A stretch of DNA of 64,000 nucleotides from Verrucomicrobiota bacterium. GTDB taxonomy: Bacteria; Verrucomicrobiota; Verrucomicrobiia; Limisphaerales; UBA1100. The stretch is from the NCBI GenBank assembly GCA_030747505.1, contig JASLKQ010000002.1, positions 17,549-81,548 of the forward strand, written 5' to 3'. Below the pieces are notes generated by a model, which ran no database searches, was not told the DNA's origin, and saw nothing but the letters and a program-made list of their open reading frames with translations. The position numbers and the translations under genes were made by a program. Shown here piece after piece: positions 1 through 64,000 of this stretch; within the stretch, counting starts at the first letter, position 1, and each line of letters opens with the position of its first letter.

Positions 1-1732
1 GCATCACCTTCCGGTACACCGAACGCCGATTGGATTTTTCGGCATCCACGCTTGGGCCGCCTTCTTTCAAATCCAGTTGCCCGGCTATAGCCAGAAGACT
101 GTCGCGTACCTGCTCGGCGCTCATACGTTGCACGTTGGCTCGGGCAAACCATGTGTTCTCGGGGTCGGACTGCTCCGCAGCGCTATTGGAGTTGGCTTGC
201 CGATAGGTGGCACTGGTGACCATCAATCGGTGTAACTGTTTTAGGCTCCAGTCTTCGGAAATCAACTGTGTGGCCAGCCAGTCCAGCAATTCCGGATGCG
301 AGGGGGGTGTGCCGAGCTTGCCAAAGTCGCTGGTGTTGGCTGCCAAACCACGGCCGAAATGTTGCTGCCATAGGCGGTTGGCTAGTACACGCGCGGTGAA
401 GGGATTATCGCTCCGTGTGATCCAGTTGGCCAACGCCGTGCGCCGGCCGGTGGATTGCAGTCCGGCCGGTGGTGGAGTGATGTGCGCCTCGGCGGGGTCC
501 AGCAAGGTGAGGAAACCCGGTTGCACGAGGATATCTTTTCCTGGGATGCGCGTTACCGGTGCAATGGGGCCGGCGTCGCTCACTACAAACTTGATCTCCG
601 GCAGCGGTTCGGGCTTCTTTGACTCAAGCGGCTTCAATGCCATCCGCAGCTTTTTCCACTCCGCCTTAGTGTCGCCTTTGAGGCGCTCGGGTAATTTAGA
701 CTGTTCCAGATCGAATTGGCGGGAGGCCATTTCAGCGATCTGTCGCTCGTAGGCTGTACGATCTTCGGGATGTTTGCGGATCATCATCTTGATCTTGTCG
801 ATGAACTTGTCAAACCCTTCTCGCGTGGCGTGTTTCAGGAGTATAGGTTGCTCAATAGCCCGCACCTTGCGGCGCAAGGCGTCTGTTTCCATGAACCATT
901 TTTGTGTGGCTTCAAAATGTGCTATGCGCTCAGTCACAGTTCCCACAGGCATTGACGCGCGCGGTAGCATCGCCGCGAAGAAAGCCTGCATACGGTAGTA
1001 GTCTTTTTGCAGGATAGGATCAAACTTGTGGTCATGACAGCGCGCGCATTGCATGCCCAGACCGAGAAATACATCTGCGGTGACATTGGTCACATCGGCT
1101 AAAACCTCAGCCCATTGCGTTTCCACATCGCGCTGGTTGTGTTCATAAATCCAATGGCGCAAAAACATCGTGGCCGTCAATGCCTCACGGTTGCCCGGAT
1201 CAATCTCATCGCCGGCCAGTTGCTCGCGCACAAAACGGTCGTATGGCTTGTCAGCGTTGAAGGACTTGATGACGTAATCGCGATAGCGCCAGGCTTCAGG
1301 GCGGAAGTGGTCAGCCCGGTATCCATCAGAATCGGCGTATCGGACGAGGTCCAGCCAGAGCGACGCCTGCCGCTCGCCGTAGCGTGGGCTAGCCAACAGG
1401 CGGTCAACCAGTTTCTCGTAAGCATCCGGTGAAGGATGCTTGAGAAACGCCTCCACGTCCGCTGTTGTGGGAGGCAGGCCCGTAAGATCAAACGTCACTC
1501 GGCGAATCAGAGTGCGCCGGTTTGCGGGATTGGCCGGCGTGAGTTTTTTCGCGTTAAGTTTGCGGGCGATAAAATGATCAATCTGGTTTCTTGCCCACTT
1601 CCCTCCATTCTTGGGCACCGCATGCTGGCGCACCGGTTGAAATGCCCACCACGCCCGTTCCTTCTTCGTGAAATTCTGCGCTGAAACTGTTACCGCCCAT
1701 AGGCAAGTTAAAATGGCCCAGAAGAGTTTCAT
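1..1732 (-). CDS. DUF1549/DUF1553 (PSD1-type) domain protein, partial; the C-terminal part continues beyond the left edge of the window
   Basis: My own minus-strand translation from the ATG at 1732 gives MKLFWAILTCLWAVTVSAQ (signal peptide). It continues as an open frame to position 1 and contains LWLDLVRYADSDGY and GMQCARCHDHKFDPI, the hallmark motif of planctomycete/verrucomicrobial DUF1549/DUF1553 proteins. The ORF track omits it because it has no stop inside the window. Confidence 0.85.
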   Translation of the reverse strand, partial: MKLFWAILTCLWAVTVSAQNFTKKERAWWAFQPVRQHAVPKNGGKWARNQIDHFIARKLNAKKLTPANPANRRTLIRRVTFDLTGLPPTTADVEAFLKHPSPDAYEKLVDRLLASPRYGERQASLWLDLVRYADSDGYRADHFRPEAWRYRDYVIKSFNADKPYDRFVREQLAGDEIDPGNREALTATMFLRHWIYEHNQRDVETQWAEVLADVTNVTADVFLGLGMQCARCHDHKFDPILQKDYYRMQAFFAAMLPRASMPVGTVTERIAHFEATQKWFMETDALRRKVRAIEQPILLKHATREGFDKFIDKIKMMIRKHPEDRTAYERQIAEMASRQFDLEQSKLPERLKGDTKAEWKKLRMALKPLESKKPEPLPEIKFVVSDAGPIAPVTRIPGKDILVQPGFLTLLDPAEAHITPPPAGLQSTGRRTALANWITRSDNPFTARVLANRLWQQHFGRGLAANTSDFGKLGTPPSHPELLDWLATQLISEDWSLKQLHRLMVTSATYRQANSNSAAEQSDPENTWFARANVQRMSAEQVRDSLLAIAGQLDLKEGGPSVDAEKSNRRSVYRKVM

Positions 1733-1778
1733 TAAGCCAATATGATGCGACTTGAAACGGCATTATTCGAACAAAAAA

Positions 1779-2675
1779 TTACTGAATCGCTTTTCGTACC
1801 GCGTTTAGCAGTGATGTGTTTCCTTTCACATCCTGACCTAATTCCCAGATCATAACTCCTCCATAGCCTTGTTGGAGGGCGTAAGCTGTTTTACGCGATA
1901 TGGTTGCAGGGCCGTTGTAGTGATAACCGCCTGCTTCGTCGCTATTGGGTTTGGGGCGGTACCTCTCGATGAGTTCGTTGTAAGTAAGTGCAGTGCCTTG
2001 GCTGTTTCGGCCATAAAACGGGAGGCCTAGTATCAGTTTTGCCTTGGGCACTTTGTTCCCTTCCCATTGTTTGATGTCTTTTAGTGCTCCGGCGAAGGGA
2101 GCGTGAGGAGTTCCTTGGTCATAAGCCATGATATGAAATCGGTCGATGAAGGGAATGGTTTCGGCCTTGATATATTTACCCCAACCAGCAACCGCCACGG
2201 TGAGCCAAAGCCGATGAGGAGCGAAGGCATGCTTCAATTCTATAAGCAATTTTTGGTAATTATTTATCTCAACTTCGGTCTTGGGGTGTTCCCAGTCGAT
2301 GTCGACCCCCTGCAATTTGTGCGTGCGGACAAACGTGGTTAGGTTGCTGATGAAGGTTGCGCGTGCTGTGGGATTGGCTGTCATTGGAGCAAAACCGCCT
2401 GATAATTCCCATCCTCCAACACAAATATGGACACGGGTACGTTTCAAGTGAGCTCTGGTAGTGAGTTTTTGTAAAACGGCAGGCTTTACCCTTGAAGTAT
2501 CCAAAGATCCATTGGCCTTGGGGGATATTGAAAAGAAAATTATATCCGTTAATTTCTCGACGGACAGCGTATCAATTATACTTGTACGATAATGCGGCAA
2601 ATAGCCGGTTACAATCGGCACGGCTGCCTTTGTGCTGAGACTGCAAAGGAGATATGTAAGTGCCAGCCAACGCAT
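1779..2675 (-). CDS. Secreted glycoside hydrolase family 18 (chitinase-like) protein
   Basis: N-terminal signal peptide MRWLALTYLLCSLSTKAA. GH18 catalytic motif GVDIDWEHP (DxxDxDxE), plus IMAYD and GGVMIWELGQD. Confidence 0.8.
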   Translation of the reverse strand: MRWLALTYLLCSLSTKAAVPIVTGYLPHYRTSIIDTLSVEKLTDIIFFSISPKANGSLDTSRVKPAVLQKLTTRAHLKRTRVHICVGGWELSGGFAPMTANPTARATFISNLTTFVRTHKLQGVDIDWEHPKTEVEINNYQKLLIELKHAFAPHRLWLTVAVAGWGKYIKAETIPFIDRFHIMAYDQGTPHAPFAGALKDIKQWEGNKVPKAKLILGLPFYGRNSQGTALTYNELIERYRPKPNSDEAGGYHYNGPATISRKTAYALQQGYGGVMIWELGQDVKGNTSLLNAVRKAIQ

Positions 2676-2678
2676 CCA

Positions 2679-3098
2679 TTATTCTCCAATTATTTTAACC
2701 AAGAGGCGTTTGCGGCGGCGGCCGTCAAATTCGCCGTAAAAAATCTGTTCCCAAGGCCCGAAATGTAGATTCCCTTTGGTTATGGCTACCACTACTTCAC
2801 GGCCCATCACCTGGCGCTTGAGATGTGCATCGGCATTATCCTCTCCGGTATTGTTGTGTCGGTAATGGGTGATGGGTTCATGTGGTGCCAATTCCTCCAA
2901 CCAACGTTCGTAGTCTGCATGCAGACCGGACTCATCATCATTAATAAACACACTGGCTGTAATATGCATCGCGTTTACGAGGCACAGCCCTTCTTGGACA
3001 CTACTTTGGGTGACGAGCTCCTCCACCTGGGGTGTGATATTGATAAATGCCCTTCGGGTCGGAACATCAAACCACAGCTCTTTGGTGAGAGATCTCAC
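2679..3098 (-). CDS. yjbQ: YjbQ/UPF0047 family protein (secondary thiamine-phosphate synthase-like)
   Basis: 139 aa. Typical YjbQ features: [44 protein letters not shown]. Confidence 0.85.
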
Positions 3099-3101
3099 GG
3101 T

Positions 3102-4220
3102 TTAGGTGGATACGGCGGCCGAAATGGAATCTCCCATTTCGGTGGTGCCAACTTGTCGTGCTTGGGGGTCTTCTGCATTGAAAATATCCCCGGTACGAAG
3201 GCCCTGGGCAATGGCTGAACCGACGCCCTTATCGATGGCGTCTGCGGCTTCGTTTTCACCAAAGCTATGCCTCAGCATCATGGCCGCTGATAATATCTGG
3301 GCTATAGGATTGGCAAGGTCTTTGCCGGCAATGTCTGGGGCCGTTCCTCCGGCTGGCTCATAGAAGCCGAAAGTTTTTTCGCCATTGGTGACACCGAGGC
3401 TGGCACTGGGAAGCATGCCGAGTGAGCCGGCCAGTGCAGCGGCTTCGTCGCTAAGAATATCGCCGAACATGTTCTCGCAAAGCACCACGTCAAATTGGGT
3501 GGGTTTGAGCAGGAGCTGCATGGCTGCATTATCCACGAACATGTGCTCGACAGTTACCTTAGGATAATCGGCAGCCACTTTACTGACCACATCGCGCCAA
3601 AGTACTCCATTTTCCAGTACATTTGCTTTGTCGATGCTTGTGAGGTGTTTATGGCGCAGCTGCGCGCTCTTGAAGGCTACGCGAGCAATGCGTTCAATCT
3701 CGCTAGTGCTGTAGACCATGGTGTCAATGGCCTGGGTTTCACCATTGTCGAGAGTCTCGGTGGTTTTTGGTTGGCCAAAATACATGCCACCAGTCAACTC
3801 ACGGACCACCAGCATATCGATGCCTTCACCCTGCCTTTCGGCTTTGAGCGGGCAGGCGTGGGCAAGTTCAGTGGGTAATCTAACGGGGCGAAGGTTGGCA
3901 AAAAGACCGAACTCCTTACGAAGGGCCAGTAGTGCTGCACGCTCAGGGCGCTCCTCCTTGGGGATCGTGGGGTCGCGGTCAGGCAGGCCGACTGAGCCGA
4001 ATAAAATTGAGTCGCTGGACCGGCACAGTTTCAGTGTGTCATCCGGCAGAGCCTTGCCCGCTTCATCGATCCCTGCCCAGCCGACCGGGGCTTGAGTGAC
4101 GTCCAGTTGAAAGCCAAATTTATCCTCGGTTGCGCGTAGTACCTTTAATGCCTCGCGTATCACTTCCGGTCCAATGCCATCACCTGCCAAAGCGGCTACC
4201 TTGTATTTGCGGTTACTCAT
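3102..4220 (-). CDS. leuB: 3-isopropylmalate dehydrogenase
   Basis: Begins YKVAALAGDGIGPEV and contains LLKPTQFDVVLCENMFGDILSDEAA and GSLGMLPSASL. The length (372 aa) fits LeuB. Confidence 0.95.
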   Translation of the reverse strand: MSNRKYKVAALAGDGIGPEVIREALKVLRATEDKFGFQLDVTQAPVGWAGIDEAGKALPDDTLKLCRSSDSILFGSVGLPDRDPTIPKEERPERAALLALRKEFGLFANLRPVRLPTELAHACPLKAERQGEGIDMLVVRELTGGMYFGQPKTTETLDNGETQAIDTMVYSTSEIERIARVAFKSAQLRHKHLTSIDKANVLENGVLWRDVVSKVAADYPKVTVEHMFVDNAAMQLLLKPTQFDVVLCENMFGDILSDEAAALAGSLGMLPSASLGVTNGEKTFGFYEPAGGTAPDIAGKDLANPIAQILSAAMMLRHSFGENEAADAIDKGVGSAIAQGLRTGDIFNAEDPQARQVGTTEMGDSISAAVST

Positions 4221-4321
4221 GAGAGCGGGTCAGTTTAGGCTTCTCCATGATGCGGGTGAAGAAAAATGTGGGGATAAGAGCGGCTTGATAAGAGCGCTTA
4301 GGATGCTGATGACTAGACATA

Positions 4322-5746
4322 ATGAGTATTCGGCATCGAGTTACAACCGTTGGTTCTTTGGATTCGGCTCGAAAACTGAGTGCTCAAGGCAAAGTCCACA
4401 AGGCATGGACGCTTGCAGTTGAGGCGATTACATTACGGCCGTTTCATCCTGAAGCATATTTATTTCTCGCTGAATTAGCAGAGGGACTGAATGATTTACA
4501 GCTTGCCATAAGATGTGTAGCTGAAGCTGAAAAACTAGCCTTTAACTGGCCTAAAATCAGTGAAGCTCGCGGTCGTCTCTCGGATTGTGAGGGAAAGAGA
4601 GCAATTGCTTCGGACGCCCTAACGTGTCCCCAGGTAATGCAAGACCCGCGCTTGAGTATTTGTATGATCGTTAAAGATGAAGAGCGTTTCATTAAGCGAT
4701 CTTTGGAATCAGTCCATACAATAGCCAATCAACTTGTGGTGGTGGACACAGGGTCAAGAGACAGAACAGTTTCTTTTGCCGAGGAATGCGGGGCAGAGGT
4801 TTACGAGATTGAATGGAACAATGATTTCTCTGGGGCCAGAAATGACTCCCTTCAGTATGCCACCGGCGACTGGGTATTAATTCTGGATGCAGACGAAATT
4901 GCTGAGCCAAACAGTATCCCCGCACTGAGGGCATTTATAAATCAAACCGATTATCTGGCAGGGACCATAAGAAACACTAGTGCCGGCCCCGACCCCAAAA
5001 CCGCACCTGTTCCACGACTGTTCCGGAATGTACCAGGCGCATATTTTACCGGTCGGATTCATGAACAGGTGTTCCCGTCTCTAGAGTCCAAAGTAAGTGA
5101 ATGGGGCATGAAAGTGACTGCCTGTGATTTCGAGGTAGTCCATTATGGCTACTTAGATGACGTGAAATCTGAGAAAGGTAAAGTGCAGCGCAACCTTAAG
5201 TTGCTGGCGCAAGCGATTCAGGAATCTCCGGATGATCCTGCACTGCACATGCATTACGCCATTGATTTATCCAATGCTGGTCAACTGGACCGTGCTATTG
5301 AACAAGGGGCACGAGCTCTGGAATTATTGAATGGTTGCTCGATTTCGAGGGTTTCTCCTGACATCCGAGACCGACTCCTTAACGTGCAATGCAATCACTT
5401 GCTTGTTGCGGGGCGTTTTCAGGACTTGATCACTGTTGCAAACAGCCCGGCAGCGTTGCTATCAGGGCCGAATGCGTCCGTGCAATTTATGAATGCAATT
5501 GCTCACATGAGTTTGGGGGATGCGCACAGTGCTATTCCCCTTCTCGAATCGTGTATTGAGGGGCGAAATCAGCCCGTTGCAATTCCGCATGTGTCGGATT
5601 TGATTGGCTCCCAGCCTCATATCTTGCTTGGTAACTGCTATGCGCGTGTGGGGCAACTACACATGGCTAGGCAACAATATGAGGCGGTATTGGTAATCGA
5701 TCCGGATAATGGGGAAATATTGAGACTGCTGAAAGCCCTCGGCTAG
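4322..5746 (+). CDS. Family 2 glycosyltransferase flanked by TPR repeats
   Basis: GT2 core: SICMIVKDEERFIKRSLESV, VVVDTGSRDRT, WVLILDADE. The N- and C-terminal regions are TPR-like helical repeats. Confidence 0.75.
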   Translation: MSIRHRVTTVGSLDSARKLSAQGKVHKAWTLAVEAITLRPFHPEAYLFLAELAEGLNDLQLAIRCVAEAEKLAFNWPKISEARGRLSDCEGKRAIASDALTCPQVMQDPRLSICMIVKDEERFIKRSLESVHTIANQLVVVDTGSRDRTVSFAEECGAEVYEIEWNNDFSGARNDSLQYATGDWVLILDADEIAEPNSIPALRAFINQTDYLAGTIRNTSAGPDPKTAPVPRLFRNVPGAYFTGRIHEQVFPSLESKVSEWGMKVTACDFEVVHYGYLDDVKSEKGKVQRNLKLLAQAIQESPDDPALHMHYAIDLSNAGQLDRAIEQGARALELLNGCSISRVSPDIRDRLLNVQCNHLLVAGRFQDLITVANSPAALLSGPNASVQFMNAIAHMSLGDAHSAIPLLESCIEGRNQPVAIPHVSDLIGSQPHILLGNCYARVGQLHMARQQYEAVLVIDPDNGEILRLLKALG

Positions 5747-5820
5747 TTTTAGGGATGATGGGTTTGGACGTGAGTATAAGACGCGCTTGATTTCTACCTG
5801 CTGAGAATTAAATCTAAGGT

Positions 5821-7284
5821 ATGAGGAGGGTTTTAGTGTCTTTGATGGGAATGATGTCCCTACTGGGGCAGGCGGCGGATTTACCGAAACATCCGAAATT
5901 GCATGCGGCCATCAATGCCCATTTGTTGGATGGAACAAAAAATTATTTTGGAGCGGGTCCATTTAAGTCAGTGGCCCCATCGGAGTATAGACCGCACCTT
6001 ATTGATTTGAATGGTGATGGGATCAAGGAGGCATTAGTGCTAATGCTTGGCCGCGACTGGGGAGGGACGGGGGGTCAAACACTCTTAATTTTCCGTGGTG
6101 TTGAAAAGGGATTTCAATTTAACGGGCGTATGACCTGTGTTCGCTTTCCCATGGAAGGGTCAGTCTGTGTGATGAAATCCAAATCCAACGGGTGGCGGGA
6201 TTTGGCCGTACGTTTGCGAGGTCGTGGTGCTGGCCAAAAATACGCGCATATGAAATTTGGAGGTACGCGCTATCCTCTGAATCCAACCACTGAGCAGGAA
6301 CTAAGGGGTTGGCCTGGGTCCGACTACATTCTCATTTCCGGTGATGGCACAGCCAAGGCCTTGCCGGAACGTGGCACCTATTTCTCTGGTGTTTTGGGGA
6401 AATCCATTCGAGTTCAAGTAAGGCTTGAGCATGATAAAGGTAAGGTAACAGGGGAATATTTTTATGAGAAATACGGTACACCCATTCAACTTGCAGGGAC
6501 AGCGAGTGGCTTGCAGGTTGTGCTGAAGGAAATCATTAAAGAGCAACCTCAAGCGGAATTAAGGTTAAAGAAAGGGCCAAAGGAGTGGGTCGGTGAGTGG
6601 AAAAGCCTTGATGGAAAGAAACGCTTTCCGCTCCGCTTAAATCTCGTGGCAACCGAGCGGACGGGGGAGTATTCAGGGCTGTTTGAATCACATGTTCAAA
6701 CATGCTATCCGATTTTGAAGGGCAAGGCTGGAGATCGATTTAATGTGCTTTTGGCTAATGTTTTCAATCACAGATACCAGAAAGCGGTAGAGGAATACGG
6801 GGAGGAACTTAAATCTGGGGATGTGGCAGAGGTCGGGGAATCTATGAAACGCTGGAGTCACGAGGATTCTGCTTCGATTCGCTATTTTTCAGATGATCTA
6901 ATTAGTGTGAGGGGAAGTAATTGGCACTACACCGGAGGGGCTCATGGCAATAGCTATTGCTTCAATCTGAACTATTGGTGGAATAATAGAAAGGCCAAGG
7001 CCTTGGAATTACCCGATTTATTTGATTCCAAAAAAAATTGGCGTAGCAATGTGGGGCGTTTTATTCGCTCGGACTTGAAAAAGCAGGGAGCGTCCTGGCC
7101 TCCCAAGACTGATTCTGAAGCAGTTGAAACCACCTTCACCTTTTCACCATCTGGGGTGGTGTTTCATTATTCTCCCTACGCGGTAGGCCCCTATGCAGAG
7201 GGGTATTATCACGTGCTTGTGCCCTACTCGTTTCTTCAGCCGATTTTGGATAAAGCTGGCCCCTTGGCGCGTTGGGTAAAATAA
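5821..7284 (+). CDS. Secreted DUF3298/DUF4163-like (RsiV-type) domain protein
   Basis: Signal peptide MRRVLVSLMGMMSLLGQAA. C-terminal WHYTGGAHGN and FHYSPYAVGPYAEGYYHVLVPY are characteristic of DUF3298. Confidence 0.65.
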   Translation: MRRVLVSLMGMMSLLGQAADLPKHPKLHAAINAHLLDGTKNYFGAGPFKSVAPSEYRPHLIDLNGDGIKEALVLMLGRDWGGTGGQTLLIFRGVEKGFQFNGRMTCVRFPMEGSVCVMKSKSNGWRDLAVRLRGRGAGQKYAHMKFGGTRYPLNPTTEQELRGWPGSDYILISGDGTAKALPERGTYFSGVLGKSIRVQVRLEHDKGKVTGEYFYEKYGTPIQLAGTASGLQVVLKEIIKEQPQAELRLKKGPKEWVGEWKSLDGKKRFPLRLNLVATERTGEYSGLFESHVQTCYPILKGKAGDRFNVLLANVFNHRYQKAVEEYGEELKSGDVAEVGESMKRWSHEDSASIRYFSDDLISVRGSNWHYTGGAHGNSYCFNLNYWWNNRKAKALELPDLFDSKKNWRSNVGRFIRSDLKKQGASWPPKTDSEAVETTFTFSPSGVVFHYSPYAVGPYAEGYYHVLVPYSFLQPILDKAGPLARWVK

Positions 7285-7402
7285 GCTGGTTTTCATAGTT
7301 ATATTGTTTTGGTCTGCTTACGCGTGAAATTGCCGTTGACCCTTCCCGTCTTCCCCGCCTACCCTCCTGCCTGAACCCCTAACATTTAGAATTAACAGAC
7401 TT

Positions 7403-7840
7403 ATGAGTAATATTGTTCCTCTTATCAGTTCCGGTACCAAGGGCCCGTTGGGTGTGCTGCACCTGCCTCGTCTTTGGCAGAAAGTTTCCCTCGAAGCCGC
7501 AGGTAAAATCGCCGATGGCTATCCGGGCATTGGCGCTGGGTATGACAGCATGGTGATTGCCGGGCTTGGGCTCGATGCTGAGGCCGTGCGTAGCTATATC
7601 ACCAATGAAAAACCGACTTACACGCAGTTTGAGGCGTGGATCCAAGCGCAGGAAGGCGCGACGCTTGGGGCCGACGCCATTGGCGCTTTGAATGACTCGA
7701 TCGCTGGCTATAACCACGATGCGGACACAAAGGCGGGTATCTTGGCTGCGACTGGCCTCTCCGAAGGTCCAGATGATGCGATTAACCTGAACAATCTAGA
7801 CGATTGGCAGGAATTCCACGCTGCAGAGATTGCAGGCTAA
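7403..7840 (+). CDS. Conserved hypothetical protein (resembles DUF5069)
   Basis: 145-aa ORF with good coding character (LHLPRLWQKVSLEAAGK). A strong terminator follows it. The family assignment is from memory only. Confidence 0.5.
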   Translation: MSNIVPLISSGTKGPLGVLHLPRLWQKVSLEAAGKIADGYPGIGAGYDSMVIAGLGLDAEAVRSYITNEKPTYTQFEAWIQAQEGATLGADAIGALNDSIAGYNHDADTKAGILAATGLSEGPDDAINLNNLDDWQEFHAAEIAG

Positions 7841-7860
7841 ATCGAACTTAAAGCAAATCA

Positions 7861-7890
7861 CGCCGGCGCTCTTCGGAGCGCCGGTTTTTT
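7861..7890 (+). terminator. Rho-independent terminator
   Basis: Perfect 9-bp GC-rich stem CCGGCGCTC/GAGCGCCGG (7863-7871 and 7876-7884) with a TTCG tetraloop, followed by T6 (7885-7890). It lies between the convergent genes ending at 7840 and 7891. Confidence 0.8.
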
Positions 7891-9159
7891 CTACATCACC
7901 CGCTTTATTGCACGACCTAGACGGGAGATGCCTTCCTCGATATGCTTGATACTCGCACTGCCAAAGCTTAGGCGCATTTGATGGTTGGGCTTGCGTCTTG
8001 TGGCATCATCGCAGTAGCACAGGTTGCCTGGAACATAGAGTACCTTTTGTTTAAGGGCTTCTATGAAGAGTTTACTCCTTAAGCCGGTCTTTACTTTCTT
8101 TGGCAGATTGACCCATAGGTATAAACCCCCTTCAGGATTTTCCCATTTTACTTTTTCTGGAAAATGCTTTTTGCACGCGCGAGTCATGGCGCGTGCCTTG
8201 GATGCATATCTTTTGCGTAGCTTTTGTACATGCTCTTCGTAGCTTCCGCTTTCAACCGCGCTGCTGAGAATCTGCTGAAGGAAATTTGCCGTCCCGAAAT
8301 CGTGGTTTCCTTTCACGCGAGCAGCGGTTGTGAATAAAGGTTCAGGCAGGAAGCCGTAACCCACCCGTATGCCGGTGGCAAAAGGTTTACTGTAGGTGCT
8401 GGTATATATCACGCGGTTAGATGCATTATGAGATGATAGTGCGCTGGGGGTGTCTTTGTCGGAAAAACTCAATTCGCGGTAGGCGGCGTCTTCAATGAGA
8501 TAGATAGGGTGGCCTGCAGACTTTTCGTAGCCCTTTAATATTTTCAGGGCTGCTTCTTTTTTGGCTGCGCAAGTAGTGATCCCCGTTGGATTACTGTGAT
8601 AACTAACAAGGTAAAGAGCCTTTAACCGCGCCAGTTCGCCCGATTTTTTTAGCGTTTCCAGAGTGGTTTCCAAGGATAAAAGATCAAGCCCATCCGGCTC
8701 CATCCGGATGCCTTTACCGAGGACTCCGTGACTTTGCATGATGCCTAGGTACACGAAATAGGACGGATCTTCTACCAGTACAATATCGCCGGGATCGAAG
8801 AGAATCTCATTCAATATATAGAGCAACTGTTGGGAGCCATGTGTAATCAGAAATCGATCAGGATCATAACCTTTGGCCTGTTTGGGGCACCCATCCATTC
8901 GGTCCAGACGTTGGGCTGTAAGCTTGCGTAGGGGTTCATCCCCGTAGGTGGTGCCATACTGCAGGCGTGAAGGGCCCTTATTCCCCTTCAAAAGGTCTTT
9001 AATGATGACACGGGTTTCGGCAACCGGCAGGGAGGGGTTATCGGTGAATCCGGCGGCCAATGATATCAGCCCAGGCCGTTCCAAAGCCTCCCGCATGAGC
9101 CATGAGATAGGCGGTTCGGTGGTGCGTTTTGCCAGTTGTGAAAGTGCCCTCACTGGCAA
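7891..9159 (-). CDS. PLP-dependent aminotransferase (class I/II fold, 2-aminoadipate/MocR-like catalytic domain)
   Basis: 422 aa with SLAAGFTDNPSLP, YGTTYGDEPLR and YTSTYSKPFATGIRVGYG (PLP lysine context). Confidence 0.8.
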   Translation of the reverse strand: MPVRALSQLAKRTTEPPISWLMREALERPGLISLAAGFTDNPSLPVAETRVIIKDLLKGNKGPSRLQYGTTYGDEPLRKLTAQRLDRMDGCPKQAKGYDPDRFLITHGSQQLLYILNEILFDPGDIVLVEDPSYFVYLGIMQSHGVLGKGIRMEPDGLDLLSLETTLETLKKSGELARLKALYLVSYHSNPTGITTCAAKKEAALKILKGYEKSAGHPIYLIEDAAYRELSFSDKDTPSALSSHNASNRVIYTSTYSKPFATGIRVGYGFLPEPLFTTAARVKGNHDFGTANFLQQILSSAVESGSYEEHVQKLRKRYASKARAMTRACKKHFPEKVKWENPEGGLYLWVNLPKKVKTGLRSKLFIEALKQKVLYVPGNLCYCDDATRRKPNHQMRLSFGSASIKHIEEGISRLGRAIKRVM

Positions 9160-9244
9160 GGGAGCATGGGATAAACCCGACTGGTGTGCGAGGGAATTTC
9201 AAGACATCCTCGACGAGAGGACTTGAGCGGCGTAATTTCTTCGT

Positions 9245-10030
9245 GTGGTTATAGCGCCATTGAAAATAGCCGACCGACAATTTGCCTCGCGCCTGATTTT
9301 AGGTACGGGAAAATTTGCCTCACCTGAGCTGATGCGCGATACGCTGGAGGCCAGCGGAGCCGAGATGGTTACAGTTGCTCTGCGCCGCGCCGATCTTAGT
9401 GGTCAAAATGATCCCTTCGCCAATATTCTGGATTTCATTGATTCGGACCGATTCCTACTACTGCCCAATACGAGTGGAGCGATGAATGCGAAGGAAGCGG
9501 TGCGTCTGGCACGCTTGGCAGCAGCGGCGGGTTTGCCAAAGTGGGTGAAGCTGGAGATTCATCCTGATCCCCGCTATCTGCTACCGGATCCGGTGGAGAC
9601 GCTTACTGCAGCGGAGCAGTTGGTGAAGGAAGGTTTCACGGTTTTACCCTATATCAACGCTGATCCGGTGATCGCCAAGCGCCTTCAGGAAGTGGGTTGT
9701 GCCACGGTGATGCCTTTGGGGGCACCCATTGGAACCAATCGAGGAATTGAAACGCGAGATCAGATTCGGATTATTCTGGATCAGGCTACGGTGCCTGTAG
9801 TGGTGGATGCGGGTATTGGTGCACCCAGTCACGCGGCTGAAGCGATGGAGTTGGGGGCTGATGCAGTGCTCGTAAACACGGCCATTGCCGTGAATGATGA
9901 CCCTTGCCGCATGGCCTGTGCTTTTGCCAAGTCCGTTGAGGCCGGGCGGATGGCTTATGAAATCGGAATGGGAGAAGCGAGCGATAGCGCTCGGGCAACC
10001 AGTCCGTTAACTGCTTTTTTGGATGAGTAA
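9245..10030 (+). CDS. thiG: Thiazole synthase
   Basis: [74 protein letters not shown] start. Confidence 0.95.
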
Positions 10031-11033
10031 GAATACGCTTTCGATTCCCCGTGTGAAGCGCCTGCTGAGTGCTGCAGCCAAGAGCCGTGTGCTGGTGGTG
10101 GGTGATGTAATATTGGACCAATTCTTGTGGGGTAAGGTGAAACGAATTTCACCGGAGGCTCCGGTGCCGGTAGTGGAGTTTGAACGGGAAAGTTTCATGC
10201 CAGGCGGAGCCGCCAACGTGGCGCGTAACCTGACTGCACTTGGTGCAGGAGTGGAACTCTTTGGATTGGTAGGCAAGGATGATGGAGCCAGGCAGTTGAG
10301 GGCACTCCTCAAGGAGGAAAAAGTGGATGGGGGTGGTCTTAAGGTGGTTAATGACCGATTAACCACACTTAAAACGCGGGTCGTGGCTCATCATCAGCAG
10401 GTGGTTCGGATTGACCGTGAAACGAATCAGACCGGCGATCTACGGATTACGAGGCGGTTATTGAAGGCTGTGGAAAAGGATATAGGCGGGACTGATGCCA
10501 TCATTGTTGCTGATTACAACAAGGGGGTTGTAACCCAGGAGCTTCTTGAAGGTTTGCGTGGGTTGTGCCGCCCTCGAGGTATTTGGTTGAGCCTGGATCC
10601 CAAGCCAGCACACCAGCTTGATGTTATGGGGTTATCTTTGATTACCCCCAACCGCAACGAATTATTTGAATTGGCGGGGATGATCGATGAGGTTCGTCAC
10701 GAAAACCCATTGCGTGATAAGCAGCTTATGGCGGCTGTGAAGGTCGTCCAAAAACAATATCAACCTGCCCTTCTGCTAGTCACTTTAAGTGAACAAGGTA
10801 TGCTTCTGGCCCAGCGTGGAGCACGCCCGGTGGTGATCCCCACCATGACGCAGGAAGTATACGATGTGTCCGGAGCGGGCGATACGGTGATTGCCAGTTT
10901 TACTATTGCTATCGCAGCGGGAGCTTCACCACTGGAGGCAGCACTCTTTGCCAATCATGCAGCGGGAGTTGTGGTTGGAAAATTGGGGACAGCAACGGTT
11001 TCTCCCAAGGAGTTGTCGGCAAGTTTCAAATGA
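10023..11033 (+). CDS. hldA: D-glycero-beta-D-manno-heptose-7-phosphate kinase (RfaE domain I, PfkB family), stand-alone
   Basis: [36 protein letters not shown] and [11 protein letters not shown] (PfkB signature). Its start overlaps the thiG stop by 8 nt. Confidence 0.85.
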
Positions 11034-11575
11034 GCCGCGCTGTTTTCCTTGATCGCGATGGAACGCTGAATGTAGAGCGACATTATCTGCACGATCCGGA
11101 GGCTCTGGACATTATCCCTGGCGTGGGTCCGGCATTGAGACGACTGATAGATGCGGGATTTGATCTCTTCATCGTTACCAACCAATCGGGCATTGGTCGG
11201 GGATATTATACTGAAAATGACATGCACGCGGTGAATAAAAAACTGGCTGCAGAGCTGGAGGCTGATGGCGTGAAATTTGTGAAGGTGTATTATGCTCCCG
11301 AAGCTCCCGATCAGGATGGTCCCGGGCGTAAGCCAAGCCCGAAATTTCTGCATGATGCTGCTTCACAATTCGATATCAACTTGGAGGAGAGCTTCATGGT
11401 GGGAGACAAGATAGCTGACTTGGGATGTGGCTGGAATGCCGGGGTTAAAAAGAGTATTCTGGTTCGGACCGGATATGGAGCAGAGCTTGAGAAATCGGAA
11501 CCAGAGGCTGTGTCAAAGGCGGTAATCGTTGATGATGTCGCTGGAGCAGCAGATTGGATTTTGACCAACCCATGA
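11030..11575 (+). CDS. gmhB: D-glycero-D-manno-heptose 1,7-bisphosphate 7-phosphatase (HAD-IIIA)
   Basis: AVFLDRDGTLN, FIVTNQSGIGRGY, RKPSPKFL, MVGDKIADL. ATGA overlap with the upstream gene. Confidence 0.85.
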   Translation: MSRAVFLDRDGTLNVERHYLHDPEALDIIPGVGPALRRLIDAGFDLFIVTNQSGIGRGYYTENDMHAVNKKLAAELEADGVKFVKVYYAPEAPDQDGPGRKPSPKFLHDAASQFDINLEESFMVGDKIADLGCGWNAGVKKSILVRTGYGAELEKSEPEAVSKAVIVDDVAGAADWILTNP

Positions 11576-12306
11576 AAATTATCGGCATCATTCCGGCCCG
11601 GTACGCTTCCACGCGCTTTCCTGGGAAGCCCCTGCATATTATTGCCGGCAAGCCATTGATTCAGCATGTGGTGGAGCGCTGTCATGGTGCTTCGACTTTA
11701 AGCGAGGTTATTGTGGCCACCGATGATGAGCGTATTGCTGAGGTAGCACGCAAATTTTGCAGGGTGGAAATGACTAGTGCAGACCATCTCAGCGGGACCG
11801 ATCGTATTGCTGAGGTCGCCTCTCGGATGGATTGTGACGGGGTGGTCAACGTACAGGGCGACGAACCTTTAATAGCTCCAGAGGTCATTAATGCAGTGGC
11901 TGAAGCCCTCTTGCAAAGCGAGATGACGACTGCCGCTTCGCTTGTGAACAACATTTCGGACTATTCGGATCCCAACGTGGTGAAAGTCGTTGTCAGTTCG
12001 GAGGGTCGCGCCTTATATTTTTCACGCCGGACGGTTCCATATGTGCGTGATTTTGCCGAGGAGAGTCCCAAAAAACAATTGGAGGCCTTCCCGTTTTTGA
12101 AGCATCTGGGTATTTACGGATACCAGTGTAAAACACTGCAGCGGTTGGTTGAATATGCGCCCTCCCCGTTGGAGCAGGCCGAAAAGCTGGAGCAGTTGCG
12201 GGCGTTAGAAAACGGTATTGAGATCAGTGTGTGCCAAGTGGAGTATGAGGCCATTGGGGTTGATGTGCCCGAGGATGTGCAGCGTGTGGAGCCGTTGCTC
12301 AAATAG
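11572..12306 (+). CDS. kdsB: 3-deoxy-manno-octulosonate cytidylyltransferase (CMP-Kdo synthetase)
   Basis: MKIIGIIPARYASTRFPGKPL, VVATDDERI, VNVQGDEPLI, LEQLRALENG. The start at 11572 forms an ATGA overlap with the gmhB stop. The ORF-track start at 11554 is less likely. Confidence 0.93.
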   Translation: MKIIGIIPARYASTRFPGKPLHIIAGKPLIQHVVERCHGASTLSEVIVATDDERIAEVARKFCRVEMTSADHLSGTDRIAEVASRMDCDGVVNVQGDEPLIAPEVINAVAEALLQSEMTTAASLVNNISDYSDPNVVKVVVSSEGRALYFSRRTVPYVRDFAEESPKKQLEAFPFLKHLGIYGYQCKTLQRLVEYAPSPLEQAEKLEQLRALENGIEISVCQVEYEAIGVDVPEDVQRVEPLLK

Positions 12307-13914
<1,608 letters not shown>

Positions 13915-13916
13915 CT

Positions 13917-15149
13917 GTGACTTATCAGCAAGCCATTGATTGGCTGTATGAGCTCCGTTTATTGGGTTCCAGGCTAGGGCTGGAGAACCCCCGCCAGCTG
14001 GCTGAGCTTGCCGGAAACCCTCAAGATAGGCTCAAGATCATCCATGTTGCGGGGACTAATGGTAAGGGCTCGGTTTGCGCTATGTTAGAATGCATTTACC
14101 GAGTCCAAGGATATAAGACAGGGCTCTTTACTTCGCCGCATCTGGTCAGTTTTCGGGAACGGATTCAAGTGAACCGTGAATGGGTTTCTAAGGAGGATAT
14201 CATTCAGCAAGTTGGAGTAATGCAAATGCGATTGCAGCAGTTTCCTGAAGATCAAACACCCACATTTTTTGAAGTCATAACGGTGATGGCCCTCGAGTAT
14301 TTCGCGCAGTGTGACTGTGACGTTGTGTTATTGGAAACCGGTTTGGGAGGCCGATTGGATGCGACCAACATTGTGAACCCCATTGGCTCGGTGATTACAC
14401 CAATTTCTCTAGACCATCAGCAGTACCTGGGTGAAACAATAGAAGAAATTGCCGGAGAGAAAGCTGGGATTATCAAACTTGGCATTCCTGTATATTGCGC
14501 GAATCAGCAAGCTTCGGTAATCGAGGTAATTGAGCAAGTGGCTAAAGATCATGATGCGCCCTGTGAGTTGGTTGCGGATGGGGAAACTAATACTGCACTA
14601 TCAGGACGACATCAGCGCGAAAATGCGACACTGGCCAAAATGGTTGCAGAAGAGGCAGGGGTAACCGTTTCGTCTGTATCGATCGTTCAAGGGCTACAAG
14701 AGGTCCAATGGCAGGGCAGGCTTGAGTGTGTGGAAAAGGGGAGCCAAAAATTTATCATTGATGCGGCCCATAATCCTGCCGGAGCCCAGGCTCTGGCAGG
14801 TTATTTAAAGGAAGAATTTCCAGACCAACGCCCTTCTTTGCTTATCGGCGTATTGGCGGACAAAAGCTGGAAGAATACCGTAGAGTTACTTTCGCCTCTG
14901 GTGAGTTCCATCATATGTGTTCCTGTCGGGAGTGGGAGAGGTTTGGTGCCCGGTGAATTGGCCACTTTTGCGCACCTCCACTGTGAATCGGTTCAAAGCT
15001 GTGATTCATTGACGGAAGGATTGGAAAAGTTGACCGAGGAGTCGTTGGTAGTGGTTGCCGGCTCAGTATACCTGATTGGAGAAGTCATGGAGCAGCTTGG
15101 TTTGGTGGAGTCAGCCCAAGAACAGGCATTGAATGATTGGAAAATATAG
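13917..15149 (+). CDS. folC: Bifunctional folylpolyglutamate synthase / dihydrofolate synthase
   Basis: HVAGTNGKGS (P-loop), TSPHLVSFRERI, ETGLGGRLDATN, DAAHNPAGAQAL. GTG start 2 nt after the pyrG stop. Confidence 0.9.
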   Translation: MTYQQAIDWLYELRLLGSRLGLENPRQLAELAGNPQDRLKIIHVAGTNGKGSVCAMLECIYRVQGYKTGLFTSPHLVSFRERIQVNREWVSKEDIIQQVGVMQMRLQQFPEDQTPTFFEVITVMALEYFAQCDCDVVLLETGLGGRLDATNIVNPIGSVITPISLDHQQYLGETIEEIAGEKAGIIKLGIPVYCANQQASVIEVIEQVAKDHDAPCELVADGETNTALSGRHQRENATLAKMVAEEAGVTVSSVSIVQGLQEVQWQGRLECVEKGSQKFIIDAAHNPAGAQALAGYLKEEFPDQRPSLLIGVLADKSWKNTVELLSPLVSSIICVPVGSGRGLVPGELATFAHLHCESVQSCDSLTEGLEKLTEESLVVVAGSVYLIGEVMEQLGLVESAQEQALNDWKI

Positions 15150-15387
15150 AACCTGATTGCAGATATCATGGAAGAGCTCAGAAAAAGAGACAAAATGACA
15201 CTATTGATATAGAGACATATAGTCTCTTTTACAGTTCGGTTAATATTACTTATTCCATTATTTCCCTAAAAAAGCGCCTTTGTTGGTTTAATGGTCATGG
15301 CATGGATTCTGATATTAACAGGATAAACTGAGGCGCCTATGGCGGGACGTTTCGGTAAAGATTTAATACCGCCTGAAAGGAATAAAA

Positions 15388-15816
15388 ATGAACACATTGA
15401 GTATCTGGAATCCTATTCATGATATGGATGAGTTGTTTCACAATCGACTAGCCTCGGTGCTGGGTGGTGAAGGGTTGGAGTCGACGACCTGGTCGCCAGT
15501 TGTGGACATTGAGGAAACCAAAAATGGCTATGTCATTCGCGCTGAATTGCCCGGCTTAGATAAGGATCAGGTTAAAGTCGTCGTGGAGGATGGTATATTG
15601 ACCTTGTCTGGCGAACGCAATCTTGAGCGCACGGTAGAGGGTAAAACTTTTCATCGTGTGGAAAGATCACACGGTACATTCAGCCGGAGTTTTACGCTGC
15701 CAGAGGCAGTAAACTCCGAAAGTGTGGAAGCAAAATTCAATGATGGGTTGCTCGAGATTCACGTAGAGAAGCTTGAGGAGTTACTTCCTAAAGCGATTGA
15801 AGTGCGTGTGGAATAA
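15388..15816 (+). CDS. Hsp20/alpha-crystallin family small heat-shock protein
   Basis: WSPVVDIEETKNGYVIRAELPGLDKDQVKV, SGER, FSRSFTLPEAV, NDGLLEIHV. Confidence 0.9.
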   Translation: MNTLSIWNPIHDMDELFHNRLASVLGGEGLESTTWSPVVDIEETKNGYVIRAELPGLDKDQVKVVVEDGILTLSGERNLERTVEGKTFHRVERSHGTFSRSFTLPEAVNSESVEAKFNDGLLEIHVEKLEELLPKAIEVRVE

Positions 15817-15882
15817 TCACACCAACCGGGGGGCATGAGCTCCCCGGTATTTGATTTTAACCCTGAGGGGAAAGGCACGGTA

Positions 15883-18474
15883 ATGATGGATAAACTAACA
15901 CAAAAATCACAGGAAGCTTTGCAAGGTGCTCAAGCACTTGCGAGGGATTATTCGCATCAAGAAATTGATGGACCGCATTTGGCGCTGGCGCTATCCCGTC
16001 AGTCCGAATCCATTGTGCCGACTTTATTACAGCGTGCGGGTGTCAATCTACCAGCTTTCCAGGCCGACTTGAATGAGGAGCTTAAACGCCGAGCGAAGGT
16101 GGATGGAGTGAATTCGAGTGACGTGTTTTTAAGCCGTGATCTAAAACAGGCTTTTGACAAGGCTCAAGATGAGGCCAAAAAGCTGGGAGACGAGTTTCTT
16201 AGTGCCGAACATATGTTGCTTGGGTTGGTGAATTCAGGTCGATCCATGAAAAATATATTCTCCGCGCACAACATTAAGCGAGAGGTGCTTTTGGAGAAAA
16301 TAGGCGAGGTACGCGGTAATCAAAGAGTTACTGACGAGCATCCTGAGGCCAAATTTGAAGCCTTGGAAAAATACGGTAAGGACCTTACCGAGTTGGCGAG
16401 GGCGGGAAAAATTGATCCGGTAATCGGGCGCAATGATGAGGTTCGGCGTGTCATGCAGGTGCGGGCACGGCGCACAAAGAATAATCCCGTTTTGATAGGT
16501 GATCCAGGTGTGGGGAAGACGGCCATTGCTGAAGGTTTGGCTCGCCGGATTGTTTCTGGCGATGTGCCTGATTCATTGAAAAACAAGAAGTTAATTGCAA
16601 TGGATTTAGGCGCAATGATTGCAGGCGCAAAATTTAGGGGAGAATTCGAGGATCGTCTGAAGGCATTTTTGAAAGAGGTTGCTGCGGCTGAAGGGCAGAT
16701 TGTTCTCTTTATTGATGAGCTACACACGATTATTGGTGCCGGCAACGCAGAAGGTTCTGCAGATGCGGCAAATATGCTGAAGCCTCAACTTGCACGCGGT
16801 GAATTGCATTGTATTGGGGCCACCACGCTTGATGAATACCGCAAGCACGTGGAGAAAGATCCGGCGTTGGAGCGGCGTTTCCAACCGGTCAAGGTGGATG
16901 AGCCGACGGTGGAGGAGACTATCGCGATTTTGCGCGGGCTCAAGGAGCGCTATGAGGTGCACCATGGTATTCGAATTCAGGACGGAGCTCTCCTGTCGGC
17001 TGCACAACTCTCAAAGCGTTACATTGCTGATCGTTTTCTTCCAGACAAGGCAATTGACCTTATGGATGAAGCCGCCTCACGCCTTCGCATGGAACTCGAT
17101 TCAATGCCCGTGGAGATAGATCAGCTCGAGCGGCAGATTCTGCAGCTGGAGATTGAAGAGACAGCTCTAAAGAAAGAGAAGGATTCTGCTTCTGAAGAAC
17201 GTCTTGGGAGTTTACAGAAACAACTGGCAAACCTTAAGGAACGCACTGCCAAGCTTAAGGGGCAATGGCAGGATGAGAAGGCGGCCATCAATGCGGTAAC
17301 TATCATTAATAGCCAAATTGAGGAAGCGCGACGCGATCAGGAGGCAGCAGAACGGGCGGGGGATTTGTCTACTGCTGCAGAAATTCAGTACGGGCGCGTT
17401 CCGGAATTACAGGAAAAGTTGGTAGCGGCCAAGGAAGCCATCAAGGAACAGAATGGGAACCGGCTTTTGAGCGAGGAAGTGACGGAGGAAGACGTTGCCC
17501 GCGTGGTAGCCACATGGACGGGTATTCCCGTGACCCGCATGCTGGAAAGTGAGCGGGCGAAACTGGTGCGAATGGAGGAAGGTTTGCATGAGCGGATTAT
17601 TGGCCAGGATGAGGCGGTTACAGTCGTGGCAAATGCCGTCCGCAGAGCACGAAGTGGCTTGCAGGATCCACAGCGTCCGATGGGTAGCTTTATTTTTCTT
17701 GGGCCAACAGGAGTTGGTAAGACTGAGTTGGCGAGGGCCTTGGCTGAATTCCTCTTTGATGATGAGCAGGCTATGACGCGCATTGATATGAGCGAATATA
17801 TGGAGAAGCATAGTGTATCACGCCTGATTGGAGCACCTCCGGGATATGTCGGTTATGATGAAGGCGGTCAACTCAGTGAAGCAGTGCGTCGCCGGCCCTA
17901 TAGCGTGGTCCTTTTTGATGAGATCGAGAAAGCGCACCCAGATGTGTTCAACACCCTTTTGCAAGTGCTTGACGATGGTCGTCTTACCGACGGACAAGGC
18001 CGTACGGTCGATTTTCGAAATACCGTTATCATCATGACCAGTAATATCGGGAGCCCTCTAATCCAACACCATTTTGCTGAGGGTAAAGCAATGGATGAAA
18101 CCCTGAAGGAAGGGGTGATGGATCAATTGAAACAATATTTCCGGCCTGAGTTTTTGAATCGTGTGGATGATAGTATTATTTTCCGCAGTTTGGATGAGGC
18201 TGAATTGGGAGCCATTGTAGACATTCAGCTTTCTCGAGTGGATGATCGATTGGAGGATCAGCAATTGACCCTTGCTGTTGATTCGAGTGCCCGCGCGTTT
18301 CTTGCCAAGGCGGGGTATGATCCACAGTTCGGTGCTCGCCCGCTCAAGCGCGCCATCCAGCAGCATCTACTGGACCCCTTGGCCTTGAAACTCCTTGATG
18401 GGGATTTTAAGCCGGGTGATTCGATTTCAGCAAAAGCGAAGGCGGATGAAGTGGAATTCTCGCTTGCTGAATAG
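15883..18474 (+). CDS. clpB: ATP-dependent chaperone ClpB
   Basis: Two AAA+ modules ([10 protein letters not shown] and [11 protein letters not shown]) separated by a long coiled-coil M-domain, plus [15 protein letters not shown] prefer the [13 protein letters not shown] start at 15883, which has GAGGGGAAAGG upstream. The ORF-track start at 15835 adds 16 non-conserved residues. Confidence 0.96.
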
Positions 18475-18492
18475 GTTGAGTGAACGGTTCTT

Positions 18493-19716
18493 TTACTTGT
18501 AGAGAAGAAATTCTGCTCGGCGCTTCCTGAACTGATTTAAATCCTCTTTCCATATGTTTTGGATTTGAGACAGGGAATCACCGTCTTCAATGGCCTTTAG
18601 GGTCGCAGAGTGACAAAGGAGCCGGTTGACTTTGCTCAAAGGGAAATTTTCCGGGTACATTTGATGGAGAACACGTGCAATTTCAATTCCTAAAGGAACA
18701 GACCGAAGAATCTTTCGGTCGGTAATGATGATGTTTACACCGCGGCAGGGCCGGTCTTTATGAATACTGGCCTTTGGAGTAAACTTGATGGGGATGAACC
18801 TGACTCCAGGTTGTTGAAGATCATTCAGTGAGCGGGCAAGTTTCACGTCATCAATGTAGGGAGCTCCAATGATTTCAAATGGTGTGTCAGTTCCTCTTCC
18901 AACTGAAAGGGCGGTTTCCAATAATCCAATACCTGGATAAAGAATTGCCTGTGTGAGGCTGCGCATATTGGGAGATGGGTTGGTCCACGGTTGGCCTGTT
19001 TCATCAAAAAACTTGCCGCGAGACCAGCCTTCCACCTTCACCACCTGCAGATTGGCGTCGTAACCCCGTTCCTTATTGAACATATGAGCGAGCTCTCCCA
19101 CGGTCATGCCGTGTTGTATGGGTATGTCATGGAATGCGATAAATTGACTTGGTCCTTGCCGGATTGGTCCATCAACGATTTGGCCTCCAATGGGGTTTAT
19201 CCGGTCCAGGACTATGAACCGAATCCCTGCTTGGGAAGCCGCTTCAATGGCTAAGCCCATTGTGGAAATATAGGTGTAAAACCTGCATCCAATATCCTGG
19301 ATGTCAAAAATTAATGCATCCAGACCAGCCAACTGCTCAGCGGTGGGTTTGCGAGTTGCCCCATAAAGACTGAAAATTTTCAGGCCGGAATTGGTATCTG
19401 TGCTATCGCCAATTCTTCTATCCAGCGTGCCATGGAGTCCATGCTCGGGGCTGAAGATGGCCCTCAGCTCCAGATTTTTGGTTTTAAGGAGTAAATCCAA
19501 AGTTAGATGACGTTTTAGGTTATGTCCGGTGTGGTTGGTTATTAGACCCACTTTGAGTCCTTTTGGAAGAATAGCAGAGCGAGCATGCAGAACGTCAGCC
19601 CCATTCAAAACTGGGGCTAGGGAACTATGTGTTAATCTAGAGCCTTTACAGCCTGCCCCCAGCAGACCTGCGGCCAACATTAGACACGGGAACTTGGTGA
19701 ATTTTGCATTCGTCAT
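18493..19716 (-). CDS. DUF1343 family protein (exo-beta-N-acetylmuramidase NamZ-like)
   Basis: Signal/lipoprotein-like N-terminus (LGAGCKG). LDALIFDIQDIGCRFYTYISTM and VLDRINPIGG are characteristic of DUF1343/YbbC/NamZ. Confidence 0.8.
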   Translation of the reverse strand: MTNAKFTKFPCLMLAAGLLGAGCKGSRLTHSSLAPVLNGADVLHARSAILPKGLKVGLITNHTGHNLKRHLTLDLLLKTKNLELRAIFSPEHGLHGTLDRRIGDSTDTNSGLKIFSLYGATRKPTAEQLAGLDALIFDIQDIGCRFYTYISTMGLAIEAASQAGIRFIVLDRINPIGGQIVDGPIRQGPSQFIAFHDIPIQHGMTVGELAHMFNKERGYDANLQVVKVEGWSRGKFFDETGQPWTNPSPNMRSLTQAILYPGIGLLETALSVGRGTDTPFEIIGAPYIDDVKLARSLNDLQQPGVRFIPIKFTPKASIHKDRPCRGVNIIITDRKILRSVPLGIEIARVLHQMYPENFPLSKVNRLLCHSATLKAIEDGDSLSQIQNIWKEDLNQFRKRRAEFLLYK

Positions 19717-19821
19717 GAGTTAGGTTAAGGAGGGTAGACAACTTCACGGGGCTTGGCCAATAATTGCTTTAGAGGGCTCTTCTTTCAATTGATTTGTAGA
19801 AGGGTTCAATTTGTGAGATAT

Positions 19822-20625
19822 ATGCCCCAGCCGATGGATTTCCTCAGGGGCATTTTCAATACTTCGCTGGGCCGAAAGTACATTATGGCCATTACAGGGG
19901 TTGGCCTGTTCGGCTTCATTATTGGGCACTTGATGGGTAATCTGTTGGTGTTTGTGGGTCCCGCAGCGTTGAACCAGTATGCGGCCAAGCTTCATTCGAT
20001 GGGACCGCTTCTCTGGGTGGCCCGATTGGGACTACTGGGGATGGCGGGGTTGCATATCTGGTCAGCCATCAAACTTACCACCGAAAACCGTGAGGCACGG
20101 GTAGTTGAATATGAAGAGGGGGTGAATCCGGTGGACGGTCATCGTAGGGACGATATCGTGGCTAGATTCGCTGCGCGTACAATGATATTTAGCGGCCTGA
20201 TTATTGCCGCCTTCGCATTTTACCATCTGGCGCATTACACGTGGAAGGTTCCCCAGATCAATGGTCTGGAGGTAGACTTTGAGGAGGAGTTTTTTGTTCA
20301 TGAAATGGATGGAGAAAACAATCAGACCGCCTTTGTTACGCCGCTACCTGAGGGAGCAGGCAAGGAAGGTGAACATGCAGCAGATGTATACAGGATGGTC
20401 GTTGCAGGGTTTAAGGTTCGGTGGGTTTCCGGTTTTTATGTGATTGCCATTGGTCTACTCTGTTTTCATCTGAGCCACGGGCTCAGTGCAATGTTTCAAT
20501 CATTGGGCCTCAATAACAAAAAATATGGACCCTTACTGGATAAGTTCGCCATTGGCGCGTCTATACTCATTTTCCTTGGATATATATCCATTCCTGTAGG
20601 CGTCCTCGTTGGGGTGGTTAAATAG
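19822..20625 (+). CDS. sdhC: Succinate dehydrogenase/fumarate reductase cytochrome b subunit (b558, type B)
   Basis: Multi-TM protein directly upstream of the flavoprotein subunit. [27 protein letters not shown] matches the N-terminus of b558-type anchors. I prefer the ATG at 19822 to the track start at 19753. Confidence 0.8.
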
Positions 20626-20626
20626 C

Positions 20627-22564
20627 ATGAACTTGGACGCCAAAATACCAACCGGACCGATGGCCCAGAAATGGGATAAGCACCGCTTTGACCTGAAGTT
20701 GGTTAACCCGGCCAATAAACGGAAGTATGAGGTGATTGTGGTGGGCAGTGGCTTGGCAGGCGCCTCGGCTGCCGCCTCCATGGCTGAACTGGGCTATAAC
20801 GTAAAATGCTTCTGTTATCAGGACAGTCCTCGACGGGCACACTCAGTGGCCGCCCAGGGAGGCATTAATGCGGCCAAGAATTACCAAAATGATGGTGATT
20901 CCGTATACCGGCTTTTCTACGATACGGTGAAGGGTGGGGATTACCGCTCCCGTGAAGCCAATGTTTATCGGTTGGCCCAGGTGAGTGTAGATATTATTGA
21001 TCAATGTGCTGCTCAAGGTGTTCCCTTTGCTCGTGAATATGGGGGGCTCCTTGCTAATCGATCCTTCGGTGGGGCACAGGTAAGTCGCACCTTTTATGCT
21101 CGTGGCCAGACCGGGCAGCAGTTGCTCTTGGGTGCCTATTCCTCACTGTGCCGACAGATCGGGCTGGGCAAGGTTAAGATGTTTCCGCGCACGGAAATGC
21201 TGGATGTGGTACTGGTCGATGGACATGCCAAGGGCATTATTGTGCGCGACATGGTGACGGGCGAAATCAGCCGACACTCTGCCCATACCGTTGTATTGGC
21301 AACCGGTGGTTATGGGAATGTATTCTACCTTTCGACCAATGCCATGGGTTGCAATGTCACCGCAACCCACCGTGCTTATAAACGAGGAGCGGCCTTTGCC
21401 AACCCCTGTTACACGCAGATTCATCCCACCTGTATCCCTGTGAGTGGCGATCACCAGAGTAAACTTACCCTGATGAGTGAATCGCTTCGTAATGATGGCC
21501 GGGTTTGGGTTCCCAAGAGTCAGGAGATGGCCGAGAAGCTGCGCAAAGGGGAGATCAAACCGGGTGAAATAATAGAAGGGGAGCGAGATTATTATTTGGA
21601 ACGAAAATATCCAAGTTTCGGCAATCTGGTGCCTCGCGATGTTGCCTCGCGTAATGCCAAGGAGGCCTGTGATGAAGGGCGTGGAGTGGTTGGATCAGGG
21701 CTTGGAGTTTATTTGGATTTTGCTGATTCCATCAATCGCATGGGCGAGGATGTTGTCCGTGAGCGTTATGGCAATCTTTTTGATATGTACGAAAAGATTA
21801 CCGGTTCCAATGCCTACCAGAACCCGATGACGATTTACCCTGCGGTGCATTACACCATGGGCGGGCTTTGGGTGGATTATAACCTTATGAGTAACGTCCC
21901 AGGATTGTTTGTGATTGGGGAGGCCAACTTTTCTGATCATGGTGCCAATAGACTGGGGGCAAGTGCCCTCATGCAGGGTTTGGCCGATGGTTACTTTGTG
22001 TTGCCCTATACCATTGGCCAATACCTGGCCGAGGCGGGACCTGATGGCCGGCCAAGTGAAGAATCTTCTGAATTCGATGAGGTTGAGGAAGCGGTTAAAG
22101 CTAGAATCAACAATCTCCTTTCGATTAAAGGCAAACGCACGCCGACTTCCTTCCACCGCGAGCTTGGCCAGATTATCTGGGACAAGTGTGGTATGTCCCG
22201 CAGTGAGTCCGGGCTCAATGAAGCACTGGAAAAACTTCCCGCTTTGCGGGAGGAGTTTTGGCAGAACCTGAATGTGCCGGGAGAAAATGGTTCGCTTAAC
22301 CAGAGTTTGGAATTGGCCGGGCGCGTGGCAGACTTTCTGGAGTTCGGTGAACTGATGTGTCGTGATGCACTGCAACGCGCTGAATCCTGTGGCGGGCACT
22401 TCCGCGAGGAACACCAGACCGAAGAAGGGGAAGCCAAGCGGGATGATGAGAACTTTTCCTTTGTCGGGGCGTGGGGGTATCGAGGGGCAGATAACGAACC
22501 TGAATTGCACAAGGAAGCTCTCACGTATGAGGAGGTTAAAATGACCCAGCGGAGTTACAAGTAA
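20627..22564 (+). CDS. sdhA: Succinate dehydrogenase/fumarate reductase flavoprotein subunit
   Basis: [14 protein letters not shown] (FAD fold), [11 protein letters not shown] (covalent FAD His context), [19 protein letters not shown]. The ATG at 20627 lies 1 nt after the sdhC stop. Confidence 0.95.
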
Positions 22565-23331
22565 TGGGTAAGGAATTAAATTTAAGACTCAAGGTCTGGC
22601 GGCAGGACAATGCCGGTGATCTAGGAAGGTTTGAAGAGTATGAGGCCGAGGGCATCGATACAGATATGTCCTTTCTTGAGATGCTGGATGTGGTTAATGA
22701 AGGTCTTATTGAGGAGGGGAAAGAGCCCATTGCCTTTGATTCGGATTGTCGCGAGGGGATTTGTGGAACCTGCTCCATGGTTATTGGTGGTGTGCCTCAT
22801 GGCGGCCAGCAGGGAACCACCGCCTGTCAGTTGCATATGCGCCATTTTAATGACGGGGCAACGATCACCATTGAGCCCTGGCGGGCCACCGCATTTCCTG
22901 TTCACCGTGATCTGGTCGTGGACCGCACAGCCTTTGATCGGATTCAGCAGGCGGGCGGGTTTATTAGCGTGCGTACGGGCAGTGTGCCCGACGCCAACGC
23001 GACTCCGGTGCCAAAAGAGGAGTCGGATCTCGCCATGGATGCGGCTCAATGCATCGGGTGTGGAGCTTGTGTCGCCGCCTGTAAAAATGCCAGCGCCATG
23101 CTTTTTGTGGCGGCCAAGGTGTCTCATCTGAGCTTGGTGCCCCAGGGGCAACCTGAGCGGGAACGTCGGGCTTTGGCCATGGTGGAGCAGATGGATGAGG
23201 AAGGGTTTGGGAACTGTACGGTTACCGGTTCCTGTGAGGCTGTTTGCCCCAAGGAAATCTCGCTGGATTTCATTGCGCGCCTGAATCGCGAATATGGTCG
23301 GGCATTGATTAAGCGCGAGACATCCTCTTAA
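22564..23331 (+). CDS. sdhB: Succinate dehydrogenase/fumarate reductase iron-sulfur subunit
   Basis: [11 protein letters not shown] (2Fe-2S), [11 protein letters not shown] (4Fe-4S), [13 protein letters not shown] (3Fe-4S). The start overlaps the sdhA stop. Confidence 0.95.
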
Positions 23332-23388
23332 GCAAGGCTTTCCCCTTGCCAATTTGCCTCTGCAGCGTAGCCTTTTTGCAGCCACTAA

Positions 23389-24690
<1,302 letters not shown>

Positions 24691-27504
24691 TTAACTGATC
24701 GCTTCCACGCAGCGTGTGCAGCATTCTGGGTGGGCCTCGTGTTGGCCTACGGTTTCTTCCCAGCGCCAGCATCGGATACACTTGGCTCCTGCAGCCTTGC
24801 TGACGACGTATTTGGGTGATTCGACATTTTCCTCCTCAACCAATTCCAGCTGTGAAACGTTGATCAATTCACGCAGTGGTTCGGCATGGGTTTGGGCAAT
24901 TTCGAGATCGGCAGACTTTGCCGTGATTGTTACGCGAGCTTCGAGTGCTTTGCCAATGAGTTTTTCCTGCCGCGCTTTTTCCAGTTGGGCCAAGGCTGGT
25001 TCGCGGTGGCCAAAGAGGTTTTCCCACACGGCCTTTTCTTCTTCTGCCAGTGAGAGCGATTCTTCCGGCCAATCGGCCAAGTGCACCGAGTCGGGCTTGT
25101 TGTTGGGAAGAAACTCCCATGCCTCCTCGGCGGTGAAGACGCAGATGGGCGCGAGCAGACGACTAAAGGCGGCGCAAAGGCGGTGCAGGGTGGTCTGCGC
25201 GGCGCGTCGTCGGGGTGCGTTGGCGCCGTCGGCATAAAGTCTATCCTTTACGCAATCATGATAGACGGCGGATAGCTCCACGGCCACGAACTGGCTGATT
25301 CGCTGATAGACCACATGATATTCAAAGCGTTCATAGGCTTCGGTGACATCACGCTGCATGGCGCCAAATTGATCCAGAATCCAGCGATCTAAACCAGTGA
25401 GTTCATTATTGGCTACCGTGTCCTTGGTTGGATCAAAATCATATAGGTTGCTGAGTTGATAGCGCAGGGCATTGCGCAGGTTGCGATAGGTTTCAGCGAC
25501 TTTCTTGATGCGTTCGTTACTGACTGTGATGTCATTGCGAAAATCCTGCGAGGCCACCCATAACCGGACAATATCCGCGCCATATTCGCCGACGTAGGCT
25601 TCACTGGTTTGTGGCTTGGCGTAGCCGCCTTGACTCTGTTTGCTTTTGGAGATTTTGTCCCGGTCCGCATCGACCATAAAGCCGTGGGTTATCACTGTCT
25701 TGAAAGGCGGTGCACCATTACCCGCCAGAGAGAGGAGCAGGGAGCTTTGAAACCAGCCACGATGCTGGTCGCTGCCTTCTAAGTAGACGTCAGCTTGCCA
25801 GTTTTCTGTGCCTTCTTTCTCGGAGTGATGCAGTTCTTCACGTTGCATGATGACCGAACGCGAACTAGAGCCTGAATCAATCCATACATCCAATGTATCA
25901 GTGGATTTTCCATCAGGTATAGGGCCATCCCAGCCTTCAGGTTGAACATCGCCCCAAAGCGTGTCTGTATCCCGCTCGAACCACACATTGGAGCCATGTT
26001 CTTCAATGAGCCTAGCAGTCTTGCGCACGATACGGGCATCAAGGATCGGTTCAGTCCCTGCGTAAAAAGCCGGGATTGGGACACCCCAGCTTCTTTGGCG
26101 GCTGATGCACCAGTCCGGGCGCCCTTCCACGGCCCCTTGAATGCGGTTTTGACCCCAATCAGGCACCCATTCAACCGAATCAATGGCAGCCAACGCCTGC
26201 TGACGGAAATTCTCGTGGTCGATCTTGATAAACCACTGGTCCATCGCGCGGAAAATGACCGGTGTCTTGCTACGCCAGCAGTGTGGATAGCTGTGAGAAT
26301 ATTCCTCCAGATGAACGAGCCGGTTTAATTGGCGTAGAAGCTCGAGAACCGACTCGTTGGCTTCACTTTTACCATTTTTCTCCAGGATAGATTTACCGAT
26401 CAGCTCTGCAGGCATCTGGGCTTCAGTCGGCAGGTCGTTGGTATGTGCGAGCCTGCCGGCATCATCGACAGGCGAATAGATGGGAAGCCCATTCTGACTG
26501 CCAAGTCCATAATCCTCCAAACCGTGTCCCGGCGCGACGTGGACAAACCCTGAACCGGTACTGTTTTCCACGAACGTGTCTCCGGCGAGAATAGGACCGG
26601 TCTTGTCAATGAAGGGATGCACGTAGCGCAAATGGCTGATTTCAGCGCCGGAAATTTCGCCAATCGTTTCAACGGTTTCCCAACCACAGGTCTCTGCCAC
26701 CTTGGGCAAAAGCGTGGACTCAAGAAGATAGATTTCCTCTCCCACCTTCGCGCGTACATAGGTAAACTGTGAATTATATGCTACTGCGAGATTGGCTGGC
26801 AGAGTCCATGGGGTGGTGGTCCAGATGATAATGAATGTATCCTTCTGGTTTTCCACGGGGCACTTCACAAAGATAGACTGACTGATGTGGTCGGCGTATT
26901 CCACCTCTGCCTCTGCCAAGGCGGTGCGGCACGGAATGCTCCAGTAAACTGGTTTTTTGCCACGGTAAACAAAACCTTTTTCGACAATGTCAGCAAAGAG
27001 GCGCAGTTCATCAGCTTCGTATTTTTTTTCGAGTGTGAGGTAAGGGTTATCCCAGTCACCAAATACTCCCAGACGCTTGAATTGAGTGCGCTGATGGTCA
27101 ATGTATTTGCGCGCGTAAGCTTCACATTCGCTCCTGATTTCTGCAGGGGTGGCGTCTTCTCGGCCAGACTTACGAAGCTCCTGAACCACCTTGAATTCGA
27201 TGGGTAACCCGTGGCAGTCCCAACCCGGCACATACGGTACATTTTTTCCCCGCATGGTTTGGAATTTCAGGATGATATCCTTGAGAATTTTATTGAGCGC
27301 GGTACCGATGTGAACGTCACCGTTGGCAAAGGGTGGCCCGTCATGGAGGATAAAGGTTTCCTTAGCCTTCGCGTGACGTTTGCGAAGGCGTGAGCAAATA
27401 TCCCCTTGATACCAATGCGCCAACCGCTCTGGCTCACGTTCCACTAAACCGGCCTTCATGGGAAAACCGGTTTGCGGCAGGTTTAACGTGTCCTTATAAT
27501 TCAT
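24691..27504 (-). CDS. ileS: Isoleucine--tRNA ligase
   Basis: MNYKDTLNLPQTGFPMKA, PPFANGDVHIGTALNK (HIGH), KISKSK (KMSKS), and a C-terminal Zn finger CIRCWRW...CTRC. I prefer the ATG at 27504 to 27531. Confidence 0.97.
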   Translation of the reverse strand: MNYKDTLNLPQTGFPMKAGLVEREPERLAHWYQGDICSRLRKRHAKAKETFILHDGPPFANGDVHIGTALNKILKDIILKFQTMRGKNVPYVPGWDCHGLPIEFKVVQELRKSGREDATPAEIRSECEAYARKYIDHQRTQFKRLGVFGDWDNPYLTLEKKYEADELRLFADIVEKGFVYRGKKPVYWSIPCRTALAEAEVEYADHISQSIFVKCPVENQKDTFIIIWTTTPWTLPANLAVAYNSQFTYVRAKVGEEIYLLESTLLPKVAETCGWETVETIGEISGAEISHLRYVHPFIDKTGPILAGDTFVENSTGSGFVHVAPGHGLEDYGLGSQNGLPIYSPVDDAGRLAHTNDLPTEAQMPAELIGKSILEKNGKSEANESVLELLRQLNRLVHLEEYSHSYPHCWRSKTPVIFRAMDQWFIKIDHENFRQQALAAIDSVEWVPDWGQNRIQGAVEGRPDWCISRQRSWGVPIPAFYAGTEPILDARIVRKTARLIEEHGSNVWFERDTDTLWGDVQPEGWDGPIPDGKSTDTLDVWIDSGSSSRSVIMQREELHHSEKEGTENWQADVYLEGSDQHRGWFQSSLLLSLAGNGAPPFKTVITHGFMVDADRDKISKSKQSQGGYAKPQTSEAYVGEYGADIVRLWVASQDFRNDITVSNERIKKVAETYRNLRNALRYQLSNLYDFDPTKDTVANNELTGLDRWILDQFGAMQRDVTEAYERFEYHVVYQRISQFVAVELSAVYHDCVKDRLYADGANAPRRRAAQTTLHRLCAAFSRLLAPICVFTAEEAWEFLPNNKPDSVHLADWPEESLSLAEEEKAVWENLFGHREPALAQLEKARQEKLIGKALEARVTITAKSADLEIAQTHAEPLRELINVSQLELVEEENVESPKYVVSKAAGAKCIRCWRWEETVGQHEAHPECCTRCVEAIS

Positions 27505-27546
27505 GGCTGACAAAGGCGGGGACGCTATCAATCGCGCCAGAGTGTG

Positions 27547-28029
27547 TCAATGGAGCGGCAGTTCTACTCCTTCAATTCTTAGCAGATGAATTTTCCAGTT
27601 CATACCGGCTGAGAAGCCGGTAAGGCTGCCGTTTGCTCCTACTATCCGGTGGCAGGGAATCAAGATCGGTATAGGGTTAGCCCTGCAGGCACCACCTACT
27701 GCTCTGGCTGCTTTGGGTTTGTTTAGTCGATAGGCTAGTTCCCCGTATGCTTCTACTTCTCCCATCGGGATCGATTGCAGTAAAGCCCACACTTCTCTCT
27801 GAAAATCGGTGCCCGAAGAGAGGTCCAAGGGAGGGTAATGTTTCGGCTTTTTGCCGTTCAGGATGGCATTCAAAGCTCTCTTGGTTTGGTTTATCCAGTG
27901 TTTTATTGGGGTGATGGTGTTTGAAACACGATCGATTTTAGTTTTTGGAAATTGTAACCTGGCTAATCCTTGTTTTGTATATTGAACCCGGAATTCGCCC
28001 AATTCTGTTTCAATTAGGGAGGAATTCAC
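27547..28029 (-). CDS. ogt: Methylated-DNA--protein-cysteine methyltransferase
   Basis: Active site IPCHRIV, with YGELAYRLNKPKAARAVGGACRANP. Confidence 0.9.
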   Translation of the reverse strand: MNSSLIETELGEFRVQYTKQGLARLQFPKTKIDRVSNTITPIKHWINQTKRALNAILNGKKPKHYPPLDLSSGTDFQREVWALLQSIPMGEVEAYGELAYRLNKPKAARAVGGACRANPIPILIPCHRIVGANGSLTGFSAGMNWKIHLLRIEGVELPLH

Positions 28030-28050
28030 AACACACGGTTTTGATATAAA

Positions 28051-28518
28051 TTACAACTGCGGGATGAGCAGGCTGAGAATGCTCCATAGCACGCCAATCA
28101 GGACGATCGTGAGAAGAATAAACCGATTGCGTGCAATCCGTGTCTCCTTGCGCAGGGCGGTGTAGCCGTTACTCCGCCCGGTGGCCAGATAAGTGACAAG
28201 TTTTTCGTTTGGGTTGGGTTCGGGTAAGGGTTCTTTCGTTTTGATTCGTTGCCACCAACCGTGTAGATCGAATTTTCGCACCCCTTGTTGATTGTATAAA
28301 CTTGGGCAGTCGCGTTTGGGCTTGTTTGCATCTTTCTTCAGATTGAGTTCGATAGAAACAGGATCCGTTTTCTCCAAGGTCTTGCGGATAAAAGCAGGAT
28401 TCTCCGAATGTGATGCATCCTGAAGAGCAATGATCTGTTCCTTGAGCTTATCTATTTCACTGCTCAGCTCTTGCGTACGATGAGTCACGGGATTGGTCTG
28501 GCGCGTAAACCACCCCAT
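28051..28518 (-). CDS. Hypothetical tail-anchored membrane protein (N-terminal coiled coil, single C-terminal TM)
   Basis: Starts MGWFTRQ. Coiled-coil segment ELSSEIDKLKEQIIALQ and C-terminal TM FILLTIVLIGVLWSILSLLI. It starts 4 nt after the upstream gene's stop. No family recognised. Confidence 0.5.
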   Translation of the reverse strand: MGWFTRQTNPVTHRTQELSSEIDKLKEQIIALQDASHSENPAFIRKTLEKTDPVSIELNLKKDANKPKRDCPSLYNQQGVRKFDLHGWWQRIKTKEPLPEPNPNEKLVTYLATGRSNGYTALRKETRIARNRFILLTIVLIGVLWSILSLLIPQL

Positions 28519-28522
28519 GCAT

Positions 28523-29164
28523 TTATCCTTGTGTACACAATACGGCCAAAATAACCGTGCCAATCAGTAATATTGGCCAAGTAAAAGCGAGGCCCCATAA
28601 ACACAATTCACCAAAGGATTTTGGCAATGGCAGGCCGTTTGGGTTGCCGGATGCAGTCGTAATTAATGGAGGAGAGGATGATTCCTGTCCGCTGGTTAAC
28701 AGAGGCCATTTTAGACGGGCCGAGTTGAGTTCCATGCGAGCATTTTCGATGGTTGTGAGATTGCGTGTAAGGACGACCTTCCATTGTTCATCATGAGTAT
28801 CCACGTCCTCCAGTAATTCAACTTTTGAAATGGCATCTCGAAGATCGTCCATAGTGCGAGCCATTTGTTCCGCTTCACGCTGGGCATCCATTTGGGATTC
28901 TTCCAGCAGACCGAGGCTTCGTGTGATTTCATGAATCATCTCCTCACGTCCAGTTTCAAACTCAGAAAATCGCCTTCGCGACTCCTCTACAGTCGCTTTT
29001 TCACGTTCCAGTTTTTCCCGGGCGCGGTTCAGTTCTGCAAGTTTGGTTTGCAGCGAAGTTGCTTGATTATCCAGTTCTTCCCGGTCTTCAGGAGGCCGGG
29101 TTATCTGCTTCGTCTCGATTAGGAAATCCTCCTCCAGCAAATCCGGCTCATTAAATGTAGCCAT
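28523..29164 (-). CDS. Hypothetical coiled-coil protein with a C-terminal TM anchor
   Basis: Acidic/basic heptad-like sequence (LQTKLAELNRAREKLEREKATVEESRRR) and C-terminal TM LWGLAFTWPILLIGTVILAVL. No family recognised. Confidence 0.55.
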   Translation of the reverse strand: MATFNEPDLLEEDFLIETKQITRPPEDREELDNQATSLQTKLAELNRAREKLEREKATVEESRRRFSEFETGREEMIHEITRSLGLLEESQMDAQREAEQMARTMDDLRDAISKVELLEDVDTHDEQWKVVLTRNLTTIENARMELNSARLKWPLLTSGQESSSPPLITTASGNPNGLPLPKSFGELCLWGLAFTWPILLIGTVILAVLCTQG

Positions 29165-29258
29165 GAGTTTCAGAATAAAATCCTTGGATCAAAAAGTAAA
29201 GCACGGGTTGGGGTGTTTGGGGTAAAATACCACAACCAGTTGGGGGCGGGGAAGTGAA

Positions 29259-32153
29259 TCAATGTTCAAAATTACGAACTTTCCGGAGACCGTACGCCAA
29301 AGGTCCAAATCCTACCGAAAGGGAGAAAATCAGAAATAGGCCCAAATAAATCAGTTGCTGGGTTTCATTCGCTCGTCCAAAAATCTGCCAGGGGGATCCG
29401 AATGGGGATCCAATTCCCAACATCATCACGGCCAGTCCGATATAAACAAAACTTACCACCAAACAGAACGTGCCGCCAAAACCGGATACAATTTTACTGG
29501 GATTGTCCTCTTTGAGATCCGGATACATGACCCCCATACCCATTGCTAATCCATTCAGTGCTAAAGCCATCACTGCAATACCCCCACAGAAGAATAATTT
29601 TTGAGAGGTTGGCATTTGTAACATATTGGAGGATAGCCAGATAAGAGGAATGGAAATAGCCAAGGAAATAGTGGTGGCCAGAAGATATTTGACTAAAACC
29701 ACGCGGTTTAAGCCTAGAGGGGAAAGCCCGACAATCCAGAGACGTTTTCCTTCTAGGGAAAATTGTGGAAAAACAAAACGAGTGGTTAGTGTCGCCAGAT
29801 TCAGCGCGCAGGCGGCCAGATTCATAAAACTAACAAGCTTGGAAAAATAATCGCTGCCAAAACGTCCGCTTGAAAAGAGAGAAGTAAATTGCTCAGTAAA
29901 GAAACGTAAGTTTAAAATATAAATCCCCAATATTCCGAAGAGGATTAACGATTGACCCCATTGTGCGGTGTCTCTCCAAAAGATGCGAATATCTTTCAGC
30001 ACCACAGCCCGTATATCCGGAGAAAGCAAGGGAAGTTGTTGGAGGAGTCGGTCCGTGAAGCCCGGCTGAAAGGTGAATACTTTTTGCTGCTCTACTCGTT
30101 TTTGGTACCACCTTTGGTAGCTTTTGGTGAGTGGGTTTTTCCATATCGCACAGCAGATTTGTATTACAGCTACAACTACAATAATCCAAGTACCCGTCCC
30201 AATGAATTTTAAGGCACTCAAGTTTTCTGCTCCACCTAATTGGTTTTTCCACTGGGAAGACTGCACCATAAAGATTCCCATCAGCACAAGAATCCCTGCT
30301 CCTGTAAACAAGTGGACGGTGCGAACATTGATGATCCATGAACCGATAGCCAATAGTGGAATAAACAGTAAAACGGTTGAGTAAAGAGAGGTAGGGTGAC
30401 CGGAATGAGGGGCTACAGCTTCAGAGGAGTCGGTCACTTGAGCTAATGCCCATCGGTCCAGCTTGCTGGAGGCAACATGAGCGGCGCCCCAAAAATCCTG
30501 AGCCACGGCCCCTTGGATGTGAGACCCAAAATTAGTACTGGAAAAGGTCAGGAGTAACTGGTTATTTCTTTCTTCTGCCAAGGTGCCTTCAAAATAATTC
30601 CCAAAATCTGTAACAAACATGCTTTCCCCGGTGGGATTGTTTTCCATGTCGACTTTCTCTACTAACCGACGGTAGTACAAACGGTAGATTGTGTTGGTGT
30701 CTGGGGTGGTTGCTCCCTTGGGGATGACGAGGTGTGTCTTGTTCATTACCGGTTTGGAGGTCATTCGCAATATATTTACGACTTTTCGAGGGGCCTCCGG
30801 TATCAGTGTTGCCTCCGGTTCAGCGGCAAACTTCATGGCTTCACCTCGCAGGTGACTGCGGCGCCGGGCCATGTCCAACCCTGAAAGGGTGGATCGCAGA
30901 TTGGCGTTGATCAAATACTCCAAGTCCGGGCCGAGTTGCTGCATCTCTCCAGATTCAATCCGTTCATAAAGCCGGCGGATTTCCGGTTTGAGAGCAAAGA
31001 GGGAGCCGTTTGCCAGACGGGGTTCGATCTGTAAAACTTGATTGGTTGACCAGTTTCCAAGGGTCTTTGTGGAAATATCCATATCGTTTTTCTGAGCAGC
31101 ATAACTTACTGCCAGAGGTTTGAATTCCCCCTTCCAATACTCTTTGAGTGCGGAGAGGTCGACCATCGGTAAAAACCATGCGAGTAGGATGACTTGCGCG
31201 CACATTCTGGGAGCAAAATAGAAAGCCTGACTCCAATCACCAGAAAGACTGCCGCGACTGAGAGTGGCGGAAAGTGACTGGTAGAAATATTTCCCGGTTT
31301 CGGTGAATCCAAGAAAACCAAAAAATAGGACGTTTGCAGCGAGGATGGCGATGAAGAACTGGGTTAAGGCACGCGCCCCATCTACCCAGTTGGTTAGAGT
31401 GCTTGAAAGCCAGTAACTGGGAAGGAATGGGAACTGGGCAAACTGGGTCTTTGCCAGAAGGCGATCAGTAAGATCCAGCACGCGCGTTTCGAGTGTCTGT
31501 TCGGTTGCCGCTTCCGGTTGCAGGTAAACTTTCACCATGTAGATCATGAAAAGCAGCAATAGAACTGCTGTGGTTTGGAATAAGCTTCGATCCAAGTAGC
31601 GAGCCATAAATACGGCAATCCAGCATCCGAAAATGGCTGGGAGGATGATGAAAAGGGTGACTAGGAAAGGAGTGATCAGATAGAAATCTAGGGTTGCTCT
31701 TTGGTGGATTCCGTAGGCGATGATTAGTGGAGCAATGAGCAGTAAAAATGCCCAAGAGGCGAAGATAGTGGTTTCCACCAGTTTCCATTGAAAGATATTG
31801 TTTGCCGAAAAGGGGAGTGTCTGTAGAAACCGCGTTTCTTGGTTGCGAAACATATTGGTGTATCCAACCACCACGTTGGAGAAGAGCAGCAAGGTGAACA
31901 ACATGGCGAAGAGCAGAAAAATGAGATGCTCAATCAGTAAGTCACCCAGTCCAGGGAATTTCGATATGTAGCGTAAACCACCCCAAAACATGCCTGAGGC
32001 AATAAGTGGGTAAAAAAGGAGAAACATTGCCACCATGGTCGACAAGGTCCCCGAACGAGTTCCTGCTTGAGTAAGTTGCCTCCACATCTGCAGAAAATTG
32101 ACCCGCAAAAGCAGGCCAAAGGGAGAAGAAAAACCTTTAGGCGATTGATCCAT
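29259..32153 (-). CDS. Large fused ABC-2-type transporter permease (two roughly 6-TM modules around a central soluble region)
   Basis: 964 aa with many hydrophobic helices in aa 30-330 and 590-960, and a hydrophilic segment at about aa 340-590. The start overlaps the stop of the ABC ATPase gene by 1 nt. Confidence 0.7.
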   Translation of the reverse strand: MDQSPKGFSSPFGLLLRVNFLQMWRQLTQAGTRSGTLSTMVAMFLLFYPLIASGMFWGGLRYISKFPGLGDLLIEHLIFLLFAMLFTLLLFSNVVVGYTNMFRNQETRFLQTLPFSANNIFQWKLVETTIFASWAFLLLIAPLIIAYGIHQRATLDFYLITPFLVTLFIILPAIFGCWIAVFMARYLDRSLFQTTAVLLLLFMIYMVKVYLQPEAATEQTLETRVLDLTDRLLAKTQFAQFPFLPSYWLSSTLTNWVDGARALTQFFIAILAANVLFFGFLGFTETGKYFYQSLSATLSRGSLSGDWSQAFYFAPRMCAQVILLAWFLPMVDLSALKEYWKGEFKPLAVSYAAQKNDMDISTKTLGNWSTNQVLQIEPRLANGSLFALKPEIRRLYERIESGEMQQLGPDLEYLINANLRSTLSGLDMARRRSHLRGEAMKFAAEPEATLIPEAPRKVVNILRMTSKPVMNKTHLVIPKGATTPDTNTIYRLYYRRLVEKVDMENNPTGESMFVTDFGNYFEGTLAEERNNQLLLTFSSTNFGSHIQGAVAQDFWGAAHVASSKLDRWALAQVTDSSEAVAPHSGHPTSLYSTVLLFIPLLAIGSWIINVRTVHLFTGAGILVLMGIFMVQSSQWKNQLGGAENLSALKFIGTGTWIIVVVAVIQICCAIWKNPLTKSYQRWYQKRVEQQKVFTFQPGFTDRLLQQLPLLSPDIRAVVLKDIRIFWRDTAQWGQSLILFGILGIYILNLRFFTEQFTSLFSSGRFGSDYFSKLVSFMNLAACALNLATLTTRFVFPQFSLEGKRLWIVGLSPLGLNRVVLVKYLLATTISLAISIPLIWLSSNMLQMPTSQKLFFCGGIAVMALALNGLAMGMGVMYPDLKEDNPSKIVSGFGGTFCLVVSFVYIGLAVMMLGIGSPFGSPWQIFGRANETQQLIYLGLFLIFSLSVGFGPLAYGLRKVRNFEH

Positions 32154-32914
32154 TAGCCCTGTTGCAATTGCCGTTGTGTCACTACATCTGATTCCTCACG
32201 GGTGAGGGCCAGAAAGGTCTCTTCGAGCGCTGCATTGTTAGTTCCGCCCAGGTTGTGGAGTTCTTCTTTGGTTCCAACAGCCACCATTTTACCCATGTGT
32301 ACGATCCCAATTCGATCGGCAATTTCTTCGGCTACGCTCAATTGATGAGTAGAGAGAAAGACAGTCATCCCTGTTTGGGAGCGTTCTTTTAGGACCTCTT
32401 TTAGAATGAATTGATGATGAGGATCCAATCCCACCATTGGTTCGTCTAACACAAATACGTCAGGGTTATGCATGAGGGCTGAAACGATGGCAATCCGTTG
32501 CCGGGTTCCATGAGACAAGCTCTCGATACTCTTTTTCAGATAGGGTTCAAGCGAGAATCTTGGGATAAGAGCGCGGGTCCGTTCCTGAATTTCTTCCTCT
32601 GTCATGTGAAAGAGCTGACCGGTGAATCGTAGAAATTCCCACGGGGTGAGTTTGTCATAAAGAAACGGAAAATCAGGTACGTAGGCAAGGCGTTTGCGAA
32701 CTTCTATGGGGTCAGACTGCACATCATAACCGCATACCTTAGCTGTGCCGCTGGTGGGGGAGATAAGGCCAACGAGCATTTTTATTGTGGTGGTTTTTCC
32801 GGCTGCATTGGGGCCGAGTACCGCAAAAAATTCACCCTTGTTGACTGTCAGACTAATGTCGTCAACAGCGGTCAAATCACCAAATTCTTTGATTAGATTA
32901 GTTAGTTCGATCAT
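32153..32914 (-). CDS. ABC transporter ATP-binding protein (ABC-2/DrrA-like)
   Basis: Walker A GPNAAGKTT, signature LSHGTRQR, Walker B VFVLDEP, H-loop STHQL. Confidence 0.92.
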   Translation of the reverse strand: MIELTNLIKEFGDLTAVDDISLTVNKGEFFAVLGPNAAGKTTTIKMLVGLISPTSGTAKVCGYDVQSDPIEVRKRLAYVPDFPFLYDKLTPWEFLRFTGQLFHMTEEEIQERTRALIPRFSLEPYLKKSIESLSHGTRQRIAIVSALMHNPDVFVLDEPMVGLDPHHQFILKEVLKERSQTGMTVFLSTHQLSVAEEIADRIGIVHMGKMVAVGTKEELHNLGGTNNAALEETFLALTREESDVVTQRQLQQG

Positions 32915-33828
32915 GGGTTGCGTCTTAGCTTTCCGTAAAAATTTTGATTACGCAGAACAATGGATTTTGGGAGGTTAAGTTTTGCGGTTTTACTAATGGT
33001 ATCGATTAGTACTTCAGGAATCTCAACTCTGAGGATTTCTCCGATTGTGTTGACGTATACTTTAATCAGCATGTTTTCCACCACAGGGATATCGAGCCTG
33101 TATACTTTAACGCGTGAGCGGACACCCGGCAGCAGGTCAATGTGTGCTTGTCGAGGGAGGTCTATTTTGAAGTTGAGTTGGGGTATCTGTAGATCCTTTG
33201 ACTTGAGTAGATTCTTAATGACTAGTGTAGCTCCACTCGCAGCGATATCCGGTATTCCTGCCAGCTTGAATCCGGTTTCAATTAGTTTTTCCGGTTCTTT
33301 CAGGTCAGTATAAGGGACATCTGCTTCTTGCTGTAAGTCACCTATTTCTAGTGATAGGTTCATGAAATCATTGGTTGTTTGCGCATTTACTTCAAATGCA
33401 TAATTGATTTCTTTAACCTCACGTTGAACACCTAATTGTAGACTCTTCCATCGATTTTCGGGAAATGAGCTGAAACTTAAATGGAAATCATAAATAAGGT
33501 CCTCACGTGAATCGGCGGCATACAGACGCCCCCGCCTAATATCGAGTGTATACTCATAGACCTTTTCCACCATTCCCTCGACACTGCCACTGCTGCCGTT
33601 CATGTCTCTGACCACATTGGGCGTCCATTCCAAAGCACCAAGTAGTTTACTTGTGCGTTCGTCTACAATTTGGAGTTTCGCTTCATCCTGTGCATTAAGC
33701 ATTTTTTTCCATACCACATGTATGTCCACAGCTGCCCCAAGGCTTTGCCCGGCGTATTCCACTTGCCAAAGCCGGTAGCTCATGAATACCCAAAAGGTAA
33801 ATAGAATGAAAAGTATGACGCGCTGCAT
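32911..33828 (-). CDS. Hypothetical protein with an N-terminal membrane anchor and a presumably periplasmic domain
   Basis: N-terminal TM ILFILFTFWVFMSY followed by a beta-rich soluble region. 4-nt overlap with the ABC ATPase gene. No family recognised. Confidence 0.55.
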   Translation of the reverse strand: MQRVILFILFTFWVFMSYRLWQVEYAGQSLGAAVDIHVVWKKMLNAQDEAKLQIVDERTSKLLGALEWTPNVVRDMNGSSGSVEGMVEKVYEYTLDIRRGRLYAADSREDLIYDFHLSFSSFPENRWKSLQLGVQREVKEINYAFEVNAQTTNDFMNLSLEIGDLQQEADVPYTDLKEPEKLIETGFKLAGIPDIAASGATLVIKNLLKSKDLQIPQLNFKIDLPRQAHIDLLPGVRSRVKVYRLDIPVVENMLIKVYVNTIGEILRVEIPEVLIDTISKTAKLNLPKSIVLRNQNFYGKLRRNP

Positions 33829-33846
33829 GTTGGGAGCGCGGTGAGC

Positions 33847-34572
33847 TTACTGCCCACGGGCTGGAATAATCAACTCTTGACCGATTTGTAATTTGGCCGG
33901 GTTTAGGCCTGGGTTAGCCCTGTAGAGTTGCTGGAGCGTAATGCTGTAGATTCGTGCAATACTGGTGGGATTTTGTCCGGACTTCACCATATGTCGTCTC
34001 GAATTGTTGTTTTGGGAAAGGGGAGTTGGGTTTTGATTTCCTGTATTGGGGGGGAGATTTACTATTTGATTGTTGGTGGACAGGGCGATGGGGGCAATCC
34101 CTTGGGTTTGAAGCTGATGGCGGAGGGCCTGATTTTCTGCGGCCAAGCGGTTGAGTTCGGTTCGTAATTGCTGGATGGCGCGGTCTGGTTGGTTTTTGGG
34201 TGAACCGAGAACTTCCTTAGCAAGATCTCCTTTGAGTGCCTCTATATGACCGCGGATTTCGGGTTTATCAGGGGCTTCTGCCATAAGTGTGAGGTAACGC
34301 TGAAGATGATAGATTGAGGCGGCTGGATCATTCTTGTGCGAAAGGAAAAGCAGGCCGATTTCCCTGTGGGCCAGAGAAGATCGGGGGTTAGCCTCCAGTG
34401 CCTTGTGGAATGACCGTTCTGCGCCTTCAAAATCCCGTTGTTGCATTTGACGACGACCATCAAGATAGTGGGGTTCTTTGTTCTCTGCATTGGCTGTGCC
34501 CCCAGTAGGTTCGCACCCAAAGAAAAAAAAGATTCCGGCGAGCAAAGCGAAACTGACTAGCAATCCACGCAT
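33847..34572 (-). CDS. Lipoprotein with TPR, coiled-coil and a C-terminal LysM (peptidoglycan-binding) domain
   Basis: MRGLLVSFALLAGIFFFFGC (lipobox), a TPR-like region (FEGAERSFHKALEANP), the coiled coil LRTELNRLAAENQALRHQL, and LysM HMVKSGQNPTSIARIYSITLQQLYRANPGLNPAKLQIGQELIIP. I prefer the ATG at 34572 to the track start at 34608. Confidence 0.75.
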   Translation of the reverse strand: MRGLLVSFALLAGIFFFFGCEPTGGTANAENKEPHYLDGRRQMQQRDFEGAERSFHKALEANPRSSLAHREIGLLFLSHKNDPAASIYHLQRYLTLMAEAPDKPEIRGHIEALKGDLAKEVLGSPKNQPDRAIQQLRTELNRLAAENQALRHQLQTQGIAPIALSTNNQIVNLPPNTGNQNPTPLSQNNNSRRHMVKSGQNPTSIARIYSITLQQLYRANPGLNPAKLQIGQELIIPARGQ

Positions 34573-34625
34573 GAACCAACAATGACCGGAAAGCGCTGTG
34601 ATTGGCAACAGCCAGTTGTGAACAG

Positions 34626-35543
34626 TTAAGCGAAAGGATTTTCAGAATCAGACGAGTCCACTTCATTCACCGGAGCTTCTTGTTCCTCTTCCTTATCGAA
34701 TGGGTTACGGTCTGAAGGCACAGTGCGCGGGAGAAAGAAAGGTGAGATGAACAGGTAGATCCAACCGGTTACGCAATATATGGGGATCATGATCAAGAAC
34801 CCCATTAGGGGCAGGAGGTTTAGTGCATAGCAAAGACCGGTTGCGGCTATCAGTACTCCAGAAGGCAGCCAGGCAGCGGTGCTAAGACGCAAGAGTGACC
34901 CAAAACCGTCTTGACGATCAGAAAAAAAAGCCACTGCTTTGGATGGCAAGATACCGACAAAGCCGAGCAGCAGGCAAATAAAACCGTATGTCAGCCCAAT
35001 ACTCACACTGATACCAATTAATAAAAAAGGTCTTCGAGAGCCCCACCAGGGAATCTGTTTCGTTCGGTTGAACTGAAAGGTTTGCAGTGAGTAAGGGAAT
35101 TCCATATAGCCTAGCAATGATCCCACGACCCAACTCTCACTGCGCAATTCAATCTGGCAATCAGCCAGTTGCCCGTGCTTTTGATCGCCATTTGGGTCGA
35201 TGATGATTTGCAGGAACTGGTTTCCTGCGAGGGGGCCAGACCGGGCATCAGGCCACTGCAAACGTCCTTCAATTATACCGCCTTGCTCCGGAAGCTGGGA
35301 AACGGCCGAGTCAAGAACTGGAGCCCAATGTTGCCCTAAAAGCAGCATGCAGCTGCCGGTAATTGCTGCAATCACCACTGCCTGCCAGAGAAAAAGCCGG
35401 CCCCATCCGGTTGATGCAAAGGAGGCAACTCCTGGGAAGGTCAGAGGAAATCCGGATATTTTTTCGGGCGAATCTTTCGCAAAAGAGGATTCAGTGAACT
35501 CTCCGTCCAGTGTGTTGGGCGGCCGCTCGCCTTCCTCTCTCAT
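34626..35543 (-). CDS. Hypothetical polytopic membrane protein
   Basis: About 5 predicted TM helices (e.g. LFLWQAVVIAAITGSCMLLL and FLLIGISVSIGLTYGFICLLLGFVGIL) and an acidic C-terminal tail. No family recognised. Confidence 0.55.
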   Translation of the reverse strand: MREEGERPPNTLDGEFTESSFAKDSPEKISGFPLTFPGVASFASTGWGRLFLWQAVVIAAITGSCMLLLGQHWAPVLDSAVSQLPEQGGIIEGRLQWPDARSGPLAGNQFLQIIIDPNGDQKHGQLADCQIELRSESWVVGSLLGYMEFPYSLQTFQFNRTKQIPWWGSRRPFLLIGISVSIGLTYGFICLLLGFVGILPSKAVAFFSDRQDGFGSLLRLSTAAWLPSGVLIAATGLCYALNLLPLMGFLIMIPIYCVTGWIYLFISPFFLPRTVPSDRNPFDKEEEQEAPVNEVDSSDSENPFA

Positions 35544-35549
35544 TATCTT

Positions 35550-35984
35550 CTAATGTCCGCCGTCTTCAGTAGGTTTTTTCCGGTCTTGTTTTTTTTGGGG
35601 CACCAGGTTTACCGGAAAGGGATAGCGCAGCTTAAGCACATCATCCACATTGACTTCTATCTGGTAGCATCCAGGTTCTTTGAACTCCACATTGCGAAAC
35701 AGGTGTACGTTGGTGAGAATGTCTTCTGGGCGTTTCAGCTCATATTTAATCTTGTTTTCGCACAAGGTTGTAGAGCCGTCAGATGCGATAATTTTTACGT
35801 TTTCGGTGAACTCACCCACTCCGGCAGTCCAGCGATTGAAGCATGCAATCTGGTGTGCGGTTACAGGAAGCTGAGGAACGACCAGGCCAGTGAGCACTCC
35901 GATGAGCATGGGATTGCCATTGGCTTCCTGACGTATTTCTTCGCACATTAGCGAACATTGGAGATCGGGGATAATTCGTGTCAC
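35550..35984 (-). CDS. Hypothetical small soluble protein
   Basis: 144-aa ORF packed tightly between folD (9 nt upstream) and the membrane protein (6 nt downstream). Beta-rich sequence with a basic tail. No family confidently recognised. Confidence 0.5.
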   Translation of the reverse strand: MTRIIPDLQCSLMCEEIRQEANGNPMLIGVLTGLVVPQLPVTAHQIACFNRWTAGVGEFTENVKIIASDGSTTLCENKIKYELKRPEDILTNVHLFRNVEFKEPGCYQIEVNVDDVLKLRYPFPVNLVPQKKQDRKKPTEDGGH

Positions 35985-35993
35985 AAGATTAGT

Positions 35994-36902
35994 TTAATTG
36001 AGAGTGTTGAGGTCTTGCCCAGTGGCTTTGATTGCCGCACGGACAGTGTTGCGCAGCAGCATGGCAATGGTCATGGGGCCTACGCCGCCGGGATTGGGGG
36101 TGATCTTACCGGCTATTGGCTGAACGGCACTAAAATCCACATCTCCAACCAAACGGTGGCCATTTTTCGAGGTTGGGTCAGCAATACGATTGACACCAAC
36201 ATCGATTACCACTGCACCGGGCTTGACCATGTCCGCCTTGACAAATTCTGGCACTCCCATTGCGGCAATCAGGATGTTTGCTCTCAAGCAATGTTCCTTG
36301 AGGTTTCTGGTTCGTGAGTGGCAGAGTGACACAGTGGCATTGGCGGAGTCTTGTTTCTGGCAAAGAATGGCTGTCATGGGCTTTCCAACGATGTTCCCTC
36401 GGCCGAGGATGACTACTTCTGCTCCACTGATTTGGATGTTGCTGCGAATGAGTAGCTCATGGATACCTGCCGGGGTGCAAGGCGAGAAACCATCGGAATC
36501 TCCTAGGAGCAATTTACCCACATTCAGCGGATGAAAACCGTCAACATCCTTATTGGGGGACACCGAAGCGAAGACTGTAGCTTCATTGATTTGTTCAGGT
36601 AAAGGGGCCTGCACAAGAATGCCGTGAACCGAAGGCGCGGCATTAAGTTCACCGATCAGTTTTAGTAACTCCTTTTCCGTTGTGTCTTCCTTCAGGATGT
36701 GGGTTTGAGAGTGGGCGCCAAGTCGATTGCACGCCTTTTCTTTCATAGCTACATACACACGGGAAGCGGGGTCTTCGCCGACCCTTACAAAAGCCAAACC
36801 CGGGGGTCCGCTCTTTTCTTTAAGGGCGGAAATATGACCCCTGGTTTCCTCGTGAATCTGATCAGCGATGGCACGGCCATCGATCAGGTTATCTAGAGCC
36901 AC
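35994..36902 (-). CDS. folD: Bifunctional methylenetetrahydrofolate dehydrogenase (NADP+) / methenyltetrahydrofolate cyclohydrolase
   Basis: LIDGRAIA, GLAFVRVGEDPASRVYV, GILVQAPLP, VDGFHPLNVGKL, PCTPAGI, VVILGRGNIVGKP, PNPGGVGPMTIAMLL. Confidence 0.95.
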   Translation of the reverse strand: MALDNLIDGRAIADQIHEETRGHISALKEKSGPPGLAFVRVGEDPASRVYVAMKEKACNRLGAHSQTHILKEDTTEKELLKLIGELNAAPSVHGILVQAPLPEQINEATVFASVSPNKDVDGFHPLNVGKLLLGDSDGFSPCTPAGIHELLIRSNIQISGAEVVILGRGNIVGKPMTAILCQKQDSANATVSLCHSRTRNLKEHCLRANILIAAMGVPEFVKADMVKPGAVVIDVGVNRIADPTSKNGHRLVGDVDFSAVQPIAGKITPNPGGVGPMTIAMLLRNTVRAAIKATGQDLNTLN

Positions 36903-36908
36903 GAGCGA

Positions 36909-38429
36909 TTACTTCTCCTTCGGTGCTTCTTTTTTTTGGTTTGAAGCTTTGGGTTGGTCGTTAGCAGGCGGCTGTTTTTTTAGCTCTTCGAGCTTGGCTT
37001 TTTCCGCTTTCTTGGCTGCTTCAGATCGGGCGGACGCAATCTTGGCAATGAAATCTTTGGTAAGTTCTCCTTTAAGGGTGCTCACCAATAATACAGGAGT
37101 AACCGCGTTTCGTGCATCAAGAGACTCCTCTCCTGTCACGAGAACTTGTTTGCCGATAAACCAATTGAGTTTGAGGGCTATTTTTTCATCGAGCACGAGG
37201 TAATTGATTTTCTTGCCGGATTCCAGATGTTCCAGAACGTAACCGGAGGGTGACTGGATATCCAGAGTGCGTCGGATGATTCCCTCCCGATGGACAATCC
37301 GTACCGGCGCATCGGCAGTTGGTTTGGCGGCAGTAGGTGCCGGTAAAGCAGGGTTTGCTTTGGCAATCTGGATTGGTTTTACCGTTTCCTTCGGTTTCGA
37401 TGGCACGGCGGGTTTAACCGGATTGGTTGTAGTCGGTGGATTATTGGTTGAGGGATTGCTTTTGATCTGTACTCCTCCTGGAGTTTGCGGATTGGTTTGC
37501 CCAAATTCTTTGATTTCAACAGGAACCACTGAAGCGGGCGGCACAACCGGCTTGGCTGGTTGAATGGGTTGGGCAGGTTTGGCCGGCGCAGTAGCTGTGT
37601 TTGCAGTTGGGGGGGTAACAGGTGGGTTGGGTGCGGGTATTTGCGGTACTTCAGCTACTCCGGAGGTGATCTTCTGGCGGGTTATAAATTGGGCTGCGAC
37701 ATAAACTGATGCGTTTTTCGGAGCGAGGACTTCTCTCCACTTCGCTTTGCTGGCACCGGTGAGGACCACCTGTGCCCCTTGCGGCAGTTTTGAGAGAATC
37801 GGAAATTCTTCACCTGAACCTCCTCGAACATTAAGCAGGTTGGCTTTGACCGCGGCAACATTCAGTTTGATCGGTTTGCCTTGTCCGTTAACTCCATCAA
37901 TGGTTGTAGCTGGGTTTAGATAATCCGAATGGACCCATAATCCGGCGTCTGAGGGCACCTGTACCCGGTACCATCGGCGAGGCTCACCTGCTTTGGGATT
38001 GGCGATGGTGATTTCCTCTAAAATGTTTAACGGTTCATTTTGGTTAAACTGGAAGACAAGGGCACTGAAAATCGTGGCCTTACCTCGTGCGCTTACTTTA
38101 GTCCCTCTCACGATACCTAGTCCAATGGATGGATCTGAGACGGGCTGTTGGGGAGCCAAGGGGACTGCTTTTATAGGAGTCGGAGCAGGTGCTGGGACCG
38201 GAGGGGGTGCGGGAATTGCAATAGGCGCAGGGATTGGGTTTGCCACCACGGGATTGGGAGTCGGTTTAGCTGGGGCAACAGGCGCCGGAGCCGGCTTGGG
38301 TACTGCAGCGGGGGTAGGTGCTGGCAAGGGGTCTCCCGGTGCCGGGAAGGGTTCAGGTTGATCTTGGGCCACAAGCAATGTTGTTGCGGTAAAGGTCAAC
38401 ACGGGAATGATTATTCGGGTCAGTTTCAT
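36909..38429 (-). CDS. Secreted proline-rich protein with bacterial SH3 domains and a Lys-rich C-terminal tail
   Basis: Signal peptide MKLTRIIIPVLTFTATTLLVAQ, long PAP/PxP low-complexity tracts, and SH3b-like segments (LLNVRGGSGEEFPILSKLPQGAQVVLTG). The start forms an ATGA overlap with the rluB stop (tcat at 38426-38429). Confidence 0.7.
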   Translation of the reverse strand: MKLTRIIIPVLTFTATTLLVAQDQPEPFPAPGDPLPAPTPAAVPKPAPAPVAPAKPTPNPVVANPIPAPIAIPAPPPVPAPAPTPIKAVPLAPQQPVSDPSIGLGIVRGTKVSARGKATIFSALVFQFNQNEPLNILEEITIANPKAGEPRRWYRVQVPSDAGLWVHSDYLNPATTIDGVNGQGKPIKLNVAAVKANLLNVRGGSGEEFPILSKLPQGAQVVLTGASKAKWREVLAPKNASVYVAAQFITRQKITSGVAEVPQIPAPNPPVTPPTANTATAPAKPAQPIQPAKPVVPPASVVPVEIKEFGQTNPQTPGGVQIKSNPSTNNPPTTTNPVKPAVPSKPKETVKPIQIAKANPALPAPTAAKPTADAPVRIVHREGIIRRTLDIQSPSGYVLEHLESGKKINYLVLDEKIALKLNWFIGKQVLVTGEESLDARNAVTPVLLVSTLKGELTKDFIAKIASARSEAAKKAEKAKLEELKKQPPANDQPKASNQKKEAPKEK

Positions 38430-39136
38430 TGTGTCCTCTGCAGTATTTCTATTTCTGTTTTTGTCAGTGTTCGCCATTTGCCAGTTGGCAGTTCTCCCAA
38501 CTTGACGCTGCCAATTTGCATCCGGATTAGCCGGATGATCTTTATCTCTTGTGTCGCAAACATACGGCGGATTTCTCTATTTTTCCCTTCGGTCAATACT
38601 AACTCTACTACACTCCGTGAACGGTTGGCGTCAAGGAGCGTGGCTTTCTGTGCGCGCAGCATTTGTCCGCCATGCTTTACGCCTTGGGTCAAAAGCCGCA
38701 GCGTGCGATGAGGCACACGACCTTCGGCTTCCACCTGATAGACTTTGGTGACTTCGTACCGCGGATGTGTGATCCGCAGGGCGAAGTCGCCGTCGTTTGT
38801 GGCAAAGATCAAACCTTCACTGTCGCGGTCCAGTCTTCCCACAGGTTTCAGGTCCCAGTCGGAGGGCAGCAAATCGCTTAAAATCGTTCGCTGCTTTTCG
38901 TCCTTCCGGGTACACAAAACCCCGCGGGGTTTATGCACCGCTACATAGCGGTGACGAAGGGGTTGAATCATTTGGCCATCTACACTGACCACGTCGGCAA
39001 CCGGATCAATTTGTATCCCCTGCCGTGTGACCGTCTGGCCATTTACCTCCACGCGCCCTTCCCGGATAACCGCTTCACTGGCACGTCGCGAAGCGATTCC
39101 GGCCTGAGCCAAGAATTTTTGCAGGCGCACCATCAA
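38426..39136 (-). CDS. rluB: 23S rRNA pseudouridine synthase (RsuA/RluB family)
   Basis: S4 domain RLQKFLAQAGIASRRASEAVIREGRVEVNG and catalytic motif GRLDRDSEGL. Confidence 0.9.
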   Translation of the reverse strand: MMVRLQKFLAQAGIASRRASEAVIREGRVEVNGQTVTRQGIQIDPVADVVSVDGQMIQPLRHRYVAVHKPRGVLCTRKDEKQRTILSDLLPSDWDLKPVGRLDRDSEGLIFATNDGDFALRITHPRYEVTKVYQVEAEGRVPHRTLRLLTQGVKHGGQMLRAQKATLLDANRSRSVVELVLTEGKNREIRRMFATQEIKIIRLIRMQIGSVKLGELPTGKWRTLTKTEIEILQRTQ

Positions 39137-39245
39137 CTTTACTCCGGATACAAAACACTAGTGAAGTATCCTAACTCCATTGGAAACAGGAAGATGCACA
39201 TCCGGGCGAAGGCCTGGGACATCAAAGCTAAAGAAAGGAGTGTGG

Positions 39246-39401
39246 CTATTCGGCCGGCTTGGTTTTACGCAAACCGGAAACACGGTCGCCTTCTTTCCAT
39301 TGACCGCGCTTCTTTAGTAACGCGACACGTTCCCAGCGTTTCAAAACACTACGTTTCGCTCCTATAGACCCTGCGGTTCTCAAACTACGATGTCGTGACA
39401 T
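39246..39401 (-). CDS. Small basic protein (Chlamydiae/Verrucomicrobia type), 51 aa, absent from the ORF track
   Basis: My own translation: MSRHRSLRTAGSIGAKRSVLKRWERVALLKKRGQWKEGDRVSGLRKTKPAE. It is strongly basic. The pattern SRH-S...KR-VLKR-ER...L...G-W......GL-KT matches my memory of the PVC small basic protein family. It lies 109 nt upstream of rluB on the same strand. Confidence 0.6.
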   Translation of the reverse strand: MSRHRSLRTAGSIGAKRSVLKRWERVALLKKRGQWKEGDRVSGLRKTKPAE

Positions 39402-39514
39402 AAATCTGTTTCCTCGTCACCTCTCCGCAACAATTCCAGAGCCCTTTTTAAGGGACACCATCCTTGGCACGGGCGAGGTGGGTATTCTGTTGATGGCTTG
39501 CGCCAGCGGCAAAA

Positions 39515-39548
39515 GTTAGTTACTAACACTGCTAACACCTGTTAACAA
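39515..39548 (+). promoter_or_regulatory. Candidate operator upstream of cstA: a 6-1-6 palindrome plus three phased TAACA repeats
   Basis: GTTAGT-T-ACTAAC (39515-39527) is a perfect inverted repeat. CTAACAC occurs at 39523 and 39532, and TTAACAA at 39542, so the spacing is 9-10 bp. The site lies about 90-120 nt upstream of the cstA ATG. Confidence 0.3.
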
Positions 39549-39634
39549 CCGTTTTTTTATGTTTTTAATCTCCTGCCAATAGGGGACTCCATTGATATAA
39601 AATCGGTTTTCGCATAGGTTTCTCCTTTGTTGCC

Positions 39635-41500
39635 ATGGAAACGCTCCTCATTGCGCTGCTGTCGGGAATCGGGTTTCTTGCCGCCTATCACACCTATGGT
39701 CGTTGGTTGGGTAGTAAGATATTTAAACTCTCTGCAGATGCTGTTTGCCCGAGCGAACGTCTAGAGGATGGTGTAGACTATGTGCCTACCAGTAAATCGG
39801 TCGTTTTCGGCCATCATTTTACCTCAATCGCAGGGACAGGTCCGATAGTCGGTCCAGCCATAGCTATCATGTGGGGTTGGGTGCCGGCGTTACTATGGGT
39901 GGTGTTTGGATCCATTTTTATTGGAGCTGTTCATGACTTTGGGGCTCTGGTGGTGAGTTTGCGTAACAATGGCCAAACTGTTGGAGATATTGCTGGGCGC
40001 TTACTCAATAAGCGCGTTCGCCTGCTCTTTCTGTTTACTCTTTTCATGGCGCTCACTGTGGTTTTAGCGATCTTTGGCTTGGTGATAGCCGCAGTGTTCA
40101 AGCAATATCCTGCCGCTATCTTTCCGTGTGTGATTCAGATTCCGATCGCCTTGGTAATTGGGATTTTACTTCATCGCAAAGGGGTAGGTTTACTCGTTCC
40201 CTCTCTGTTGGCTTTAGTTGTCATGTATCTTACTGTGATATTTGGTGACAGCGGATTCCTCGCTGACTTCAATGCCACACTTGCTGCATGGCCGATTTGG
40301 ATCTGGGTGGGCGTACTTCTTGGTTATTCCTATGTGGCCTCGGTCTTGCCGGTGTGGACGCTTTTACAGCCGCGTGATTTCATCAATTCTCTCCAGCTTA
40401 TTTCTGCACTAGCCTTGATCGTGTTCGGGCTTTTTGCTGCGGCCGTAATGGGGTACACGCCTGATGGGGGAACAGAACAGTCACTTAAATTCGTGGCTCC
40501 TGCTTTTCAAATGCATCCGGAAGGGGCTCCCATGATCTTTCCTTTCCTGTTTATCACCATTGCTTGCGGGGCGTGTAGTGGTTTCCACTGCCTTGTTTCC
40601 AGCGGCACCAGCAGCAAGCAGCTTAAAAGTGAACCCGATGCTCGTTTTGTCGGGTACGGTAGCATGTTGACCGAGGGATTTCTGGCCACTCTTGTGATTC
40701 TTGCCTGTGGAGCAGGGTTGGGATTGGGCTTGATGAAAGATGGGGTGCTACTTACTGGAGAAGCAGCCTGGTCTGCACAATATACCTCATGGTCAGCCGC
40801 CGGATCCCTGGGCATGAAGGTGGGTGCATTTGTTCAGGGTTCAGCCAATTTTCTGCAAGCCTTGGGGTTGCCTGCGGCGGTGGCTGTTGCACTCATGGGA
40901 GTACTGGTAGCATCCTTTGCTGGCACTACATTGGACACCGCTTGCCGGTTGCAGCGGTACGTAGTGCAGGAACTTGCTGCGACATTGGGAGGGAAACTCG
41001 GGGAGAAAAAGGCGAGCCCGGCTGTGCCGTTTGCATTGTTACAAAACAAACACGGTGCAACGGTTTTTGCTGTGGTTATTGCCACCGTGATGGCGGCAAT
41101 TCCTCAAGGCGGAGCCGAGTGGAGTCTGGCTAATGCCGGCAAAGGCGGACTCACCCTTTGGCCGCTCTTTGGCGCGACGAATCAATTGCTCGCCGGCCTG
41201 TCGTTTCTGGTGATCACTTTTTATCTGTGGCGTCGTGGGAGGGCAATCTGGTTTCTGGCGATCCCAATGGTATTTATGCTCATCATGCCGATGTGGGCGA
41301 TGTTGCATCAATTATTTGTTTCCCCTGGTTGGCTGAAGGCCGGGCAGATCAATTATTTACTGGGAGGAATCGGATTGGCGACCATTGCCTTGGAGATCTG
41401 GATGATTGTTGAAGCACTCAAAATTTTCCCCAAGGCTAAGGGTGTCTTAGAGGAAGGGGCCGGGGAACAATTGCCCGAAGGCAAACCCGCTGAGGCATAA
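39635..41500 (+). CDS. cstA: Carbon starvation protein A family transporter
   Basis: 621-aa polytopic membrane protein with VFGHHFTSIAGTGPIVGPAIA and ACGACSGFHCLVSSGTSSKQL, typical of CstA. Confidence 0.92.
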   Translation: METLLIALLSGIGFLAAYHTYGRWLGSKIFKLSADAVCPSERLEDGVDYVPTSKSVVFGHHFTSIAGTGPIVGPAIAIMWGWVPALLWVVFGSIFIGAVHDFGALVVSLRNNGQTVGDIAGRLLNKRVRLLFLFTLFMALTVVLAIFGLVIAAVFKQYPAAIFPCVIQIPIALVIGILLHRKGVGLLVPSLLALVVMYLTVIFGDSGFLADFNATLAAWPIWIWVGVLLGYSYVASVLPVWTLLQPRDFINSLQLISALALIVFGLFAAAVMGYTPDGGTEQSLKFVAPAFQMHPEGAPMIFPFLFITIACGACSGFHCLVSSGTSSKQLKSEPDARFVGYGSMLTEGFLATLVILACGAGLGLGLMKDGVLLTGEAAWSAQYTSWSAAGSLGMKVGAFVQGSANFLQALGLPAAVAVALMGVLVASFAGTTLDTACRLQRYVVQELAATLGGKLGEKKASPAVPFALLQNKHGATVFAVVIATVMAAIPQGGAEWSLANAGKGGLTLWPLFGATNQLLAGLSFLVITFYLWRRGRAIWFLAIPMVFMLIMPMWAMLHQLFVSPGWLKAGQINYLLGGIGLATIALEIWMIVEALKIFPKAKGVLEEGAGEQLPEGKPAEA

Positions 41501-41501
41501 T

Positions 41502-42083
41502 ATGGTGCCGAGACGTATTGGCCTTTTTGGAGGATCTTTTGATCCGGTGCACTCGGCTCATGTGATGATGGCCCGTGCAGCATTGGATGAATTGCAGTTG
41601 GATCGACTGTTTATTATCCCTGCTTCCCGTTCACCGTTTAAGCCCGAGCAACCACCGGCACTGGACGAGGACCGTTTGGCTATGCTAGAGGCGGCTTTTG
41701 GGGGATTGGAGGGCTGCGAGATTGACCGGTTGGAACTTGAACGTGAAGGAGTTTCCTATGCCATTGATACGGTTCGGGGCTTTACGGATCGGTTCCCAGA
41801 GGCTGAGTTGTTTTATCTGATTGGAAACGATCACGTGCCTACATTGACGCAATGGCGTGAGGCTGAAGCGCTTGCCCAAATACTCACCATTGTGGTAGTT
41901 CCACGGCCCGGGGAGGATGCAATTGAGCTTCCGACTCCTTTTCGCGGTGATTGTTTGGAAGTGGAGTTATTGGATATTTCCTCCAGCGACATTCGCGCAC
42001 GACTGCGGTCAGGAGAAACGGTTGATCATTTGGTGCCTCCCTCGGTGGCAAAAATACTGAGTAATAAACGGGTTTATCAATAG
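41502..42083 (+). CDS. nadD: Nicotinate-nucleotide adenylyltransferase
   Basis: IGLFGGSFDPVHSAH (HxGH-type motif), ISSSDIR, and the conserved nadD-rsfS adjacency. Confidence 0.92.
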   Translation: MVPRRIGLFGGSFDPVHSAHVMMARAALDELQLDRLFIIPASRSPFKPEQPPALDEDRLAMLEAAFGGLEGCEIDRLELEREGVSYAIDTVRGFTDRFPEAELFYLIGNDHVPTLTQWREAEALAQILTIVVVPRPGEDAIELPTPFRGDCLEVELLDISSSDIRARLRSGETVDHLVPPSVAKILSNKRVYQ

Positions 42084-42087
42084 GAAC

Positions 42088-42441
42088 ATGCAGGGACGAG
42101 AACTGGCAGAGGCGTGTCGAAAGTATGCGGAGGAAAAGAAAGCCGAGGCGGTGGTCATTCTTGATGTTCGTGAGGTATCCAGTGTCACCGATTATTTTGT
42201 AATTGCTTCGGCAACCAGCGAACCTCACGTGCGTGCGGTGTGGAATGAAGTCGTTGGCCGACTGAAACAGGATCACGGGGTGAGTGCCACCAAGCCTGAA
42301 GGAACGCGTTTCGATAATTGGGTGGTGATTGACTACTTTGATGTCATAGTACATGTCATGCACGGCGATATTCGAGACAGATACGATCTCGAGGGGCTGT
42401 GGAATGACGCGCCGTTGATAAAACGTCCGGCGAAGGGTTAG
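42088..42441 (+). CDS. rsfS: Ribosome silencing factor
   Basis: VVILDVREVSSVTDYFVIASATSEPHVRAV, WVVIDYFDVIVHVM, YDLEGLW. Confidence 0.92.
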   Translation: MQGRELAEACRKYAEEKKAEAVVILDVREVSSVTDYFVIASATSEPHVRAVWNEVVGRLKQDHGVSATKPEGTRFDNWVVIDYFDVIVHVMHGDIRDRYDLEGLWNDAPLIKRPAKG

Positions 42442-43064
42442 TTTGTATTTGTTTCCCGCTGTCTGGCAGCCGTTTTCCAGCAGAGGATAAAGTTTACGAG
42501 TAGACCTATCAGTACCAGTAAGTTGCCCAGTTGCGAAATTCCATGCAGCTGGCCGAAGGCTTTTGATGCGGACTCCTTCTCCTCGCTGGTTGCTTGCAGT
42601 CCAAAATAGTCAGCATATTTCAACTGAAATAAAGCATCCATTTTGGGAGTCAAAAACAGGGCTCCTACCCCAAGGAATAGAATGATAAAAAACAGTAAGA
42701 GCGCCAGTTGGTTAAGGTGGTTGAGCAACCTGAACCGCCAGCTTATGAGTAAGCTGATTACGGACATGGCCGCACAGGCCAATTGGAAGGCAGCAAATTT
42801 GCCGATCATGAATCTCGCGGCGATACCATTCTCGGGCTTGGGGAGGATGGTTTCCAATTCAGAGTTGAAAACGGCTGGTCCAGCAATAAAAGTAAAAAAT
42901 GCAGTGCCGCCCAACCAGATTGCTGCATTCAGAGCAGTAACCAGTTGGATAACTTTTTTTGGATCAACCTGTTTTGGCTTCACTGGGCTTCTCCGGTTCA
43001 GCGTCCTTGTCTTCGACTGATTCCTTGAGAGGTGAGGAGTGATATTGTACCCGTGCGGCAACAA
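42438..43064 (-). CDS. Hypothetical 4-TM membrane protein (DUF4149/TMEM205-like); start uncertain
   Basis: Hydrophobic helices (ALNAAIWLGGTAFFTFIAGPAVF and others). The ORF-track start overlaps yihY by 100 nt. A GTG at 42983 would cut the overlap to 20 nt. Confidence 0.55.
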   Translation of the reverse strand: MLPHGYNITPHLSRNQSKTRTLNRRSPVKPKQVDPKKVIQLVTALNAAIWLGGTAFFTFIAGPAVFNSELETILPKPENGIAARFMIGKFAAFQLACAAMSVISLLISWRFRLLNHLNQLALLLFFIILFLGVGALFLTPKMDALFQLKYADYFGLQATSEEKESASKAFGQLHGISQLGNLLVLIGLLVNFILCWKTAARQRETNTN

Positions 43065-44010
43065 GTGCCCCGTACAAGATAATAAGCCAGGTGAAATATA
43101 CAGCCAGCATAAACACAGGTAAAAGACCCAGGCTTCCGCCGTAGGTTTTGGCGTAGAGATTGTTTTTCATGAGAATATGCGAAACATACATGGCACTGAG
43201 TAAATGGTTTAATTGCCATAAGGTGCCGGCCACAAGGCCTCCCCAAACCGCTGCGCTCCATGAGACGGCCATGTTTGGAATAAGCTTATAGAGGAAAGTG
43301 AGCCCGGCCATGGCCAGTAGTAATGGGACCAGTGTGGTGAATGCGCTACCCAGTTCTCTGAGCTGATTGCTTAATTCGTTGAAATAGCCGCCGTGAGTGA
43401 GGGCAAATGCAATAATGATACAGCCCGGGCCCAGAATCAACGGCACGGAAAATTTCAAGATCTGAGAGTACCACACACGTGATCTGCGGATACTAAAGAG
43501 ATCATTAAACGTATCCTCTAACTGCATAACCACCAGCAGGCCAAGATAGACGAAGACTATGGCTGAAAGGATTCCGGTTTTGTCCGGTCGAATTTGGCTG
43601 GCCAGATTGTTAATGAAGTTAATGATGTTTTCACCGAGGTTGGTTCGAATTTCCTCAATTTTTGCTTCCACCGCCGGGTTCTCCTGATTTGTTGAAGCAG
43701 GGAGGACGCTGACAATGACTTTGCTCACAAATTTTTGGACCGACTCCGATTTATCGTTTGTCGCCGCAGCGGTGATGGCTGTTGCCAATGCCAGAACGGG
43801 GACCAGTGCCAGGAGGGAATTGAATGCCAGTGCGGCTGCTCGCATGTAACAGCGCTCCTCATCAAACTTACGGTAGGCAAGCAGGATGAAGCGCGCCACG
43901 CGCATCCAGCGTTTAGGCAGCACCTCCCGACTTTCCTTGTCACAAACCCTCTTGAGATCTTCACGGAAGATCTTCCATGGATTGGGGATATGGGGTAGCG
44001 GGTTTTCCAT
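42964..44010 (-). CDS. yihY: YihY/BrkB family inner-membrane protein
   Basis: RAAALAFNSLLALVPVLAL and a six-TM pattern, with the typical YAKTYGSLG-like segment (YAKTYGGSLGLLPVFMLAVYFTWLIILYGA). Confidence 0.85.
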   Translation of the reverse strand: MENPLPHIPNPWKIFREDLKRVCDKESREVLPKRWMRVARFILLAYRKFDEERCYMRAAALAFNSLLALVPVLALATAITAAATNDKSESVQKFVSKVIVSVLPASTNQENPAVEAKIEEIRTNLGENIINFINNLASQIRPDKTGILSAIVFVYLGLLVVMQLEDTFNDLFSIRRSRVWYSQILKFSVPLILGPGCIIIAFALTHGGYFNELSNQLRELGSAFTTLVPLLLAMAGLTFLYKLIPNMAVSWSAAVWGGLVAGTLWQLNHLLSAMYVSHILMKNNLYAKTYGGSLGLLPVFMLAVYFTWLIILYGALVAARVQYHSSPLKESVEDKDAEPEKPSEAKTG

Positions 44011-44111
44011 GGACAGGAGATTTATAGCAAAAAAAAAGGCTTACGACAATTTTGGATCCATCCAGTTTGAGTTTGTAAAACAGTCTATTTTCTGGTCTAC
44101 TCTTCGACCGG

Positions 44112-47100
44112 ATGGCGGGTAAGGAGGCTCCCACAAGGGAATCAACCAAGGGAGGCGCCAATGAGGTTCTGGGTATCGGCTTATTTGCTTTGGCTATCCT
44201 GTTCCTGTTGGCCCTATTCTCATATGACAAGGGCGATCTGTTGTTTAACGGCACGGAGGTCAATGATCCTCGTCATAATCTTACAGGTATCTTCGGTGCG
44301 TGGTTGGCACAGGGGTGTTTTTTAGCCTTGGGTGTATCAGCCTATCTTCTGCCTCCGTTGACTCTGGTTTTTGCGTTCGGATTTTTAATCAACAAACTGG
44401 AAGGCTTACGCAAGCGCTGGCCTTGGGCTCTGGCGATGATTCTGGCTGGGTCAGCTGGGTTGAGTCTATATCCGAATCTTTTTGGGGGAATAGCCGATCA
44501 GCTAAACACGGTTGATGCAGGGGGTTACATGGGCATGCTGCTCAACAAGGCAATCTTTCAGCATGTGGGCACCGCGGGGGCAACCGTAATTCTTCTTGCG
44601 ATCTACGCTGTGAGCTTGCTCTACATCACTAATTTCCATCTAAAGGATTGGTTAAGGGAAGTATGGCAGCGATGGAAATTGCGCCGCATAGATCGTTCTC
44701 AGCCTCTGGCAGAGGAAGAGGTGAATCTTTCCAGGAAAGAAGATGAATTAACCCAACGCGTAAACGAACTTCAGGAATTGCAACGCAAACTTGAGGCGAC
44801 CCAGTCTCAGGTGGAGCAGACTGCTTTGGCCGCTGAGGAGACTGTGGCTGCCGCACAGGAAGATCCGCGCATTATTGATCTCAGCCAGCCTGGTTCACGC
44901 CAGCCAGGGCAAGAGAATGAATCCGAGGATCAAGAGGAGTCAGTAGACAAGTCTAAACGACAGCTGGCGGCGATCATGTTCACCGATATTGCCGGTTACA
45001 GCCGGATGGCTAATCATGATGAAAAAGCGGCTCTGAAACTTATTAAAAAACAACGTCGCTTACTCAAGCCGATTGTCAAAAAATTTGATGGTGAATGGCT
45101 CAAAGAAATTGGTGATGGTTTGCTCCTGAGTTTTGATAGTTCCATTAACGCTGTGGATTGTGCCATTGCTATCCAGGAGAAACTCCGTGGTGAGCCGCAT
45201 TTGGATCTGCGGATTGGATTGCATCAGGGTGACATTGTTCGTGATGGGAAGGATGTTTTGGGTGATGGGGTTAATATTGCCTCAAGGATTGAGCCTTATG
45301 CTCCAATTGGGGGAGTTGCTCTGTCAGAAAAAATTCAGCAGGATCTCATTAGTCAGCCGGAGTACGATGTGCAGCTACTGGGTGAATTTGCCCTTGAAGG
45401 AGTGGATCAGCGGGTGGAGGTGTACACGCTTAATACCAACTCCGAAGAACTGGAGGAAACCCAACTAATCGAACCTGAAGAAACATTGTTGCCGCCAGAC
45501 GTGGTGGAGAGTGATGAGGCAGGTCCTTCCGAAGAATTGAAGGAGAACCTTGATGTTGCTCCTGCCACATCTGAAGAAGTCCTAGGCGTTTCAAATCCGG
45601 ACGTTGATGAGGGCACCGAATCTTCGGTTCATATTGCTGAACCTGTTTCTAGTACAGGACCTTTGCAGCAACCTAAAACCCGCAAGCCCAAGGCGACACG
45701 TGTTGATCGCGGTCCGTTAATTGAGAATTACAACCTGCCGCCGGCTGATTTTTTACAGGCTCCGGAGTATAACGCGGCTCCAGTAGATTCCACGGAAGAG
45801 CTCAAGGCACAGGCTATTACCATTCAAAAAACTCTCAATCAATTTGGGGTGGAGGTAGCTCTTGGAGACATTACCAAGGGACCAACGATTACCCGCTTTG
45901 AATTACACCCGGCTCCGGGTGTCAAAATGGAAAAGATTACGGCATACGCCAACAACATTACCGCCGCTCTGGAAGCCGAGCGTATAAATATTCTTGCTCC
46001 GGTTCCAGGCAAGAGCACGGTGGGAGTGGAAGTGCCTAATCAGGTGAAGACCAAGGTCATCATGCGAGACTTGCTCGAGAGTGATGAATGGAAGAAGAGT
46101 AAGGCAAAAATTCCTGTGGCTTTGGGAAAAGACGTGTATGGAAAACCAATGATCGCCGATTTGGCGGAGATGCCCCATTTATTGATCGCTGGGGCAACAG
46201 GGGCCGGTAAGAGCGTTTGTATGAATAGTATTATCGCCTCTTTGCTCTACAAGTTTTCACCCGACGAATTGCGTTTGGTAATGATCGACCCCAAGGTTGT
46301 GGAGTTGCAGATGTATAATAAGTTGCCGCATCTGGTGGTTCCGGTAGTGACAGATCCAAAGAAGGTGATTCTTGCATTACGATGGGTGGTGCAGGAGATG
46401 GAAAAACGCTATAAGATTTTCGCGCAGGAGAACGTGAAAAATGTGCATGCTTTCAATAAGCGTTCCTCAAATAAACCTAAACAGGAGGCTGAGCCTGAGC
46501 TGCCGCTTTTCGGTGGCGGAAGGGATCGTGTGGAGGCGGGATCTGAGGGGTTTGCTGTAGAGGTGGATGAAGAGATTGCCGTGCCGCGTGAGGAGGAACT
46601 CGAGATTCCTGATAAGCTGAGTTATATTGTTGTGGTTATTGATGAATTGGCTGATCTGATGCTGACCGCTCCAGCTGATGTGGAAAATGCCATTGCGCGG
46701 ATCACACAGATGGCGCGCGCGGCTGGCATTCACTGTATTGTGGCTACTCAACGCCCGAGCGTGAAGGTGATCACCGGTGTTATTAAAGCCAACATTCCCT
46801 CGCGGATTGCTTTTCAGGTGGCGTCTAAGATCGATAGCCGCGTGATTCTTGATGAGATGGGGGCGGAGAAACTACTAGGTAAAGGCGATATGCTCTATCA
46901 GCCTCCGGGGGCTCCCAAACCCATTCGTGCTCAAGGGCCGTTGGTGGAGGATCATGAAATTGAAAAGATCGTCGACTTTATTGCCGAGCAGGGCAAGCCG
47001 AGCTACGAATTGGAAATTCACAAACAGCTCTCCAAGCCTATGGCTGTTCTCGATGCTGCTCCCAGTGACGAAGAGGAGGAACTCATTCAGCAATGCATCG

Positions 47101-47309
47101 AAGTGATCCGTAGTGAGCAAAAGGCAAGTGTTTCCAAGCTGCAGCGGCGCCTTCGCCTTGGGTATAATCGGGCCGCGCGATTGATGGACGAACTGGAGGA
47201 TCGCGGTATTGTTGGTCCGGCCCAGGGGAATGAACCGCGCGAGATTTTGATTGATCTGGATGGGACGGGTGCCGATGGCCGGGGTCAAACAGTCCACTCG
47301 GTGGTGTAA
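44112..47309 (+). CDS. ftsK: DNA translocase FtsK with an embedded class III nucleotidyl cyclase domain
   Basis: N-terminal 4-TM FtsK anchor. Motor with Walker A LLIAGATGAGKSV, Walker B VVVIDELADL and ATQRPS. Gamma winged helix VSKLQRRLRLGYNRAARLMDELEDRGIVGP. A coiled coil and a cyclase homology domain lie between the anchor and the motor. Confidence 0.93.
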   Translation: MAGKEAPTRESTKGGANEVLGIGLFALAILFLLALFSYDKGDLLFNGTEVNDPRHNLTGIFGAWLAQGCFLALGVSAYLLPPLTLVFAFGFLINKLEGLRKRWPWALAMILAGSAGLSLYPNLFGGIADQLNTVDAGGYMGMLLNKAIFQHVGTAGATVILLAIYAVSLLYITNFHLKDWLREVWQRWKLRRIDRSQPLAEEEVNLSRKEDELTQRVNELQELQRKLEATQSQVEQTALAAEETVAAAQEDPRIIDLSQPGSRQPGQENESEDQEESVDKSKRQLAAIMFTDIAGYSRMANHDEKAALKLIKKQRRLLKPIVKKFDGEWLKEIGDGLLLSFDSSINAVDCAIAIQEKLRGEPHLDLRIGLHQGDIVRDGKDVLGDGVNIASRIEPYAPIGGVALSEKIQQDLISQPEYDVQLLGEFALEGVDQRVEVYTLNTNSEELEETQLIEPEETLLPPDVVESDEAGPSEELKENLDVAPATSEEVLGVSNPDVDEGTESSVHIAEPVSSTGPLQQPKTRKPKATRVDRGPLIENYNLPPADFLQAPEYNAAPVDSTEELKAQAITIQKTLNQFGVEVALGDITKGPTITRFELHPAPGVKMEKITAYANNITAALEAERINILAPVPGKSTVGVEVPNQVKTKVIMRDLLESDEWKKSKAKIPVALGKDVYGKPMIADLAEMPHLLIAGATGAGKSVCMNSIIASLLYKFSPDELRLVMIDPKVVELQMYNKLPHLVVPVVTDPKKVILALRWVVQEMEKRYKIFAQENVKNVHAFNKRSSNKPKQEAEPELPLFGGGRDRVEAGSEGFAVEVDEEIAVPREEELEIPDKLSYIVVVIDELADLMLTAPADVENAIARITQMARAAGIHCIVATQRPSVKVITGVIKANIPSRIAFQVASKIDSRVILDEMGAEKLLGKGDMLYQPPGAPKPIRAQGPLVEDHEIEKIVDFIAEQGKPSYELEIHKQLSKPMAVLDAAPSDEEEELIQQCIEVIRSEQKASVSKLQRRLRLGYNRAARLMDELEDRGIVGPAQGNEPREILIDLDGTGADGRGQTVHSVV
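44958..45431 (+). other. Class III adenylyl/guanylyl cyclase homology domain (aa ~283-440 of FtsK)
   Basis: RQLAAIMFTDIAGYSRM, WLKEIGDGLLLSF, LRIGLHQGDIV, GKDVLGDGVNIASRIE. By-eye alignment to the CHD consensus places all six canonical residues: D292 and D335 (metal), K331 and D381 (adenine-type specificity), N388 and R392. Confidence 0.8.
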
Positions 47310-47350
47310 TTTTCTTTGCCGGCACGGGGCGAAGGCGTAGATTGATCTCA

Positions 47351-48073
47351 ATGGCCGAACTACCAAATATTCAACGTAACTACAAGGTTTGGGCGGCCGA
47401 TGATGTGGTGTATGGTCCGATTGATTTTCCGTTGCTTTCCCAGTGGGTTCGAGAGGCTAGGGTAACTCATGAAAATTGGATTTACACCGAGCAGACTGAA
47501 AGCTGGTCGCGTGCGGCCGCCTTGCCTGAGTTGCGTCTCCATTTCGAGGAAGCTGAAGAGATGCTCAAGCCGGGCACCATTCTTGGTTCCACCGATCCTC
47601 TGATTCCAGGAGTGCCAGTAGGCACGCTTCAAGAGGTGGAGATTTTTAAGGACATGACAGATCGTCAGCGGGGACGGTTTGCCCAATGCATGGAGGTGCA
47701 GAAGTTCACGAAATTTGAAACATTGGTCAAAGAGGGCGATCGCGGAGGGGCCATGTACATCATTTTGGAGGGAGTGGTTCGGGTGCGAAAAATGATTGGG
47801 GGCCGTGAAGACGTTTTGGCAACACTGAGTGCGGGTGAAATGTTTGGAGAGATGTCCCTGTTTGATGCTGAGAAGCGCTCGGCTGATGTCGTGGCTAATA
47901 GTGAAGGAGTTTTGCTGCGCCTGAGTGAGAAGGTGATGAAGGAAATGGTCGATAAACAGGCTGATGTCGTGGTGCCCTTTTTGGTGGAAGTAGCGAAGAA
48001 ACTAGCTGACCGCATTCGTGCTGACAATGAGCGGCATAAAAAAGATACGATTCTCAGGCAGTCTTATCATTAG
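47351..48073 (+). CDS. GYF_2 (DUF4339)-like domain plus cyclic nucleotide-binding (CAP_ED) domain protein
   Basis: N-terminal YKVWAADDVVYGPIDFPLLSQWVREARV...WIYTEQTESW. C-terminal cNMP cassette GGAMYIILEGVVRV...FGEMSLFDAEKRSADVVA with the conserved phosphate-binding Arg. I prefer the ATG at 47351 to the TTG at 47342. Confidence 0.85.
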   Translation: MAELPNIQRNYKVWAADDVVYGPIDFPLLSQWVREARVTHENWIYTEQTESWSRAAALPELRLHFEEAEEMLKPGTILGSTDPLIPGVPVGTLQEVEIFKDMTDRQRGRFAQCMEVQKFTKFETLVKEGDRGGAMYIILEGVVRVRKMIGGREDVLATLSAGEMFGEMSLFDAEKRSADVVANSEGVLLRLSEKVMKEMVDKQADVVVPFLVEVAKKLADRIRADNERHKKDTILRQSYH

Positions 48074-48075
48074 GC

Positions 48076-48858
48076 TCAAACTTCGATTAGGTCGCCATCA
48101 TTGAGGAATGTGTGCGGCAGGTTGCCCAAGATCGATTTGGCTTGGGTTTTCAGTTCATCAATTTTTTTGCGATATGGTCGGGAGAGGTGCATGAAAGCCA
48201 CCTGTCTGATTTCCTTTCCTGCCAAGTAAGTAAATAGTTCCTTTGGTTCAACATGTGCCAGTTCGCAGACCAGCAGGTCAACCGGCTGTGAGAGGAGGGG
48301 GTCAAGGTCCGCAAGACTGCCGATATCCGCACTATGAGCTACCCGTGCTTCCTCTGATTCGAGAAGAAAACTAAAAGCTTCGTATTTGGCAGGATACTTT
48401 TTTACGAAGTGTTCCTTCAATTGATCTAAATGCGAGGAAGGGTGAGGAGTCACGCGTATATCGGATACCTTAAAGGAGGTATCTGCAGTAAGGGCAGTAA
48501 AATTCAGCTCGCAAGGCATGAGCTCCTCAAAGATATAGGCTGCATCAAGCATCCGGCGAACAGGTTCTAACCCCTCTTCAGGCATGTGTACAGTGAGGGG
48601 TCTGGTGCGTTGATCGAGCCAGAAACCTTGCATGAGCATAAAAAACCCGCCCACATGATCACAATGGAGATGACTTAATAGCAACCCATCCAGATCGTCG
48701 GGTTTAACCTCGGCTGAGCGCAGGCTACGTCCTACCGGTTCACCACAGTCAACTAGCAGTGTGGAATTTCCAAGGCGATAGAGGAATGCTGAGTGACCAC
48801 GCTGGTCGCTGGTCCATCCGTCATTGGTGCCGAGTGCATGGAGGGAGGCCTGACTCAT
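48076..48858 (-). CDS. MBL-fold metallo-hydrolase (RNase Z/beta-lactamase-like)
   Basis: HxHxDH motif in LLLSHLHCDHVGG, with downstream His/Asp ligand positions (VAHSADIG, ELAHVE). Confidence 0.8.
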   Translation of the reverse strand: MSQASLHALGTNDGWTSDQRGHSAFLYRLGNSTLLVDCGEPVGRSLRSAEVKPDDLDGLLLSHLHCDHVGGFFMLMQGFWLDQRTRPLTVHMPEEGLEPVRRMLDAAYIFEELMPCELNFTALTADTSFKVSDIRVTPHPSSHLDQLKEHFVKKYPAKYEAFSFLLESEEARVAHSADIGSLADLDPLLSQPVDLLVCELAHVEPKELFTYLAGKEIRQVAFMHLSRPYRKKIDELKTQAKSILGNLPHTFLNDGDLIEV

Positions 48859-48980
48859 TAGCTTTCGGCGAAACTAGCCGAATCACATCCGCTTTGTAAA
48901 CGATTCATACGCTGACTGTTCACAGTTTGGTTGGAATAACTTTTGATCGGCAGTTGCGCAGCGCATTTTAAGTTCTGTAC

Positions 48981-49502
48981 GTGGCATCTATTGGTGATCA
49001 ATTAAGGCAGGCTCGGGAAGCCCAAGGACTTTCGGTTGCTGAGGTGGTGGAGCAAACCAAGCTGATGACGGACCAAATTCACGCTTTGGAAGCCGGAGAC
49101 TGGGGAGCGTTTGCTGCACCAGTTTATATGCGCGGGTTTGTGCGTAATTATGCGGGGCTCCTAAAGCTGGATGTGGAGGGGGTAATGAAGGGTCTTGAGG
49201 CAGAACTTGGGCAGGTCAAGCCTGAGGTTATTGGGGGGGGTGGGGAAATTCCGCTTCGGGCCGGTCTTCTGGATGGAGTGATGCTCCATTTTTCTGGAGT
49301 AAAGTGGAGGGCAGTCATACCTGTTTTTTTGGTCGTTGGTTTGGCTGTTGGCGTTTATCTGGGGCGTGAAGAGTGGCGTAAATATAAAAGCACCGATCCT
49401 CTTGAAGCCCTAGGTTCCGGGCTGAACGAAGAGACACTGGTTACTTCAGCTGATCAACTTCCCATTGAGTTGCCGGATTCTGGGGCTGCACGTTCGCAGT
49501 GA
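48981..49502 (+). CDS. RodZ-like helix-turn-helix membrane protein
   Basis: N-terminal HTH IGDQLRQAREAQGLSVAEVVEQTKLMTDQIHALEAGDW, then FVRNYAGLL and a single TM AVIPVFLVVGLAVGVYL. GTG start. Confidence 0.65.
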   Translation: MASIGDQLRQAREAQGLSVAEVVEQTKLMTDQIHALEAGDWGAFAAPVYMRGFVRNYAGLLKLDVEGVMKGLEAELGQVKPEVIGGGGEIPLRAGLLDGVMLHFSGVKWRAVIPVFLVVGLAVGVYLGREEWRKYKSTDPLEALGSGLNEETLVTSADQLPIELPDSGAARSQ

Positions 49503-49541
49503 ACTTGATTATCGTTTCGATTTACGTACGCTCACTGGCCT

Positions 49542-51113
49542 GTGCCCAACGCTGCTCAAAAGAAGTCCGAGACTGTTTCGTCTCCTCGAGTAGGAATGGT
49601 TTCGCTTGGGTGTGTGAAGAATCTGGCGGATGCTGAAGTGATGCTCGGCTCCTTGATGGCTGATGGAATAGAGATTACCAATGAACCTTCCGAGGCAGAT
49701 GCATTGATCGTTAACACCTGTTCCTTCATTAATTCGGCGCAAGAGGAGAGTGTGGATGCGATTCTTGAATCCTCTGAATTACGAGCGGTGCAGAGACCCG
49801 GTCAGGCGCTCATTGTTTCCGGTTGCCTTCCTCAACGCTTTCGCAAGGAGTTGCCCGATCTGATGCCGGAGGTGGACGCCTTTATGGGGGTAGATCAAAT
49901 TGCAGAGGTTCCGCGTATTATCCGGGAAGCGATTGACTGCCGCTCCAAAAAAACCAAAAAAAACAAAGATGAGCATTCCAACAAAAAGGCTAAGATAGCA
50001 CCGTTGGCGGAAATTAATTCGCGGCCACGGTATATTCCTGATGTTCAAACCCCGCGTTTTCGCCTAACCCCGTCCCATTTTGCTTATGTGAAAATTGCTG
50101 AAGGCTGCAATCATCCCTGTAGTTTTTGCATTATTCCACGCATGCGAGGCAGTCATCGGAGTCGACAACAGGCTGATATTGTCGAGGAAGCCAAAGGACT
50201 CATCTCTCAAGGAGTCAAGGAATTGAACCTCATTTCTCAGGATTCCACCTATTACGGTATGGATTTGGTTCCTGGCAATCGGCGTGGGAATTCTTCGCCC
50301 GGGAAATTTGCTGCCGTCAATTCGAGGTTATCACCGGATGCCTCCACATTGTGTTCCCTTCTCCGTGAGTTAAACCAGATTCCAGGCGATTTTTGGATCC
50401 GTTTACTTTACACGCATCCTGCCCATTGGACTGATGAATTGATACAAACGATTGCTGAATGTCCCAAGGTTGCACGTTATGTGGATATGCCGTTGCAACA
50501 CATTCACGACACTATGTTGGAACGTATGCGCCGCGAAACTGACGGGCAATACATTCGCGATCTCATCACCCGGATTCGCGAAGGTATTCCCGGCATCGCC
50601 ATACGCACGACATTTATCGTTGGGTTTCCCGGCGAAACCGACAAGCGTTTTGAGGCCTTAGTAGATTTTATTCGAGAAACCAAATTCGAACGCCTCGGGG
50701 TGTTTTCCTATTCGAAGGAAGAAGGGACTCGCGCTGGTGGCATGCGTGGGCAAGTTTCTGCAAAAGTGAAGGAGGCCCGGTGTGCTCAAGCAATGAATGA
50801 GCAAAAGAGAGTTGCACGCTCGATGGGTAAGGCGGCAAAGAATAAAAAGCTAAAGGTGATTGCAGAAAAAATGGCAACCGATAAGATTCTTAAAGGAGCC
50901 GATGTTCGCTCTTGGGAATATGGATTGGCTCGTGATGGCAACCGCAAGAGCCCAAAACTTACGGCTGATCAATATACCGTTGCTCGAGGGGAGACTGATG
51001 CTCCGGATATTGACGGGCGGGTTTATGTGCGGGGCGCATTGCCTTTGGGAGATTTTTCTTGGGTGCGCATAATTGGCCACACAGATTATGATTTAATTGC
51101 AGAACCAGTATAG
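49542..51113 (+). CDS. rimO: Ribosomal protein S12 methylthiotransferase
   Basis: MTTase N-domain VGMVSLGCVKNLADAE...VNTCSFI, radical-SAM CNHPCSFCIIP, LLYTHP, and a C-terminal TRAM-like region. It is longer than the E. coli enzyme. Confidence 0.9.
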   Translation: MPNAAQKKSETVSSPRVGMVSLGCVKNLADAEVMLGSLMADGIEITNEPSEADALIVNTCSFINSAQEESVDAILESSELRAVQRPGQALIVSGCLPQRFRKELPDLMPEVDAFMGVDQIAEVPRIIREAIDCRSKKTKKNKDEHSNKKAKIAPLAEINSRPRYIPDVQTPRFRLTPSHFAYVKIAEGCNHPCSFCIIPRMRGSHRSRQQADIVEEAKGLISQGVKELNLISQDSTYYGMDLVPGNRRGNSSPGKFAAVNSRLSPDASTLCSLLRELNQIPGDFWIRLLYTHPAHWTDELIQTIAECPKVARYVDMPLQHIHDTMLERMRRETDGQYIRDLITRIREGIPGIAIRTTFIVGFPGETDKRFEALVDFIRETKFERLGVFSYSKEEGTRAGGMRGQVSAKVKEARCAQAMNEQKRVARSMGKAAKNKKLKVIAEKMATDKILKGADVRSWEYGLARDGNRKSPKLTADQYTVARGETDAPDIDGRVYVRGALPLGDFSWVRIIGHTDYDLIAEPV

Positions 51114-51776
51114 ATGAACCTGCCTAACAAACTTACGACCTCTCGCTTCTTTATCACAATCGTGTTCGTGGTGGTGATGCTTTGGGATTCTCTGCCATAC
51201 AATACTTCTTGGGCAGCGCTGTTGTTTTTTATTGGAGGGATGACTGATATTTTGGATGGACACCTTGCCCGTAAGCACGGGTTGCAAACTGATTTTGGAG
51301 CGCTCATGGACCCTCTGGCTGATAAGATACTGGTTTGTGCTGGTTTTATTTTATTGGTAGGGATGAAAATGAATCCGCAAACACAACTAGGGGATTACCA
51401 ATTTCCGGAAGCCTTGGCGGTGCCGGGCAGGGAACTATTAATGCCCGCATGGATGGTGATTGTGATTGTGGCGCGTGAATTGGCAATTACCGGTCTGCGA
51501 CTCTTGGCGGCTAATAAACAAGTGGTGTTGCCTGCTGAGAACATAGGGAAGCGGAAGACAAATTTTCAGTTTGTGGCTGTGGTTTCCATGCTGATAATTA
51601 TCAGCTACCCTGGATGGGGCGAGGGGTGGGTTAATTTTTTCGGGTTTGAGATTGCCGGATGGCCATGGAGTATTTGGTTTACCTTTATTGCTACTTGGGG
51701 AGCTGTGGGACTCACACTGGTGTCAGGAGTCCATTATCTTTGGGTTAATCGTGATTTGTATCTGAAGGATATGTAG
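51114..51776 (+). CDS. pgsA: CDP-diacylglycerol--glycerol-3-phosphate 3-phosphatidyltransferase
   Basis: MNLPNKLTTSRF and the CDP-alcohol motif DILDGHLARKHGLQTDFGALMDPLADK. Confidence 0.9.
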   Translation: MNLPNKLTTSRFFITIVFVVVMLWDSLPYNTSWAALLFFIGGMTDILDGHLARKHGLQTDFGALMDPLADKILVCAGFILLVGMKMNPQTQLGDYQFPEALAVPGRELLMPAWMVIVIVARELAITGLRLLAANKQVVLPAENIGKRKTNFQFVAVVSMLIIISYPGWGEGWVNFFGFEIAGWPWSIWFTFIATWGAVGLTLVSGVHYLWVNRDLYLKDM

Positions 51777-51779
51777 GTC

Positions 51780-52292
51780 ATGGACCGATTGATTCTCCTA
51801 CTTGCCCGAGGTGGTGGATTGGGACTTGTGCCCAAAGCTCCAGGAACGGTTGGGACGTTGGGCGGGTATCCTCTTACATTGCTTTTATTGGTGCCGGGCA
51901 GTTTTTGGTTGTATTTGACTGGCTGCATTCTTTTGGTGCCGTTTTCTGCATGGATTTGTGGGGAAGCGGAGCGCATTCTGGATTGTGAGGATCCTGGTGA
52001 GGTGGTTTTGGACGAAATTATAGCCGTTCCCATCTGCTACCTAGGTGTGTTCGGACTCATGGCTTTCCAAGGTGAGGGCATCCCGGATTTGAGTTCGCTT
52101 TTTGACTATAAACTGTGGTGGGCTTGGGCACTGACCGGGTTCGCGCTCTTTCGTTTTTTTGATATTTGGAAGCCCGGGCCGATCGACAAAGCTCAATCGT
52201 TTCAGGACGGCTGGGGTGTGACAATGGATGATGTACTGGCAGGTCTCCTTACGAGCATAATTCTCGCTGGTGTGTATTCCGGCCTCCAATAA
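51780..52292 (+). CDS. pgpA: Phosphatidylglycerophosphatase A
   Basis: GGGLGLVPKAPGTVGTLGG, DPGEVVLDEI, FRFFDIWKPGPI, GWGVTMDDVLAG. Confidence 0.88.
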   Translation: MDRLILLLARGGGLGLVPKAPGTVGTLGGYPLTLLLLVPGSFWLYLTGCILLVPFSAWICGEAERILDCEDPGEVVLDEIIAVPICYLGVFGLMAFQGEGIPDLSSLFDYKLWWAWALTGFALFRFFDIWKPGPIDKAQSFQDGWGVTMDDVLAGLLTSIILAGVYSGLQ

Positions 52293-52314
52293 AAAAGACG
52301 GGGCTAAGCCCGTC
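52291..52314 (-). terminator. Probable Rho-independent terminator of korAB
   Basis: On the minus strand: GACGGG-CTTAGC-CCCGTC hairpin (6-bp GC-rich stem) followed by T6 (A6 at 52291-52296 on the plus strand). It lies 27 nt downstream of the korB stop. Confidence 0.55.
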
Positions 52315-52340
52315 GGTCTACAAACACTGGATTCGGACTC

Positions 52341-53234
52341 CTACTTCATCTTGTCAAAATTTTGCTGCAGGATTTCCCAGTCCTCTAGCCCCTTGGTTTT
52401 TTCAAGAAACTTTGCATTAACTTCCGCCTCTACATCCTGCTTTGTTGGCCTGCTAATTTGGTAGTAGACACCAAAGTAACCGGGTACCAGTTCTTCGGAG
52501 ATTGCATAAGCGGCGTTCTCATCTGTTGGGTCATGATCCTCAGGTAATTCTCTGAATTCTCCGCCTTTGCGTGGATTGCTGGAATCAAATGCCCCGTCAT
52601 AAAATTCGGTGCATTCGCTTAAACACTCAATGAAAGCAAAGCCTTTATGATCCATGGCGGCCTCCATCATTGCCAGCAGGTGTTTGGGGTTGGTGTGAGT
52701 GGTTCTTGCCACGAAGGTTGCACCAGCCGAGATGGCCTGTTGCATTGGGTTAATCGGTTTATCAACTGCACCCCACATGTCGGTTTTGCTCTTGAATCCG
52801 ATTGGGCTGGTTGGGGAGGTTTGTTTCTTGGTGAGGCCGTATACGTTATTGTCCATCACGCAGTAGGTGAGATTCACATTTTTTCGGGCGCAGTGATTGA
52901 AATGGTTGCCGCCAATGGAAAATGCGTCTCCATCTCCTCCGAACACGAATACATCCAGATCTTGTCGGCTCAAGGCAATGCCTGTGGCGTAGGGAAGCGC
53001 ACGACCATGGATGTAGTGTGTGCCATGCGCTTGTACAAAATAAGGGAATCTGCTGCTGCAGCCAATACCGGCCACCGTGGCAAATTTCTCGTGGTGTAAA
53101 CCCCGTTTCTGGAGGAGTTTGAAATACAAGGCTAATACCGAAAAGTCACCGCACCCCGGGCACCAGGTGGGATGGTCGGCGGCAAGTTCTTTCTTGGTGA
53201 GCGGTTTACGTTCGATGTCAGCGATTGCACTCAT
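52341..53234 (-). CDS. korB: 2-oxoacid:ferredoxin oxidoreductase beta subunit (TPP-binding)
   Basis: WCPGCGDFSVL, GIGCSSR, FVFGGDGDAFSIGGNH, YGLTKKQTSPTSP. Confidence 0.92.
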   Translation of the reverse strand: MSAIADIERKPLTKKELAADHPTWCPGCGDFSVLALYFKLLQKRGLHHEKFATVAGIGCSSRFPYFVQAHGTHYIHGRALPYATGIALSRQDLDVFVFGGDGDAFSIGGNHFNHCARKNVNLTYCVMDNNVYGLTKKQTSPTSPIGFKSKTDMWGAVDKPINPMQQAISAGATFVARTTHTNPKHLLAMMEAAMDHKGFAFIECLSECTEFYDGAFDSSNPRKGGEFRELPEDHDPTDENAAYAISEELVPGYFGVYYQISRPTKQDVEAEVNAKFLEKTKGLEDWEILQQNFDKMK

Positions 53235-53238
53235 TAAA

Positions 53239-55050
53239 CTATTTCTCCTCTAGCTTCTCCTTTACCCGTGCGAGCACGTCTTTCACGCGCCAGGTTAATC
53301 CATCAGTTTTGTTGATTCCTTCAATTTTCGGGTCGCAGAATCGTGCGCGAAGAAGAGAACAAAGTTGGCCATAGCCGTAAAGGCCTCCGTCATTGTTTTC
53401 GACCACAAACACGTGGTTGAAACCGGAGAAAATATTCTCCAGTCCTTCAGGCAGTGGATTAATATGGCGGATGGTGAGGGCAGATATGCTGTCACCATCC
53501 TTGCGCGCCTGCTCAGTAGCTTCCCGTAAACTGCCTTGTGTACTTCCCCAGCCAACGAGCAGGACATTGCCTTCGTCTGGCCCATATGCCTCGGGCTTGG
53601 GGAGATCACGACCGAGAGCCTTGAGTTTGTTATGCCGTTTGGCAGTCATGTCCAAGTGCATCTTGGGAGATCCACTGGGATGGCCCATTTCATTGTGTTC
53701 CAATCCTGTTACGACCGGGTATTTACCACTCTTAATAAAGGTTCCCGGTGCAGCATGCTGGGTGATTCCGTCGGGGGCTGAAAGGTCGTAGGGCTTGTGA
53801 TCATCGCGCGGGGTGAGATCGGGCGAGATATCCTGACAAATCTCCTTTAACTTCGGCATGCCAAAGGCCTCTATTCGGGTGGCGATGGCCTGATCTGTTA
53901 GGATGATAACGGGCGTGCTGTACTTGCGTGCAATGTTTACGGCTTCAATGGCCGTGTAGAAACAATCCTCCACACTCGAAGGAGCCAAAACCACCCGCGG
54001 AGAATCGCCGTGCCCACCGAAACACGCGATATTCAAGTCGCTTTGTTCCACATTGGTTGGCATTCCGGTGGAAGGCCCGCCGCGCTGAACATCAATTACC
54101 AGTAGTGGGATTTCTGCCATGACTGCCCAGCCTATGGCTTCACCCTTGAGAGCAATCCCGGGTCCGGAAGATCCGGTGATTGCCACGCGCCCCCCCCAAC
54201 TTGCCCCAATAGCCATGGAAACCGCTGCAATCTCATCCTCACACTGCACAAACATCCCATCATATTTTGGTAGTTCGCGCCGAAGGAGTTCCATAATATC
54301 TGACCATGGGGTAATCGGATAACCAGCTCCAAAGCGCACCCCGGCCGCAAGAATGCCGTATCCGAGGGCCTCGTTGCCGTTGGCGACCACCTGCTCGCAA
54401 TCGCGCGCTTTGGGTTCTTCAAATTCATATATCTCAGCCAGTGTGGTAAGCGGGTAGGCATGTCCGGCGTGGAATGCTGAAAGGGCGGTTTCAGTCACAC
54501 TTTCGGGCTTCCCCTTGAAGCGTTCAGCGATCAGGCCTTCAAGACGTTCGGAATCCAGGTCGAACATGCGGGCTACAAGGCCTAGTGCAAAAATATTTTT
54601 CCCCTTGTCCTTGGCGGTACCTCCAATGGCTTCGACGGTTAGTTCAGCAATGGGACAACCGATGTGCCGAAATCTTTTTTCCAACTCTGGATCAGGCTCC
54701 ACATGGGCTGTGTCATAAAGGATGATGCCGTCCTTTTTTACAAAATCAACGTGGTTATCGTAGCTGTGTTGGTAAAAGGCCATCAGCACATCGGCTTCAT
54801 CACCGGAGGTAAGGACTTCCCCGGAACTTAAGCGTACCTGAAAGATGGAGGGGCCGCCCGAGATGGTTGAAGGAATGGTCATGAAGGTCATGACTTCCTG
54901 CTCGCTCCGGCCGGCTAGTCGCGCAAGAAACCCGCCAATGGACTGGATGCCGTCCTGGGAATTTCCGGCAATCCGGATAACGGCCTCGTGAATTTTGGAG
55001 ACCTTAAGGTTGTCGCTTACGGCCTCATCGGCCGTGGGATTGTCGCTCAT
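53239..55050 (-). CDS. korA: 2-oxoacid:ferredoxin oxidoreductase alpha subunit
   Basis: GNEALGYGILAAGVRFGAGYPITPWS, GSSGPGIALKGEAIG, DVQRGGPSTGMPT. Fused gamma-like N-terminal domain. Confidence 0.92.
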   Translation of the reverse strand: MSDNPTADEAVSDNLKVSKIHEAVIRIAGNSQDGIQSIGGFLARLAGRSEQEVMTFMTIPSTISGGPSIFQVRLSSGEVLTSGDEADVLMAFYQHSYDNHVDFVKKDGIILYDTAHVEPDPELEKRFRHIGCPIAELTVEAIGGTAKDKGKNIFALGLVARMFDLDSERLEGLIAERFKGKPESVTETALSAFHAGHAYPLTTLAEIYEFEEPKARDCEQVVANGNEALGYGILAAGVRFGAGYPITPWSDIMELLRRELPKYDGMFVQCEDEIAAVSMAIGASWGGRVAITGSSGPGIALKGEAIGWAVMAEIPLLVIDVQRGGPSTGMPTNVEQSDLNIACFGGHGDSPRVVLAPSSVEDCFYTAIEAVNIARKYSTPVIILTDQAIATRIEAFGMPKLKEICQDISPDLTPRDDHKPYDLSAPDGITQHAAPGTFIKSGKYPVVTGLEHNEMGHPSGSPKMHLDMTAKRHNKLKALGRDLPKPEAYGPDEGNVLLVGWGSTQGSLREATEQARKDGDSISALTIRHINPLPEGLENIFSGFNHVFVVENNDGGLYGYGQLCSLLRARFCDPKIEGINKTDGLTWRVKDVLARVKEKLEEK

Positions 55051-55288
55051 CTATTTGAATCAACAAAAATTGCCGGCAGCTATCACGTCACGCACTCCGG
55101 CTTCCCCTCTGCATTGAGAAGATGAGCGAAGCTAACACTAAAAGTTGACCTGTCAACCGATATTCACAAAAGAAAAGCCAATTTTGTGTATGCGTTTCGA
55201 TCCTTAAATTCAGAATCCTGAAGTGATATCAGCATAGTTTTGAAGACCCTTGTGGTATATAAGGTCTGCTAATCACAATATGGTTTAT

Positions 55289-56071
55289 TCAGATGTCATT
55301 CAGTGCCCACTCAAGGCCTTCAATGACCCCGAGCCCGCAGTTGGATTGAGCGATGAAGCCGTTGATCGACCTCACGTGTTGTGCAACTTCTGGAATGGCG
55401 TTGGCTGGAGCCACAATCCATTGGGCACAATCGGGTTGCAGCATGGATACATCATTCCAATGATCTCCAGCTGCCAAAACGCCATCGCAGGGGATGTTGA
55501 GAAGTCGGGTTATCTCCTTGAGCGCAGTCCCTTTAGTATATTCGGTATGTGAAAGGCGTGCATAAACATCGTTTCTTACAAAGCTCAGCAGTGGTTCATC
55601 AGCGAACTTCTTCTCCACGTACTCTTGGATTTCATCGGCATCCGGGTTGTTGCCGGCAATCAGGCAAAAGGGGGACCATTTGTCTTCATACACATTGGCG
55701 GTGAAATGGAGGTTTACCCATTCAAAAATCTCCGGTAAGCGGTCTGCAATATGAGCGAACAGGGCTGCTTGCGCAGCTGCGCACCGTTCATTCCATTCAT
55801 TGTGAGGGATGAATTCATCTCCTTCATACCGGTAGATATCCCGCTCCACGACAACCACGTAATCCGGATAAACCGAGAGATCTGATTTATCGAGTCCATA
55901 CTGCAAATCCTCCAGGGTGCGGCCGGTATTGATGATCCATTTTACTCCGTTAGCCTGCAATTCTCTGAGTTTTTCCTGAAGGGCTATGGGGACGGCTGGC
56001 TCAGTAAAGTCTGAATGCAGGGTGCCATCGAAATCGGTGCAAATAAGTTGGAGTTGGGGGGTGGCGGGCAT
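55289..56071 (-). CDS. HAD-IIB (Cof/sucrose-phosphatase-like) hydrolase
   Basis: LICTDFDGTL (motif I), INTGRT (motif II), AAGDHWND (motif IV-like). I prefer the ATG at 56071 to the GTG at 56107. Confidence 0.75.
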   Translation of the reverse strand: MPATPQLQLICTDFDGTLHSDFTEPAVPIALQEKLRELQANGVKWIINTGRTLEDLQYGLDKSDLSVYPDYVVVVERDIYRYEGDEFIPHNEWNERCAAAQAALFAHIADRLPEIFEWVNLHFTANVYEDKWSPFCLIAGNNPDADEIQEYVEKKFADEPLLSFVRNDVYARLSHTEYTKGTALKEITRLLNIPCDGVLAAGDHWNDVSMLQPDCAQWIVAPANAIPEVAQHVRSINGFIAQSNCGLGVIEGLEWALNDI

Positions 56072-56197
56072 GGTTAGGCCTTGTGCGGGTGAGTGAATCG
56101 ACCCCACAATGCGGTGTCAAAATTAAAGCACTGGCAAGAGACCCATTAAATGTAAATATTGGATTAAAGGAACAACTGAGAAGAGGAATCAACTGAT

Positions 56198-56473
56198 ATG
56201 AAAAGTGCCTATGAACTGGCGATGGAGAAACTGCAAAAACAGTCGCCCGACCAATCCCTGAGTGACGAGAAGAAGGCCGAATTGGCTGAGCTCGATAATT
56301 TGTACAAATCCAAACTGGCCGAGCGAGAGGTTTTCCTTGGGGGCAAGCTTGCTGAGGCCGAGGCATCGGGTGACTTTGAGACACTGGAACAGTTGCAGCG
56401 TGAACTGGCTTCAGACAGGAAAACGCTGGAGTCGGAGCTGGAAGAAAAAAAGGAAGAGGTCAGAAACGCTTAA
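56198..56473 (+). CDS. Hypothetical small coiled-coil protein
   Basis: 91-aa charged helical ORF (MKSAYELAMEKLQKQ...). Good coding periodicity, but no family recognised. Confidence 0.45.
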   Translation: MKSAYELAMEKLQKQSPDQSLSDEKKAELAELDNLYKSKLAEREVFLGGKLAEAEASGDFETLEQLQRELASDRKTLESELEEKKEEVRNA

Positions 56474-56475
56474 GT

Positions 56476-57030
56476 TTATTCCAGCGCAAAGAACTGCAGG
56501 GCTGCTATAATAATGGAGTGTCGGATTTTTCCTTCCTTAATCATTTGTGGTAGATCATCGGCTTTAACTAAAACTGTTACGAGATCTTCACCCGCATCAA
56601 ACTGCACTTCATTGGTGAGTTGGCAGTTTTCAACCAGAATGGTATGGACACGGTTATTCATGATGGCCGGGTTGGCAAAGCATTCCCCAATCTTTCGGGA
56701 ATTTTGCCCGGTGTAGCCGGTTTCCTCTGCCAGTTCACGCACTGCAGTGGCAACTGGATCGGTTTCACCCGGGTCCATCATGCCGCCGGGGATTTCCAGT
56801 TCCACCGTTTCTGAACCCTGACGGTATTGCTCCACGAAAACCACTTCGCGTTCAGGGGTTAGAGCAATAATATTAACCCAGTCAGGGCACTCCATCACCA
56901 CCATCTTGTGTTCAGCACCGGTGCGGGGGTTAACGGTATTGTCCTCCCGAATTTTGAAGATGCGATGGTCGCTGATAAGCCGGCTATGACGTTTTTCCCA
57001 TTTTCGAACAGTGGGATCGGGTTCGGGCAT
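56476..57030 (-). CDS. NUDIX hydrolase (ADP-ribose pyrophosphatase-like)
   Basis: Nudix box GGMMDPGETDPVATAVRELAEETG. Confidence 0.85.
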   Translation of the reverse strand: MPEPDPTVRKWEKRHSRLISDHRIFKIREDNTVNPRTGAEHKMVVMECPDWVNIIALTPEREVVFVEQYRQGSETVELEIPGGMMDPGETDPVATAVRELAEETGYTGQNSRKIGECFANPAIMNNRVHTILVENCQLTNEVQFDAGEDLVTVLVKADDLPQMIKEGKIRHSIIIAALQFFALE

Positions 57031-57227
57031 TACTTGTTGCGCTCATCGTGAGCGGTTTTCATGAGGGTTAAAAGATGGAGTAGGGCCTGCTCGTAAGTGC
57101 GTTTGCCTTGCTCAGCTAGTTGATGTGCGCGCTTGTCCAATTGGATTGCCATCTCAGGAGCCTTGTCATCAGGAACACCGAGTTGCTGTAGGGCCTGCTC
57201 CAGAGCCGCCTGCTCGCCCCGGGTCAT
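57030..57227 (-). CDS. Hypothetical small helical protein
   Basis: 65-aa ORF translationally coupled on both sides: ATGA overlap with the ppiB stop and TAATG overlap with the NUDIX start. Confidence 0.45.
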   Translation of the reverse strand: MTRGEQAALEQALQQLGVPDDKAPEMAIQLDKRAHQLAEQGKRTYEQALLHLLTLMKTAHDERNK

Positions 57228-57751
57228 TCCACACCGGCATCAGCTCGGGAAACAATCGTGATAGAAAGGACATCCTGCCGCTCTTCAGGCCGGCTGTTTT
57301 CTCCTCCCCCACCGCAAGGTACTTCTCCTAGCGCATCAAGCACATCCTCGCCCTTGATCAGTTCGCCGAAACAGGTGTACTGGTTGTCCAGAAAATTAGC
57401 GGGTGCCAGACAGATGAAAAACTGACTTCCCGCTGAATCCGGGTCAGAGGATCGGGCCATGGAGAGAACTCCCTTGTTGTGAGGGCGATCGCTGAATTCT
57501 GCGTCGATTTTATAGCCTGGGTCACCAGTGCCCCACCGGCCTTCTTCAGAGGGATCCTTGGTGAGTGGGTCGCCACCCTGAACCATGAAACCCTTGACGA
57601 TTCTATGAAAACAGGTGCCGTCATAGAACGCGTCATTGGCCAGTTTCTTGAAATTCTCCACGGTCTTTGGTGCGGTCTCCGACCAAAATTCAACAACCAT
57701 TTCCCCTTTACCGGTGCTGATTACTGCGACTTCATCGTTGGCTTCACTCAT
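57224..57751 (-). CDS. ppiB: Cytosolic cyclophilin-type peptidyl-prolyl cis-trans isomerase
   Basis: [55 protein letters not shown] prefer the ATG at 57751 (MSEANDE). Confidence 0.9.
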
Positions 57752-57843
57752 CGGCGGGAAACTCGCGTGAACGCGTCGATTTGCCAAGTCAAAACACAGA
57801 AAAGACTCGCCAGCAGCGATCAATCCGCTTTCATGGGGCCCCT

Positions 57844-59439
57844 ATGCGTACCAATTTTTTTCTGAACACTATTATTTTTGCGCTTTTTTGCTCGGGCCTT
57901 TTTGTCGGTTGCGGAAAGGAAGAACCTGCTGGAGGATCTCCCCAGGCAGGTGTCCAAACGGGAAAATCCCAGAGTCCAGCTGGTTCTCCAGATGTCTCAC
58001 CGGAAGCCAAACAAGAACCTCAACCGTTGGATGATGGGCTGTTTGCAGAAATAGAAACCACAAAGGGGAAAATTCGGTTGAAGCTGGAGTTCGAGAAGAC
58101 GCCACAGACCGTCGCTAACTTTGTGGGACTGGCTGAAGGAACAAAATTTTATTCAACCGATGGGAGTGAACCCAAGGATCAAAAAGGCAAGCCCTACTTC
58201 AATGGCCTCAATTTCCACCGTGTGATTGCCGATTTCATGATTCAAGGCGGATGCCCACTGGGCACTGGAACTGGCGGTCCAGGGTATAATTTTGATGATG
58301 AGATTGATGCCACACTCAAGCATTCGAGCTCCGGGGTTTTCTCCATGGCCAATGCCGGTCCCGGAACCAATGGAAGCCAGTTTTTTATTACGCATCGCGC
58401 CACTCCACACTTGGACGGGAAGCATACCGTTTTTGGGAAAGTTGTAGATGCTACCGATCAGGCCGTAGTGAATGCTATTGTTAAAGGCGACAAGATCAAC
58501 AGCGTAACAATCATCCGTAATGGCGACAAAGCGAAGGCTTTTAAAGGGGATGAAGCGCACTTCAATAAATTCGCCGGGGAAAGTAAGAAGCGGCAGGCCG
58601 AGAAGGAAAAAACTGAGCAAGCTAGGTTTGCAGAAAAAATGAAACAGGAAGCAGAGCAAATCAAAACACTACTGGCTACGCTTGAGGAAAAGCATAACGC
58701 AAAAGTCATTTCAGCAACCAACGGTTTGCGCCATATTATCACCAAGCTTGGCTCGGGCGATATGCCTGCGAAAGGCGACAAGCTTAAGGTGAATATCGTA
58801 TTTAAGTTGGCTGATGGAAAAGTGATTGATGATACCCGTAAAAACGAGGCTCCCCTCAAGGTGCCTGTTGGAGCGCCAATGCGACTGAAAGGTTTGGAGC
58901 AGGGCTTGAAAGGTATGAAGAATGGCGAGCAGCGCACAGTAGTCGTTCCCCACGAACTGGGCTTTGGCGCTGCCGGGGCGGGACAGGATATACCGCCTTA
59001 CTCAACCTTGATATTCGAGTTGGAGATTATTGACGTTCAATCAGATAAAAAACAAATTGCTGGGATCATTGCAAAACTGAAAAAAGACCACCCGAAGTCT
59101 GATTTGATCACCACTGAGAGTGGACTGCAGTATGTGAGGACAAAGGAGGGGGCAGGTGAAAAGGCCGGCAAGGGGAAAAAAATTAAGGCACATTATACCG
59201 GCAAACTACTGGACGGGACCGAGTTTGACAGCTCGGTTAAGCGTAGGATGCCTTTTGAATTTGTTGTTGGAACCGGTCAGGTCATCAAGGGCTGGGATGA
59301 AGCGTTGAGTGACATGAAAAAAGGGGAGAAACGCACCCTAATTATTCCCTCTGAGTTGGCCTATGGGGAAAGAGGGAGTCCCCCTAAGATTCCCCCGTCC
59401 TCTACACTTGTGTTTGAAGTGGAATTAGTGGATTTTTAG
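57844..59439 (+). CDS. Lipoprotein dual-family immunophilin: cyclophilin + degenerate FKBP + canonical FKBP
   Basis: Lipobox [23 protein letters not shown]. Cyclophilin [25 protein letters not shown]...[39 protein letters not shown]...[32 protein letters not shown]. Confidence 0.88.
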
Positions 59440-59445
59440 ACCGTG

Positions 59446-60498
<1,053 letters not shown>

Positions 60499-60636
60499 GA
60501 TTTGACTCTTCTTTTTGGTAACTAAAAAAAGCTGCGATGCTGTTTTTGGTCCATACTTTCTGGCAAGACGACTGGCTCATGCGCAGCACGTTTTTGCTGA
60601 CAGGCCAAGGCTGACTCGCTAGATTGCCCTTCTCCC

Positions 60637-61383
60637 ATGCATAAAGTTGTTTTACTTCGACATGGTCAGTCCCAATGGAATCTGGAAAACCGGTTCACCG
60701 GTTGGCATGATGTGGACCTGACTGATCAAGGCCGCGCAGAAGCTTTGGCTGCGGGCAAGGTTCTCAAGGAGAACGGGTTTGTCTTTGATAAAGCCCACAC
60801 TTCGGTTCTCAAGCGGGCGATCAGAACCCTATGGATTGCCCTAGACGAGATGGATCAGATGTGGCTGCCCGTCCGTCGGAACTGGCGTTTAAACGAACGT
60901 CATTACGGGGCTCTTCAAGGCCTTAATAAGGCTGAGACAGCAGAGAAACATGGTGAGGAACAAGTGCTCATCTGGCGTCGTTCTTACGATATTCCGCCGC
61001 CCGCGCTTGAGAAGGAGGATGAGCGCTATCCCGGGAATGACCCGCGTTATACCGACTTGATTGAAGATCAGTTGCCCCTTACTGAGTGCCTCAAGGATAC
61101 AGTGGACCGTTTCCTGCCTTATTGGCATGAATCCATTGCGCCGGAAATCAAGGAAGGGAAACGCATTATTATTGCCGCCCATGGCAACAGCCTGCGGGCT
61201 CTGGTGAAATATCTTGATGATCTTTCGGAGGAAGAGGTGCTTAAGCTTAACATCCCCACGGGAATGCCCTTGGTTTATGAGTTGGATGAGGAGCTCAGGC
61301 CGATAAAAAACTATTATCTTGGAGATGAAGATGCAGTGAAGGCAGCAATGGAATCGGTGGCCAACCAGGGTAAAGCCAAATAA
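60637..61383 (+). CDS. gpmA: 2,3-bisphosphoglycerate-dependent phosphoglycerate mutase
   Basis: [56 protein letters not shown]. Confidence 0.95.
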
Positions 61384-61389
61384 TAGCCG

Positions 61390-62142
61390 ATGAAGGCGGT
61401 TATCCTCGCTGCTGGCAAAGGCACCCGGATGGGGGAACTCACCGATGAGACGCCCAAGCCAATGTTGCCGGTTGAAGGTCGACCGATTCTCGAGCACGTT
61501 GTCACGGGCCTGCGAGAGGTAGGCATTACCGAATTCTGTATAATCACGGGCTGGAAGGCCGAAGTAATTGAAGATTATTTTGGGGATGGAACTGATCTAC
61601 AGGTGACTATCACCTACGTAAGGCAGGAGGTGCAGGATGGGACCGGAAAGGCTCCGGAATTGGCCAAAGAGTTTGTGGAGGATGCGTCTTTTCTTCTTAC
61701 CTATGGTGATATTCTTGTAAAGCCCGATACATATCAGCAGATGATTGGGCGATGGGCAGAAGACGAGTTTTCAGGATTAGTTACGGTAACTGGTAGTCAG
61801 GACGTGACGAAGGGTGGTTTATTTTTCTTTGATCAGCACTTCCATCTCCAGCATCTGGTGGAGAAACCTTCAGCGGGTCAATTGGATGAACTTCGGGCCT
61901 CCGGATGGCTAAAGGGAGGGGACCCTGTTTGGTACAATGCAGGGATTTACTGTTTTACCCCTCAACTTTTCAATTATACAGCGCAGCTGGAGAAATCATC
62001 CCGGGGGGAGTACGAATTGACTGATGCGCTCTGCGCGATGTTGACCGCTGGGCACCCGATAGCCGGATTATCCATAACCGGACGATGGGTGGATGTTCGT
62101 GATCCGGATGTGTTGCAGGCTTTACAAGAGTCGGCGGAATGA
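61390..62142 (+). CDS. Sugar-phosphate nucleotidyltransferase (NTP_transferase family)
   Basis: MKAVILAAGKGTRMGELTDETPKPMLPV, typical of the G1P nucleotidyltransferase fold. The substrate cannot be assigned. Confidence 0.75.
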   Translation: MKAVILAAGKGTRMGELTDETPKPMLPVEGRPILEHVVTGLREVGITEFCIITGWKAEVIEDYFGDGTDLQVTITYVRQEVQDGTGKAPELAKEFVEDASFLLTYGDILVKPDTYQQMIGRWAEDEFSGLVTVTGSQDVTKGGLFFFDQHFHLQHLVEKPSAGQLDELRASGWLKGGDPVWYNAGIYCFTPQLFNYTAQLEKSSRGEYELTDALCAMLTAGHPIAGLSITGRWVDVRDPDVLQALQESAE

Positions 62143-63215
62143 CTTTTACTCCCGCTTCCGTGCAAAAAGTTACTGATACACGTGTTGTTTCCTCATTACC
62201 ATTACCCAGCCCTGCCGAGCTGGCGGTTGAACTCCCGCGCACTGAGAAGCAGATAGAGTTTGTGGGGCAAACCCGTCGTGAGATTCATGACATTATTCAC
62301 CGAAAGGATCAGCGTTTGATGGTGGTTGTGGGTCCCTGCTCGATTCACGATTTGAAGGCAGGGCGTGAATATGCAGCAAAATTAAATAAATTGGCCGAAG
62401 AATTGCGTGATCGGATGCTTATTTTGATGCGCGTCTATTTTGAGAAGCCTCGGACGACCACCGGCTGGAAGGGCTTGATCATGGATCCGCACCTGAATGG
62501 AACCTGCGATATCCCTGCGGGTTTGCGTATTGCCCGTCAATTCCTCGGTGACGTTCTGGACCTGGGTGTTCCAACGGCTACTGAGTTATTGGATCCGATT
62601 ACTCCTCAATACATTGCCGATTCACTCTGTTGGGCAGCCATTGGGGCGCGGACAGTGGAAAGTCAAACGCACCGACAAATGGCCAGTGGCTTATCCATGC
62701 CTGTGGGCTTCAAGAATTCAACAGCCGGGGACTGTGAGGTGGCAGTCAATGCCATCGTGGCCGCCACCTCAGAACAGACTTTTTTGGGAATCACACATGA
62801 GGGTCAGGCGAGTGCCGTGACAACCAGTGGCAATCCAGATTGCCAAATTATTCTGCGTGGAGGGAGTGGTGGTCCAAATTATTCAGCCGAACATGTTGCT
62901 GAGGCTGTGGGTAATGCCGAGAAATCCGGTGTGAGTCCATCACTCATGATTGACTGCAGTCATGGGAATAGCGGTAAAGACCCTGAGCGTCAGCCGCTCA
63001 TTTTGGAAGATATTGTAAAGCAGGTTGCCAGTGGTCATGACCATATTCACTCGGTGATGCTTGAAAGCAACCTTAAGGGAGGCAGTCAGCAGGTGCCCGC
63101 TGACTTGAATGAGCTAGAGTACGGTGTGAGTATTACTGACGGATGTTTGGGTTGGGAAACCACAGAAAAAGCACTGCGCGAAACCCACGCAGTGCTTGCT
63201 GGCCGAAGCCAATAA
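62139..63215 (+). CDS. aroG: 3-deoxy-7-phosphoheptulonate (DAHP) synthase, class I
   Basis: VVGPCSIHD, RVYFEKPRTTTGWKGLIMDP, DCSHGNS. 4-nt overlap with the upstream gene. Confidence 0.92.
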   Translation: MTFTPASVQKVTDTRVVSSLPLPSPAELAVELPRTEKQIEFVGQTRREIHDIIHRKDQRLMVVVGPCSIHDLKAGREYAAKLNKLAEELRDRMLILMRVYFEKPRTTTGWKGLIMDPHLNGTCDIPAGLRIARQFLGDVLDLGVPTATELLDPITPQYIADSLCWAAIGARTVESQTHRQMASGLSMPVGFKNSTAGDCEVAVNAIVAATSEQTFLGITHEGQASAVTTSGNPDCQIILRGGSGGPNYSAEHVAEAVGNAEKSGVSPSLMIDCSHGNSGKDPERQPLILEDIVKQVASGHDHIHSVMLESNLKGGSQQVPADLNELEYGVSITDGCLGWETTEKALRETHAVLAGRSQ

Positions 63216-63234
63216 AATCTTATTCGAGCAACTT

Positions 63235-63393
63235 TTACTCGGTGTTTGAAGGGGTAGCACCTTCCTCTCCTTCAGGAGGCATACCACCGGAGGGTTCTTC
63301 AACCGGTGCGGCTTCCCCCTCACCTGGCTCTGAGGAGCAGGCAGGGAACAGTAAAAAAGGGAGAGCTAAACTCAATAACCAGATTTTTTTCAT
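63235..63393 (-). CDS. Putative small acidic lipoprotein (52 aa), absent from the ORF track
   Basis: My own translation: MKKIWLLSLALPFLLFPACSSEPGEGEAAPVEEPSGGMPPEGEEGATPSNTE. It has a signal peptide with lipobox FPAC. It lies 50 nt downstream of tig on the same strand. Confidence 0.4.
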   Translation of the reverse strand: MKKIWLLSLALPFLLFPACSSEPGEGEAAPVEEPSGGMPPEGEEGATPSNTE

Positions 63394-63443
63394 CGCCCGG
63401 AGTCTACCTATGGGTTGAATTTCGTCAACCCTTTGTGTGTGGA

Positions 63444-64000
63444 TTAGCCGTGGCTGTGGCTGTGGCTGTGGCTGTGGTCGTGTTCTCCCTCAGGGGGGTC
63501 GATCTCGGTGATTTTTGCTTGTTCGGCCATCAGATCGACAACTTTTTCCTCCAGCAGTCTATTTTGGATGTAACCAATCTGGTTATTCTCAGCAAGTTCC
63601 TTGATATGTGCCTGGGGATCTTTGCCCATTTGTTGAGCCTGCATGGCGACTACGCGTAAAACATCTTCCCGGCTAACCTCGATCTTCTCCTCTTCAGAAA
63701 TGCGTTTATGGGCAAAAAACCAGCGTAGGTTGTCTATAGCCGCCGCATTGGCGTCGGCGTTAATCTGATCGGTGTCTTTTGCCACCTCCTCCTCCGTGGC
63801 TCCCTGTGCCCGGCGATTGCGTACAATGGACTGAACCGCATTCTGCTTTTCCTGTTGGTGGAAGGAAGGGGGCACATCAAACTTCAAGCTGGCTGTGTAT
63901 GTTTCGCGAACTTGCATTTTCACTGTTTGGTTCGCCTCCCCCTTTTGGTTGGCTTCCAGATCTTCTTTTACCCCATTACGCAGTTTTTCCATGCTTTCGG
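63444..64000 (-). CDS. tig: Trigger factor, C-terminal part; the N-terminus lies beyond the right edge of the window
   Basis: Typical trigger-factor C-terminal domain (LKFDVPPSFHQQEKQNAVQSIV..., RVVAMQAQQMG, VVDLMAEQAKITE). The frame stays open to position 64000, so the internal Met listed by the ORF track is not the real start. It ends in EHDHSHSHSHSHG. Confidence 0.85.
   Translation of the reverse strand, partial: ESMEKLRNGVKEDLEANQKGEANQTVKMQVRETYTASLKFDVPPSFHQQEKQNAVQSIVRNRRAQGATEEEVAKDTDQINADANAAAIDNLRWFFAHKRISEEEKIEVSREDVLRVVAMQAQQMGKDPQAHIKELAENNQIGYIQNRLLEEKVVDLMAEQAKITEIDPPEGEHDHSHSHSHSHG
63450..63479. repeat. In-frame hexanucleotide microsatellite (GTGGCT)x4 plus one GTGGTC variant
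   Basis: Direct reading of 63450-63479. On the minus strand it encodes the (His-Ser)n tail of trigger factor. Confidence 0.9.

Follow-up and report, generated by a model that had tools for sequence, protein, structure and literature searches.

A chromosomal FtsK of uncultured Verrucomicrobia carries an apparently active class III cyclase domain in its linker

Within the window, meaning the whole stretch of 64,000 nucleotides of verrucomicrobial DNA that was analysed, we identified a gene for an FtsK DNA translocase that carries a class III cyclase homology domain (CHD), apparently an active cyclase and catalytically complete by sequence. With moderate confidence we read this protein as the resident chromosomal FtsK into which a cAMP-making CHD was inserted, with an output that would be tied to FtsK assembly and a receptor encoded by the adjoining gene. 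The final stages of chromosome segregation are brought into step with cytokinesis by FtsK, and FtsK-CHD would represent a previously undescribed link from chromosome segregation to second-messenger signalling.

The ORF, whose N-terminus (MAGKEAP) is the same in homologues, encodes a complete FtsK with an intact motor despite the insertion (Table 1). An earlier note on this DNA had proposed the order 4TM anchor, helix, CHD, acidic linker and alpha/beta/gamma motor, which was confirmed by Pfam profiles and disorder prediction. Basic residues are found on either side of FtsK_4TM, hence the linker downstream of it is cytoplasmic. In the beta motor, both Walker A (GATGAGKS, aa 694) and Walker B (IDELADL, aa 843) are intact, and a Foldseek search with a low-confidence motor model matched the solved FtsK motors 6t8g, 2iut and 2ius at 40-44% identity. 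The gamma domain is the winged-helix domain of FtsK that reads KOPS and activates XerD. Membership in the FtsK family predicts hexameric translocation on dsDNA and septal localisation for FtsK-CHD.

Table 1. Features of the ftsK-CHD locus (positions in the window).
Feature	Position	Strand	Details
ftsK-CHD gene	44112..47309	+	1065 aa; resident FtsK with inserted class III cyclase domain
FtsK_4TM membrane anchor	44157..44651	+	aa 16-180; PF13491, 94.1 bits (cutoff 23.1)
Long charged helix (predicted)	44709..44843	+	aa 200-244; heptad-spaced Leu 199/206/213/220/227
Ancestral linker motif 1, EDPRIIDLSQPG	44859..44894	+	aa 250-261; upstream insertion boundary
Acidic spacer upstream of CHD, predicted disordered	44895..44954	+	aa 262-281; weakly conserved
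Class III CHD	44955..45434	+	aa 282-441; PF00211 match; catalytic D292, K331, D335, D381, N388, R392
Acidic tail of insertion, predicted disordered	45435..45563	+	aa 442-484
Ancestral linker motif 2, ATSEEVLG	45564..45587	+	aa 485-492; downstream insertion boundary
FtsK alpha domain	45735..46040	+	aa 542-643; PF17854, 97.9 bits
FtsK beta (RecA-like) motor domain	46065..46763	+	aa 652-884; FtsK_SpoIIIE PF01580, 233.8 bits
FtsK gamma winged-helix domain	47070..47252	+	aa 987-1047; PF09397, 92.2 bits (cutoff 30.6)
GYF_2 + cNMP-binding protein	47351..48073	+	240 aa from ATG 47351; PF00027
MBL-fold phosphodiesterase-like hydrolase	48076..48858	-	HxHxDH at aa 63; convergent with cNMP-binding gene
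HTH_25 (RodZ-like) gene	48981..49502	+	far edge of two-gene insertion

The inserted stretch, made up of the CHD and the acidic segments on either side of it (~190 aa in all), lies between two pre-existing linker motifs, downstream of a pre-existing helix. Motif 1, in which P252, D256 and S258 are invariant, is homologous to PVPEPTVRDLSVP of CHD-less FtsKs, and motif 2, with L491 invariant and A485, T486 and G492 almost invariant, is homologous to their AATTxDILGK. Residues 200-244 are predicted to form a single long helix, which is also found in the FtsK linkers of CHD-less relatives. The acidic segments aa 245-281 (pLDDT ~27-34) and aa 443-560 are predicted to be disordered, so that long tethers would join the CHD to its neighbours on both sides. 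The coiled coil had been likened earlier to the signalling helix of cyclases, a reading that we rejected: it is an ancestral FtsK-linker helix shared with CHD-less sister FtsKs, and it is not contiguous with the CHD, as conserved motif 1 and the disordered acidic spacer of ~20 aa lie in between.

Assembly or gene calling could in principle have fused a cyclase gene to ftsK, an explanation for which no supporting point was found and whose probability is negligible. It is refuted by the recurrence of the same uninterrupted ORF in assemblies from NCBI, ENA, JGI, Logan and TARA, the architecture being present in ~48 protein clusters of 59-100% identity, in 14 GTDB species representatives and in many independent metagenome contigs. 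Moreover, the GC content is smooth over both CHD junctions and the ancestral motifs flank the insert in frame. The junctions, which the earlier note wished to see checked for misassembly, are therefore genuine. The hosts form one clade of uncultured Verrucomicrobia from marine and freshwater habitats, with Limisphaerales (subdivision 3) as relatives; on the motor tree the monophyly of the CHD clade received a bootstrap of just 19/40. When 1.84 billion proteins were searched exhaustively, no second FtsK-CHD lineage emerged, and literature searches found no published description of the architecture, so nothing contradicted the earlier view that the fusion had not been described before.

The Guanylate_cyc profile (PF00211, gathering cutoff 21.9 bits) matched aa 282-441 with 43.1 bits (E 4.7e-11) in the Pfam search; a match over aa 283-440 had been set beforehand as a test of the cyclase assignment, and it is significant. 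A phmmer search with the CHD retrieved 3mr7 (E 4.5e-22) and Ma1120 (E 1e-13), and the predicted structure of the segment (pLDDT 72-86) aligned with the active cyclases Ma1120 and Rv1900c and with 3mr7 at TM 0.84-0.89 (target) and an rmsd of ~2-2.6 A. Its metal aspartates are D292 (FTDIAG) and D335 (IGDG), K331/D381 form the Lys/Asp substrate pair for ATP and N388/R392 are the transition-state Asn/Arg. In the phmmer alignment K331, D381, N388 and R392 fall on K101, D157, A164 (the Asn position) and R168 of Ma1120, the catalytic residues of which were defined experimentally (PMC4215837). The motifs and residue numbers read by eye in the earlier note were correct, as all are kept in the alignment to this characterised enzyme, and the six catalytic residues are invariant in 30/30 homologues spanning 59-100% identity. 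Rv1900c-type domains can be weak enzymes, and the full residue set of the CHD denotes competence at the sequence level, not proof of activity.

The Lys/Asp pair is a signature of ATP-using cyclases, while guanylyl cyclases have Glu at the Lys position (PMC4215837). The CHD of FtsK would accordingly be expected to make cAMP. That it makes cGMP instead, or some other nucleotide, whether cyclic or linear, is very improbable; Ma1120 with its K/D pair does keep a residual guanylyl cyclase activity under alkaline conditions (PMC4215837), but this ATP signature is invariant in the FtsK CHD family. The receptor domain encoded by the next gene bears on the same question from both sides, since cGMP-dependent kinases are among the best PDB sequence matches of its cNMP-binding (CNB) domain, whereas its cassette has a CRP-like end. 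The cassette of CRP ends in RSA, as does that of the CNB domain.

Purifying selection on the CHD is as strong as on the FtsK motor, whereas the flanks drift. The dN/dS values, which are approximate as dS is close to saturation (1.2-1.5), were 0.105 for the CHD (identity 0.76), 0.089 for beta (identity 0.84) and 0.097 for gamma (identity 0.79), versus 0.33-0.49 for the CHD flanks (identity 0.36-0.45). Selection on a fold alone is no proof of catalysis, and by analogy the CHD might be non-catalytic in vivo, serving as a dimerisation, scaffolding or ATP-sensing module that would regulate FtsK or recruit divisome partners. The precedent is AdvA of Acinetobacter baumannii, which has a cyclase-like fold and acts in the divisome by way of protein contacts (PMC13060281). 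We consider this quite unlikely for FtsK-CHD. AdvA is devoid of catalytic and dimerisation sites (PMC13060281), whereas here all six catalytic residues are among the 69/160 (43%) invariant CHD columns (hypergeometric P = 0.0057). Furthermore, the closest relatives are catalytically complete, with the full catalytic set present in 83/101 domains of the CHD-TPR proteins (donor-type relatives, 50-58% identity), and a cNMP receptor gene was brought beside ftsK-CHD.

That the next gene encodes a cNMP receptor, as the earlier note had stated, was borne out by its GYF_2 and cNMP_binding domains (the latter PF00027, 78 bits, cutoff 27.5). It has an intact phosphate-binding cassette, FGEMSLFDAEKRSA, whose pattern FGE...RSA is likewise intact in 39/39 clade members. 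Profile searches of this GYF-CNB protein gave GYF_2 and cNMP_binding alone, with no C-terminal HTH DNA-binding output, and since a DNA-binding domain is absent the protein would read cAMP via protein-protein contacts. Its assignment as a CRP-type transcription factor was rejected, because the NCBIfam CRP match is confined to the CNB part (50 bits vs 266). The ORF listing opens the gene earlier, at TTG 47342. From the ftsK stop to the CNB start there are 41 nt in the window and 41-151 nt across loci, always on the same strand, and no terminator-like site was seen between the two genes in the window.

The MBL protein carries the HxHxDH metal motif in 115/120 homologues, and its model (pLDDT 93.9) found YhfI, BA1088, an arylsulfatase, Apyc1 (TMq 0.70) and RNase Z as best folds; judged by this model it is closest to a small phosphodiesterase branch. 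The match to the Apyc1 profile PF23023 (24.7 bits, below the cutoff of 50) covers the N-terminal 43 residues only, and phmmer PDB matches to Apyc1 extend over just ~70 residues at the N-terminus. The enzyme possibly degrades the cAMP, its 3',5'-cNMP hydrolysis being putative. Its gene is widespread among CHD-less Verrucomicrobia, and the copy found here resembles an orthologue.

The ancestral immediate downstream neighbour of ftsK is the RodZ-like HTH_25 gene, and the order ftsK-rodZ-like-rimO-pgsA-pgpA was observed beside a plain FtsK. Of the CHD loci with sequence available, 13/13 have the CNB and MBL genes after ftsK, versus 0/66 among the closest loci without a CHD. CHD-less relatives carry the CNB gene behind argS and the MBL gene beside murJ. 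The move of the CNB gene to just after ftsK suggests a dedicated pairing. The co-occurrence of CHD, CNB and MBL reflects one clade and so probably one historical event, not independent replication.

Class III domains work only once dimerised, their active sites being located at the dimer interface. In the reading that we favour, each CHD would hang from an FtsK subunit on flexible tethers, and given the dimer-only activity and this tethering, catalysis should depend on FtsK subunits being brought together. This could occur in the divisome or as DNA-loaded hexamers, where six CHDs would form three dimers. The cAMP output would signal FtsK assembly at the closing septum, and the adjacent MBL enzyme might break the cAMP down. 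Synthesis of cAMP at the septum and its coupling to FtsK oligomerisation, both proposed in the earlier note, are also what we infer. As a counterpoint, the ancestral helix with its heptad leucines could pre-dimerise the linker and so render the cyclase constitutive, not assembly-dependent.

Alternatively, the domain could be an active adenylyl cyclase uncoupled from FtsK function, with the N-terminus and ancestral coiled coil as membrane anchor and constitutive dimeriser, feeding a general cAMP pool read by the CNB protein and other receptors. This is a possibility of some weight, if on the unlikely side: the heptad-leucine helix precedes the CHD and is older than it, the long disordered tethers argue against rigid conformational coupling, and GYF-CNB homologues are also present in CHD-less relatives, where they must respond to other cyclases. 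However, an essential and highly constrained division gene, with retention of the CHD across the clade, would be an odd route to a generic anchor, and the relocation of the receptor gene next to ftsK again speaks for dedicated pairing. A more specific form of the assembly-coupled reading, which we regard as speculative and unlikely, is that the three genes form a self-contained, septum-localised cAMP circuit acting as a chromosome-clearance checkpoint. The embedded cyclase would stay silent until FtsK subunits either come together or are loaded onto DNA caught in the septum as it closes. The GYF-CNB protein would use its GYF domain to dock on the conserved, proline-rich motif that lies in the linker ~20 aa before the CHD and, once cAMP is bound, would modulate the divisome or FtsK activity, and the MBL phosphodiesterase would reset the signal.

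FtsK-CHD shares with canonical FtsK/SpoIIIE (E. coli, P. aeruginosa) the 4TM anchor, the flexible linker and the alpha/beta/gamma motor and likewise lies in a chromosomal housekeeping setting with the conserved synteny described above. In the literature, FtsK linkers are described as variable stretches that lack structure and are rich in Pro/Gln (PMC5357621), whereas that of FtsK-CHD houses a folded, conserved enzymatic signalling domain. In fold this CHD matches Ma1120 (M. avium), Rv1900c (M. tuberculosis) and 3mr7, and it shares with such compact class III cyclases a short dimerisation arm, the two metal Asp, the Lys/Asp pair and the transition-state Arg; the canonical transition-state Asn is present in FtsK CHD but absent from Ma1120. 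We take this compact type to be class IIIc in the Linder-Schultz scheme. In known CHD relatives the domain is terminal and is combined with hydrolase, TPR, AraC or other sensor domains, whereas in FtsK it sits mid-translocase on disordered tethers. Membrane cyclases (Cya/Rv1625c, mammalian tmACs) share the element order TM bundle, helix and CHD, and in Cya neighbouring domains are needed to bring the CHD monomers together for dimerisation (PMC5699072). In FtsK-CHD, by contrast, the helix predates the CHD and is separated from it by a motif and a disordered spacer. AdvA, too, acts in cell division, is anchored in the membrane and has its CHD-like domain in the cytoplasm, but it is not an FtsK, and the CHD described here is catalytically complete and lies inside one. 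DisA, a DNA-scanning diadenylate cyclase, and YfiN/DgcN, a septum-acting diguanylate cyclase, share the concept of a messenger synthase tied to DNA surveillance or the divisome, but they use other cyclase folds (DAC, GGDEF) and other messengers (c-di-AMP, c-di-GMP), and neither is fused to a translocase motor.

How the presence of DNA still in the septum is signalled to the rest of the cell is understood only in part. To our knowledge, cAMP has not previously been tied to FtsK, and the only comparable links that we know of run via other messengers, c-di-AMP for DisA and c-di-GMP for YfiN or PleD. Owing to the clean boundaries and small size of the CHD, the hypothesis is directly testable in E. 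coli, although the hosts are uncultured. Should the activity be constitutive or absent, the protein would be a domain-shuffling curiosity of one verrucomicrobial clade. If the favoured reading is true, a division and segregation machine would emit a diffusible second messenger via a dimer-dependent cAMP synthase in the FtsK linker, with the gene of a dedicated receptor relocated beside the synthase embedded in FtsK.

Translation of the window returned the reading frame of FtsK-CHD, an FtsK with a class III cyclase homology domain (CHD) between membrane anchor and motor, exactly as it had been read in the earlier note, and Pfam profiles found five domains in it. The Guanylate_cyc (PF00211) match to the cyclase region, now checked by profile, scored 43.1 bits over a gathering threshold of 21.9 (E 4.7e-11). 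Of the NCBIfam models, the FtsK equivalog covers the motor, and LipJ matches aa 280-440 with its cyclase part. Both the Walker A (GATGAGKS, aa 694) and the Walker B motif (IDELADL, aa 843) are intact, and the motor part of the AlphaFold model finds FtsK motor structures at 40-44% identity. The window has the gene content of chromosomal housekeeping (ClpB, an aminoacyl-tRNA synthetase, CTP synthase, succinate dehydrogenase, POR), and within its 64 kb no second FtsK motor was found, nor a paralogue of the CHD or of the two downstream genes, CNB (GYF_2 plus cNMP-binding) and MBL (metallo-beta-lactamase fold). Thus FtsK-CHD is the resident ftsK and not a mobile-element translocase. The window also holds a single ORF joining a cyclophilin-type PPIase domain to two FKBP-type PPIase stretches.

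Features of the ftsK-CHD locus and of the compared loci. Residues refer to FtsK-CHD; L-numbers denote compared loci.
Feature	Nucleotides (strand)	Residues	Remark
ftsK-CHD ORF	window 44112-47309 (+)		1065 aa
FtsK_4TM		16-180	Pfam
Linker helix		200-244	
Linker motif 1	window 44859-44894	250-261	
Guanylate_cyc (CHD)		282-441	Pfam
Linker motif 2	window 45564-45587	485-492	
FtsK_alpha		542-643	Pfam
FtsK_SpoIIIE		652-884	Pfam
FtsK_gamma		987-1047	Pfam
CNB gene	window 47351-48073 (+)		most likely start; 240 aa
MBL gene	window 48076-48858 (-)		convergent with CNB
RodZ-like HTH_25 gene	window 48981-49502 (+)		173 aa
PPIase ORF	window 57781-59439 (+)		552 aa
HTH_25 + RodZ_C gene	L087 5458-6165		after plain ftsK
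MBL copy, CHD-less	L089 6001-6783		immediately upstream of murJ
MBL copy, CHD-less	L090 6001-6834		immediately upstream of murJ
CNB copy, CHD-less	L091/L092 7001-7711		after argS
CNB copy, CHD-less	L093 7001-7726		after argS

The closest solved cyclase domain by sequence is 3mr7 (E 4.5e-22), and Ma1120 (E 1e-13) and Rv1900c (E 3e-11) are also close. In Ma1120, K101 and D157 specify the substrate, R168 is the transition-state arginine and position 164, an alanine there, is the asparagine position (PMC4215837). The assignment of catalytic residues made by eye in the earlier note proved right, since in the HMMER alignment K331, D381, N388 and R392 of the CHD pair with K101, D157, position 164 and R168 of Ma1120; the metal aspartates are D292 (FTDIAG) and D335 (IGDG). 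AlphaFold modelled the full-length protein poorly as a whole (mean pLDDT 49.6), and from that model only the CHD segment, the disorder and the local secondary structure were used. The CHD segment is itself confident (pLDDT 72-86); superposed on Ma1120, Rv1900c and 3mr7, it reaches target TM-scores between 0.84 and 0.89 at an rmsd of about 2-2.6 Å. All six catalytic residues are invariant in a 30-member alignment in which 69 of the 160 CHD columns are invariant (hypergeometric P = 0.0057). This invariant set counts against the second rival explanation, in which the CHD is a non-catalytic scaffold like AdvA (PMC13060281), a reading that we disfavour; the CHD probably does synthesise cAMP. Mean pairwise identity and dN/dS, the latter approximate because dS is near saturation, were 0.76 and 0.105 for the CHD, 0.84 and 0.089 for beta, 0.79 and 0.097 for gamma, 0.76 and 0.144 for alpha, 0.39 and 0.49 for the helix, 0.36 and 0.49 for the spacer and 0.45 and 0.33 for the post-CHD linker.

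FtsK linkers have been described as variable, Pro/Gln-rich sequences that lack structure (PMC5357621). We compared the linker with those of the closest CHD-less FtsKs (Limisphaerales/subdivision 3). There TM4 leads into a charged helix (ERRxRELEKQAKxL...) and then into motif 1 (LGADxKPVPEPTVRDLSVP). A stretch that is short and variable separates motif 1 from motif 2 (AATTxDILGK), and another variable one, of acidic/Pro character, separates motif 2 from KPKPITVAxTPxIGNY, which is followed by the alpha domain. Of these elements, the window protein retains the helix, with leucines at 199, 206, 213, 220 and 227, as well as motif 1 (EDPRIIDLSQPG) and motif 2 (ATSEEVLG), and the CHD with its acidic, disordered flanks (~190 aa) sits exactly between the two motifs. 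Motif 1, motif 2 and KPKPITVAxTPxIGNY are three short conserved motifs common to the Limisphaerales FtsK linkers of loci L024, L029, L036, L043, L055, L064 and L086. As the helix is kept in CHD-less linkers, the coiled coil is a part of the FtsK linker that is older than the cyclase. Furthermore, motif 1 and a spacer predicted to be disordered (pLDDT ~27-34) stand between helix and CHD, whereas in cyclases the helical domain directly adjoins the catalytic domain and packs against it (PMC5699072). The main interpretation of the earlier note is therefore supported, but not its likening of the coiled coil to a cyclase signalling helix, which this ancestry, the spacer and motif 1 rule out. The proline-rich motif 1 might be a docking site for the GYF domain of CNB.

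The five-domain architecture is common to about 48 protein clusters with 59-100% identity from NCBI, ENA, JGI, Logan and TARA assemblies. Recurrence of the same ORF in many independent assemblies, together with smooth GC over the junctions, rules out the misassembly or chimera against which the earlier note had cautioned. Among GTDB species, each represented by one genome, the scan found the insert in 14 representatives. All of these are Verrucomicrobiota MAGs, from marine samples and from deep Lake Baikal, and they carry the labels Verrucomicrobiales, Limisphaerales or 'Pedosphaera sp.'. An unrooted test of the motor tree placed the CHD-bearing motors in one bipartition with nothing nested inside, though with weak bootstrap (19/40); their non-monophyly in a midpoint-rooted tree is meaningless, because the root landed within the divergent CHD group. 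The nearest relatives of the CHD outside FtsK lie at the N-terminus of CHD-TPR proteins, at 50-58% identity. This is the likely donor family, and since a motif-anchored tally found the full D-K-D-D-N-R set in 83 of 101 CHD-TPR domains, it also looks catalytic. An HMMER search with CHD, linker and alpha against 1.84 billion representatives yielded no FtsK-CHD fusion beyond the clade among the matches listed, which were those of about 158 bits or more; promising two-stretch matches (P0362-P0365, P0391, P0422, P0451, P0474) were rejected as tandem-CHD/TPR or AraC-CHD proteins. Close CHD relatives (P0362-P0365, P0391, P0422) are tandem-CHD + TPR and AraC-HTH + CHD proteins, and a Limisphaerales 'protein kinase' (P0098) lists a closely related CHD (54% identity) with GYF_2, kinase and WD40 domains, so GYF_2 and this CHD type co-occur in another protein. 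Full-text literature searches gave no description of an FtsK cyclase fusion, in line with the earlier note, whose author knew of no enzymatic signalling domain in the FtsK linker; where FtsK papers mention 'adenylate cyclase', two-hybrid assays are meant. FtsK and class III cyclases are both well-known families, and their fused architecture with gene-level receptor coupling is undescribed.

The genes after ftsK-CHD, in divergent members as in the window, are the GYF_2/cNMP-binding gene, the convergent MBL gene, HTH_25 (RodZ-like), rimO-like, pgsA and pgpA; those after the plain ftsK of a related lineage are HTH_25/RodZ, rimO-like, pgsA and pgpA, with nothing between. The window RodZ-like protein is short, with one TM segment and no RodZ_C match. 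CNB and MBL genes lie downstream in 13/13 CHD-bearing loci with sequence available and in 0/66 of the closest CHD-less loci. In keeping with the cNMP receptor named in the earlier note, CNB joins GYF_2 to a cNMP-binding domain. Its phosphate-binding cassette is intact, and 39/39 members of the clade have FGE...RSA there. The mechanical call of its start is TTG 47342 (243 aa); ATG 47351, 41 nt after the ftsK stop, is favoured by the sequence and by homologues 240 aa long. The gap to ftsK is 41-151 nt at 13 loci, and no terminator-like site was found in it in the window. Neither Pfam nor NCBIfam detected an HTH output domain in CNB, so any output must go through protein contacts. The MBL protein has HxHxDH and a confident model (pLDDT 93.9), and its nearest structure neighbours are the small phosphodiesterase-type B. 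subtilis YhfI, BA1088, Apyc1 and RNase Z, and also an arylsulfatase. As its Apyc1 profile score (24.7) is below the curated cutoff of 50 and its nearest sequence and structure neighbours are mixed (YhfI, ELAC, an arylsulfatase, Apyc1, RNase Z), we did not identify it as a cNMP phosphodiesterase and put this function forward only as a hypothesis. Uniqueness of CNB and MBL to the clade is ruled out by same-length homologues, ~45-52% identical, in CHD-less Verrucomicrobia; their only clade-specific feature is the position adjoining ftsK. In CHD-less relatives the CNB gene (~45-52% identity in Limisphaerales) sits after argS and the MBL gene adjoins murJ, so both genes reached their place directly behind ftsK by relocation or copying, in the lineage that also gained the CHD. 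About half of the CHD-less Limisphaerales CNB copies have FGD for FGE in the cassette, and an orthologue-like MBL copy (~50% identity, same length) occurs in CHD-less Verrucomicrobia including Pedosphaera parvula Ellin514. The co-occurrence of CHD, CNB and MBL stems from one clade and probably from a single history, hence it is not independent replication.

Of this architecture and evolutionary account we are highly confident. The FtsK is intact and bears, on flexible tethers in the cytoplasm, a CHD that is conserved and catalytically complete, and a cNMP receptor gene comes after it. Activity of class III CHDs requires dimers, whose interface contains the active sites, and the working form of FtsK at the septum is a hexamer. 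CHDs in isolation often depend on neighbouring domains to bring them together (PMC5699072). In the main rival explanation the linker would already be dimerised through the ancestral helix, and the cyclase, constitutive in activity, would merely be anchored by FtsK. Our own proposal, in which synthesis is coupled to FtsK assembly and the neighbours form a dedicated circuit, is tentative and somewhat doubtful. Under this proposal cAMP synthesis would depend on FtsK subunits being brought together, so that cAMP output would report FtsK assembly; cAMP would be read by the GYF-CNB protein and perhaps degraded by the MBL enzyme.
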